Position numbers and translations under genes: made by a program | In this document: positions 1 through 64,000 of the stretch, in pieces | Layout: each line of letters starts with the position of its first letter | Position numbering within the stretch: the first letter of the stretch is position 1 | Notes under the pieces: generated by a model | The model's database searches: none | Told to the model about the DNA's origin: nothing | What the model saw: the letters and a program-made list of their open reading frames with translations, nothing else | Assembly (NCBI RefSeq): GCF_038025025.1 | Contig: NW_027117342.1 | Span: 1,054,001-1,118,000 of the forward strand | Source of the DNA: Phyllosticta citribraziliensis | Taxonomy: Eukaryota | Length of the DNA: 64,000 nt | Direction: 5' to 3'

Positions 1-16
1 CCACCAGTCAACAATC

Positions 17-952
17 ATGGCTTCGCAAACGCCACCCAACTCCACGTAAGTTGTATTCATGTCTAAGTCGTCTCCGCTAGCTAACAGCTCACAGTGTCTA
101 CGTCAGTATCTCGGTCAGAAATGCGCCCGCCCTGCTAACGCCCCAAGCAGGTCAAGAACCTCGAGGAGCGCATCAAGATTCCCGAGTTGAAGGAAGCGCT
201 GCTCGAAATCTTCAGCGAATATGGCAACGTCATCGACATTCGCGCAGCGAAGAACCTCAAATCCAAGGGACAGGCTTTCGTCACCTTCGAGAATGTAGAG
301 TCAGCCGCGCGCGCCATTGAGGAAATCAACGAGTTCGACCTCTTCGACAAGCCGATGAAGCTGGATTTTGCCAGGACTCGCAGCGACGCGACTGTCAGGA
401 GGGAGGGCAACGAGGAGGATTTCGAGGCACACAGGCGCCGAAGGCTTGCGGAGAAAGGTACATCTCAGATCCCATTGCACTGCGGGATCAGATGGGTCCT
501 TGCTTTGCGTTTTGACGTGTCGCTCTTTGGTGAGTAGTATGCTTACACATGCAACAGAAAGGAAGCAGGCCATCGAGGCCCAGGAGAAGCAGAAGCAGTT
601 GAAGCGTCCTGCGGGCGCTCCCGCGCAGCCCGAGAGGCCCGCCCAGAAGGCGCGTGGTGCTGGCCTCAAGTCGACCGGCGCTGGAGGCGCTGTCATTCCC
701 GACGAGTATCTCCCGCCCAACAAGATCCTGTTCGTGCAGAACCTGCCCGATGGCTACGATGTCGAAGCGCTCTCGGCCATCTTTGGCCGCTTCGAAGGCT
801 TCAAGGAGGTCCGTCTTGTGCCTGGACGTGCCGGCATTGCCTTTGTTGAGTACGAGGCTGAGTCTGGTGCCATTTCCGCCAAGGAGGCCACTGCTGGCAT
901 GGCGCTTGGTGATGAAGGCAAGCCCGTCAAGGTCACTTACCAGAGGCAGTGA
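17..952 (+). CDS. U1 snRNP protein A / U2B''-family two-RRM spliceosomal protein (most likely U1A)
   Basis: Exons 17-45, 95-101 (7 nt), 151-457, 558-952. Spliced protein MASQTPPNSTVYVKNLEERIK...KSKGQAFVTF (RRM1, RNP2/RNP1) and PDEYLPPNKILFVQNLP...FKEVRLVPGRAGIAFVEY (RRM2), typical of the U1A/U2B''/SNF family. GT-AG introns 46-94, 102-150, 458-557. Confidence 0.92.
461..494 (+). promoter_or_regulatory. Intronic RNA hairpin mimicking U1 snRNA stem-loop II (putative U1A-binding autoregulatory element)
   Basis: CATCT-ca-GATCCC [ATTGCACTGC] GGGATC-AGATG: perfect 6-bp stem plus a 5-bp lower stem, with a 10-nt loop starting AUUGCAC and closed by C-G. The lower stem covers positions +4 to +8 of the intron 3 donor. 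Confidence 0.7.
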
Positions 953-1103
953 GGAAATCTGTAGATGGAACAGAGGTTGCATTGATCAAGGTAGGGGTCA
1001 CAATCATTGAAGCATGAGGCGCCAGAGATCAAAACAAATACAATTTACAAGTGCTCCAGTTTTGGGCTGCTCGCATCGCGTTCATGTACATAATCCATCC
1101 GCA

Positions 1104-2078
1104 TCAGAAAATCACGTCCTCATTATCCTCATCTCCCAAGAGGTCCTTCGTCTCGATTCCCTCAGCCCGACGTTCAGCTTCCTCCGAGGCCGCAGCCCGT
1201 TCCTTCTCAGCAGCAGCAGCATCACGTCCCTTCTTGCCCGAAACCTTCTTCAGCCTATAGAACTCTTCTCTGTCGAGCTCATCCAACTCGGAGTTGATGT
1301 AGGCAATGGTGTTTTCGGTACGAGGAATGATGACGTGTTCGCTGAACTCTTGTCAGTTCAAGGAACAATGCGACAAGCGCCAAAGTTACAACTTACATGG
1401 CATTCACTCTGCGGTTGACAATCTTGATGACTTCGTCCAGAATAACAAAGGCCGTCTGCAAGCTGGCCAGCTCGACGAGCGTCTCAACTGCGCGAGCATA
1501 TGTCTCCCTACATCTTTGGACCTGCTGTCCTCCCTTGCCCAGACCTGTGAGGCCAAAGTCGTTGGCGCCTTCGACTGTGAAGCTTTCGAAAGCTGGGAGG
1601 AAGACACCGGACACATTTTCCTGCTTTGTGCGCACTCGGAATTTGGCATTCTTCGCAGACTCCTGGATCTGGTAGCTGATGTCACCGCCGGCTGCGTATG
1701 TGACTTCGGCGAGGGAGAAGGCCGCTATCTGCATGACACGGCCCATCTTGCGCTTGGCTTCATCGATGCGGCGTGTGATCTCTACACGTATCTCAGTATC
1801 TGTGTCTCGGCCGCGGTGGCTGGAGTCGTACCTCGGAAACGCCTGTGCCAAATATGAGCATGCAAACAAGAAAGAGGGTCATGGCAGATGGGCGCACTTT
1901 GTCAGGGCCTCACTCTTCCTCTTCAGCAGGTCGTGACCGATTTGAGCTCCCTTGAGCTTGCTTTTCATCTGACCCAACGCCTGCCGCGTCGGGAAGACCG
2001 ACTCGCGGGCCTGGAGTTTACAGTTAGCTCTCGACGGGTCGACATCAGCTGGGCTGGACGTACGGCACCCGACGACAT
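1104..2078 (-). CDS. VMA8: V-type H+-ATPase V1 subunit D
   Basis: Exons 2078-2064, 2010-1898, 1842-1832 (11 nt), 1781-1397, 1341-1104. Motifs RESVFPTRQAL, LLKRKSEALTKRFR, ENVSGVFLP, LVELASLQTAFVILDEVIKIVNRRVNAIEHVIIPR, ELDELDREEFYRLKKV. Confidence 0.96.
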
Positions 2079-2447
2079 GACGGGCTGCTGGCAAGAGGGT
2101 GACTGGGGCGAGTTGTCCGGACGAGCGTTTCAATCGCGATGAGTGAGCCAAAGGATGTGCGGCAATAGTTGCCAGCCGTTGTGAAGCGTGATGCGAATGG
2201 TCCCGTCCCCGCTTGTTGGTGTTCCATACGCACGCCGCGGAGGCCTGAGCTACCTTACGTCGTCGGCATTGGCCGGCCGGGCCTCGCGCTAAGCAACACG
2301 AAGTCCAAGCGACCCTGCGCCAGAAGTCGAGCTCCACACCTCACCAATTCATCGCCAACTCGAACGACCCCAGAAAGTCGCCCACGCCACCCTCTCGCGC
2401 GCCTCTCCGGCCTGCATCCAGGCCAGCAACGCCCGTCTGACCGAGCG

Positions 2448-5022
2448 ATGCCTGGAGAGCTTCTGAGGAACGTTGGCAACTCCGCCGCTGCCGCCGCCGT
2501 GCCGAAGACGAAGCGCATCATGCCCGACCGGCCCTCCGACTTGTATCTGATCTCCGAGTCAGATGGCGTCTATGAGCAGGAGCTCATCCGTAATCCGGGC
2601 AGCATCAAGCCATGGCTGGATTACGTCGCCTTCAAGCGCCAGCATGGCTCGGTCCTCGAGCAGGCCTTCGTTCTCGAGCGCGCCTGCACCACGCTGCCGC
2701 GCTCCTACAAACTGTGGAAGATGTATCTGGAGCTGAGGACTAGGCATTTGAAGGGCAAGAATCCAGCCAAGTACCAGGCCCACTACGTCAAGGTCAATGC
2801 TCTGTTTGAACGCGCTCTGGTGCTTCTGAACAAGATGCCAAGAATATGGGAGATGTATCTGGAATTCCTGATGCTGCAGCCTATGGTCACTACAACGAGG
2901 CGCACTTTCGATCGCGCGCTGTGCGCATTGCCTCTGACGCAGCACAACCGGATTTGGGCTCTATACCGGCCTTTTGCCAACTCTGCGTCCGGCGAGACTG
3001 CCGTCAAGATCTGGAGACGGTACATGCAGATCCATCCGGAACACGCCGAGGATTTCATTGCTTTACTGGTCGACATGCGGCAGTACACTGAGGCCGTCAA
3101 GCGATACATGGACATACTCAACAATCCCAGATTCAAGAGCAAGGAGGCAAAGGGGCCGTTTCAGTTTTGGACCGAAATGGTCGAATTGCTCATTGACCAC
3201 GCGACGGAAATTGAGACGGGCGACGACGTGGGGATCGACGTCGAAAAGATTATTCGGAGCGGTATTGCAAAGTTTTCGGACCAACGAGGGATTCTCTGGG
3301 TTGGTCTGGCCCGCTACTGGATCAACAAGGGCGACTACGAGCGCGCTCGCGACGTTTTCGAAGAAGCCATCACCACCGTCATGACGGTCCGCGACTTCTC
3401 CATCGTGTTTGATACGTACGCCGAGGCCGAAGAAGCGTTGATTGGTATCAAGATGGAGGAAGCGTCCAAACGACAAGAGAAGGGTGTGATGGATGAGGAG
3501 GCAGATCTTGATTTAGACATTCGGATGGCTCGCTTTGAACAGCTCATGGATCGTCGGCCGTTCCTCGTCAACGACGTGCTTTTGAGGCAGAATCCCAACA
3601 ATGTCCCTGAATGGGAAAAACGTGTTGGCTTATGGGGAGACAACAAGGTGGAGGTCGTCAAGACTTACACTGACGCCATTGCGACCATCAATCCGAAGAA
3701 GGCCATTGGACAGTTCCACGAGCTCTGGGCCAACCATGCCAAGTTCTACGAAAGAGCGGGCGATCTGGACAACGCCCGCATCATCATGGAAAAAGCCACC
3801 AAGGTTCCGTTCAAATCCGTAAACGAACTTGCGGAAATGTGGTGCGAGTGGGCGGACATGGAGCTAAGGAACGAGAATTTCGACCGCGCAATCGACATCA
3901 TGGCCAAGGCTACCCAGGCGCCAAAGAGATCGACAGTCGACTACTTTGATGAAACGTTATCACCCCAGCAGAGAGTGCACAAGAGCTGGAAGTTGTGGAG
4001 CTTCTACGTCGACTTGGTCGAGAGCGTCAGCACGCTGGAAGAAACGCGCAAAGTCTACGAAAGGATCTTTGAGCTTCGCATTGCCACGCCTCAGACCGTT
4101 GTCAACTATGCGAATCTGCTCGAGGAAAACAAGTACTTCGAAGAGTCATTCAAGATTTATGAGCGCGGTCTCGATCTCTTCAGTTACCCGGTAGCATTCG
4201 AGCTCTGGAATCTCTACCTCACCAAAGCGGTGGACCGAAAGGTCAGCATCGAGAGGTTACGCGACTTGTTTGAACAAGCGCTCGAGGACTGCCCGCCAAA
4301 GTTTGCAAAGACACTTTACTTGATGTACGGTGCACTCGAGGAGGAACGTGGCCTTGCTCGTCACGCCATGCGCATTTACGAACGGGCAACCCGCGCAGTT
4401 GCCGACGAAGATCGCTTGGAGATGTTCAACTTTTACATCACCAAGTCGGCGTCCAACTTTGGACTCACTTCGACGCGTCCAATCTACGAGCGCGCCATTT
4501 CTGCACTCCCCGACCACGAAGCCAAGGACATGTGCCTCAAGTTTGCAGAAATGGAGCGGCGACTGGGCGAAATCGACCGTGCAAGGGCCATTTACGGCCA
4601 TGCAAGCCAGTTTTGCGACCCGAGAACGGAGCCAGGGTTCTGGCAGAAATGGGAAAGCTTCGAAGTGCAACACGGAAACGAAGACACATTCAAGGAGATG
4701 CTTCGCATCAAGAGAAGTGTCCAGGCACAGTACAAGTATGTTGACTGTTTGATTCGCTTGAGCATGCAGCTAACAGCATGGCAGCACCGACGTCAGCTTC
4801 ATTGCCTCGCAAGCCCTGGCTCGCAGCCAGCAAAACGGCGGCGAGGGCGCCATCGGTTCCGAGCAAGAAAAGATCGACGCCATGGCGGCCCTTGAGCGAC
4901 AGGCTCGGGCGCCCGAAGGATTTGTGCCTGCGACAGGTGGAGTTCAGGGAGGTAGTGTCGCGCAGCCAGAGGCAGCTGCGGCAGCGAACCCGGATGCGAT
5001 TGACGTTGACGAGGATTTGTAG
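2448..5022 (+). CDS. SYF1: Pre-mRNA splicing factor Syf1/Cwf3 (NTC component, HAT/TPR repeats)
   Basis: [91 protein letters not shown]. One intron 4736-4784; stop TAG 5020-5022. Start may instead be ATG 2520. Confidence 0.95.
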
Positions 5023-5933
5023 TGACATTTTGCAAGCGCGCAGATACCCTGCTTAGCTTGATTGAATTGGCTTTTTCTGGGGGAGGTTTCATTCAGGTAA
5101 ATAAGCTGCTGTTTCTGAGCCGCATCTACTCGGCGTTGGGTTCATTCGTGTCAAAGAGGATGGACATGGCAGGGCAAGGCGCGCGCCATGTGCGGTGAAG
5201 CACCATCCTTTGCGTTTTCCTTTGTCAGTGGCTGGTCGTCGCCAAACATTTCCTTTTCTTCGTCTCTTCTCTTCGCCTCTGTCGACAGTTTGGCTTTTGA
5301 CCGTTCCGAGGACCGGGTTCGTCGTTGTTGATGACGGCGGGCTCTGATCGGTTGGTGGTCGCAGGGCGTGATTCAGGCAATGGCAATCGGAGTATGCACG
5401 AATTGTCGCCGTCTGGGGAGCGTTCAGTTAGAGCGGACGGACGTGTGTGGGAGGGCAGCGTGACGAGTGGACGGCCAACGTCACCACAGGCTCAGCGGCG
5501 GCACACAACAGGCAACAATAGCCTATGGGCAGCGTTTGGCGCAGGCGCGACCATCATGTGGGTGCTTTGAACCGTCATTGTTGGGCCCGACGCAGGCCGT
5601 CCGGGTGCCGTGGTCATGTTATGTTGCAGCGGAGCTGGTGCAGAAGGCCGCTTCCATGCTATGCTTCAAAGAGAGCAGCTCCAGCTCCGCCAACCCTTTA
5701 TCATCCATCCACATCACCCATCCATCCAGCCAACCTCCACCCCGCACCCGTCCACGTCCACGCCCACGCCCCGCCATTGACTGCCTGGCCCGGAACTGAG
5801 CTGAGCTACTGAACTGAACCCTGACTCGATTCCATTCACGCCCCTCCTCTCTCCCAAGACCAAGGCTTTCACTCTGGAGTATAACAACGTCCGCATCGAG
5901 GTCCGCCAGATTCCTTCGCGAGAGTCGTCCTCC

Positions 5934-6663
5934 ATGGCTACCAACACTGCCACCAGTGGTACGTGGTTTGCTTTCTTTTCGCTCCAGCCATGTTCCCTGC
6001 GCATCTTGTTCAGTCCTTGGCCCATCCATTGCACCAGTCGCGGCCCTGAGAAATACCATTTAAAATATCAAACATCGCCCGCATAATTCGCTCAGCACCA
6101 GCTCCCCTTCTCATACCGTCACGGTCTGAAAGCAATCATCATCCTCCACCGTAACTCTCCACTGACGACCTCTAGGACTTGACGCCACGCCCACCGGCAA
6201 TCCCTCTCTCGACACCACCATGGCTGGCTCTTCCAATGACACCACCTTCTCCGACCCCTTTGGTGGCGACAAGCTCGACAAGATTGCAGGCAGCGACGAC
6301 ATGAAGATGCCATCCCGGGACTCGCCGGACAACCTCGACTCGCCGGTCAACGGCGGCAGTGGCAGTCCGACGCGTGACCGCCGCCAGAGCAAGGAGTGGG
6401 ACGCCAGCAAGGTGCCGCCGTCGCGTTTCCAGAAGCGCACCGGAAGCATCTACTCGACGCCGAGCAGCCGGGATGCGCACTTGGACGGCAGCGAGATCAG
6501 AGACAAGGCGTACTGGGACAAGTTGAAGGAGAAGGTGAGTCCTCAAATCCCCATGCCTAATTTTTCCCCGCCACGAGACGTGAGGGAGCAGATGTGGCGA
6601 GAGGGAGCAGTTTTTGTGCTGACGTTTTTGCCATTGCAGGGTTGGGTTCATAAGAAAGCCTAG
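5934..6663 (+). CDS. Small conserved hydrophilic ascomycete protein of unknown function
   Basis: Exons 5934-5958, 6176-6534, 6640-6663. The first exon splices in frame; ATG 6220 is an alternative start. Motif RRQSKEWDASKVPPSRFQKRTGSIYSTPSSRD...KLKEKGW resembles a recurring fungal hypothetical family (recollection). Strong codon bias and consensus splice signals. Confidence 0.75.
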
Positions 6664-9600
6664 AGAGCCTAGGAAACTACTTGCACTGCCTTCCTTTGCG
6701 CTGGTGCATCATTCGCAACCTCCTCCAGTCACTTCCGCCTCCTGATTGCGTAACGCCACTGCTACGGTCGCCGCATTGACATGCGCTCTTCTATTCCCGC
6801 CTCCGACCCTGAACTCTCCTTCTTTGCTGTATCAGTCGCTTTGCACGCTCCAAGATATCCCCTCTCAACGGACCGAAAGACTGAAAATCGGAATGGCTAT
6901 GTTTTCCGCCAACCTAAGGTCGCCAGCGAGCTCGCTCCTCCCGACGTCTCTTGCCTCGAAAGCCCCACCTGGTCGATGCTGTCATCGAGGCGTGGCATGG
7001 CTTGGAGATGGAGAGCAAAGCAGAGCAAGCACGCTCGGCGCGCGCGGGACGGCTCGTTAGTCGGAGAAAGGCAAAATATTACGATACCAATGATGACCGA
7101 CATTGTTTTTTCTCTGTTGCTGTGTCTTTCACGGTTCCTCCTTCGTCGTACATGTTAACAGTGTTCATCTTATCTTGGTCAAGCGTGTTGATAGTGCATG
7201 TTGTCTGTCTGCTTGCCTTGTCTTGTCGCTTTCACTCACCTATGTTGCTCTGCGGTTTGCATACATGGATGTGTCGTTTTCGTCTGCATTCATACGTGTA
7301 TTTGTACAATTAGCTACGGCAGATTGAACGACGTGCAATGAGTAGCATGGCAAATATCATCATCACCACGACCACCATCATCATCTCTGCACATCCTGAG
7401 CCTCACACCAATTACCCTCCTCTACTAACCTAGAAGCGGTCTGGCTGATTCCACTCCGAAACAACCGCTCAGACCCTTCCTCTTCCTCGCTCGCGTCGAA
7501 CGCCGACGGTCTGATCGACCCATTTCACCTCCTTCTCTCTCATCCTAATAGACTGCAGAATGCAGATATCTCTCCGGCGGACCTGCCCACTTTGCCATCC
7601 ACCACCACCTCCATGACGCCACCGCGCATCGCAAGCGCCCGGTTCCCGCCTACGCGCAGTGCAGCGCAGTGGCTACGTACTTCGGAAGGATTCTGCAGCG
7701 GTAGGGCGGGCGAGCTAGCGGCTGTCAGAGTGAGGCTCCTCCTCCAGGGTCTGCGGCGGCTGTCGTCGTTGTTGTGTGTCATCAACTGGAGCCGTTCACT
7801 GCTATCTGCTGCGCTGTGGGTGCGCGCAAGTATTGTCTGATTTGCTGAGTGGCTGGCTGGCTGGCTGGTGTGAGTAGCCAGGTGGTGTGCAGAAAACATC
7901 TACATATCAGCGCATTCACTGTCTCTTCCTGGCCCTCTGTTCCTCCTGGAGAAGAGAGTGGCGGCACGAACGCGGGATTTCCCAAATGCGAGGACGTTGT
8001 TCATGCGTGCGCCGTTATTTGTTCGTCAGACTACTGACATAGATCGATGGGTTGTCGGACACAGCCAGATGTGGCACAGAATGGCAAATCAAGCAGCAGA
8101 GAAGTCATCAACCTACCTGTACCAGCAATCGCAAGCAGGAAAGGCAAGTCAGCATAGGTACATGTCCAACGAGAATGCCACATTGCATGTCGTGTCAGTT
8201 TTGCACGCATGGCACTGCAAGCGGGTAGCTCACTAGACAGCAGTCGGTAGTAAGGTCGTGTGTAGTCAGTCAGTCCGGGTGGGTGAGTGTCTTAGGTTGA
8301 AACGACTATCCTACCTGGCCCTGTCCGGCGCGCTGTTTGACTTTGTCATGCCCTGCCCTGCCCTGCCTTGGTTGCTTGCTCGTACAATACAGGCCAGCTT
8401 GCCAACTGCTCTGTCTGTCTTGTTCGAGTACGCGTGCGAGCGAGCGGCTCGCGATTGACGCGAAGAGGAAGCGGCTTGTAGACGCGAGTGAGAGTGAGCG
8501 CTCGCCGGTTTGTCGACGGCGCTGGCTGAGTGATGATGCCAGCAAGACAAGTACAGCGTGTGTAGGTCGTAGGAAGTACGTACATCTGACCAGGGCAGCC
8601 GATTAGCGCGCGCAGCTCTCATCGCCGTAGCTCCAGCGCAGCCGTGCGTCAATCGAGACGTGCGGCCAAAAGCGAACCTGTCAGCGTGCATGCGATGCGT
8701 GGCCAACGTCATCTCGCATCCACGTCAGTAAAGCAGCACCAATGCTTCCATTGCATAGTTACCATCGCGCTCTAATGACTGTCATGATCGCATTGACGTT
8801 GCTACGACTCCATCTAACCAGCCAACCAACCAACCAACCAACCAGCGCTAGAACCCATGTGTCCGTCCGACCTGAAGGCATCATTACTCCTGGTCCTTGC
8901 CTTGCCCTGCCCTGCCACTGTCCGGTTTAAACTCCATGTGCTCCTCGTCCACCATTTGGACTCACCAGCAGCCAGATTGAAGTCTACCTTCATTCTCAAT
9001 CCAGCATCAAATTCGAATCCAAAAAACAAAATGACTTATTAGTCTATTTTACAGGGTATCGGGGCCCGCGCGGCATCTGCACGTGTCGGGTGTCCTCTTC
9101 GTGTATACTCGGCCTCATGGGTAGGTAGGTTCTGTTCCGATTGTTCGTACCACGTCGCGTGTAGCTGCGTGGGTAAATGCATTTTGTGGGTTTTGTCTTG
9201 CTTTGTGGGGCTGAGCCATTAGCCTACGTTCTTTGATGACCGAATCGTGGATTTGGTGAAAGAGTGGTTATGAATTGGCGAGCCAAAGAAACAGCTGTCC
9301 GTCGTATATGGTATGGCGCTCGAGACGGGACCCGTAGAACCAGTTTTTGGGGGGTTCAATTGTTGAAATATCTTTGAATCCATTGGAGAATCGGGGCAAA
9401 ATTCCAGGAATAGAAACTGGACATCTTATCGCTGTCAACGGATGCAAAGCGCAATGGGCAATCTCCGATTTGCTTCTCTCGCTCGTCTGGTCGATGATTG
9501 GGCTAGGTCTGGTTCGGCGCGTTCGTTCCGCACGCCCAAGTCGTGGGCAGGCGCGGGCATGGATCGACGATGAAAAGACGTTTCAGGCGCGCCTGCGTGT

Positions 9601-9787
9601 CCACCAGTCTTGAACAGCAGTTAAGCGCTGGTGTGAAGCTGAGAAAGAAAAGGTCGATGATGGCGAAAAAGGCGAGGCAATCAAGTCGACGTGGTGTGGG
9701 TCAAGCGCCGCAACCTCTCCCTTGCTGCGGCGGTCATCGCCTCGGGAACTGATGGATTTTGTTGTCTTTGATAGCCGCGTGTTTGTC

Positions 9788-10809
9788 TCACATGTTCCGC
9801 TTCACCCGCATCCTCCTCAAGCCCTCCTTTTCGGTAGGCTTGTCTGCCGTCGCCTTGGCCTCGACGATGCGCTTGCCGCCCATGCTTCGCACGGTCTCCT
9901 CGAGCTTGCCCTTGAGATGCAAAGCCTCGACATCGTCACCACCACCAATGCTCCTACCATTGATCAAGACATTGGGCACTGTGCGACGGCCGGTCGACTT
10001 GGCAAGGGCGGTCTGAATGGCAGAGCCCAGGGGGTGCTTGTCGAGCTCGACAACGTATGGTGCGGGCTTGATGGAGTATTCTTCAAGGAGAATGCGCTTG
10101 GCCTTGGCGGAGAAACCGCAATATGACTTTGAAAATATGATGACTAGAGACCAATGTTAGCATTCCGAGCGCTTAGGACAGCGGCGCTTAACTCACTTGG
10201 GCTCTTTTTGAGAATGGCGTTCATTTCCTCCTCGGCCTCCTTGTCTTCGTCTGTTTGCTCGACGGATGAAGACGCGTCGTTGCTGGATTTGGCACCATTG
10301 GCTGATGCCGCCCTGACGCTGTCGCCCACATTCCCGACTCTAGCCACACCGTCGACGGAATCGGACTTGCCATCCTTCATGATGACTCGGCCAGCAACGC
10401 TTCGCTCGCCAGTGATCTCGTCTTGATCGCTGGATGCATCCGACTTGGCGGCCTTGACGGCGTTGGCCTCGGATTTGCCAATGACGCGATCCTTCTCCTG
10501 GTCCGCCTTGCCGGCCGCAACCACCTCCTGGATGCGGTCACCCTTGAAGTTGGCGCTCTTCTTGGCCTTGTCCTCGGCGGCCTTGAGGCGTTTGCTCACG
10601 TCGTCGTCGGATGCAGCCATCTTGGGCTGGACGTGAGGTTGCGCGTTGTTGATCTTTTCGCGTTGGGCCAGGGCATACTGGGTCTTGCGGTAGAAGTCGG
10701 ACTCGCGTGTCTGTCGTGCGGCGGAAGTTACGTAGAGGATTGTGAGAACGACGAGAAAGACGAAGAGGCCCAAGATCTTGAAGCGGCGCTGCGATCGTAG
10801 GGTAGCCAT
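9788..10809 (-). CDS. N-terminally membrane-anchored monothiol glutaredoxin (Grx6/Grx7-like, secretory pathway)
   Basis: Exons 10809-10197, 10143-9788. N-terminal TM (ILGLFVFLVVLTILYV), low-complexity linker, Grx domain PIIIFSKSYCGFSAKAK...YVVELD...TGRRTVPNVLINGRSIGGGDD. Confidence 0.88.
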
Positions 10810-13800
10810 GTTGACTGATGCAAAGGGGCGGGCGACGGTTCAGGCGGCAGGCGAGTTGAAGGAGAGGAGTGGCCTGGCGGTCAAGCTGACGAAGGAGTGA
10901 CAGGTCGGTATTAGATATTAGAGAGCGAGAGGCAGCGGACGAGGGATTTTCTGGGGACTCGGGGATGTTTCAGCAGAGGGTTGGAAGGCGGAGGTGATTG
11001 GTATGAGGATGTGCACGAGCTGGGCAGGTATCGGAAATGTGGGTCGTATGAAGTGTCGCGGCGAGGTCGGGGTGGTGGAAGAGAGCGAGCAGTGGAGAGA
11101 GGTGGAGAGGTGGAGAGGCAGAGGGAGAGGGGGTGTTTTGGGGTTGGGAGGTGTGAGAAGTCATAGCTACAGTACAGACAGAGCGTACAGCACTGCAAGC
11201 AGGCCCCGGGAGCATTCCTCCCGCCCACTTGGACCTGGCCCCGGCCCCGCTGGGCGCTGGGCGCTGGGCTGCCAGGGCGACATGGAACACGCCTGCGCCA
11301 CCCGTCCACAGCCTGGCCCGACGACACGACCCGCCTGGAGAACCACCATCTCTACTCTCTCATCTCTTCGTTCCCTCTTCGTTCCCTCTTCGTATCCCAT
11401 CATCCAGAACACTCCCTCATGCCGATCGACACCGTACAGGACATCAAACACTCGCCTCGACGGCCGCTTCTGGCCAGCTTGGCGCCACCACTAACTTGGC
11501 GCTTTTCGTGTATCAGGAGTCGTGATGGTTTCCCTGCACCTCGCCGGCGCGTAAACAGGGTTCTCAATGGCTCGACTTAGTCTCACACTGCTACCGACCG
11601 TGTTTGGACCCTTATCTTCCTCATCAACCCTCTCTGAGAGCCTCTGCCACCGACTCCAAGTGCTTCAGCTTAGCCAGCCCTGCCATTTTATCACCAACTG
11701 TTTCTGACTCGGCACACAATGACTTGCAGCCAGCAGCCCTGCATATCCGTGGTCCCTGACGCCCCCTTGTTTTCCCCTTTTGCCTGCAGCTCCCACGAGC
11801 CGCATCATCGCTGACGACGCAATCGCTGCAACCGACCGTGGTCCGAGTGTTCAATGCCGCCTTTCCTTGCGTCGTCCGGCCATATCTCGCCCCCCAGCCT
11901 GCGTTGCGCAATCACTGCCTCCTGTGCGCGTTCAAAATTTAGAGTTGAGCCCTGTCGATCGGGATTTTCAGGAGCTCTGTGGAGTTGATAGACGACCTCA
12001 TCTTTACACGACGCACGAGCGGCACAAACACCATCGGCACATGTTCAAAATCAATAACCCTGCCATCTTGGCCTTCCCAATTGAGGAGCTTTCTTCAGGC
12101 ATGTCGGCACTTGATTGCATTGCTAAGCCTTCCTGTTCCCGCTCTGATGCCGCGGGACACCATCCCTGGGGGCCGATCCGACTTCGATTCCAAGGGTGAC
12201 CTCTCGACATGCCACGACACGAACGCACCGACCGAGGCCATCAGCCTCCTAAAAAAGATCACATCTCCATCACCACCATGCCCATCGCAAGCTGCCAAGC
12301 GCCCGGCTAGCACCAACGACGACCTTTGGCAGCGATAGACCTGGTGACACGTCGAGCCCGATCCACAGCTGCGCTTCATCACTTTGGAGGAGTGACTCAG
12401 ACTGCCGTGTTGGTTTTGCAAACATGTAGACGTGTTTCGACTAGCCGTGTCTCGATAGACTGGATGCGCAAGCCTTTTCTTTTTAATACTCCTTTGCTAC
12501 CCCTGATAACTGGCGAAAGCGACAACAGGTCATCACCAGCAGGACTGGGACCAAGTCCGCAAATCATCACTATGCTGATGCGCAAACCGTCTCTTCATAC
12601 GCACAGCAGCGGTAGCGCTCTTCTTCGCCCAGACAAAATCATCAAACGTGGAGGAAAACACAAGATCTTGGTGGAGTCCGTCATGTCATCTTCAGAAACA
12701 TAATCTCTCCCAAGCCACCATCTTGCTTGGCAGACGGCAGGAGTGCGCATCACCCGCTCTAACCGCAGGTTTGATGCTGGGTGTGGATGGTGCTTCTATT
12801 TCAGTTCCCTCCTCCCAACACATCATCATTTCCAGCAGACTGGCGAGGGGTAGTCACGTAGTCACCCCCTTAAACTACCGTCGGCATGAACTACAACGCA
12901 TTGCAAAGCAGGGCGACTCTACGTGCCCTGCCAGGTCGCACACCACAGGGCTTTACAAAGGACTATTCGAAATTTGGACAGTGCCCTACGATTTCCCTTG
13001 TGCGCACCAAGTCTTTGGTCTGTTTTCAGCTAGTTGCTAGCAGGGTTTTTTGCAACTTTCGCCTCACAGATTGCAACTTATCGTCAGATTCAACTCGGAG
13101 GCAGACACCCAGCTCAGTGCCTGGAGAGTCAAAGAGACAGATCAGAAGTCATTTGTGTCTTTCCATTGGGCTGCCTGGATTTTGACGCGTCCTCTGAACC
13201 GGTGACTCTCAAAGCTCACAATTTTCCGTCCCTTGTGTGAGCAGACTGCGTGGTACTAAGCGTATGCTCTGGCAACACAGCTGCGGCGAGCGAACGGGGC
13301 AAGTTGTCGATGAATTGCGGAGCTGTCAAACGTCTCACAGCATTGCCTTGAGGCCGGCTGCGCGCGTGGCGGCTCAAGTTCTATTCAATGGCTCGACCTC
13401 ACCTATGCTACCGACGGTGCACGTGGCTCAGCCATGTGATGAGGACAGAGGGGCAAAGCGACGTCACAGCTAGATGCTCAGTTTTGCAAAACGTCGAATG
13501 ACGCATCATGGTGGTGTTGTGGTCTGGGCAGTTTTCCTGGGGCAAACCACGACGAATCGGGAGCTTAAGCCGGGCCTGAGGGGAAGATCAGCAGCTGAGA
13601 ACGGTGATGTGCCAGTACTGTGGAATCTCTCTCTAGCTCGAGCTCTGAAAGGATGTCCCCAACTTTTGAGTGAAGCGATGGGTGTAGATTCGATGACTAG
13701 ATCTGGCGATCGCATCCTACTTCGCTTCTCCACTGCCAACCTCACGTCAGGCGCCTGCTCTGCACAACCCTCCGCTCAGTCAACAAGCAGCAGCAAGAAG

Positions 13801-14729
13801 CCAGCACCGCCCACAAGCGTACAAAGGTGAAGCTGATTCGGTTTCTTACTCACTCTCCAACACTGTGTCGGCCGACAAAGGACGCTCAGCTCATTCGGGC
13901 AGTGCGACTGCGGCGCTGGCCTGGCGTGGATGATGGGCTTGTCGGAACCTGACAGGAGTCGCTCGCCGAGGAACAAAGAAGTTGTCAGACCCCATATCAA
14001 TATCGTGAGCAGCGTATAGAGCCCAGCCCAATCATGGCCTCTTGTACACGCCGCCGCGCAAAGTCGACACGTCCGTTTGGCCGGCCTCGCGTACGCAAAG
14101 CTTGTTTTTGAGGCTCGGCGATGGTCTGGCTAGGAACGATGCGCGTCTGCTGACTGGAAAAGAGGCCATGTACGGACAATACCCGACCTTGGAGTAAGAA
14201 TTGTGGAGAGGTGGGAAAATGCGGAGATGCGAACGCTGAAGGATTCGGTCTTGGGCGCGAGAACGCCACCTCACGACCACCACCGGCACACCTCGCTCAC
14301 GGCCACCAGCAACGGCAATGGGGCCCTTTTCGTCGGTCATCCCACCGCCCTCCTCTCCCACCTCTGCCACCACTTAATAAACATGGCTAAATCCAAGTCT
14401 CACGCTGACCAGACGAAATCAGAATTTTCTGTTTCAAATTTTTCTTTCTCTTTGCCTACCGTACACACGGCCTTTTAGTCCCTGCTTGTCATGTCTAGCC
14501 TGCCCTGCATTGTTTGTTCCTGCTTGGTTCTACTTTACCATCGCCATTGCCATTGTTGCCCATTGGCCCCGGGAAGCCTAGCTCCAGCTGTCTCTTGAAA
14601 TTCCTCAACAACCTTGGAATCATTGCACCTCTACCGCTGACTATGGGTGCACTGCGCGGCGCGTGGCCACCCTAGCCCTCCTCTATTCCATTCCTCTTGG
14701 TCGCACCAAGAACTATTTTTCCGCTAGAT

Positions 14730-16203
14730 ATGGCACCTGTTGAAACGCATTTCGACCGACGCGCCGTGGAGCCAACCGGCAAGCCAAAACATCCCGACGG
14801 ATTGATCCTCGAAGCATGGGCGCAAGGCTTCATGGTCGGCGCGCTTATTGTCATGAGCTGCATAACAGTGGCCAACATGCGCAAAGGAGTCATTCTGCAC
14901 AAGCTTATATTGACAGAGGTAAAACCTCCAGCCACAGAAGGAACCCTCTATTCGAACGACGGACCCCAAGACTAATGGCTGAATTCTTTCACGCAGCTCG
15001 TCCTAGGGACCCTCCACGGCACCTTCATCTTCCCGCATCCACCAGTGTACGGCTGGTACCTGTCATGCACGGCAGTTGCCCTCAATACTTCGTGGAGCCT
15101 GCATAATGTGATTGCGTGGATCAAGAACAAGCCGTTCCTCAGCAGGCGGGTCAGCCAGTTTTACATCACCACCGTCGCGCTGGCGCAGGTTTACTGGATC
15201 CTAGAAATCTACGCCAATTTCGCCTACTTCAACAACTACAACAAAATCTTCCTCAGGACGCGCCCACTGGAGGCGTTATTCCGGTTAGTAACGTTTGGTA
15301 GTTATAGATAACTGGAGTGTGGAAATTGACTTACATATCCATGCCAGAGATCCGTGGTGGATTTGGACCTGCTCAAGCCTCCTCTACAACATCCACACGC
15401 AATACAGCCTTTCCCTCTGCACCATCATCCGCGCCTCGCCCCGCTTCGGACTACTCCTGGGCTCCATGCTCCTCAGCGTGCTCTTCCTACTCATCGACAT
15501 CGCCGCCGTCCTGGGCGCCTTCAACTCGACCGTGCTCCCCGACGGCCTGAATCCTTGGTGGAAGCTCAGTTTCTGCTTCAAGTGCCTGACCGACACGCTC
15601 GTCCTCGATGACTTCAAGACGGCCCTCGACCGCCTCTGGCGCACCCGCACCCGCCAGCTCTCCCGCAGCACCATCCTCAGTACCGGCACTAATGCGTCCG
15701 CATCGTATGCGCGTGGTGATGACGAGGATCCCGTCGGGCGTACGGATCCTGTTGCGCGTACTACCAGGCTCCCGTCGCATCCTGGCGAACGCATCACCTG
15801 GAGCGGTCGCTGGGCGGGCGATGGCGCTCTCGAGAATGGCGGCGTTGCAGAGCAAGAGCAGCAGCAGCAACAGCCAAACCAACCTGCACCTGCCCGGCGA
15901 CACGGCGACGTGCGCCGCAAGTCCTCGTCCTCGGGTGCCATGACGGCCGGGTCTCCGCGCGGTGGCAGCAGCGGTGGCGACGGCGTAGCTGGCATCTGGA
16001 TCGATGTCGACGATGATGACGACGCCGCCGTAGCAGAGGGAACCAGGCGACATGGCTCGTCAGACGCGACGGCTGCGGTGTCAGGCAAGTCTGTTTCGCG
16101 CGAGTCGTCGGCGGCGGAGTCGCGCGATTGGGATTTGGAAGCTCGTCGAGCGCGAACGAGGACGAGCTCGAGGAGTTGTGGGTCTGATGGGGCATTGCTG
16201 TAG
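14730..16203 (+). CDS. Conserved fungal integral membrane protein, ~7 predicted TM helices plus disordered C-terminal tail
   Basis: Exons 14730-14918, 14997-15283, 15348-16203 join in frame (LILTE|LVLG; LFR|DPWW). Motifs LEAWAQGFMVG, SWSLHNVIAWIKNKPFL, RPLEALFRDPWW, GLNPWWKLSFCFKCLTDTLVLDDFKTALDRL. Confidence 0.82.
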
Positions 16204-18894
16204 TGTTGAGGGCCATGGCCACAGCTACAAGCTAAGCTGCATTTGAGATCTTTGGTTCTCGTTGGATAACGGCTGGCGTGGGCGATGTCTTTTGCTCCTG
16301 GGCGCGGCGCTCTTCGATTGTGATTCCCCCCTGACTGGACTGCTGGATGGGCGCGTTGGCGTTGGAACTGGTCTTGTTTCGCACGGTTGTTGTGGATAGC
16401 GTGGCATGGCTTGGGCAGCTCATCAATTTTTCTCTCCCTACTTTCGATTTGTTACCTCAATGTCGACGTGAAAGTGGCGCCGTCGGTGGCTCTGTCGTTG
16501 CTGAGGCTGCCGACTGAGGAGAAGACCTCGGTTTCTAGCGTTGTGCGGGCTCAGTAGGAGAGCCGAGGAGGGAGGCGGTGTCATGCTTTGTGAGACTGAG
16601 GTTGAATTGGCTTAAGAAAAGTCGGGAGGGGTGCGTGGAAGATGTCCTGGCCATTTTTTTTTTTTTTTTTTTGGCTTGCTCCTTCTGGTTGGTAATAGGA
16701 ATCGGAACACCATCATACCCAGTCGTCCCCAATTGCTTTGAGATGCCAGACGTGGGACAGGTCAACCGACAGGTCTCTGGCCCCACCGCAAAACCACCAC
16801 CGGTCTCATCTGCAGAGCCGCTGTCACCCTGCCTGGCGTGTCCTGGCTGTTGTGCCTTGAGAAATACTCGCCATATTGGAGCAAGTGGATGGCCAACATG
16901 TTCCAGTGGATTGGGGATCTCTCTGTGCATAGCATGGCACGGGAAACATTGGCGCAACCCGGTCCGGCGAGAAGCTTGAAGCGTGCGGCCATCCCATGCG
17001 TCTCTCTGTCTGGTCAAGGATCCTAGGGGACACAGGGTTGTGAAGACAAGTAAAGATTTTGGTCTACGTTCGATGCAGAGATGCTCGGTTGTGGATGCTT
17101 TGACGAGGGCGCGCGCGGAAGGAGCCGTTGAAAAGCAGACGTGAAGGACAATGCAGACTAGTAAGTTGATAACAGGGCAGAAGACGTGTTGAAGAGAATA
17201 GTGTTCATGAATGAGCAATCTTGCAATACATGAGACTGTACATGTACAGTACACATGTGTCTAGTAGGAAAACTTTGTACTGCCGTTTGACTTGAGAATT
17301 GAGCGTCAAGAAGGACGGGACGGGACGGGACTCGAGGACAGGTTTGAAAGGCTCATGAGGAGAATGGTAGAGGCGGAAAGCCGACGTATACGGGAATGTA
17401 GCTTCTTTGCTTCTTCTTGTTCCTCTTCCGGACCTACCTGCGGCACCTGACATCTTGATGTGTTTCTTCCAGCTCAATTTGAAGTTTTTCTGCCCTGCTC
17501 TGCCATGTCGATATCTTTTCTTCCCATGATGCAGTTGAGAAGGAATCCACAGTCGACCAAAGCACGAACATGCCTCCGATGCGCCTGCAGAGGCGGCTCC
17601 TGAGCCCAACATTCTGCTTTCATTTGGCTGCCAATTTTCGGCCCTTTTACGCATCGACGTGTAAGAGATGCTGCGCGCTGCCCCGCACCGCAAACCCACA
17701 ACCATACCCACAGCGCCAACGCGCAGCGACCTGAGCAGTGAGCGTCCGGGGTGCGGCAGGCAATTGGGGCCCCACCGCTAGCGTCATGCGTGGAGACAGG
17801 TTTGGGGGAAGATGGCTGGAGGTGCGGGGACAGAGCAGTGGCTCCGGACGCGCGGGGATGACTGAGCTCCAACCAGTCAATCTCTTGCTCCCATCAGCGC
17901 GCAGGGCGCTCCTGTGGAATGGCTCTGCCGCCAATGTGTCTTTGTCGCCAGGTTGTAAATGTGGGCGTCGTTGGGATGGCGTGAGAACCAGACTTGGTCT
18001 TCGCTTGGCTTGCAAGATTGGCTCTTGGTTTGAGAAGCGAATTGAGGAGAAAGGGGCGCAACTGGTAGCATTTCGCTGCCTCGGAAGCGTAGTTGCCGCG
18101 CGCAAACGTCGTACCACCGCGTCGAAGCGGAGCCGTATCTGTAGCATTGCCACATTGAAGGCCTCGTCGGCCTATCGTCGCCCCCTGAGCAATGTTTGGG
18201 AAGCACCAACAATTCCATCTGCCCGAGTACCGCTTCGGTGTGCGTACGTGGGGAAAGCTGAGCGCATGGTGGGGTTCGACGGGGGCAGGGATGAAGGCTG
18301 TCTGTCACAAATGGCCCCAGGTTGATCGGCCATTGCGAGTCGTGGCTCGGTTCAAGGGAACTTGAGCTGATGGACCAAGGGAACAAAGTAATGCCCGGTA
18401 TCACAAGCTCAATGCGGTCTCGATAATCATGATGGAGCTGTGAGATGAGCCGTGGAGCCTGCGAGTGCGTTTTCTAGTCAGTTGGAAGGCCAAGTCAGGT
18501 CGCGAGAGCGGTGACAGCGACTGGCGGTGCAGGTAGTACATTCAACGACCCAAGATTGATCCCCAGGCCCTGATCAACGGCTCAACATGGAGTTGGCTGC
18601 GTCGTTTCGACTGGGAAAGAACTAGGTCATCCTAGACGTTGTCAATTCTTGCCAGCGGCTCAGAAGTTAGTCTCGAAAAGTGTCCCATGAGAAGGACGGC
18701 ACCGGATCCGAGAAGAAAAAAAGAGGAGAAAAAAATTGTGCAAGGAATTTTTCAATGCGTCTAGATGCAGCGTGACAGGAAACGGTCTGAATTCCTTAGC
18801 CATGTTATCCCACCTCGGCGCCTCTCACCCAGCTTGTCGAATGCGACGGCCGGGCGTTTGTTTGTTCCATACGCAGATTCTTCCGCAGAGCCTC

Positions 18895-19016
18895 CCGGAG
18901 CTGGGGAAGGCGCTGGGGAAACGGGAGAGCGTCTCGGCGCAGCGGGGCCTGAGCGTCGGCGGTGGGCCTGCCCTGGCTCCTGGCTGGGGGCCATGGGATG
19001 ACGGGAGGTGGTGGGG
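18895..19016 (+). promoter_or_regulatory. Cluster of six SYGGRG (CreA/Mig1-type) motifs upstream of ADH
   Basis: CCGGAG 18895, CTGGGG 18901, 18913 and 18984, GCGGGG 18942, GTGGGG 19011; one more GCGGGG at 19489. Confidence 0.4.
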
Positions 19017-19528
19017 TGGCGGTCGGCGCGTCGCGTTGCGCTGCGTTCGACAAGGGCTGGATGGAAAGGAAGAGACCGGAAGGACGTGCCAGGGCGCGTC
19101 GAGGGCGAGAACGGGGCGTTATTATGGGCGGATGCCGTGACGGCGCGGTGCGTGAATTTTGCCCGTCGCCATCATGCCGATGTGGTGCTACGCGGTTCCT
19201 GGCCGACATGACATCAGGAGAGGTGTTTCTCAACCACGACAACCACCATGTCCCTTAGCCGATGTTCGCTGACGCCTGGGCCGAAGCCCGGCGCGCCGTC
19301 ACACGCAGTCATTCGACGCATCCACTGCAGCGGCCACCTAACACCACGACTCTCGCAACAGGCCAATGGCGCTCGCCAACGGTATCCGCATCTCCCATCA
19401 TGTCTGGCGACGTTCCGGAAGGCCGGCGCATCCTGAATTGGATCAAGGGAACTCCCAATCCATGTCCCTGCCCGCCGAACCTTGCAAGGCGGGGTTACTG
19501 TCGTCTGTTTGGTGTCGTTTGCTGAAGC

Positions 19529-19535
19529 TATAAAG
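19529..19535 (+). promoter_or_regulatory. Probable TATA box of ADH gene
   Basis: TATAAAG about 100 nt upstream of the ATG, followed by a CT-rich leader and CACC-ATG context. Confidence 0.55.
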
Positions 19536-19632
19536 CTGCTGGCGACGTCCTCAACCCATCCCTCACTCACCAATCCTCCTTCAATCCACTCCTCCACCTT
19601 CCAATCGAACTCTCTCTACCACATCATACACC

Positions 19633-20805
19633 ATGGCTGCTCCACAGATCCCCAAGACTCAAATGGCCCAGGTCTTTGAGAAGAACAGCGGCCCCATCGT
19701 CTTCAAGGAGATTCCTGTCCCTGAGCCCGGCCCCGACGAGGTCCTCATCAACATCAAGTACTCCGGTGTCTGCCACACTGACCTCCACGCCTGGCACGGA
19801 GACTGGCCGCTGCCCACCAAGCTCCCGCTGGTCGGTGGCCACGAGGGTGCTGGTGAGGTTGTCAAGCTCGGTTCGCTCGTCAACAATGTCCAGGTCGGCG
19901 ACCTGGCCGGTGTCAAGGTACATTTCCCCATACTACAACCCTAGCTCGAAGAGGAGACTAACGATTCTACCAGTGGTTGAACGGCTCTTGCAGCTCCTGC
20001 GACTACTGCATGTCGGCCGATGAGCCCCTCTGCCCCGAGCCCATCCTCTCTGGTTACACTGTCGACGGCTCCTTCCAGCAGTACTGCGTGGCCAAGGCTG
20101 CCCACGTTGCAAAGATCCCCAAGGGCACCGACCTGGCCGCCATTGCTCCCGTCCTCTGCGCTGGTATCACCGTCTACAAGGGCCTGAAGGAGTCCGAGGT
20201 GCGCCCCGGCCAAACCATTGCAATTGTCGGCGCTGGTGGTGGTCTCGGCTCCCTCGCTCTTCAGTACGCCAAAGCCATGGGCATCCACGTCATTGCCATC
20301 GACACTGGTGACGACAAGAAGGAAATGTGCGAGTCGATGGGCGTCAAGACCTTCATCGACTTTGCCAAGAGCAAGAACGTCGTCAAGGATGTGCAAGCCG
20401 CCTCCCCGGATGGCATGGGTCCCCATGCCGTCATCCTGCTCGCAGTTAGCGAGAGGCCTTTCCAGCAAGCCGCAGAGGTAAGCCTACTCCAATCCTCAAA
20501 AACCCCAAAAGCAATCGCTAACATTGAATCAGTACGTTCGCCCCAAGGGTACCGTCGTCTGCATCGGTCTGCCCGGCAACGCCTTCCTCAAGGCTCCCGT
20601 CTTCGAGAGTGTTGTCAGGATGATCCGGATCAAGGGTTCCTACGTCGGCAACCGCAAGGATTCCGCCGAGGCCATCGACTTCTTCACGCGCGGCCTCATC
20701 AAGGCACCCTTCAAGATTGTCGGCCTGTCGGAACTTCCCAAGGTCTTCGAGCTCATGGAGAAGGGCGCCATCGCCGGCCGCTACGTCCTCGACAATTCCA
20801 AGTAA
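19633..20805 (+). CDS. ADH1: Zinc-dependent NAD+ alcohol dehydrogenase (ADH1/AlcA-type)
   Basis: Exons 19633-19917, 19974-20477, 20533-20805. [17 protein letters not shown], structural Zn CSSCDYC...[38 protein letters not shown]. Very strong codon bias. Paralog identity is uncertain. Confidence 0.96.
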
Positions 20806-22676
20806 AAAAGGAACCACCAAAAAGTTGAGATGCAATGATTGATGCAAGGCGTTGGAGGTTTTGAAGTTATGAGATATCTGAAAGGAGCATGTGGTTGACT
20901 GGTCACGGGTGACGATGTGGAACTTAGTACCGCAGAAGATTGGGTTCCCTTTCTTAGGTGTTTTTTCTCTTTCCTTTGCGGCTGTAAATATTCCAAATGA
21001 CGATTCCCCCTCCTCTTTCACAACTCGCATCTTTCGCCTCGCTTGGCGCCAACTTTTGCATTGACCGAACTAACCAACGACAAAAATATCGTCTCGCCCG
21101 CGCGCTTGACAGCTCCTCCTGACGCAATACCAGTCGCACCGTCACATGAATTCAATTCAATTCTTTACCATGTGCCCCGCCGCCGCCCCGTCTTGGATTC
21201 GGTATCCTTCCCCTCTCCTTCCTCCCGCGGCTTACTTATTTTCCTAAACGCCAACGCTTGGATTCTTTCCCGCTTGAGAGTCCAAGGTCTCCAAGACCCG
21301 TCCGTCAGCCGTCACGCTTCCTCAGTCGTTTTCGTGTCCGTGTCCGCGTCCGCGTCCGCGTCCGTATCAAGGCGCTGCACGCACGTGTGGCTTAGCGCCA
21401 AGCAGAGGACATACACGTGCAACAGGTGAAGATGGCTCAGGAGACAAGTTGACGAGACTGGGCAAGACCTTGGGAGCGTCCACAAGAAAGCGTGAATTTG
21501 AATTTGTCGCATGTATGAGAGATCACTGTGCTTTCGTTTGCCTTGCCTTGCCGTTCTGTCAGTCAATCTTTCATTGTGGCTCGTTGCTTGCCTGCTCGCC
21601 CTGTCTTAGGCTCTTGTGCGTGATGGAATTGTGAAGAGATGAAGGGAGAGAAAGGAGAGGCTTTGGTATTGGGATAGGAGGAGTCGTGTGATGCGTTGAG
21701 CATGAGCAATGCCGGGGGAGCATTCAGTCTGTTTGCCAGAGAGAGAGTCTGGCGTACGTAGGAATGTAGACGATACAGATATGGCTACAGGTAGACAAAC
21801 AAAGCGAGAACGCACCGAAAGCGAGCCAAGACAGAACGCTAGACGTCAGACTCCAAAGACGAAAAGAGACGCAAGCAGGCGAGGTGGCTATCCAAGCGCC
21901 GGAAAAAAAGGCAATCAAGAGCAAGTGCCGACAGAAGCACAGACAGGCGCACGAGCTAGACAACCAGAGCCGCTTCATCCGAACAAAGGAATGAGACACT
22001 GCTTCGATTAGGAAATGATGTAAGCTATGCTGTCTGGTGGGTGGTGGCTGGGAGAGGGGGCTGTCGATTTTTCCAAGCAAGAAAGTGCTACTCCAACAAG
22101 TGACAGCACGAGGGGGGCCGCTGAGGTGAGCTCCGCCGCCGCCAAGGAGAAAGTAGGTTTAGGGTGACGTTGACAGGTACCAGGCAGGAAAGGGGATAGT
22201 GAGGGGATCCGCAATGGCGCGCAATCATGGTGCGGGAGGAGAGGTAAGATGGACAGCAGGCAAGACGAAGAGATGGTTGGTAAGGTTGGTCCTTTCACGT
22301 GAGGTGGACCGCCCAGGCACCAACAACCGCCAGGGGCTTTTAGAGTTATTCCTTTTTTCTTTTTTTTTCTTTTTTTTTTTTCCTCCTTAGTCCGCGGTCG
22401 CGGAAGGATGGCGGTCTGTTTGTAGGATTTCCTGACACTGGTCCTTGACGGCGGGGCTGTCTCGTAGACGGTTAAGCGTTTTGTAGTGGGCCGCTGTCAG
22501 TTTGCTTCATGCCTTTGATCCAATTAACCCTCCCCAGCCCGCGCGTCCGTCGACGTAGGTATTTCGCCCCCCCTATTATTTTCGGCCTACTCCTTGCCCG
22601 CGTCTTTATGCAGGTTCCCACCAATCGCGGCACCCCTCCCACAGCGTCCCCGTCCAATAAGAATGACGTCCAAGAC

Positions 22677-23186
22677 TCAGGCTGACCTCGCCAATCTGCT
22701 CTGCTCGACGAGCCTCTCTCTCCTCCTGCGCTTGCGCTCAATCGGAATCTTCTGATCCTTGAGCTCCTTGGTGACCAGCTCCCCGACCTCGGCCTCGACC
22801 TCGTCCAGCAGACTGCGCATGGCCTCGTCGCGCGTCTCGGCAGGCTCGCTGCAGCTCAGGATGGTGACGCCGCAGCTGCTGCTCATCGAGTTGTAGTTGG
22901 AGCTCAGGCCGCTGACACCGGGTATCGACGACGAGGAGCCGATGCCGAAGGCGACGAGGTAGGCAAAGTTTTGCTGCAGCACCAGCTCGGAGCCGTCGAG
23001 CTCCTTGGAGGTGATGACGTCGATCAGCTTGTGCTCGCGGCCAAAGAGCACCCTGGCGTTGGCGAGGATTTGCTGGCGCAGCGAGTCGAAGCTGGCGGCG
23101 GGGGAGCTGGAGTAGGTGGTGGTATAGGTAGGGGTGTTGCTATAGGTGGGAGGGCGGGACTCGCAGGCGCCGTCGCTGTTGTCCAT
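22677..23186 (-). CDS. Hypothetical protein (169 aa), N-terminal PPTY motif, basic C-terminus
   Basis: Single-exon ORF with ATG in good context and strongly C/G-ending codons; no recognised domain. Confidence 0.6.
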   Translation of the reverse strand: MDNSDGACESRPPTYSNTPTYTTTYSSSPAASFDSLRQQILANARVLFGREHKLIDVITSKELDGSELVLQQNFAYLVAFGIGSSSSIPGVSGLSSNYNSMSSSCGVTILSCSEPAETRDEAMRSLLDEVEAEVGELVTKELKDQKIPIERKRRRRERLVEQSRLARSA

Positions 23187-24260
23187 GACGTGTATAGGGA
23201 GAGGTTGATGGTGCGGTGGGTGGAGGAGGACCAGGGGTCTGTTTTGCGGGGCAAGGCGACCTGAGCTGGGGGAGATGCAGGTGAGAGCGGGAGGCGGCGC
23301 AGCACCTCAGGGCAGTCGGAATACGGATAAGGTAGCGGTCGAGGTGATTGGCTGGGCGGCGTGGCGTAGCAAACGGTCGACGTCGCGGCACCAGCACCCA
23401 GATGGGAAAAGCGAACAACGGAAGAGCGTCGACGACTTTTGGCGGTTTGCGCAGGGCTGGAGTCGAGTCGCAATAGGAGCGTGGTGTGGCAGGTCGGTGG
23501 TGTGAAAGGGGTGCAGGCTAGCCCGGCTGTCGGGTCTGTCCATCGACTGACGTCCGTCCGCTTTGTTCACCCACTCCCGGTGGGTACAGTAAGCAACCAC
23601 CACCACTGCGGCACTCCATCCCAAGCTACCACCACGACGCGTAACACACGTCTCCCACTCCCACTCTCCCTCTTGGAAACCCCACAGCTCGCAAAACCCT
23701 CAACGACACTAACTGACAGCCGCAGGATTCAGCTGACGATTGCTGCTTGACGCACTCCTGAGACGCTCGCACGCTTCCGCCTCAACACCATGCCATCCTC
23801 TCTCACACTTCCAGCTCCAGCCCCCTCGCCTTCGCCATGGCGCGTCTCGCGTCTCGTCGATGCTGCCTCTCCTCCACCATTGTCTCCGCAGACCTGAAAA
23901 TCGTTTTGCCTGTGCTGGCCAAGATGCTGACCAAGTCTGCCACTGGCCCGGCCGTCTCACACCGCGGCCTTGCTCTCGCTTTTAAAAACCAAATGCCCAT
24001 ATGCCCTGTCCTAGGCTTTGTCTCATAGACGGCCGTGTTTCCTCCAGCATCAACTCCTGTTGGACTCGTCTTTTCTTTTCTTCCGTCGCTTTCAGTTTCG
24101 CTCTCTGCCCGTAACCTTCTCTTCTTTCTGGCACGCCTGTCCCCCGGGCTGCTACCTTATTCCGTCTCTGAGAGACCAACTGTATACTTTGGACTCTTGT
24201 TTCCTCCAAGTCTAATTCTTTCTTTGCCCGCACGTTTGCCGGCCAAGCGTGTCTGTCACC

Positions 24261-25723
24261 ATGCCTTCGGTCAATGTGACAGTCTTACTCGTCGCTCTTT
24301 TGGCAGCCCTCGCTGTGGCTGTCCCAAACCCTACCCGGACCATTAATCGTCGACCTCTCAACAAGCGTTCGTTCAAGGTCGAGCGCGTTGCAAACCCCAA
24401 TGCCCTGGCGCGGACCAATGGCAAGGCCGCCATGCGCAAGGTCTTCCGCAAATACGGCTGGAATCACCCGGACATTAATACTAGCATCGTCGTCCCCAAC
24501 GAGAATGCTCTCAACCTTACCAGCAGGGCCGGCGGTCTCGTCTCGGCCACCCCTGAAGACGGTGCCGCTCTTTTTCTCTCTCCCGTAAACATAGGTGGCC
24601 AGACGCTCAATCTCGACTTTGACAGCGGCAGCTCCGACTTGTGGGTCTTTAGCACGCAGCTCAACCAGCAGACCATTGGCCAGCACACTGCCTTCAACCC
24701 GGGCCAGAGCACCTCGTTCAAGCAGGCCCAAGGTTCCAGCTGGCAAATCAGTTACGGTGACGGCAGCGGTGCCGCTGGAAATGTCGGCACCGATGTTGTC
24801 AACATTGGCGGCGCCACCGTCACCAACCAGGCCGTCGAGCTCGCCACGGCCGTCTCGCAGTCCTTTGTCCAGGATACTGGCACTGACGGGCTCGTTGGTC
24901 TCGCCTTTGGCAACCTGAACACGGTCAAGCCGCAGCAGCAAAAGACGTTCTTCGAGAACCTCCTCCCCACGCTTCAGGAGCCCGTCTTCACGGCCGACCT
25001 TCGCAACGACGCTTCCGGCTCGTACGAGTTTGGCCGCATCGACCAGACCAAGTTCCAAGGCCAGATGGTGTTTGCGCCAGTCGACGCTGCCAGCGGCTTC
25101 TGGAAGGTCGACTCCAAGTTCTTTACCATCGGCGGCAAGAGGATTGAGAACCCCACCGCCAATGCTGCCATTGCTGGTATGTTCCTTTATCACCCTACCC
25201 CTGATCTCACCACTGACTTTCTCAAGACACCGGCACCACGCTCCTGCTCGTCGACGACAACGTCGCCCAGCAATACTACTCGCAAGTCCCCGGCGCCCGC
25301 AACGACGCTCAAGCGGGCGGCTTCACCTACCCCTGCAACTCCAAGCTCCCCGACTTCGGCGTCGCCATTGGCGACACGTACGTGGCCAACGTCCCCGGCG
25401 ACGCCGTGACGTTCGCGGCCATCGACGCGCAGAACCAGACGTGCTTCGGCGGCGTGCAGGGCAACTCGGGCGCCAACCTGCAGATCTACGGCGACATTAT
25501 GTTCCGCACGCAGTTTGCCGTCTTCAACGGCCGCGACAAGACGCTCGGCATGGCGCCCAAGGTCGGCCAGCCCCCGGCGCCCGGCCAAGCGGCCACGCAG
25601 CCCGCCGCTGCTCAGCAGCCTGCTGCTGCCGCCAACACCCCTGGCGCGGCTGCTGCCGTCAACACGCCGGGTGCGCAGGCGGCGAGCACGCCTCTGGCGC
25701 AGGCCCAGATGGCGGGTGCGTGA
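24261..25723 (+). CDS. Secreted pepsin-like aspartic protease (peptidase A1, aspergillopepsin-like)
   Basis: Signal peptide and basic propeptide; catalytic motifs LDFDSGSSDLW and IADTGTTLL (split by intron 25177-25226, AAG acceptor); WQISYGDGS, DGLVGLAF, IYGDIMFRTQFAVF; A/Q/P-rich tail. Confidence 0.94.
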
Positions 25724-25851
25724 CGGTGTCGGGCCGTGGGGAAGAGCGTCGAGGTGTTGGTTGGTGGATGGGGGCTTTTCTTCCTTGCGGCCGGGTTGTG
25801 TGGCAGCGGCTTCTTCTAGCGCGTATGGCGGAGCGCATCGTCTGTTCTGGC

Positions 25852-25884
25852 GCAGAGCAGAGCAGAGCAGAGCAGAGCAGAGCA
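25852..25884 (+). repeat. (GCAGA)n pentanucleotide microsatellite
   Basis: About 6 tandem copies in the 3' region of the protease gene. Confidence 0.85.
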
Positions 25885-26246
25885 GGCAGTGTTGGTGATG
25901 GTTATGGTGATGGTAACAGACGTGGGTCACGCAGCACCTGGACGATATGTAATGGCAGTCAAACACATTATGACCTTCCAACAGGCCGGATACACCTATC
26001 TAGACGTTAATGCAAAAAGATCATGCCAGAGCTCGAAGTGTTCAAGCTACTGTACCATCGAAATTGATTGTCGAAGCGAAATAATCCAATTTTTTACACG
26101 GTGGTGGTCGTGGTGGTCGTGGTGGTATCTCGAAAAAAAGGAAGAAGCGTCCCCAAAACTATGTAAAACTTCCTTCGTCCAACGAACGCCCTGCAGAATG
26201 CCAGGTTTGAACTGCTATTGCTGACGCGCAAACTTCTTGCCTCCCG

Positions 26247-28256
26247 TCAAGATGCCAGTTCGATCTCTTCTACGCCCTTGACCAGCCTGCCAAGCTTCTC
26301 GCAATCGGGCGAGGCGACGCAACTTCCAACGCCCTCAATCGCCTTGCTTGCACCCGCCGCTTCTCCGTTATGCGCACCATTCTGCAGCTTTGTTCTTTTG
26401 GTTCTCTTCTTCCGCTTGCCCCCTTCCACCGTCCTGGGCGCTTCGCCGACCCATCTCACGATGCCATTTGCGCGCTTGCCCGCCGCGCTCTGCCACTCGC
26501 GCTCCGCATGCGCGCTGATACGACTCGCCGCATCGGCACGCGTCATGGCCCTTGCCGGCTGTGGTGGTTGCGGCGGGTCATCATCTCGCTCCTCCATCGT
26601 CACGTCCCAGCTGCGGTGGCCAAACGGCCTGCTCAGGGCGTCCCACGACTCGGCCGTCAGGTCGGCGATCCAGTCGGCAGGGGCGTGGCGCAGGACTTCG
26701 ATCCAGTCGGCGCGGGCGGGGCTGCGGGCGGCGAGGAAGATGGGCGAGCCGTCGCTGATGCGGGCCAGGCGCGCGGCGTTGAGAGCGTGGCGCCGCAGTT
26801 CGGTCGCGCTGGTTTGCAGCAGCGCGTGGCAGAGGAGCAGCGAGTGCAGGGCGTCGGTGAGGAGAGGGTGGTAGGTTACTAGTTCGTTGCGGCACTTGGT
26901 CGACAAGGACACCGAGTCTGGGAAGGGCGGGAGGTCGGCTGGAGGTGTACTCGAGAAGAGGGAAGAGACTGGGTGGATAGCCGGGGATTGTCCAGACGTT
27001 TCTGATGTAGACTGGCCGGCTGAATAATCCAACTTCGACAGGAAACACTCGTAGTCCCGAAGTGCTCTTTTCGCATTTGTCTTGACGAGCTTGCGGTGTT
27101 CAAGTCTTTTGCTGTGACCTCGCTGTTCCTCGGGGCGCAACGAAGGCAGTTCTGAGTCCGGATCTGAAAGCGCCTCCTTTTGAGTCTGTCGCATAGTCTC
27201 GAACTCCACCAAGCCGTCCAAAGAAGAGTTGATGTGCTGGCACGCCAGTCTAAGGTACGCGCCGGCTCGATGAAATAGGAGTTGGGCCTCCAAGCTGCTG
27301 GGCTGGTCCTCGTCTTTAAGCGCCTGCTCTCGGTAATTATCACCATCCCGTCTTGCCAAAATCAGTTGCTGCTGGTGTCGCGCCACGGGCAAGCCCTCAG
27401 TCAAGTCTCGCACGGCGCCTGCGTAGTCTTCTGAAAAGAGCTTCGTTATCGCGCGCGTTCTCAAGGGCGACCCATCCGAAGGCCTCTCACGGACGAGCTC
27501 GTTCAATGGCTCCAAAGGAGTGTGCTCGGCCACGGCGCGCGACGGTATCTTTTCGTGGAAAAAGTGGACGTACATGGCATCAAGGTCGCCAGCCTTCTTT
27601 TCCAAGACGAAGTTGGCGACGAGCTCCAATGCCGACGCCGACTGCATGGTCGCAACGCTGGCCGCAATCTCGTCCAAACGATATGCTTGCGACAGCCTCT
27701 GCGTAGCCTTTTCGCGCATGCGAAACTTTCTCTCCTTGCTCAGCTTTGTGTTGGCGGGGCCGCCGGGTGCCACCAGGCCATATGCTGCGGCATTGGGTCC
27801 CCAGATGTTGTTGTAGGGGTTTTTGGTCAGATTGTTCAAGGCCTCGGAGGTCAGGTCGGTCGAGGCGCGCACTGCAAGGTCGGTCGCTTCGTCGACGGCT
27901 TTGCGAATCTTGACAACGTCGAAAAAGGCGGCGGGGTCGATTGGACGGGGACGCGGAGAAGTGTAATTGCTGTTGGCAAGGGATGACAGGAGATCCGTCT
28001 GCAAATTCAACCAGGGTCCATGATAGCTGCTAATGTATCGCCAATGCCTAAAATCAAAAGGGCGTGGTTAGCTTGATGGGCTTTTGCGAAGCGAGCGGAT
28101 GCGATGAAAAGCAAAACGTGCCTGCGCGAGGACCTACTTGTTCCTGCATATGGTTAGGGAGGGGGCCGCGGATTTGTCGGACGAGCGACTCGACATTGTG
28201 AACGGCGATTTGGTAGACAGGCCATTGGATGGATGTGGAGGTTTCTTGCCAGCCAT
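26247..28256 (-). CDS. Conserved Pezizomycotina hypothetical protein with TPR-like helices
   Basis: Exons ~28256-28138 and 28047-26247 join as LTICRNK|HWRYISSYHGPWL. Further blocks: YRLDEIAASVATMQSASALE, YVHFFHEKIPSR, QLLFHRAGAYL, TYHPLLTDALHSLLLCH, PIFLAARSPARADWIEVL. Start could be ATG 28196. Confidence 0.85.
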
Positions 28257-29178
28257 GAGCTGCGATGCGTTGCATTGGTGGGAGCTTGGCACGGCCACGA
28301 TTTCCAAAGGTGCCGGGATCAAATTGATGGGCGACACGGAATCCACCACTCACCTCTCACAGCATTCTCATCTTCACCACCTCTCACTAGGCTTGGACAT
28401 GATCCCTCTGGTGTTTTCGCGTTGGATCACCAGAGCCGCAGTGCTCGGCGACCACCACCACCACCTCCCATGACACCCCGAATGCTAGCCACTCAGCCTC
28501 GCCATGTCCTCGGTCAAAACTATTGCGAGTTAGCCATGTTGGGATACGGCGCATGTAGTCAGCTTCATGGAACGCGCTGCGTGCGTGGACAGTCCAACAT
28601 AGCCAGCCATCGCGCCGGACAAGGCTACGGCAACGTCGGCAGCACTGTCGGTCCTGTGCAGTCAGCGCTACATATAACGTTGGGTTCTTCACCCGCTGCT
28701 CCCCGGAATTGGAACCCATTGTCTGGCGGAACAACACCCAATTGCACGTCGCCAATTCGTTATCGGGAAACTCTTGCGACGTCAGGACGTTGAACTGGAG
28801 CCAAAGTTGAGTACTGGCTACTACCTGGTCCCTACCTTCCTTAGCCGGTACCCCACTCGAACCTTGGCGGCTTCGTTTCGGATTTTTGTGTCTTTTGAGA
28901 CTCGAGCAGCCGCCAGGTTTTTCGGCGTCTTCTCTTCGCCATAAAGATCAATTCTGCCCCGCCGGGTTGTTCAACACCTGCGCGTCTTCGCGCCTCCGTC
29001 GTCACCCGTCTGCAGGTCATCCATTGACCAAAGCGCTCCCCCTGTGGCGATCTTTTTTCTCGAATCGGGGGCCTAATCACCACTTTGCTGTCATAACGCC
29101 AAGAGCCCTCCCGAATCTGCTTATATGGGGATCCAAGGCGCACCTTCGTGCTGTCCCATCGACTTTGTCGTACCGACA

Positions 29179-30820
29179 ATGCCATCAGCACACATGCCAG
29201 GCACACACCCCGAGCCCCGGCCGCCGCAACGGCGTCCCCTTGGGCTTCGGTGGCGGTCCTCGACGGGCTTCATCGTCAGCACCGTAGGCATGGGCATCTT
29301 CACCGACATGGCCCTGTACTGTCTGATTGTGCCGGTACTGCCATTCATGCTCGAAGACCGCATCCACCTGCCCGAGGACCAAATCCAAAAACAAGTCTCG
29401 AATTTGCTTGCCGTGTACGCCGGCGCATCCGTAATCGGCTCTCCTATTACTGGAATGCTCGCTGATCGATGGGGAACGCGACGGATGCCCTTTCTCTTGG
29501 GTTTGACGTCGTTGCTGTTGTCAACGATTCTGTTTGCCTTTGGCCAGACTATTCTCGCCCTGACCATAGCAAGGGCATTGCAGGGTCTTTCAGCTGCCGT
29601 TGTTTGGGTGGTCGGTCTGGCTCTGCTTGTGGAGACTGTTGGATCCGAGAACCTGGGATCCGTCATTGGATCTGTAAGAGCGCTGCCCCGGAAATTTTGC
29701 AAGCGTTGCTAACAAACCCCAGATTTACAGTTTGATGACTGTGGGCGGTCTGATATCGCCTGTCCTTGGTGGTGCACTATACCGTCACACTGGCTACACA
29801 GGTGTCTTTGGCGTAAGCCTCGCGGTCGTAGTTGTAGATTTCGTCATGCGTCTCTTGGTCATTGAGCCCAAGGAACTCGTAAAATACGACGTGGACTGTT
29901 CAGCATCGAAGAACGTCAACGGCCAGCCTCGAGAGTCGGAATCGCCCAGCCCTTCGCCGCCGACTGAACGTACCCCCTTGCTTCCGTCGAGCAACTCGTC
30001 CAATCGCAGCCTTGACGACTCCTACGTCCTCCCGCCAGAGTCCACGTTCCTGATCCGACACGTGCCTATCCTCAGTCTCCTCGGCCGCTCTCCGCGCCTC
30101 GCCACGGCCCTCTTTGTTGGATTCGTGCAAGCTCTCTTGATGGGCACCTTTGACAGCACGCTCCCGGTGGCGGCCAAGGAACTTTTCGGCTTCAACAGCC
30201 TGCGTGCTGGCCTTCTGTTCCTCTCTCTCGGCACCTTTGATCTCATCGTCGGACCGGCAGCCGGCTGGGCCGTCGACAAGCTGGGCCCGCGCACAGTCGC
30301 AATCGCCGGCTACACGTGGCTGCTGCCCGTGACCATGGGCTTCTTGGGCGTAGCCGGGGCGCGCACGGCGGGCATCGGGACCAACGCGCTATCGAGCCTG
30401 AGCTTTCTGGCCATTGACGGCGACGGGCCCAACGCCTCGACCAACGCCAGCAGCCTGCCCGTCTTTTGCGTGCTGCTCTCGCTCTGCGGCGTCGGCATGG
30501 CCATTGTCAACGCGCCGTCGCTGGTCGAGGCGGGCTTCGTCGTCGAGTGCTACCACGCGGCCAACCCGGAGCTGTTTGGGGAGCGCGGGCCCTACGCCCA
30601 GTTGTACGGCCTCAATGGCATGGTGTGGAATGCTGGACTGGCCGTTGGACCGCTGGTTGCAGGAGCGCTCAAGGGCGTGCTCGGCTTTGGCGGCATGATG
30701 GCCGTCATGGGCGGTGTTTGCGGAGTTGCGGCCATGGCGGCAGCACTGTTCATGGGGGAGAGGCGCGGCAAGAAGGAGGGAAGGGATGGCGGAGTGCAGG
30801 AGCGTGATGTGAGAGCGTGA
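29179..30820 (+). CDS. MFS transporter (vesicular amine transporter/SLC18-like fungal family)
   Basis: Exons 29179(or 29125)-29673, 29723-30820. WRSSTGFIVSTVGMGIFTD..YCLIVPVLPF, motif A GMLADRWGTRR, ARALQGLSAAVVWVVGLALL, GPYAQLYGL; ~12 TM segments. Confidence 0.92.
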
Positions 30821-32914
30821 AGATGCGTTGGTTGAAAGGGTGTTGAAAAGATATGGGCGGAGCCGCTCTTCAAAAGGAAAAGGGGAAAGAAGAAGGGCAG
30901 TCGGGGTGTTTTCTTCTGTCTCCTGTCAACACTCCCCTCTAACACTCGCGTCGTTCTTCACGTCCCTCGACTCAGTCCACCCACAATCGGTCAAACAAAA
31001 AGCGTGTCCCTTTTCTCCCACTGTCCATCCCATCGCTGGTCGAAAGGGCAGATGGGCGTCTTGTGTTTCCCGTTCCTCGTTTCCAGTCCCTCCTTTCCTT
31101 TCGAAAAGCTCTCGACTCTAGCATTGGGCGGCGCAGGATAAGACACGCATACTGAGTTGCTTGGGCGGGCGGGCGAAGAAAATGATTACTCGGGCACCAA
31201 ACGCTTTGGTTGGACGCAGGTGGCTGGGCGAAATGAATACTTGATTTGAATAATGCAAGAGCAGATGTCTAGTCGCACGCGCAGGGCTTTCTCACTTTGT
31301 GACTACAGCATCACGGCTTACTGTGGTTGCCCCCACCACGTCGATCGTGCGAGCAGACGGGGGGGTTGGTCATGGGAAGGGCGTTAGTGAAGAGACTACC
31401 GGCCGGCAAACGCTAGTCGCAATACAATGGCACGGACGCAACTAGGTCGGAACGTGGCCACGGAAGAGAGAAAGGATGGACTTGAGTTGTTTATCTTAGG
31501 CGAGAATGCGATGTGCCGATGTGCAAGAGGTGGGCGAGGGGAAAAAATGAGGATGATGTCATGTTGTTTATCAACAAGGGAACAGAGGGATGGACGGACA
31601 GACGGACAGGGGTCAAAACAAGTCGAGGGGTGTGCGACGTGCCGAGCGGGGACAGCCAGGTGTCTGGGACATGTCTTGGTGGATTGCGTAGTTAAGTCGT
31701 TATCAAGAGAAGCGAAGCGGGATGTGTGGACTGCAGGGCGGGCGAGGGCGTTGGGTTGGGTCGGACCATTCTTGGACCAGAGTCGTCGTCGTCGTCGTCG
31801 TCGTGCATGCGTAGGGACCAGCGATCGACGGGGGCAAAAAAGAGCAGTGCACGTCGGTCGGCGTCGCAGGGCCAGCCACACGCAGACTTGATTTGAGTGA
31901 CAGATGCACACTCTGCACTCTGCAGCGCTTTCAATGTGGAACAGGCCGACCAAGCGCGGCGACGGATTCGGTAGCGCGGTGGATTAGGAGAGCTGGGGGG
32001 GCTGCCGGCGGCCGTTGAGCAGAGTCATGCGCATCCATCATGCCTTGGCCTCAAACCAGTTTTGCACGTCGAAACAAGCTGAGGTGAGGATGCTGCTGTG
32101 GTGTGTGTGTGGTGTGGCACTTGCATGGCTGCATGAGAGAGCAAAAAGGCCGATCAGATCGGGCGACAAGGCAGCAAAGAAGTTTGAGCTGCGCCATGAA
32201 AAAATAATTCAAAAAACCCCTGTGGCACGACGTGGCTGATGTCGACGCCAAACCAAACCGCGAGGCGGGCCGCAAAAGCTTGAGAGAGAGACCACGAGAG
32301 CCAATAGCTCAGGCGGCCGAGGTAGGGGAGGTGGGTTGATTCTGCCGGGCTGTGCCACACAAACTCACATGTTGAGCCGGGAGAGCCTATCTGGCATCTG
32401 CCCTGTGGTGGAGGTGTTGTCGCTGTCGCTGGACCCGTGGCGCAGTCGGAGTTGACGGCGGGGATGTGCAGCAGGGGCTCACCACACGAAACCGACGGCC
32501 GTCCAATGGCAACGCCGCGAGGTGTGGCTCGCCAGCTCCAGCCACCGAAGCATGGGCGGTACATGGGCAGAGGCGCTCAGCTGCGCCGGGATGCGCAATT
32601 TGACATGTTGAGATTGCTCTGCCGTGCTAGCGAATCAGCAGGCCGTGACGTCCAGGCCCGCCGCCGACCTCTTGCTTTTTGCCGTCCGAGCGTCATCGTC
32701 TAGGGCAATCTTGCTCCAGCGATTAAAACACTCGGCTTGCCCCCCTCGTCGTCGCCCTCGCCTTCGCCGCCGCCAGCCTGCTTCGGTTCTCCACACCTCC
32801 CACCCCATTCGACCACTGCCACTGACAGTCGGTCCTTAACCGCCCAAGAACACCCAGCCCTGCGTGCGTTTGCGCTTGCCCAAGCGCTGAACGCTGCGCC
32901 CCACACCCGACATC

Positions 32915-35832
32915 ATGGCCAAGTGCGATACCCAGGTATGTTTACTCTTTGTTTGCCAGTCCTCTTCTTCACCCTACCTTCTGCCGCACACCCTACCCAA
33001 ATCTCATTTTGCCGTCTCCTACCCCCCATGGCTGCCACGGGCGAAGCCGCTTGCCTATCAACTATTCTTAACACGTCGTTGCAGGGCTCCGACGACAACA
33101 TCGGCTCGGCGCAGACCAAGGAGAGCGTCTCGGCCTCGCAGCTCCTCTCCACCTTGGTCCCTGTGCTCCTCTACGCCGGCATTTTCTTCGCCATTTTCCT
33201 CATCCTGCGCCGCATCTTCACTCGCAGGTACCAGGCCCGCGCTGTGCTGAACACCCTCCCCGAGCACGAGCGCTCGCCCGAGCTCCCCAATGGCCTCTTT
33301 AGCTGGATTGGCGCCTTTGTCAAGATTCCCGACAGCTATGTCCTCACTCACCACTCGCTCGACGGCTTCCTGTTCTTGCGCCTGCTCAAGATGGGCGTCA
33401 TTTCGTGCTTTGTCGGTTGCTTGATCACCTTTCCAATTCTCTTCCCGGTCAATGCCACTGGCGGAGGCGGTCAGTCGCAATTGGACATTTTGAACTTGTC
33501 CAATGTTACCAACAACTACTACCGCTACTTTGCGCACGCTGGCTGTGCCTACATCTTCTTTGGTAGGCTTTGCGCAGCCCTGGCATTTACATTTGCTTAC
33601 TTTTTCAGGATTCCTCATCTTCATGATCACCCGCGAATCCATCTTCTACATCAACTTGCGCCAGGCCTTTCTCATGTCTCCTCTCTACGCCAACCGCCTT
33701 TCTTCTCGTACCGTCCTCTTCACTGCTGTCCCAGACACCTATCTTGATGAGCACCGCATGCGCGACCTGCTCGGCGAACACGTCAGGCGCGTCTGGCTTC
33801 CTACCGACACCTCGGAGCTCGAGGAGCACGTCGAGGAGCGCGACAAGATTGCTCTGCAGCTCGAGGGTGCCGAGACCAAGCTCTGCAGGATGGTGCAGTT
33901 GGCCAAGTCCAAAAAGGGCGGCGTTGAAGAATTGCCCGAAGTGAATGGCGATCAGGACTCTGGATCTGTCGCAGCCCGCTGGATCAGGGCAAAGGACCGT
34001 CCGACGCACCGCCTCAAGCCCATCATTGGCAAGAAGGTTGACACCATTGATTGGTCGCGCGCCCAACTTGCCAAGATGATTCCAGAGGTCGAAAAGGAGC
34101 AGCACAAGCACCGTGCTGGAGACGCAAAGAAGATTAGTGCCGTATTCGTCGAGTTCGACACGCTCGCCAACGCGCAGGGCGCCTTTCAGAGTCTCACCCA
34201 TCATCAGGCCCTGCACATGGCCCCGCGTTTCACTGGCTTCACGCCTGGTGAAATCATTTGGAGCAACCTGCGCATTAGGTGGTGGGAGCGCGTCATGCGC
34301 GTCACCGTCACGACTGCCTTCATCTGTGCGCTGGTCGTCTTCTGGTCCATCCCCGTTGCCTTTGTCGGTGCTATTTCGAACGTGGACAACCTGACTTGCG
34401 TCATCCCTGCTCTGTCCTTCATTGACGATGTTCCTGGCGCGATCAAGGGAGTGATTACGGGTCTGCTCCCGACCATCCTGCTGGCCGTCTTGATGGCACT
34501 GCTTCCCGTCATTCTGCGCCTGATGGCCAAGCTATCGGGTGACCCGACCAAATCGGCGGTGGAGTTGACCGTTCAGAACTACTACTTTGCCTTTCAGGTT
34601 GTCCAGGTATTCCTTGTCGCAACGATTGGATCAGCAGCAGCTTCGGCCGCCGGTGACATCATCAAGAATCCCACCGGCATCACAAGCAAGCTCGCAACCA
34701 CCATTCCGACGGCATCTGGCTTTTACCTTTCCTATTTCGTGCTGCAGGGACTGGGTGTCGTCTCCAGCTTGCTGCTTGGATTGGCTGGGCTCATCATCGC
34801 CAAGATTCTGAGCAAGTTCCTCGACAAGACGCCCCGCAAGATGTACAAGCGCTGGGTCTCGCTCTCTGGACTGGGCTGGGGTACCGTTTTCCCGGTCTAC
34901 ACCAACTTGTTTGTCATTGGTAAGTTTATCGTGCATGCATAGCATGAAAAACTTTGCTAACGTTTGCAGCCATCTGCTACGCCTGCATTGCACCCCTGGT
35001 CCTTCTCTTCGCGGGATTGGGTCTCTGGCTGTTTTACTTTGCCTACCGCTACAACTTGCTCTACGTCTACGACATTGATGTGGACACCAAGGGCCTAGTT
35101 TACCCCCGCGCGCTTCAGCAGCTCTTTGTCGGCCTCTACGTTGCCGAGCTCTGTCTCATTGGTCTCTTTGCCATTCAACTCAGCGACAAGGGTGCTCTCG
35201 GTCCTTTCATTCTCATGATCATTCTCCTGGTGTTCACCGTTGTGTACCACGCCTCGCTCAACGCCGCTTTGGACCCTCTCCTCAAGTTCATGCCGCGCTC
35301 CCTCCAAGACGAGGAGCGTCGCCTGCTCGCCATGGAGTCGGACCTGCCCCCCTCTGAGCGTGCCGACGCCCCTACCAACGGTCACCAGCCCAGGGGCAGT
35401 AACATTGCCTACGAGAAGACGGCTACGACGGAGGACACGGCCCACAAGGGCGTCGCCAACGGCTCCTCCCCCACTCGCCACCCTCTGCAGCGCGAGAAGC
35501 CGTCCATCCTCCAAAAGTTCCTGCGTCCCGACGTCTACACGGACTATGCGACTATGCGCCGCATGGTCCCGCGCAACTTTGCCGACGCCGACCACCTCTA
35601 CGACCACAACCCGGAGGCCGAGCGCAACGCCTTCTACCACCCCAGCATTAGCACGCTGCCCCCGATGCTCTGGATCCCGCGCGACTCGGTTGGCTGCAGC
35701 CGGCAGGAGGTGCGCGACACGGGCAAGGTCATTGCCATTACCGACACGGCCGCTAGCTTCGACGACAAGGGCAACATTGTGTGGGACCCCATGGAGGAGG
35801 TGCCCATTGCCGAGCCCAAGATGTACTGGTAA
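32915..35832 (+). CDS. CSC1/OSCA/TMEM63-family Ca2+-permeable stress-gated channel (RSN1/PHM7-like, DUF221)
   Basis: Exons 32915-32935, 33085-33562, 33609-34919, 34970-35832. HSLDGFLFLRLLK, PILFPVNATGG, RPTHRLKPIIGKKVDTIDW, PGEIIWSNL, FWSIPVAFVG, YFAFQVVQVFLV, DTKGLVYPRALQQLFVGLY, LWIPRD. Confidence 0.94.
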
Positions 35833-37272
35833 AAGAAAGGTCTGAAGAGAAAGAAGCAAAAAGAGACGAGGACGAAAAAGCGTCGGTTGACCGTGGTCGG
35901 CGAAGCATGTTACGATAGGTTGCGATACCCACCTGGGTCTCCTTTGTTTCTCCTTTTTCAGGTCTCGAGCTTGCTCTTGGGCCCGTCTGACCTTGCTGGG
36001 CACGAGTTGCTGCCTTGGCTTTGTGCTTAATACCCCTTCTCCTCCTTTTCTCTCTTACCTGCCGTTCGTCTGCCGTCTCTGTCCACGTCTGTCTGCCACC
36101 ATGCAGACGGATCTCGAGGTGAATGCAAGCACAGGTGACGGGAGAGTCGACGTTGGCAGTGACAGCGCGAAAGTCAAGGGATGGATCGATGTAAAATGGA
36201 CGGAGAGACACAGCAACCACTCGTTCGTTGATTCAGACAGGATGGACAAAACAAGCAAGCAAGAGAAGAAAGAAGGAGGGGATCCAGCACCGTCTATCCG
36301 TCCGTCCGTCCATCCGTCTCCTGTAACGGCCTTGACTGACAACGACCAACCAAAAACACCCCCTTTCTTTCGTTTCCTCTCCTCCTTTCCTCCTTTTCTC
36401 CCTTTTTTGTTTTTCTTTTTTTTTTTTTTTTCTGATACGATACCCTCTAGATACATGACTTAATCTGAATCTGCACCGAAAACTTTTCATGGGGGTGGTG
36501 TGTGGTGATTGCGTGAGGTCGTGGTTTGGGTGATGCAGGCTTTGTCGTGAAGAGAGAACACAGTTTGAGGATTGGCGGGTGGGCGGGCGGGCTTGCCCAA
36601 GGTAACAATGTAGACGGATGAATCTTCTCCCTTCCTGATGAAGCTCGCACGAATGCACGTGGAGAAAGAGGTTGTGGGGAGGAGAGAGGCAGTCATCTTC
36701 ATAGCAGACAGACATGGGCGTATTCGCAACTGTTGATTCGAGAAGAAAAGAAAAAAAAAAAAAAAAAAAAAAAGACGAGGGTAGAAGCGTGGCAGCAGCC
36801 ATTATCGGCGGCAGCAGCAACAGCAAGAAACGAAGCAAAAACGGCAAAAACAACACATCACGTCTCGCAACCCATGGCATCTCATGCCATGTCAGCAAGC
36901 AAGCAAGCAATCATCCATTCATTCGATCCACTCAAAATAGCCACCGAGCGAGCCGGCCTACCACAACAAGAACACAAAGATATCAAACGCCGTCCATGCA
37001 ACGAAGAGAGATGAAGATTGTCCTTCCACTTCTTCTCGTAATGACGACGACGACGAGCCCGAAGAGACAGACAGACAAAACGGACAGGGAGACCCCGCGT
37101 AGGTGGGGGGGAAAGGGCGCCCGGGGGGGGTACGATAACTAGGAAATAGAATAAGGTTGAGGAGAAGAAAGGAACAGGAGGGGAAAAGATAAGCCAAGTA
37201 CCATCTCCCAAGAGAGATTGAGAGGGGAGAAATCGCCGTTGCGACAGACCGACGCGCGCGTCGCGCGCCCTC

Positions 37273-38799
37273 TCACGAAGCCAAGTCTTCAGATGACGTA
37301 TTGGTGTTGTTGCTGCCGAGCCTATCATGCGGTTCCAGGACCCTGAAGGACGAAGCGAGTGCATTAGCGAATGATTTCCCCTGCCGTCGATCGAAACTTA
37401 CGAGTACTGCTTGACCAGCGCCCCCTCACCACCCTTCTCCAAATCAATATTGAAGACGAAGAAGCTGCCGTCGTTGGTCACGACCATGACCTGCGGCCCG
37501 TTGTTGCTCATTGCGACGACATTGCTCGGGTGCATGGGCGGGCCCTCGACATGCCGCTTGGGAATCTTGACCCACGCAAAGTCGCGAGCGGGCTCCCAAA
37601 TCTCGGCTACGGCGCTGGGGAGGTACCCGCCCAGCTTCTGCGCAAACCCCATGCTCACGTTTTGCGAGGTCCGCCGGAGCATGCTGGCCAGGCCCGGATT
37701 GTTTTGTTTCCGCTCGGGAGCGCCTGACGTGCTCTCATCCATGCCTTCTGCCAAGTCCTCGCTGCTGGGGCTGAGACTGCGATCACGCGATGCCGCTGAC
37801 GACCGCCGGCCTGATTGTGTGCCATCTTTTGCGCGCGCATCGGTCTGCGGCGACAGCCGGAAAATGTGGACGGTATCTGTTGCCGAAGAAACGCAGAGAA
37901 GGGTTGACGTCGAATTGAAGGCCATGCTGAGAATCTTTGCCGGTATCGAGCCTCTTCGAAACTGAAAGAGCTTCTGTGCGTCTGGCACGGAGAAGACGCG
38001 GATGATTGTGCCCTTTTCCGAGGCGGTCGCGAGCAAAGTGCCCTCGTTGTTGAGGGCTATACAGGACAGCGGCGCCTGGTGTGCCTCTATTACATTGACA
38101 GCCTCCATCTTGGTCGCGTCGAATATCAGCAGCTCCCCTGTCCTTGGTGCCACGTGCGGTCCGGTAGGTGGGGCGTGTGGTGCCGAAAACGTTGGGGCGT
38201 CCTTTTTGGGCAAGGGGTAGACGAGGTGGTTGCGTTCGGAAGAGGGCGATAGCGCAACGATTCCTGGAGTTGTCAGCGGCTGCTCTCGCTGATGGAATGA
38301 ATGTCCGTACCATGCGGGTTGGGTGACGTCTCAATCGTATACAGCATCTTCATGTTGCTAATGTCGTAGAGGTAGATTTGGTCCTCTAACACCACCACCA
38401 GGCGCTTGCGGTTCAGGCGGACTGCGAGAACGCGCGTGGGAAAGGTGAGCTCGCATATTGTCGAGTGCCTCTGCCGTCGGTCAGCAAGCTGACCGGCCAT
38501 CCATGTACGATCATGTCCTTATCTGCCGTACCTTTGTGTTTCGTATGCGAAGGAGTCGCGGCGACTGGATCAAGGCAACGAGGGAGGTGGAAAAGAGCAT
38601 CTCCATGATCGAAACATCTCCCTCCTCGCCTTCAAAGTATTTTGAGAATGGTTCCGTGTCATACAGGCGGATGCCCTTCTTGGTGGCTGCGCGACGGGAA
38701 TTAGCTTTGGCTGCAGAGCGGGGTGTGGGGAGACTCACCGACGCCAAGAGCAGTGTAGTCCTGGTTGAATGTGACGAAATTCATCAAGGAATGCGCCAT
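37273..38799 (-). CDS. ATG18: Autophagy PROPPIN (WD40, PI3P/PI(3,5)P2-binding)
   Basis: Exons 38799-38739, 38686-38532, 38470-38311, 38263-37402, 37342-37273. [54 protein letters not shown], lipid-binding FRRG. Confidence 0.96.
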
Positions 38800-39145
38800 G
38801 GCGAGAGTTGGCACGCCAGAGGCGAGGTGTAGGAGGACGGCGGAGCGGAGTGATTGTCGAGGTTCGGTGAGCCTGGGAGAGATGGGCGAGGGAAGATGGC
38901 GGGAGTTGAAGTGCTATGCCGGATACATGACTGGCAATGGAGGTGAGGTCTGCGGGGAGCTGTGGTGAGTGGCAGGCAAGGCTGGGATGAGAGGCGCCAC
39001 ACTGGCCCAAGCTTCCGCCCGTCAGCCACGCTTGCGCCTCGTTTTTCGTCACGGAACGCCATTTTTCTCCCGCTGACCACTCCACGACACTACAGCCGTT
39101 GGTCTCGCCAGTGGACAGGCTGCGACGGGTCTCCCAACTTCGACC

Positions 39146-42110
39146 ATGGCGCCTTCCACAATTGACACCGCTCGACCGGTGCCTAGATCGACCAAAGAAA
39201 AGCGGGATGTTGATATTATGCAGGTTGGACCCAAGTCGACTACTTTACGACTCCGGCATTGACGAAAGCATAGACCAATGATAGCAGCATCGTCTCCAAA
39301 AGAAGTGTAGTAGAGCTGTACCATCGGGATGAGCCAGACTTCTTTAGACCATTTGTCGGCAAATCCCAGAGGAGAAGTCCATTGATCAATCGCGGCTACT
39401 GGCTTCGAATGAAGGCTGTCGAGCTCACGGTCAAGAAATTCCTCGAAGAGGATCTTGATCGCGAAAAGGTGGTTGTAAATTTGGGTTGTGGATAGTGAGT
39501 AAGATGTCCCAGTCAAGTCCTGAAATTGACCATTCCTGCTACTTCACTGAAAAACTTGTTCATCTATTCGTTCGGTCTCTTCTTCGAGCGTGTCTGTCTA
39601 CCTGTATACAAACTAACCATTGCAGTGATCCATTGCCATTCATCATACTTCACAAATTTCCGGAGCTCGTTGACAAAACGACCTTTGTCGACGTCGACTA
39701 TCCACAACTAATGCAAAAGAAACGCGCTTGCATCGACCAAGCCGACGATTTGAAAAACTCGTTCCCTTTTCTTCGAAACTGGACCTCAAAAGAGCCTGCG
39801 GTCTGGCAAGCAGGACAATACGTTACAGTCGGCTGCGATTTGCGCCAACTTGCGGAACTCGAACGGATCCTGAAATCAGTCGCCAATGCTGAGAACAAGG
39901 CCATCTTGTTTGTCGCTGAAGTCTCCGTTGCCTACATGGACGTCAAGAGCGCCGATGCCGTCGTCTCGTGGGCGAGCTCATTCAACGATGGTGCTTTAAA
40001 CTTGTTCCTGGCTCTCTGACAATTGCTAATAGAACGACAGCACGATTCTGCATCCTGGAACAGTGTCTCCCCGACGGACCGGACCATCCGTTTGCGTCGA
40101 CGATGCTGCGGCACTTTGAAAAGCTGCAGACCCATCTGAAAGTAGTCTACGAATATCCTACCCCTGAGGCCCAAGCCCGCAGATTTGTCAAGGCCGGCTG
40201 GCCTCACGTGGATGCCCGGACGCTTTGGCAGCTTTGGGGCGACGACAGCTTCCTGATGGCAGAGCAACGCATAGCACTTGACGATGTTGAGCCTTTTGAC
40301 GAGTGGGAGGAGTTTGCTCTCTTTGGCAGCCACTACATCCTTCTTGTTGCGCGGACGAGGCCCGAGTCACAACAAAGTGATGGGTCAACCGATACAAAAT
40401 CTTGTGATGCTGCCTCGACATCCGAACCGCTCTCCTGGCAGCTGCATCTCGATCCAGCACCGAACAGCCAACAGGACGCGCCACTCCGCCGTTTCGGTGC
40501 CGCATGTGGCCTAGAATCCAGCATCATCCACCATGGAGGCTATGGCGCGCAATCGCGTCTCGCCAGCGTCGACCTGCTCGAGCCATCTGGCCAGTACCTC
40601 GAAACCACCACTTTCCCGGTCTCTCTGCCATTAATGTGCCACACGATGACGCCGTTGAGCGGCACCTCGGCCCTCTTTGTAGGCGGCCGCACGTCGCCCA
40701 ACAGAGCCCAAGACGCGTGCTATGTCTTCCAAAGCGGACCAGATGGTCTTGAAGTGCAGACGGCGTCCGCTCTTCCGCAATCTCGCTACCGGCATTGCGC
40801 TGTACCGGTATCGATCGGTGCTGACCGCGGCGTCCTCGTCTTTGGTGGCCGCACGTCCAGCACCGACGCACTGTCGTCCTGGCTCTTTTGGAGCAAAGAG
40901 CGCGGGTGGTCGCCGGTTGAGGTCGGAGTGGACGCTGCTTCCGCCCCAAACGCAGCACTGGGCCCGCGCTTCGGCGCATCCATGTATGCTGTCGAAGATG
41001 AGGGCACTCGCGGTGTCGTCGCTGGCGGCATGTCGCCAGATGGTGTCGTGCTGGAGGATGTCTGGTGGTGGGAGCTGTCGTTCGACAAAGATTCAGACAA
41101 GTATAGAATCAGATGTTCGTTGTTGCGCGCAGAAGGGACGAGTAGTCTTTCTCAACATCGCCAACAATCGCCGCTCGCCAGATTCGGCGCCAGCGTGGCA
41201 AGGATAGGAGACCGGGTACTGATCGTAGGAGGCATAACTCGAGACGGCGTGCCACGTTGGGAAGACGAAGTCGTCTTGGTCATTGCGAGCAGGCACTCTC
41301 TCAATGTCGAGCGCGTTCAAATGCCACCGCGGGCCCAACGGCGCCCCCTGTTCATCGGCACGGCAGTCACTTCAACACCAGACGGCAACGCGCTGCTGCT
41401 CGGCGGCGGTGCCGTCTGTTTCTCCATGGGCAGCTACTGGAACACCACATCTACGGTGCTATCTCTATCATACGCCCCCTGCCCTCTTCCGAGTCTGCCG
41501 CCGCCGCCACCGCCGCCCAAAAGCGCCATTCCACGCATCGCCATGGCTGACTCGGCATCATTCTCGGCCCTCGTCCGCTCCTCGCAGCCCGCCATCATCA
41601 CCAACCTCCCGCTCGGCGCGTGCGTGACCAAATGGACGCCGGGCTACCTCCTCGAAGCCATCACCCCTGAGCGACCCGTGATAATCCACTCGTCGCCCAG
41701 CGCACGCATGACATTCGCGACCAAAAACTTCAGCTACGCCAAAGAAACCTTCTCGGGGTTCCTCGCGCGGGCCCTGGCCGGCGAGCCCGTCTACCTGCGC
41801 AGCGTGGCGTCGACGCAGCCGGCCAAGAAGCCGACGCACCTGGCCACCGACTTTGCGGCGCTGGCGCCCGACTTTGCGCTGCCGGCGGCCATCCGCGACG
41901 TGATCGACGATGACGAAGCGGGCGGCGGTGGTCTCCACTCGAGCCCGCTGCGCATCTCGGGCCCCGTGGCGCTGTGGTGCCACTACGACGTGCTGGCCAA
42001 CGTGCTGTGCCAGGTGCGCGGCCGCAAGCGCGTGCGGCTGTACGCGCCGGCCGACGCGAAGCACCTGGGGTACGCGGCGGGGGCCAGCAGCTCCGACGTC
42101 GACGTGTGGT

Positions 42111-42147
<37 letters not shown>

Positions 42148-42547
42148 TGGCGACGAGGAAGGCGAGTGGGCGCGACGGCCCCTGAAGGAGAGGGAGAGGC
42201 TGGCGAGGACCAGGCCGTGGGAGGGCACGCTGGCGCCGGGCGAGATTTTGTTCCTGCCGCCCATGTGGAGCCATGCCGTGAGGCCCGAGACGGCGGAGGC
42301 GGAGGCGGGCTTCAGCGTTGCCGTCAATTGTTTCTGGCGCAATCTCGGAAGCGAGGCGTATGCCGTTGGCCGCGACGTCTACGGCAACCGTGATTTGGCC
42401 GGATACGAGGAGGGCAGGAAGGCGGTGGAGAAGATTGCAAAGGCATTTGAAGGGGTGCCGGCCGACTTGAGAGGGTTCTACGTGGACCGGTTGAGTGAAG
42501 AGCTGCGGGAGAGGGTCGTGGGTGGGGGAGACGGGCAGGGGGGTTGA
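39146..42547 (+). CDS. PPM2: tRNA wybutosine-synthesizing protein 4 / leucine carboxyl methyltransferase 2 with Kelch repeats and C-terminal JmjC (TYW5-like) domain
   Basis: Exons 39146-39223, 39274-39494, 39626-39990, 40041-42547. TNDSSIVSKRSV, RRSPLINRGYWLR, VVNLGCGYDPLPF, FVDVDYP, EPFDEWEEFALFGSHY, Kelch GGR repeats, GGGAVCFSMGSYWN, JmjC WCHYD...MWSHAV, GRDVYGNRDL. Confidence 0.93.
42113..42148 (+). repeat. (GAC)n coding microsatellite giving a 12-Asp run inside the JmjC domain
   Basis: GAC x11 plus GAT, in frame. Confidence 0.9.
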
Positions 42548-44060
42548 TGAGGGGTCGGCAGGCAAGGGGTTAGGGGTGTAGTCAAAAGGCACCGAAATAA
42601 AAAGACGTGAAAGTCTTTGACAAGAATGGACACATTTAGAGTTGACAGGGGTTTGGCAAAGGCAGGCGTGTGTGCCGCAACCTAGATTGTTGAGCGAGCT
42701 TAATACAGCACGGCATTGGAGGGCAATGCCGGCCAAATGTGCGCAATTTTGGAAGGCGTGTGGGCGAGAAGGAAACAGATGCTGCAGGTAGCCGCATGGT
42801 CCGTAGCCGAGAAGAGAGTAACGCGACACAGGTCAAGTCGCGCCAGCCAGCGAGGCAGTGTCAGGAGTACAATGGAGTGTGGACTGCATCAGCACGATCA
42901 ATGCGGCGGGGCGGCAGAGTCGAGATGTAGAGAGAAGGAGAGCGAGAGGGAGAAAAGATTAGCAGCCGCAGCAGTTGGTGGGCGGGCAGTCGGGGGTGAT
43001 GGTGGGAGGCGTCGAGCCAAAAAGCTTCGAAGGAGGCCGGGATAAAGATGAAACTGGGCGAAAGGCGCAGCTTCGGCGGCCGTCGAGATGGGGTTTGCTT
43101 GGCGCAGGGCGAGGGCGAGGGCGAGGGCGAGGGCGGCGGCGGCGGGGGATGGGGATGGGTGCCTGCGCTGGTCGAGCTGCGTGTAGCATGAGGACGCGAG
43201 GGCGTACATGTACATGTAGGGGGAGCATCATGAGAGAGAGAGAGAGAGGCGACGGGGTGGAGGGGACCTGGAGGGTGGAGTGGGCGGACGGAGTGACCGG
43301 GTTGGGGTGCGGGGAAGCGCCGCGGGAGAGGGAGCTGATCCCATCCCCAGCGCACAGACTACATACATACCTACATGTACGGTGGACTGCGGTGGAGGAG
43401 ACGACTAGGAGAGTGTTGGATCATCTCGACTCCAGTTCCGCTTGCTGTCAATCGCCCCGCCCGCGCTGAAACTAGCCGCGCCCTGCATCTTCACACTGGG
43501 CTTTATTGATCGGCGTCGTCGCAATTCGCCAACAGATGGAGATAAGCAGACGTCTGCTCCCGCCTCGATTCCGTACCGTAGCGCCTACACCCTGGTCGCT
43601 CTGATTGGCACCAGCCAGCCCAGCCCAGCCCAGACACCCAGAGCACCTCACCTCAGTCTGTCCATTCGTGCCACACCTCCATCTTCTCTCCCTCTCGCTC
43701 GCTCGCTCGCCTCCAATTCTCCATCCTCCACCACTCTCCGCCCCAGCCCATCATCTTGTCCTACGCGTCACCATTGCCGCCGCCAGAAGACCCCCACCCG
43801 ACCTCTCCACCACTGCTCGAACCACCGCCAACCTCGCCATCACTTGATCAAATACGCCGCTCCTCTGCCTGTTTCGACGCTACATCTGCAACTTTTACCA
43901 CGCCTCTCCTGCGTCCGCTCTGCCTGCACTCGTGTGCCCTACGCTCTGGCTTGCGCCATCGCCCTGCAGCCACCCGCCCGCCTTTTACTGCGACTTGTCG
44001 TCCACCTCTTCTTCGCGACACTTTCCTCTCACCTCGCCCCTCCTCGTCCTTGCTGCAGCA

Positions 44061-46271
44061 ATGGCTGCCGCCGTAGCAAGGGCTCCTTCGCTGCCCGCTC
44101 GCTCCTCGACCCCGCCTCCACACCTCGCCTTGACTTCGAATCCAAAGGGCACGCCGCCTCCTGTTCCAAACAAGCACCTGCCAGTGTGCCACCCGGGTCC
44201 CCAGCCTTCAACCCGCGGCCCAGAGACTCCTCCGGCATCTCCTCCAGTCAAGAACTCTGTCCTCGAGACCACCTCCATCCTCTCCCCGCCAGACAGCTTT
44301 TCCACCCTCACCACCGACCCGCACGTATATTCCATCGATGCACACTCCGTTGCACAGGCGCTGGACCACTTGGCGACCCAGCCGCTGCCGGATCCGAAGC
44401 AAGTCTTTCCCTGGCTACATGGCCTGCATGCCGAGAACCAGATCCAGCTGGCCTTTTTCGTCCAGCGCCAAAACTCGTTGAGAAAGGTGCCTCGCTGCAT
44501 TCGCGCCATCACCATTGTCAAGGCTAGCGAGGACATGGGCCACTCCAAGCTCAAGGGCGCCATCCCCCCAAGCGAGTTGTTGCTCGCTCACGAATCGCCA
44601 GAAGACGCTGCATCGTTCTTGGACACTGACCCCAGGGATGGCTTCTCAGTCCGAAACTTTCAGATCCAGGCCTGCAAAATGGCCACTGTTTCAGACATTG
44701 TCGTCTACCGAGACCACAAGACTTCCAAAGACGAGACCCTGAAGCTAGCGCGGAAAGTATCGGCCGCCCAAAGAATTTGGAGGGCGAGGCACGTGGCGAA
44801 TGGCTGCGAGGTGCAACAATTCAACACATTTGTCGTGTCTGGTAAGTGGCGCTAGGCGTCTGCACGCGTTTGGTTTCTGACACAAATCCGCAGATCCGTT
44901 TGAGGCTTTCGAAGACCATCACCCGGAATTGGTCGCAATCGATTCGCGATCATGCATGACTGGAAATGTCATGGACTTTTGTAAGCTGAGCCATCATTGC
45001 CGTCAAGTGCACTGCTGACCAAGCCCAGTCTTTTGGGAGCGTCTCGAAATGTGCACCATGTCTGAGGCCTCTGAAATAAGCAACAACGTGTTTCTGGGAC
45101 CGACGTCGGACCCTGACTTGGGCCTCTGGAATGGCGCCCAGTTTGACGTTTTGATCGAAGCTAGCGACCAGGCACAACCACCCGACACCATGTCTCTACA
45201 GGCAGCATCCAAAATGCTCGAAAAGGAAAAGGGACCTACCATTACCTTGTCCTTTCCATCTTCCGGTAGCATCATGCCTCCGACTTGGTCTCACACCGAA
45301 GTTGACAGGTTGATGGAAATGGTGCACTGGATGTTCGACACGGCCAATCCTGATGGTGTCCAAGATTCCGACGTGGACTCGGACGGCGACGCTGACATGT
45401 CTGTCAAGCCAGACAGGGCAAGAAAAATCTTGATCCATTGCGCTGATGGATATACGGAAAGCTCTTTGCTGGCTTTGACGTATTTTATGTTTGCTGAAGG
45501 GCTCCCTGTCCACGAGGCCTGGGTCCGTCTTCATCGTGACCGCGGCCGAAACTTTTTTGCATACTCTACCGACGTCTCATTACTGGCGAGCGTGCAACCA
45601 CGCATCCTTCAAGAGTCTCCTCGCTACAAGGGGTCCATCCTAAGCATCCCGGAACCAGATTGGCTGACCCGAATGGACGGCAGCCTTCCAAGCCGAATAC
45701 TGCCTTATATGTACCTTGGCAACTTGAATCACGCCAACAACGCTGAATTGCTCCGCGAACTTGGAATCACCCGCGTCTTGTCTGTGGGAGAGCCTGTCTC
45801 CTGGTCGAACGAGGTTCTCGATGACTGGGGATCAGAAAACTTGCTCTACATTGACCGAGTACAAGATAATGGCGTCGACCCACTCACTGGCGAGTTTGCG
45901 CGCTGTCTTCAATTCATCGAGCAGGGCAAACGCAATGGCACGGCAACACTGGTCCATTGCCGTGTTGGTGTCAGTCGAAGCGCAACGATTTGCATCGCCG
46001 AAGTCATGAGCGAGTTGGGACTTAGTTTCCCGCGAGCATACTGCTTCGTCAGGGCACGGCGGTTGAATGTGATTATCCAGCCGCATCTGAGATTTACGCA
46101 AGTCCTCTCCGTCTCCACACGTCAACAAAAGCTGACCTTTTTAGATACGAGCTCCTCAAATGGGAGGAATATCAGCATCAGCGCCGCGGCGAGCCCGTCC
46201 GACGCGAACTCGAATGGGGCACAATAGCCCGCGAGATTGCCCTCATGAACCGCCCCTATTCGCGTCAGTGA
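44061..46271 (+). CDS. PPS1: Dual-specificity protein phosphatase Pps1
   Basis: Exons 44061-44841, 44894-44980, 45029-46097, 46145-46271 (last intron is GC-AG). VFPWLHGLH, FSVRNFQIQ, degenerate HCADGYTESS, DGSLPSRILPYMYLGNL, catalytic VHCRVGVSRSA, VRARRLNVIIQPHLRFTYELLKWEE. Confidence 0.93.
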
Positions 46272-46559
46272 AGGACGTGTCTGTCCGACCAGTGCCGCCA
46301 GCGTCACGACTTGTGATTCTCAGCCATCGTTGAGATTGTCTGTCGCTTTCAGAGGAGACAGCATGGCCTGTCATTTACCCCTGCATCGTCTCTGCTAACA
46401 GGAGTCCTACATCATCATCATCCTCCTTTGCTACCGTCTTCAATTCCTCTCCGATACCTCTATTTCCGTCTTCTTCGTTGATTCTTCTTGCAAGCCAGCC
46501 TTCGTTTTTTCTTTTGCACACGACCACATACTATTGCTGTGGTACACTTTCCAGCTTGC

Positions 46560-46607
46560 TGCCTGTCTGCCTGCCTGCCTGCCTGCCTGCCCGCCTGCCT
46601 GCCTGCC
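46560..46607 (+). repeat. (TGCC)n tetranucleotide microsatellite
   Basis: Imperfect tandem tgcc run downstream of PPS1. Confidence 0.8.
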
Positions 46608-47540
46608 CATCTTCTGCCTGGCCAGCCCCGTTTATTTTGTCTTTTTGTCTCTTCTATTCACAATTACACACCCTTTTCCAGAGTAAACTGATTTACTACC
46701 GCTGCGGCGCTACGTGATGCGGTGCGGCTTGGCCCGAGGAGCAGAGAGTAAGCAGGCGATCAAGCAAGCAAGCAAGCAAGCCGTCCGTGTCTCAGCGCCC
46801 CGCCGTCCCGAATTTTCTCTTCTTCTTGTCGTTGGTGGTGGTCTCTCATGTCACACTTTTTCTTTCTTCTTCTCCTTGTCTTCGCTCTCTGTTTCTTCTA
46901 CTACGCTACTACTATCACACTTTTATGACGGATGCAATACGATGATGGATGAATCGAGCCTTGCTTACATTCGACGGGTTACTACTTCCTTTATGCTTTT
47001 TCCTCTTGACTCTTTTTACTTACTGCTCTGATCGCTGTGCACCGTGCGTGCTGCTGCTGCTGCTGGAAATGGGCGGGATTTGGTTGAGCGTTGTGGTTTC
47101 TTTTTCTGTGGGATGGATTGGGTATATGGTTGGTTGGTTGGACGGGACGGGGGCGGGACGGTCTCTCTTGTTTCTTCTTCTCTCTCTGTTTGTTTGTCTG
47201 CGTGGTGCGGATGGACTAGGGGATATTACAGGCGTGGCGTCAAAATTGAATCGAGAATGCCATTTACAACCTAACATGAGCACGTTGACCGACATTGCTG
47301 CTGCCGCCGTTGTTACGCTACGGACTCGAAACGACGCCCATTTGAGATGAACAGGAAAGAAACGATCATGGTGGATGGATGGGTATAGACGTTGGTCTGA
47401 TTTCCGATTCCGATGTTGCAAGCGAGATGGATGTATAACTAGAGGCCAACGCGGCAGCGCCACTACCACCCCATTCATCCACATCTGACTTGCTTGCATC
47501 CACGCCGCACACACGCTCTCTCTTCAGCACCACATCCTCC

Positions 47541-50500
47541 TCATCCCCAAGTGCCACCGCCGCCCCTGTTGCGCGGGCCCTGCTGTCCCAAAAGCGTCGT
47601 CTCGCCATTGCGGCCGCCGAGCGGGGCAATCTGCATCTTCTTGCGGCGCTCCGAGAGGCGGTCCTGGGGCGCCACTCTGAAAAAGGTCGGGGCGGCCTCG
47701 ACGAGCCAGCGCGGCTCGATGGACGTGACGGTCTGCATGTACTCGCGGGTCGTCTCGACGACCGAGTTGTAGATGACGTGCTCGGCGTGGCGGCCGTTGA
47801 GCGCCGACGACGGGTGCAGGTGCACGATGTTGCCCTCGACGAGCGTCTTGTAGCCGCCCTCGGCGGCCTCCTTGCGGGCGCTGTTGCGGAAGAAGCCGGA
47901 GCACAGGGCCTTGCGGACGCGCTTGGTGTCGGCGCCGCACGACACGACGCGCGAGCGGTGGCGCTCGAGGATGGTGATGAGCTGGTCGCGCACGTCGCGC
48001 ACGCGCTTCATGCTGCGCGGCTGGATGAAGTGCTCGTAGCACCACGGCACGCTGAAGCTGCTCTTGCGCCACGCGTTGTACACGTTGAGCAGCGTCAGGT
48101 GGTCGCCGTTGGGGTCGTGGAACTTTGCCTTTTGCTTGTCCGCCTGCTGCAGCTTGTCGCGCGGCCGGTGCCACACCTGCTGCACCGCGCTGATCATGGC
48201 CACGATGGTCAGCATCTCGTCCGAGCACTGCTCGTCGACCGAGTTGATGAGCGATTTGGCCAGCGTTGGGTCGATGGGGAAGTCGGCCATTTTCCTGCCC
48301 AGCCGCGTCAGCAACCCTTCGTCGTCCAGGGCCGAGAGGGCGTAGAGCTCCTCTAGCGCCGTCAGCATCGTATTCGTTGGGGGTGGGTCCATGAAGTCAA
48401 AGTGGAGCAGGTCGTTGATGCCCATGGCCTTGAGCATGAGGATGGTGTTGGACAGGTTCTGTCGCTGGATTTCGGGAACCGTCGTTGGAAGCATTTCTGA
48501 CTGGAATGCTGATTCGGTATACAGCCTAAAACATTTACCGGGTCCAGTGCGTCCGGCACGACCAGCACGTTGCTTTGCTTGTGCCTGAGAGATGGGAGTC
48601 ACTTGGAGACGGTCCATGCCGAGCTTGGGGTCATAAGCAGTCTGCTTGACGAAGCCAGGATCCACAACGTAGTAGATGCCATCAATGGTGATGGACGTCT
48701 CGGCAATATTCGTGGCAATGACGACTTTGCGGCCTCCAGAGGGAGCAGGCTCAAAGACTCGACTGGCGACTTCACTTGGCAAGGCTCCGTAGATGGGCAG
48801 AATAATCAGCTCCGGCACCGAGGGACCCAGCTTCTTCATCCTCTCGTGCAGGATTTCGCAACTCGTGTCAATCTCTTCTTTGCCCGTCAAGAACACCAAA
48901 ATGTCTCCAGGAGGCTCCATAATGTGGATCTGCATGACGGTCGTCAAGGCGGTGTCGAGGTAGTCTTCTGCTGGCTCCTGCGAGTACATGATCTCCACAG
49001 GATACGTCCGACCAGGAATTGAAAAGATGGGACATTTGTTGAAGTATTCCGAGAATTTGTCTGCGTCCAGCGTTGCCGAAGTCACGATGAGCTTGAGATC
49101 TGGCCGCTTTTTCAACGTCTTTTTTAGAAGACCAAAGAGGACGTCTGTGGCAATGGTGCGTTCGTGGGCCTCGTCGAGCATAATGACCGAGTACTTGGTG
49201 AGCATCGGGTCCATGAGAATCTCACGCTGCATGATACCATCGGTCATGTACTTGATTTTCGTCTCTGGACTCGTGCAATCCTCGAATCGTATGGTGTATC
49301 CGACTTCTGCTCCCAGCTTGCACCCAACTTCGTCGGCAACACGCTGAGCAACGGACATGGCCGCAACACGACGAGGTTGCGTGCAGCCGATGATGCCATC
49401 GTTTGCAAAGCCTTCTTCCGCAAGGTACTGAGTGAGCTGTGTCGTCTTTCCAGATCCAGTATCACCGACAACAATAAGAAGTTGGTGATTATGGACAGCT
49501 TCGATGAGTTGTTTGCGGAATTTGTAGACCGGCAAGCTCTGTCTTTGCTCCTTGATAGTCATGTCTGTGCGTTTGCCCGTCTGAGTCTTGCCCTGCGTTA
49601 TGCGTTTCCACTCCGGGACTGGCTCGTTGGTCTTGGAAGCCGGGGCGTTGCGCAAGTCGCTTGCGAATTGGCGCTCTTGTGCCATTGGATCATTCCATTG
49701 GCTGCTGAGGTTGACCTTGCTCGCTTCCTGAGCCTTGACTTCCTTTTCCTCATCTTGCTTGAGCTCTTTGCGCTTTTGAGCCACAGTGTCGGCGTTCATG
49801 GCTGCCCTGTTCAGGGATCCATCCGGAGCCTTGACGACACGAATGGGCGACAACTCGAGTGACTGCTTAGTCTGACCAGCCAAGAAAGGAGGCTCTTCCT
49901 CCCGGACCTCGATGTCCACATCTTCTTCCTCGTCCAGGAAACCATTTTCGTTGATGTTGCCCTGTTCGTACTGGTCTACGAAATCGGGATATTCAGCTCC
50001 AATATCAACACCTGCCATCTTCATTTGTTTCAGAACAAACTTGTCCTCGTCACTCATTGGCATCCTCACGGAGTTGGCGGGCGGTGCGATGCGGTCCGGG
50101 GCAGGGACATCAAATCCCACATCCCCGCTGTTGTCATCACGTCCAAGACCCTGGGAGTTCGCACCAGACGCAAATCTTTTCTCAGGTTTGAGGTCGTCGC
50201 CAGAAATCTGATCCACCTCCTTCATCGACAAGCTAATCCGGTGCCCCTCCATTTTCAGCACCTTTACCTTGACCTCTTGACCGCGGGAGACGAGATCGGT
50301 GGGGTGGTTTACGCGATCCTCAGACATCTGGGAAACGTGGACTAAACCGTCGACTTTGCCCTTAACACCATGAATTTTGACGAAGGCGCCAAAATCCTTG
50401 ATGCCTGTGACGTGCCCAGCGTAAACCTTGTTGAGAATCGGAGCATCGTCCTCGAGCTCGGGAGTTGGTGGTCTCCGAAAACCATCATCGTCATGACGAT

Positions 50501-51242
50501 GGCGGCGCCTGCTCTTTCTCTCGTGCTGGTCATCCTCGTAATCATCTCTTCCATTGTACCCCGCCTTCTCAGACCGTCTCTTCCGGGAGCCAAAATCCTC
50601 AGAGTCTCTTTCTCTATAGCGTTTCCTTTCCGGAACTTCACTTGTAATGGTATTCCCATACTTGTCCTCGAAGATCAATTCGTCGTTGCGTGAGCTGCGC
50701 TGTCGCGGCTTTTTGGGGGACCGTGACCGTGAACGAGATATTGAGCTTCGCCGATGCGTCTTTCGTCTGGATTCCTCAGTTTCGTAGCGAACAGGACTGA
50801 CACTGCCATTTCTGGGAGCAGCAGGACCCTTATCCGATGGCCGCTTGGCCGTGCCCGCCAGACCTTCGAGCATGGCGAAAGTGTCGTCTATTGTCTCGTC
50901 TTTGGCGTCGTCTTTGGCTGGAGCAGGGTCGTCTTCAGGAAGAAGGACCTCCTGGTCAGCCAGGGCTAGGCCTTTGAATCTTCGCGTCTTTTCTTGCAGC
51001 TTGAACTTTGGATGCATGGTGGTGACCAGACGATCGATACTCTTGAGTAAGCTGGCTTCCAAAGCGCCGTCGAGGTCTGGGTCAGTCAGAAACTCATCGC
51101 AAGACTTTGCCAGCAATCGTTTCTCGATGGCAAACTTGGCAAGATCTTTGCGTTGAGCTTCCGGGAGCTCCAAGTAGTTGCCGATTTCTCCGATGACAGC
51201 AGATTCGAGCGACAAGCGCTCCAATGATTCGATATCCGCCAT
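47541..51242 (-). CDS. PRP22: DEAH-box splicing helicase Prp22 (DHX8)
   Basis: Apparently intronless ORF from ATG 51242. RS-rich region, S1 domain (GIKDFGAFV...GLVHVSQM), [55 protein letters not shown]-terminal GGGGTWG. Confidence 0.97.
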
Positions 51243-53164
51243 TTCAAATATTTGGATGGGTGCAATCCCTGGCAACTATTCCCTTCTACGACTGTGCACA
51301 GGGGGAGGAGAGGGTATTATGCGCCCCTCGGGAAAAGTGGCGGGCGGTGGAAGCGGGGGCGAGATGGGTCTGAATGGAAGTGTTCGGCGGAGAGTTCGAG
51401 GTAGCGGGAAGCTAGAGTTCGAGGAGGTGGGCAAGCATTTGGAAGATGTCCAAGGGCCAGAGACGGGTGGTATCGTGAATGCGCGAAGGGCGTGCGAGGC
51501 GGATAGCGCGAAGGGTAAAGCTAGGCAGCGCGTCCGGGTTCGAAGTCGAAATGCGGGTTGAGGTTGCGGTCGGTGAAGGTTAGAAAGGTGCGAGGCTTAA
51601 GGAGTGTGCGGACCAGGTCCAAGTGTCGTTGAAGTCGTTCAAGTTGCGCCCAAGCCGATGATGCAGGTTGTGGACGGCATTCGCGCTAAGCACCAGGAAC
51701 AAATCGCGGATGGCGGCGAAGCAGGCGGTCAGGTATACGCGCTAACCGTATGGAGGAAGTACGGAACTTAGTAAGCGATTGTCCACGATACGGGTACGAC
51801 GTCTGCTCATTTTTCCAATCCATCGTACAACCAAACACGACGGCGCTTGTGTCTGCGGCACGTTTCGAGTCATTGTCAACCCCGACGTGCGTCGTCAGCA
51901 AAGAGGGCGCAATTCCGTGGACAAGATAAGTTGGGTCGCCCCGCCGCGTTGGGAGTGGGTAGACGTGGTCGTCGAGCCAGCCCAACTGACGCCAGTCACC
52001 AATGATGTCTACCTGCCTGTTGGCACAGAAGTAAGCGCAGCAAGGTTGGAAACGGGATTTTTTGCATTCCTGCACGCGGCAAACGAACGGCCAAAGGCGA
52101 AAGCTTAAAGCCGACTAATCAAACGGATCGACAGCCAGGGAGTATTGTGGAGTCGCGGCTACAGATTCAAGTTGGCTCGTGAGGCAAGGGATGGTCCTGT
52201 ACGTCCAGGCAGTATCAAACACCAACGCTCAAGCAATGCAAGAGAAGGACAACGACCAAGAAAGCTCAGCTGCCAGACGGGACGAGGTGGATGACCCGAG
52301 ATAAAACAAAAGACGCGAGGCGAAGGAAGCGGGTGGGATGAAGATGAGGTTTCGCGGAGCGCTAGGATGGAAAGGATGGACAGCGGGACGAATGACCGTG
52401 TGGCTCAGCGCCAACACACACAAGCTAAAACTTGGCCGATGGCGTGGGGTCGTGGCGCAAGAGCTACCAGGGTCGTATTCAAGGTTATAGAGGGCGCACG
52501 CTGCCGTCGTCGGGGCTGCGGTTCGTCCTACACCACCGACAAGCACGGCGATATCAGACAAGCCTTTTCCCAGCTGCGTTGCCCCCCGGTGTTTGGTCGC
52601 CAAATCCGAGAGCCAACGCGTCGCAATCTCTTAGCACAACTTGGCGGCGCGTCTGGAAAAGCTTAGGCCGCCTCCCGAGCCTGATCTGCCCGCCGATTCG
52701 CCCTCTCTCCGTCGTCCACACAGCCACACCGCCGCATACCACTGCATCCCCTTGGTCTGTCCCTGACTTCTCCTCCGACAAGCTGTTTGTCTCCCCGTCT
52801 TCTGCACAACCTACTGGACACCTCTAGTGCCCGTCGCCATCTCCTGCCGCTTCTGCTCTCTGCCTCCACGTCGCCGGCTCGACATCACGCTGCACTCCTC
52901 CAGTTCGGTCAGGCCGCCACCACCGCGCCGTCACTGCGACAACACACCACACTCCTATCCTGCCGAACAAGCCCAAAACATCTCGTCGGACAAGGCATCC
53001 AAAGGCCCACCCGTTGCCCTGCGTCAATCTTTTTTCCCTGCAGCACACAGCACTCAATTCATTGCTGCCAGCCTCTGGAAATTTACCTTTTTTTGCCAAG
53101 CGCACGTCCACAAAGTTTCTGGGAGCCTCATTCCTGATCCCTTGGCTCCCCAACTTTTCCAACC

Positions 53165-55025
53165 ATGCGTATGTTTCCCCAAGTTTTGCCCCAAGATTGC
53201 CGCAACAAAATGGCCTTCGCGCAATTCCACCGCACACTGATCAATCGCTTACTATGCCATCCGTAGATACCATCAAGTCTAAAGCTCGGCACACGGCTTG
53301 GAAGGTTGGCAAGAGCAAGACCAATTGGAATCCATGGGCGCGCAAAATTTCGCATACCGGCGACTCTCTCTATGATGAGGAGAATCCGCGGCCGTCGACC
53401 GGAGGCTCTGGAGCTTCGAGAGCGCACTCTGAAGGTTGCGTTCAGAACGCATCGGAGTTGGGCCGCGGCCAGGACTCGCAGACCACTGGAGTCAACCATG
53501 CAGCCACCGATCCCACCTCTGCACAGCCGCTGAACATGCAGGCACTTACGGAACCCAAGGATTCGGCCAGCACTGGTACAACCGTCAACAGCGCAAGGCA
53601 GAGGAGACCAGGCAGAACTGAGACGTCTGGGGGAGACGTGGGGCCAGAGCGCCATGACACGAGCAAGACGAGGAAAAGGCCGCACATCACCCCCTGGACT
53701 CAATTCAAACACGTCGTATTTGGATCGTGGGTCAACATTCTGCTCCTGGCCGTCCCGGCGGGCTTTGCTGTCAACTATGCACATCTCAACGGCATCATCG
53801 TCTTTGTCATCAACTTCATCGCCATCATCCCACTTGCTGGCATGCTGAGCTATGCCACTGAGGAGCTTGCTCTCCACATCGGCGAGACGCTTGGAGGTTT
53901 GCTCAATGCCTCGTTTGGGTAAGTTTTGCAGCACTGTCCAAAATTTTCGGGGACTGACTTCCGTCTAGAAATGCTGTCGAGTTGATTGTTGGTATTCAAG
54001 CCCTCGTCAAGGACGAGATTGTCATTACCAAGACTTCCCTGATTGGAAGCATGCTGTCCAACCTACTTCTCGTTATGGGCATGTGCTTCTTCTTTGGAGG
54101 TGTCAACCGCCTCGAGCAATTCTTCAACGTCACTGTCGCTCAAACAGCTGCGAGTCTGCTGGCACTCGCAGTCGCCAGTCTTATCATTCCCACCGTTTTT
54201 AGGTTGTATGTCGAGCCGTCAAACGAAGTCGGTGACTTGGTCGACACGGATGCTTTATCACGCGGAACCTCTGTCATTCTTCTTTTCGTCTACGGCTGCT
54301 ATTTGCTGTTCCAGCTCAAGACTCATGCTACCATGTACAACGAGCCCGGCAAAAAGGTCGAAAAGATTAATCAGGTAGAAAAGGGAGCTGCCCTGAAAGG
54401 CATTGCCCAGGTCGGCGCCGGTGCTGCCTCTGCGGTAGGCGGCAAGGTAAACCAGGACAACCTCGTTCAAGACGACGATGAGGATGAGGAGGAAGTCCCC
54501 GTTTTGACCGTTTGGGGTGCGCTCGTTGCCCTTGCTGGATCGACTGTCCTGGTTGCATTCTGCTCCGAGTTCATGGTCGACAACATCCAATCTGTCGCGG
54601 GCAATGGCAAAGGCATGTCCGAAACTTTCCTTGGTCTCATCCTTCTTCCCATCGTCGGAAATGCAGCAGAACACGCCACGGCTGTCACTGTCGCCATGAA
54701 GGACAAGATGGACCTTGCCATTGGTGTCGCTGTCGGCTCTAGCATGCAAATTGCGCTGCTCGTTATCCCGGTCAACGTTCTGATCGGCTGGATCGTAAGT
54801 TGGCCCCATCTCCACCGAATCTGAACAACATGCTTACCACCCGATTAGCTCGGCAAGGACGACATGAACCTCGATTTTGAGGCGTTCCAGATTGTCGTTC
54901 TCTTCGTTTCCGTCCTCCTCGTCAACTATCTGATCGGCGACGGCAAGTCGCACTGGCTAGAGGGCATGCTGCTGATGACGACATACCTCATCATAGCCGT
55001 TGCTGCCTTTGTCACCCCGACCTAA
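53165..55025 (+). CDS. VCX1: Ca2+/H+ exchanger (CAX family, Vcx1-like)
   Basis: Exons 53165-53168 (ATGC), 53267-53918, 53969-54794, 54849-55025; alternative in-frame ATG at 53254. Alpha repeats GGLLNASFGNAVELI and LILLPIVGNAAEH, GSMLSNLLLV, FQLKTH, acidic loop, GVAVGSSMQIAL, DGKSHWLEG. It may be a paralog rather than the strict orthologue. Confidence 0.92.
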
Positions 55026-57299
55026 ACTTTTGATTTGCGCGAGCACGAGCTGGGCGTTTTTGGTGTTGGAACTCATCGCACTTGAGCATGGCGGCGGAGT
55101 GTCCGTGTTGCCTGCGTGTTGGATCGTCTACGGCATACCCCCTCTCCCGGTTCTTGCACCTAACGATTTCGAAGAACTTTTTTTGGCACTCGAAAAGACT
55201 TTAACTTTTTCTTGGTTGAAAAGCGCTTTGGCAAAGTAACTACCCCTCCCGCAATCCCCCCCTTTCCGCTCATCGGCTTTGGGAAGCTTTTCTAGTATCT
55301 AATGGGATAATACCGATTCGGCCACTTGTGAGCGAGTCTGGACGGAAATCGCTTCGTTGCAGGAGTCACCGGCGTGGTGGTGGATTTTTCTACCATTGCC
55401 TCTTTTACGATTTCTCTTTTCTCTCTTTCCTCTTTTCATGTCTCAATACTTGCTTCCGTTTCTGCCTGTCTGGTTGTCGGGCCCTTTTTCAGCTTTCTGG
55501 ATTTCTCACACTCCATTTTCCGGTTCAAAACCTGTTAGTCAGTAAGGCCGCTCGGAAGAGGGGAAAAATATGAAGCCCTTGCAAAAATCTTTAAGATAAT
55601 TTGGATCGATGACTTGTGGTTTTGGACTGTACGCTCAAAAGCGCTTTGTCTACTTTCCAAAACGATCTGGAAACGGTAATGTTGTCCTAGCTAAGCTCCT
55701 CCGTCCTCTGAAAGATCTGCAGGCCAGCACTCCGACCGCAATGACGACTTTACGGGGTTGAATGTCTCCCATTTCTACCTCGTCCCTCCAAAACGTCATG
55801 AACATCTGAGACAAGACTCAATCGTTCACACTTCTGTCAAAATCTCTACCTGCTTTGGAAGGCACTTCCCCGAGCCCGACTAGATCTCTTTTTGCGAGGG
55901 GCTTTGAACATATCTTCGCCTTTTCGGCTGATGCGCTCCTTCTCCCTTCGATACCATCTTGTGCCCGATCCACGTCAACCTCACCGTATCTCTCTTCCGC
56001 AACAGCGTAGAATTCTCCGGCGTCCGCCCCCATTGAGCAAGCACCTCCCGCGCTTGCATGATCTGACGCCTCCCACGGCAACCGGGTAAGGAACACTTAA
56101 AAACGTCACATCTCATCCGACCTCCCTCTCTTCTTCACCAACCTCGACTCCCTCCACCCTAAATTCGACACTCACATTCCGCCCTCTCATGCCCCTACGA
56201 AGCAGGCACCTGCCGCTGGTCCATGACCTGACGTCCTCTTTCTTGAGGTCCTCGGCAAGAGCTCTTTAAAGCCCGTCTCATCCATCTAGCCTCCCTCTCC
56301 TCCTCATCACCCTCGACTCCACGATTCCCTGCCCTCAACACTCTCACTGCACCGTCCCACGTCCCGAAAAGGCAAGCACCCTCCAAGCTTGCTCGATCTG
56401 CCGTCTTCTTCCGAGGCCCAGCGCAGGGACCTTCAAAAGCGTCTCGTCCCATCTCATCTCCCTCTCCTCTTCACCCACCTCGACTGCACGCAATACATCC
56501 ACAATCCACAATACCTTCTTGGTTCATCACACCTTCCCTCGAAGCGAGCGGGTACCTTCCAACTGGTGAGTGATCTGCTTGGGTCTCTTGATCCGACCCT
56601 CGTCTTTTCTTCGTCGACCTCGCCTCCACTCTCAATCTTCAACATCTCTCTTGCTTCACCACTTCGCTTCTGAGCAAGCGCCTCACTTCCAACGGTTGAT
56701 CTGCTTGGAGCTCTTGCAAGCCACCTCGTCTTCTCACGTCTTCCTCCCTTCATCATCCTCGAACCTACTCGACCCACCTTCACTTCATCTTCAACAATCT
56801 CAACTCTACGCTCAATCCTCTACGTCTTCTTGCTTCCCTCGTCCAAGCTGACGTTAAAACTTCACAGAGACGACTCGTTCCAAGCGGGCATCGACTTGTG
56901 TTCCATCACAAGCAGCAACAAAATCTGGTCATCCGTCGATCGAACCACCCTCTCACCTGCAACTCGAGTCCACGCCAATCACTCACGGCTTCACGACCGA
57001 CAATTTCAAAAGCTCCCAGCCTGAAACATCTCTACGCGCCCTCATACTCACCTCTTCAACATCACTGCAATCGGCTCGCTTAACTCGCCGCTTCCTGGCT
57101 CTCTCAAAATCGACTGCAGTTTTGACTTGAGCACTCGTGAGTACACTCCAAGTCGATTCTTCGCCTTCCTCATTTCCATTCCCGCCACCCCAGTGCTTCG
57201 AACACGAGCTTATATCTCAAACAGAAACCAAATCGACGGACAGCGTGCCAGACCGTCGCCTGCTTGACTACCACCAAGATCTACCGAAGCAAGGCCCAT

Positions 57300-60200
57300 A
57301 TGATGGCACCTGGCTTCAATTTTACTACCTCCCGGCCGGCAGTCAGAAGGCGAGATGGTGACTCGGAGGCCATGCCCACCGATACCACCAAGATCAAAGC
57401 CGAGGACTTTGGAGACAGTTGGTTTCCCACTTCGTCGACCAAGTATGCAGGCTTCGGAAATGACAACGACCACCCGATTTGCCTCGATGACGTCAAGATA
57501 AAGCAAGAGGATGACGATGGTGACGATGATGCCTGGGTACCGGCAACTTTCAAGCCGTACGCAGACGTGGGCCACGCGAAGAACAACCCAATTGTCCTCG
57601 ACGACGATGACGATGACAACGCCGCCAACGCCGCGGCCGGCAGTGCTGCTGCTGCTGCTACTGCTGAAGCTGGTACCAACGACAATGGCGGCAGCGAGGA
57701 GCAAGGTGCTGGTGACGACGGCGACGGTGACGGCGACGGTGACGGCGACGGTGACGGCGACGGTGACGGCGATGCCATCGAAGTCAACAAAAAGGATAGC
57801 GGAGAGGACATGGTTATGACCGACTCTCGAGGTGGCGGCGTTCGAACAGGAGACCTGATCATTCTTGACGAAGGAGAGGACAACGACGACCAAGCCCAGC
57901 GTGCTCGCCTCAGCACTTTTGAGCCTGCACGGTGTGAGACTACATCTTCTTCCGAGCCGGACTTTCCAAACGAGATTCCACGAAATCCGAATCATGTCCT
58001 TTCTCAGTCGCCGTCTCTGTACTCTCGCGACATCCCTATCCAGTCAATCGAGGTTCCGCCAGTGCCTGCCCAGGATCACCAAGCTTCCACTATCGATGAG
58101 CCCTTGGAAGAGCCTGAAGTCGGTGTTCAAGGAGTATTCGACCCGCCGGACGTCAACATGGATCGACACCAGTCCAACGAAGGCAACACAGAAAACGCGG
58201 ACCAGGTCGGTGTTGCCAACATGGATCGACACCAGTCCGACGTAGGCGAAAGTGAGAACGTGAACCAGGGCGAAGATGTCAACATGGACCACCACTCGTC
58301 CAACGGAGACGACACTGCTAATTTGGACCGGGTAGAAGATGTCAATATGGATCGACACTCGTCCAACGGAGACGACACTGCTAATTTGGACCGGGTAGAA
58401 GATGTCAATATGGATCGACACTCGTCCAATGGAGACGAAGACACTGCACGTCCGAACCAGGTCAATCATGATGGCTTGGGGAGCTCCCATGCCCACAGCA
58501 AAGACCGTTTCGATCCACTGGCCATCACGTCTTCTGCTGCCAGTCCACCTCAGCAAGATGAATCGGAACCAAAGCCGAACGAGAGCAAGCCCGCCGATTT
58601 TTTCTTTGCACTCTCTTGCTTTCAGGGTCAGAGTCGCAGTCCCGCAGAGTCCTCTTCCAAAGAAGCCACAAATTATGTTCCAGTCCACCTTCGACCGCAG
58701 CCGGAGGACGAAAATGCGCTTGCGGCATCCGAATTTGCTGAGTTTGAGAAATCCCACAACGCAAAGGTAGAAGCCGGCATCAATTTGGTGGAGGACGACA
58801 TCGACTATTTCCGCCGCAGATCGCAAGAAAAAGCACGGAAAAAGCGCGTTGCCGAAGAAGCTCGCGCACTGCCATCACCGTCCCCGGAACGTGATGTTGA
58901 CGAGGAAGCCAACTGGACCGGCGGCCCTCGCTACAACAGTGAGGTTCCTCTATTTTGCTCACGTTCCCCTCAAATGAATCTGGCAATTCGGAAGCGACCT
59001 GCCGAAGACGAAGAACACGAAGATGAAAATGTGGACCAGGACCAGCTCGCTCCGGAGGAAATTGACACGAAGAACGAGCCCAACCGCAGCAAGAAGCGAG
59101 TCAAAAAATCCGACGATACGGAACAGGAGCTGGCGAATGCTCTCGGTACCGCCCTCAAAAAGGTCGGCCGACCACCCGGCGTCAAGAATGGCCAGGGGAA
59201 AGGAAAGAAAAAGGCAGCGCCGAAGGGCAAGGGCAAGAAGACCGACGCCATCTCTGGAGGTCGACTCCTTGATACTGGGTCGCTTTTGACTGCCAATGCC
59301 ATCAGAGATGCAAACGCAAATGAAGCCGACCCTGCAACTTACAGGGATGAAGAAAGGGCCATTACTCGAAAGGATGAAGCCCTCAAGCGTCTGCTTGCTA
59401 CTGTGCCTTTGGAACACAAGAAGTCTGCCCAGCTGGACAAGAAAGATCTCTATGAAGCCACGAAGAAGTTTGCGGGTCAAGGCTCTTGCAAAGTAGACGG
59501 AAAGGGTGACTGGATCGTAAACGGTATGAAGTCGTCCTTGAGGAATTACCAGGTGATCGGAGCAGGGTTCATGAGAGAAAGAGAGCGTGGAGACGATCTT
59601 CCGAAGGGAGGAATTTGCTCCGATACCATGGGATTTGTAAGTCAATCCTTTTCCAAGAATTTGAGGGTTTTCTGCTAACAAACTGTGCAGGGAAAGACGG
59701 TGATGACGCTGAGCTGTATTGTCAACGACCTTCTCTTTCGAAGGAGAACGAAAGATCCAGGACCACGGACCACATTGATAGTCGTGCCGTCCACCTTGGT
59801 TGCGCAATGGAGAGGCGAGATAGAAAAACACGTCAAGGTCAAGGAGAACAAGATGAAGGTCATGACCTATCGTTCTGGCTCCCGGATCGACAGTAACGAC
59901 GGACCGGAAATGCTTGCCTCATACGACATCGTCGTCACTACTTACTATGAAGTCATGCACAGCTTTCCGAAGGGCGAAATTCCATTGCACTTGCAGACAA
60001 GCGAGGAGAAGCAGCGATGGTGGAAGAAATTCTTCGACAAGCACAAGGGTCTGCTCCACCATGTGGAGTTCCGCCGCATCGTTTTGGACGAAGCGCAACA
60101 AATCAAGAATCACAAAGGCCGCACATCGTTGGCTTGTCGCCAAATATCAGCTGAGCTCAGATGGGCGCTTTCCGGAACCCCGATTCTCAATGGACCACTC

Positions 60201-62073
60201 GAGCTCTACGCTTACTTCAAGTTTCTCAAGGTTCCGAGCACCGGGAGCTTCCGCATCTTCAAAGCCAACTACTATGGTATCTACCCCACCAATTCCATTT
60301 CCTTGCTGGCGCTTCTTATTTACAACACTTAGGCAACAACGAGGCTGAAAAGCTCCAGCGACTGGAATTGATCCTTCAATCCTTTATGTTGAGAAGAACG
60401 CACAAAGTAAGAAGACCCTTGAAACGTAACAGCTGCTTCTTGCTGACTGCGTATTGTTTTCAGGACAGACTCTTCGGTGTGCCGATCTTGAAACTTCCCA
60501 AGGCAGGAGAATACACCCAGGTGTGCAAGTTCAACGATACGGAGCGCGCCGTCTATGAAATCGTGCGGAAGCGCATGATCGAGAAAATCAATTCCTTCTC
60601 TCGAGACAACACACTTCAGCGTAACTACTCGAACGTGCTAGTCATGCTGCTGCGACTTCGACAAATGACGGGCAACTTGATTCTTGTCGAGACTGTCATG
60701 CGGGATTTGTTGCTGCCTGAAGATCACGAAAAATTGGCACAATTGACCTTGGTTGAGGGGCACATTGACGACCAAAGGGAAGCGCAAATAGTCGGTCTGC
60801 GCCGGATCCTGGCCCAAAACAGTGTCGCAAACCAACCTGATCCTTCGACATCATCGGAAGATGGTACTCAGCAGCCGTATGAGCTGCCAGAAGCAGACGA
60901 ACAAGTCAAGACTGGCATGATGCATGGCCTGACTTACAACTTCGGCAAGTATCTGGCGACACTCCGTCAAGGAAAACAATGGGAGGAGCTTCAGGCTCGC
61001 ACGCTCTGCTCAGAATGTCGACAACTCCCTGAGGACCCCATGGTCACGTCTTGCTACCACATTTACTGCAATATGTGCCTTGAACAGGTGCAGCACAGGG
61101 CAGCCGCCCGAGGAACCCAGCATGCCCGTTGCTCCACGTGCCAGGATGAATACAGCAAGGCAATCCCCTGCGGCAACTACGAACTCGAATCGGTTGTGCA
61201 ATCGCAAGACTTCGAGTCAGACTCAGAGGCCGGACCAACATCAAGGTATTGGAAGAGGAAGCCACGCAAGAAGGCCAAGGACAACAAGAGTGATGAGGAG
61301 ATCATCCAGAACTGGATCGACCTGAATGGTAGCGTTTTGCCATCTGCGAAGACTATTGCCGTTAAGTCCCAGGTGTGCTTTTTCGCGAGATCCGCACATG
61401 GCACAGTAGCTGACAAGAACAGGTTTTGAACTGGCTCGAAGAGGACCCTAGTTGCAAAATCATCATCTACACTCAATTCGTGACGATAATTCAAATCCTA
61501 GCGAAAGTCTGTCAGCAGGAGCGCTGGGGTTACTGCGAATTCCAGTATGTCTGCCACCAAACAAATCATCAAGGTTACATGGTCGCTAACCATTTACCCA
61601 GCGGCAAAATGAGTCTTGATCAACGAGACACAACGATCAAGCGCTTCGGCGAAAAGCCAGAAATAAAGATTATGTTGGCCAGCCTAAAGTGCGGCGGAAT
61701 CGGCCTCAACCTCACCATGGCCAACCACGTCATCTCCGTCGACAGTTGGTGGAATTTAGGACTGGAGCAGCAAGCATTTGGCAGGGTCTTCCGCATCGGA
61801 CAGAATCGGGCCTGCAGCCTGACCAAACTGACCGTTCAGGGGACCATCGACGAGGAAATGATCGCCATGCAGAACCGGAAGCAAGCCCAGATCGACAGCG
61901 TCATGGGCGACGAGAAATCAGAGGGCAAGAAGTTGACCATTGTGGAGATGATGCGGCTGTTCGGACGGGTCGAGGAAGATGAGGGCACGGGAAGGCCTTT
62001 CATCGTCGTCGAAAACCAAGACACGGTGCCCCGCTTCGACCAGGACTCCGAGGACGAAGGCGACGAGGAATGA
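57300..62073 (+). CDS. SNF2-family ATPase with embedded C3HC4 RING (Rad5/Rad16/Uls1-Rrp-like)
   Basis: Exons 57300-59636, 59691-60276, 60333-60406, 60464-61372, 61423-61544, 61602-62073. Walker A DTMGF|GKT, TLIVVP, VLDEAQQIKN, RWALSGTP, RING CSEC...CYHIYCNMC...CSTC, SLKCGGIGLNLT, QAFGRVFRIGQ; long acidic N-terminus. Confidence 0.93.
57717..57773 (+). repeat. (GACGGCGACGGT)n coding repeat, Asp-Gly dipeptide run
   Basis: About 4.5 copies of a 12-mer encoding DGDGDG... Confidence 0.9.
58149..58466 (+). repeat. 63-bp coding minisatellite (5 x 21 aa) in the SNF2 N-terminus
   Basis: The ATG of the NMD(R/H)H unit recurs at 58158, 58221, 58284, 58347 and 58410 (exact 63-nt period); unit ~DVNMDRHSSNGDDTANLDRVE. 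Confidence 0.92.
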
Positions 62074-62731
62074 GTGGGTTCCTTTCCTCCTTTCCATTTC
62101 ATTTCGACGGTCGAAGATGCGAAAATGCTTGGTGTCTGCCCAATTGATGGATCTGGTTGGACACATTACCCCATTGGGTACTTTCCCTGTCTTTTGGTTT
62201 CCCCCCCTTGACGACTTGCCTGCACAAAAGCTTTAACACTTTTCTTCTTTTCTTTTTTGGTTTGGGGGGACTTATTCTGGTCGATTTTTGCTTGCTTCTG
62301 GTTCCCACAAAAATTTGGCACAGGCCGGGAGGGAGGGAGGGAGGGAGGGAGGGAGGTGCTTGCTTTTGCTTCATTTGCTCAGCTCTACTCAGGTGGACGG
62401 ATCTATTTGCGACGGATATCAATCACGGCAGGCACGAGAGGAAGTCTACGGTTCTCCGGGAGCCAGAGGAGGTCTCTGGTCACTCCCCACTCATGGGGTA
62501 GTCAAAAAGGGGGTGGGCTCAGGGGACTGAAAGCCTTTACTAGTGGATAGCTCTTGCTCAGGTTGCTTCAAACAAAAAATGATGATTTGCTTACAATGGA
62601 TGGCTCAGGACGTAATCTTGAGACGAGGGCAAAGAGTGTGTTGCGCCGGGCCTGAACGTGTAGAGAGAGACCGTAAGCGACGTCGTCGCTGCGTCCGATC
62701 TTGTCCGTCTTGTAAGGGACGGCGCTGCTAA

Positions 62732-63488
62732 CCACCTGAGTTACCCTTTTTGGCCATTGCGTTCAACGATCGTTTGAATGCTTCCAGTCGGACCTTCCGG
62801 CTGCAGCGGCATCGTCGCTGCGCCCGATCTTGTCCGCTTGGAAAGCCGTTACCCTTTTTGGACATGACGTTTGACATTGAACGTCTATTGAAGAACGAAC
62901 GGTCGAATGCTCCCAGGCCGGATGCTCCGTCCAAGCGCTGGCTGTGTGGACGCCAACCGCCACTACCTGAGTTACCCTTTTCGGACGTGACATTAAACAT
63001 CGAACGTCTATAAAAAGACGAATGCTCGAACGCTCCCAGCTGGAACCCGCCCTGCCCATTACCATCCGAGTTACCCTTTTTGGAAGTGACATCAACTTCG
63101 AACGTCTATTGAATGGCAAACGCTCGAACGCTTCCAGCTGGTACGCGCAGCCCTGCTAGGCAACCACCACCCAAGCTACCCTTTTTGGACGTGATATTTC
63201 ACACCAAAAGTCTACTCAAAAACAAACGGTCGAACGCTTCCAGCCGGAACCCGCACCGCAGCCTTGCCCACTACATGTACGGACCTACGTACCACCCGAG
63301 TTACCCTTTTTGGCCAGGGAATTCATTTAACATCGAACGACTGTTGAATAACGACCGCTCGAATGCTCCCAGCCGGAACCCGCACCGCAGCCTTGCCCGC
63401 GACCACCAACCAAGTTACCCTTTTTGGCCATGCCATTTAACATTGAACGTTTATTCCAAACCGAACGCTCGAATGCTCCAATGCCGGA
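62732..63488. repeat. Degenerate tandem array: seven ~75-nt conserved cores separated by variable linkers
   Basis: G(T/C)TACCCTTTT(T/C)GG at 62740, 62848, 62971, 63070, 63175, 63300, 63414, each followed by ~ACATYGAACGTCTATTGAA..CGSTCGAAYGCTYCCAG (unit 1 internally shortened). Confidence 0.88.
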
Positions 63489-64000
63489 CGCACCAGCAGC
63501 TGGCTGCGTGAGCCGAATGCCTAATACGCCCCGCTCTCTCTCGAACGACCTTGCCGTCATTTCAGACCAGCACAACCACAGTCGCGGCCCACATCTCCTG
63601 GCTTACCAGGCTCATGTCAACCTCCACATTTACTCTCACCACCTCAACATCAACATCGCTGCTCACACTTTGCCGCCGCGCCAACCACCAGAACGCCCGC
63701 CCAAGAACGCACCAACGTTGACCGTAATTAGAGTACCGCTGCCGCAAAACGTAGCGCCTGCAGCACGAAGGCGACTATGCAAGGACATGGTTGACAAGCA
63801 CCATTATGTTTACGGAGCTGGCGAGCTTAAGAACATGAGAATTGAGCAATCAACGTGGCTCTCTCCTACCGCTTGACAAATCTCCTTTTGGACTGAAATC
63901 TCAGCGTGACAGTTTCATTTTTATTGTCAAGACGTTTCCTCATGCTGGATCCTGCGGAGATTCTGGTGTTTTTGCGAGGTGGTCCTTGCTTTTGGCATTC

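Follow-up and report, generated by a model that had tools for sequence, protein, structure and literature searches.

A hairpin resembling U1 snRNA stem-loop II over splice signals of the U1A gene in Phyllosticta and other filamentous ascomycetes: a candidate autoregulatory switch by target mimicry

The window analysed here is a stretch of 64,000 nucleotides of DNA from Phyllosticta citribraziliensis. From its sequence and reading frames, a U1A (usp102-type) gene was placed at positions 17 to 952 of the forward strand, with the ATG at 17 and the stop codon TGA at 950–952. Its exons lie at 17–45, 95–101, 151–457 and 558–952. The exon at 95–101 is a micro-exon of 7 nt, and a micro-exon of the form NGTCTAY was seen again in many of the metagenome loci described below. 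RRM1 is encoded by exon 151–457, and the linker and RRM2 by exon 558–952; Pfam RRM_1 was found in both of these large exons. Introns 1 (46–94) and 2 (102–150) are 49 nt each and intron 3 (458–557) is 100 nt, lengths that the first-pass annotation of this DNA had given correctly.

Comparison with known proteins indicated that the encoded protein is a member of the U1A/U2B''/SNF family. The closest public proteins are from Phyllosticta, are named usp102 or U1 snRNP and have 97–98% identity to it; the exon joins given above, the micro-exon included, agree with those of the Phyllosticta proteins P0001 to P0003. Alignment of RRM1 with human U1A from the PDB (E = 1e-21) spans residues 14–111, in which Q54, F56, L49, T89 and D92 of the human protein are identical and three residues named as RNA contacts for human U1A are changed (S46A, S48N and K23I).

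Intron 3 is a phase 1, GT..AG intron on the forward strand, with the donor GTACAT at 458–463 and the acceptor AG at 556–557. A hairpin that looks like U1 stem-loop II occupies 461–494 of the same strand and is present in both the minimum-free-energy and the centroid structure. Its lower stem pairs CATCT (461–465) with AGATG (490–494) and thereby takes in donor positions +4 to +8; a CA bulge (466–467) lies between this and the upper stem, in which GATCCC (468–473) pairs with GGGATC (484–489). The 10-nt loop ATTGCACTGC (474–483) is closed by the pair C473–G484, and its first seven bases, on the 5′ side (474–480), are ATTGCAC, the recognition heptamer of U1A RRM1. Downstream of the hairpin, still within the intron and on the same strand, are a consensus-like donor GTGAGT (530–535), 28 nt before the acceptor and possibly a non-productive U1 site, an in-frame TAG (535–537), and TGCTTAC (540–546), the likely branch region as judged by sequence. 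When intron 3 is retained, the open reading frame 139–537 runs into this TAG, and the predicted product is RRM1 followed by 26 residues from the intron. The first-pass annotation had described the hairpin, the donor, the TAG and TGCTTAC, and all of their positions and sequences proved right; its claim that retention leaves RRM1 agrees with this predicted product, with the tail of 26 residues to be added.

Folding energy by itself does not single this hairpin out. It is the minimum-free-energy fold in both a 40-nt and a 120-nt context, and the context 458–497 folds at −13.5 kcal/mol; this is unremarkable, with z = −1.86 (40 nt) and −1.75 (120 nt), 11/200 and 12/200 shuffles being as stable or better. 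The heptamer is not enriched either, there being 10 copies of ATTGCAC on the two strands of the 64-kb window against 8.4 expected. Of these ten copies, one is found in a loop of 8–13 nt closed by at least 4 bp, namely that at 474 inside U1A, which is the single copy in the region 1–1200 and sits in a terminal loop. The combination of heptamer, hairpin loop and location in U1A is beyond chance. No relevant Rfam family was matched by the gene region at E up to 10, by the whole window at gathering scores or by five of the hairpin-bearing loci; low-score matches to mir-207, a Glutamine-II fragment, sR2 and s2m were set aside as chance. A covariance model, R1, scored 461–494 at 36.4 bits (E = 1.9e-6), a value to be read with the fact that R1 was partly built from the same sequence.

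Eighty metagenome loci were fetched with an alignment of RRM1 sequences, a query blind to the hairpin. All matches end at the intron-3 position, the best of the 80 loci are only 64–74% identical to the window, and close relatives are missing from the set. Both strands of the loci were scanned for hairpins of at least 4 bp whose loop starts with ATTGCAC. Such hairpins contain 27 of the 32 heptamer copies on the gene strand; on the opposite strand the count was 5 of 12, all with stems of 4–5 bp and off-register loops. In 26 of the 80 loci a hairpin with a perfect ATTGCAC loop was located at the donor of intron 1. Its stem is 7–11 bp long, and the 5′ arm is the donor itself (GTACGT, GTATGT, GTTCGT or GCACGT, in some cases together with the final bases of the exon), so that the whole donor is buried; the loop reads ATTGCAC followed by three or four variable bases and is 10 or 11 nt long. 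Three more loci (L002, L003 and L006) have this intron-1 donor hairpin with the loop ATTGTAC, and in one (L013) the contig starts within the 3′ arm. At one locus, L024, the hairpin occupies the final part of intron 2; its 3′ arm contains a CTGAC branch motif, 5 nt before the acceptor. Seven loci, referred to as the L053 group, have an ATTGTAC hairpin in intron 1 with a CTGAT branch-like motif in the 3′ arm; this hairpin is looser, and the predicted fold closes an 8-nt loop. The fetched DNA of the other 42 loci has no mimic; five of them are without any upstream intron and three are cut short upstream.

The splice signal that lies within or adjoins the mimic thus differs from place to place: donor positions +4 to +8 in the window, the whole donor in the 26 and three loci with the intron-1 donor type, and the branch motif in L024. 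The window stem is weaker than the intron-1 type (−13.5 versus about −16 kcal/mol) and reaches donor positions +4 to +8 only. The commonest loop among the loci is the exact decamer that the first-pass annotation had quoted for human U1. When one mismatch in the heptamer was allowed, the scan returned only the L053 group and, on one strand or the other, isolated hairpins of 5–6 bp well away from the gene. With model R1, nothing was recovered other than its source sequences and their duplicates, a result that says little about absence, as R1 is mostly of the intron-1 type.

By best named protein match, the donor type occurs in Hyaloscypha-, Calycina- and Scytalidium-like loci (Leotiomycetes), in Podospora- and Colletotrichum-like loci (Sordariomycetes) and in one Taxawa-like locus. 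All Aspergillus-, Penicillium- and Exophiala-like loci and most of the lichen-like loci are free of the hairpin. With 42 of 80 loci lacking a mimic, any feedback of this kind would not be universal. Since the same hairpin stands over other splice signals of U1A in many filamentous ascomycetes, its scope is wider than the first-pass annotation had seen, and we read the splice-signal hairpin, from these comparisons, as probable autoregulation by target mimicry.

The information on RNA comes from one sequencing run, X1, and one metagenome locus, L063; runs X11, X16 and X18 gave no RNA information. Run X1 has the same organism label as the best holders of the sequence, its 'RNA' type being a guess. 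One X1 contig skips exactly 458–557 (joint 455/556, 100 nt, GT..AG) at a mean word depth of 2979, from which it follows that cDNA is present in X1. A second contig is unbroken over 428–585, that is, it contains the retained intron 3, at a mean word depth of 1969. The flanking contigs have depths of 7141 and 10033; contig depth is a poor measure of level, and introns 1 and 2, the natural internal control, are uncovered. Going by these contig depths, retained intron 3 appears not to be rare in X1. The model P0003 has an 'intron' of 28 nt with its donor at 530; no X1 contig has that joint, and it was rejected.

The Colletotrichum-like locus L063 is cDNA-like: the convergent V-ATPase D gene is one unbroken open reading frame of 255 codons there and is interrupted at two places in five Sordariomycete loci (L038, L069, L070, L071 and L076). 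U1A intron 3 is missing from L063 as well; a gene model from Colletotrichum reads through that intron. L063 keeps the hairpin-bearing intron 1 only, with a TAG directly after the hairpin. Loss of introns in its species, and not splicing, may account for this pattern. In loci L049 and L051, whose lineages lack the hairpin, both U1A and V-ATPase D are fully spliced.

To compare the stems with one another, 24 distinct hairpins, that of the window included, were aligned. Standard pairs filled 94.4% of the cells, and in eight of the nine pairs both partners vary. The loop is closed by C-G in 24/24 rows, the heptamer is ATTGCAC in 23/24 and ATTGTAC in the one remaining, and the loop is 10 nt long in 21 rows and 11 nt in three. 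The last three loop bases drift (TCC, ATC, ATCC, ATT, ACC, TGC and CCC) and ATTGCAC stays. Column shuffles reached none of the five observed measures (0/500), sliding the 3′ partner by 1–3 columns lowered pairing to 8–62%, and RNAalifold independently predicted the same helix. The aligner set the row of L039 one column out of register, an error that works against the count and does not inflate it. The informative changes are GTACGT/ACGTAC versus GTATGT/ACATAC, with a G-U intermediate in L077, together with the unrelated stems of L024, L039 and the window. As most of the covariation comes from few lineages (the window, L024, L039 and the GTATGT group), it represents few independent events. An invariant AUUGCAC loop on covarying stems, which the first-pass annotation had proposed to look for in the orthologous intron, was recovered across the splice-signal hairpins of U1A.

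These stems could in principle act without any protein, as a structural attenuator that slows the use of a splice signal, for timing or for low basal expression, with U1A not involved. The intron-1 stems would suit such a device, being 7–11 bp long, intrinsically stable (−13 to −16 kcal/mol, z = −2.2 to −4.5) and burying the whole donor, and the retention seen in the contigs comes without information on the level of U1A. An attenuator, however, needs no fixed loop, whereas here ATTGCAC and its C-G pair are invariant on unrelated stems while the last three loop bases drift. The element moreover sits in the U1A gene itself, with 27 of 32 gene-strand copies of the heptamer in hairpins in the loci and, in the window, one of ten copies, the one in this gene. 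We consider such an attenuator unlikely, and favour a hairpin that senses free U1A.

The first-pass annotation had proposed to align the orthologous intron from Pezizomycotina and would have taken absence of the hairpin from related species as refuting it. An intron at the intron-3 position and in the same phase was found in 66 of the 80 metagenome loci, with none in the other 14, and ATTGCAC was present in the orthologous intron 3 of 0/66. Taken narrowly, the expected conservation failed at intron 3; the mimic recurs over other splice signals of U1A in many other fungi. Near-motifs close to the intron-3 donor of lichen-like loci (GTTGCAC, AATGCAC and CATGCAC) form no comparable hairpin and are probably chance.

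For close relatives, intron 3 was followed in public open reading frames that continue past the end of the RRM1 exon. Over the hairpin, the reading of the P. citricarpa model P0003 is the same as that of the window. In the Logan open reading frames P0207 and P0244, 9 of 57 exon residues differ from the window, and the first 17 intron codons are identical (17/17); beyond these the two are divergent, with one of five aligned residues the same. A more distant frame, P0239, retains PLH..G.RW..AL with two extra codons ahead of it, so that the motif is partly kept. The signatures 'LH', 'IAx' and 'xCT' were also followed in the read-through tails of about 120 open reading frames and were unspecific, save in P0003, P0207 and P0239. 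Two further relatives have about 87% and about 93% identity to the gene; the alignment of intron 3 shows one deletion of 1 nt in the first and none in the second, and their introns 1 and 2 have several indels or are replaced and unalignable. Conservation of intron 3 is judged from indels in these two relatives and from translated reading frames elsewhere. The tails of P0207, P0244 and P0239, taken with the intron 3 indels of these two relatives, indicate that, within the Phyllosticta lineage only, the 5′ half of intron 3 has changed less rapidly than the coding exon beside it. The intron 3 hairpin itself is lineage-specific, being confined to the Phyllosticta lineage and a single additional relative.

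Such a restricted distribution raises the question of whether the Phyllosticta hairpin is a neutral look-alike that arose by chance, for example from a functionless fragment of a U1 snRNA gene that landed in intron 3. Its absence outside the lineage (0/66) and its modest folding z-score would fit this reading. The 17 of 17 read-through codons, however, stay the same despite 9 of 57 exon differences, with divergence starting directly downstream, and the motif is partly kept in the more distant P0239. The position is also exactly on the donor, and the same design recurs at other splice signals of the orthologous gene. A neutral origin without function is for these reasons quite improbable, and the sensor of free U1A is again preferred.

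The features of the hairpin were compared with those of known systems. The C-G pair that closes the loop of U1 stem-loop II has a role in recognition by U1A. In the published descriptions available, U1A RRM1 recognises AUUGCAC at the top of this stem-loop (PMC6325900, PMC9977717). U1 stem-loop II likewise has a 10-nt loop that starts with AUUGCAC and is closed by C-G. Unlike it, the hairpin described here is outside any snRNA, has a stem built of splice-signal sequence and gave no U1 match in the Rfam scans of the window or of five loci.

In vertebrates, the PIE carries copies of the AUUGCAC loop in U1A's own pre-mRNA; excess U1A binds them and synthesis falls, according to the portions of these reports at hand (PMC6884704, PMC5829640, PMC9977717). 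The protein family and the logic of mimicry are the same as proposed here, and the arrangement differs. The PIE lies in the 3′ UTR at a set distance upstream of the poly(A) signal, whereas the fungal hairpin lies in intron 3 in the window and in intron 1 or 2 elsewhere. The PIE has two heptamers in internal loops and binds two U1A molecules; the fungal hairpin has one heptamer in a terminal 10-nt loop. The PIE inhibits poly(A) polymerase via the C-terminal region of U1A, whereas the fungal hairpin would act on splicing. The location and the two-box architecture that define the PIE are thus absent from the fungal hairpin. Plant U1A is reported, in the available text of one source, not to bind its own mRNA (PMC5829640).

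The closest system in mechanism is that of yeast L30, in which splicing is blocked by a target mimic. The RPL30 motif is a kink-turn-like internal loop, and the target that it copies is rRNA, not snRNA. In the accounts consulted, L30 (RPL30, formerly named L32) binds such a mimic where the 5′ splice site of its pre-mRNA lies and prevents splicing, one of several splicing feedbacks among ribosomal proteins (PMC5640933, PMC8216456). The hairpin described here differs from it in protein, RNA motif, clade and class of target. Other snRNP components are also under feedback: U11-48K and U11/U12-65K via a U11-binding enhancer, and U1C and U1-70K by cross-regulation, as far as the sources at hand describe them (PMC5473595, PMC3798272). 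Like these loops, in which a component acts on its own mRNA or on that of a partner, the proposed one would use unproductive splicing to balance parts of the spliceosome. The known loops sense the assembled snRNP or use alternative exons, and are found in animals, whereas here free protein would be sensed via an snRNA mimic, in fungi.

Two comparative screens of structured RNAs in fungi have, by term search of their accessible text, no mention of the hairpin (PMC5640933, PMC8216456). No prior description was found in the literature searched, which takes in few subscription journals; this agrees with the earlier statement that such a loop was not known to be described in filamentous fungi.

From these observations we propose that the hairpin is probably a cis-acting sensor of free U1A, which would bring about negative autoregulation through occlusion of a splice signal. 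The comparative evidence and the RNA contigs together support the original suggestion that free U1A can block a splice signal of its own gene by way of a mimic of U1 stem-loop II; that U1A binds, that splicing responds to its level and in which direction, and what becomes of the retained RNA are what we infer. As compared with human U1, the hairpin would copy the 10-nt AUUGCAC-NNN loop of stem-loop II with its C-G closure, on a stem that includes or adjoins a splice signal of the U1A pre-mRNA. U1A in surplus to its uptake by U1 snRNA would bind the loop through RRM1 and lock the stem. In the window, the intron 3 donor, presumed weak and taken in at +4 to +8, would then be hidden from U1 snRNA and the intron would be retained. 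The retained transcript would stop at the TAG at 535–537 and be led to decay, or yield RRM1 with a short tail, and less full-length U1A would be made in either case. In the intron-1 type, the retained frame would end after about 17 codons.

The version in the window may act more weakly or differently, since occlusion there is partial (+4 to +8) and RRM1 is kept. The retained product has an intact RRM1 and could bind RNA, so that the sign of the feedback is not self-evident. That the hairpin binds U1A or U2B'' for other ends, such as co-transcriptional recruitment, help to a weak intron or nuclear retention together with GTGAGT, could be argued from this donor-like motif at 530–535, too near the acceptor to splice, and from the vertebrate U1A 3′ UTR, which in the text available likewise joins U1A sites to a U1 site, but it has little probability, because the stem pairs up the very donor or branch motif in most loci, which speaks for occlusion and not help, and because the retained forms reach early stop codons.

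Taking the sensor of free U1A to the wider set of loci, it is somewhat more probable than its opposite that filamentous ascomycetes use a movable riboregulator to balance U1A with U1 snRNA, the mimic having apparently been installed several times independently. On the same footing, the mimic would sit on the donor of intron 1 in Leotiomycetes and Sordariomycetes, on a branch site of intron 2 in one Dothideomycete-like lineage and on the donor of intron 3 in Phyllosticta. The hairpin-bearing introns also account for the fact that public models of the U1A gene often read through introns or misplace them.

Matching of the supply of snRNP proteins to that of snRNA is known for few components, and for U1A in vertebrates only, where it acts via polyadenylation. 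If the present reading is true, the hairpin would be a fungal, splicing-based counterpart of the vertebrate PIE and a case of convergent snRNA mimicry within one gene. It would provide a small switch of defined sequence that is easy to mutate, in fungi amenable to genetics; with it one could ask how recognition of the donor by U1, or of the branch point, is contested by a hairpin and its bound protein, and it could serve as a natural protein-responsive splicing module. It would also mean that the need for feedback on U1A is old, and that the molecular solution differs between kingdoms and can move between the introns of one gene.

The U1A gene is followed in the window by a convergent neighbour encoding V-ATPase subunit D (about 1104-2340, minus strand), whose L063 orthologue carries the Pfam domain ATP-synt_D, and then by the gene for the pre-mRNA splicing factor SYF1 (about 2169-4895, plus strand; HAT repeats, E=3e-194). 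The synteny of U1A and V-ATPase subunit D is common to most of the 80 metagenome loci. L063, L049 and L051 from the metagenome collection contain two convergent genes devoid of their introns and have the appearance of assembled transcripts; the sole intron left in L063 is the hairpin intron of U1A. U1A was also found fused with the adjoining tubulin-folding cofactor D gene in several Aspergillus annotations of about 1400-1450 aa (public proteins P0033, P0038, P0045-P0048, P0053, P0054, P0059 and P0099), which are probably gene-model errors.

Upstream of the hairpin intron, the gene in the window contains a 7-nt micro-exon (95-101, plus strand) of the form NGTCTAY, coding for part of T-V-Y. This micro-exon is kept in many Pezizomycotina U1A genes, and short introns flank it on both sides in the window and in loci such as L004, L005, L009, L014, L020 and L024. 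The second intron has been lost in the Leotiomycete and Sordariomycete U1A loci, where the hairpin is found on the first intron. GC-AG introns are present in the U1A gene of five loci: in L017 the intron-1 donor, GCACGT, lies within the hairpin, and the GC donors of L022, L032, L064 and L069 belong to intron 3.

Other hairpins and loop variants were seen among the loci. The Glonium-like loci L004, L010 and L075 have a different hairpin, GGGA...TCCC, directly past the intron-3 donor (first 35 nt of the intron), whose loop (AATAGCAG) has no more than a loose resemblance to the heptamer and is not shared by L075. ATTGTAC replaces ATTGCAC in the loop of two unrelated lineages, L002/L003/L006 and the seven-locus L053 group; it may represent a weakened site, or may follow a different U1 loop of those species.

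Intron 3 in the window also contains a consensus-like donor, GTGAGT (530-535, plus strand), 28 nt from the acceptor. The public P. citricarpa U1A model P0003 (269 aa) uses this donor and thereby gains 24 intron-encoded residues; the corresponding joint was not found in any contig of run X1, which includes intron-3 spliced and retained forms. The GTGAGT could be a non-productive U1 site.
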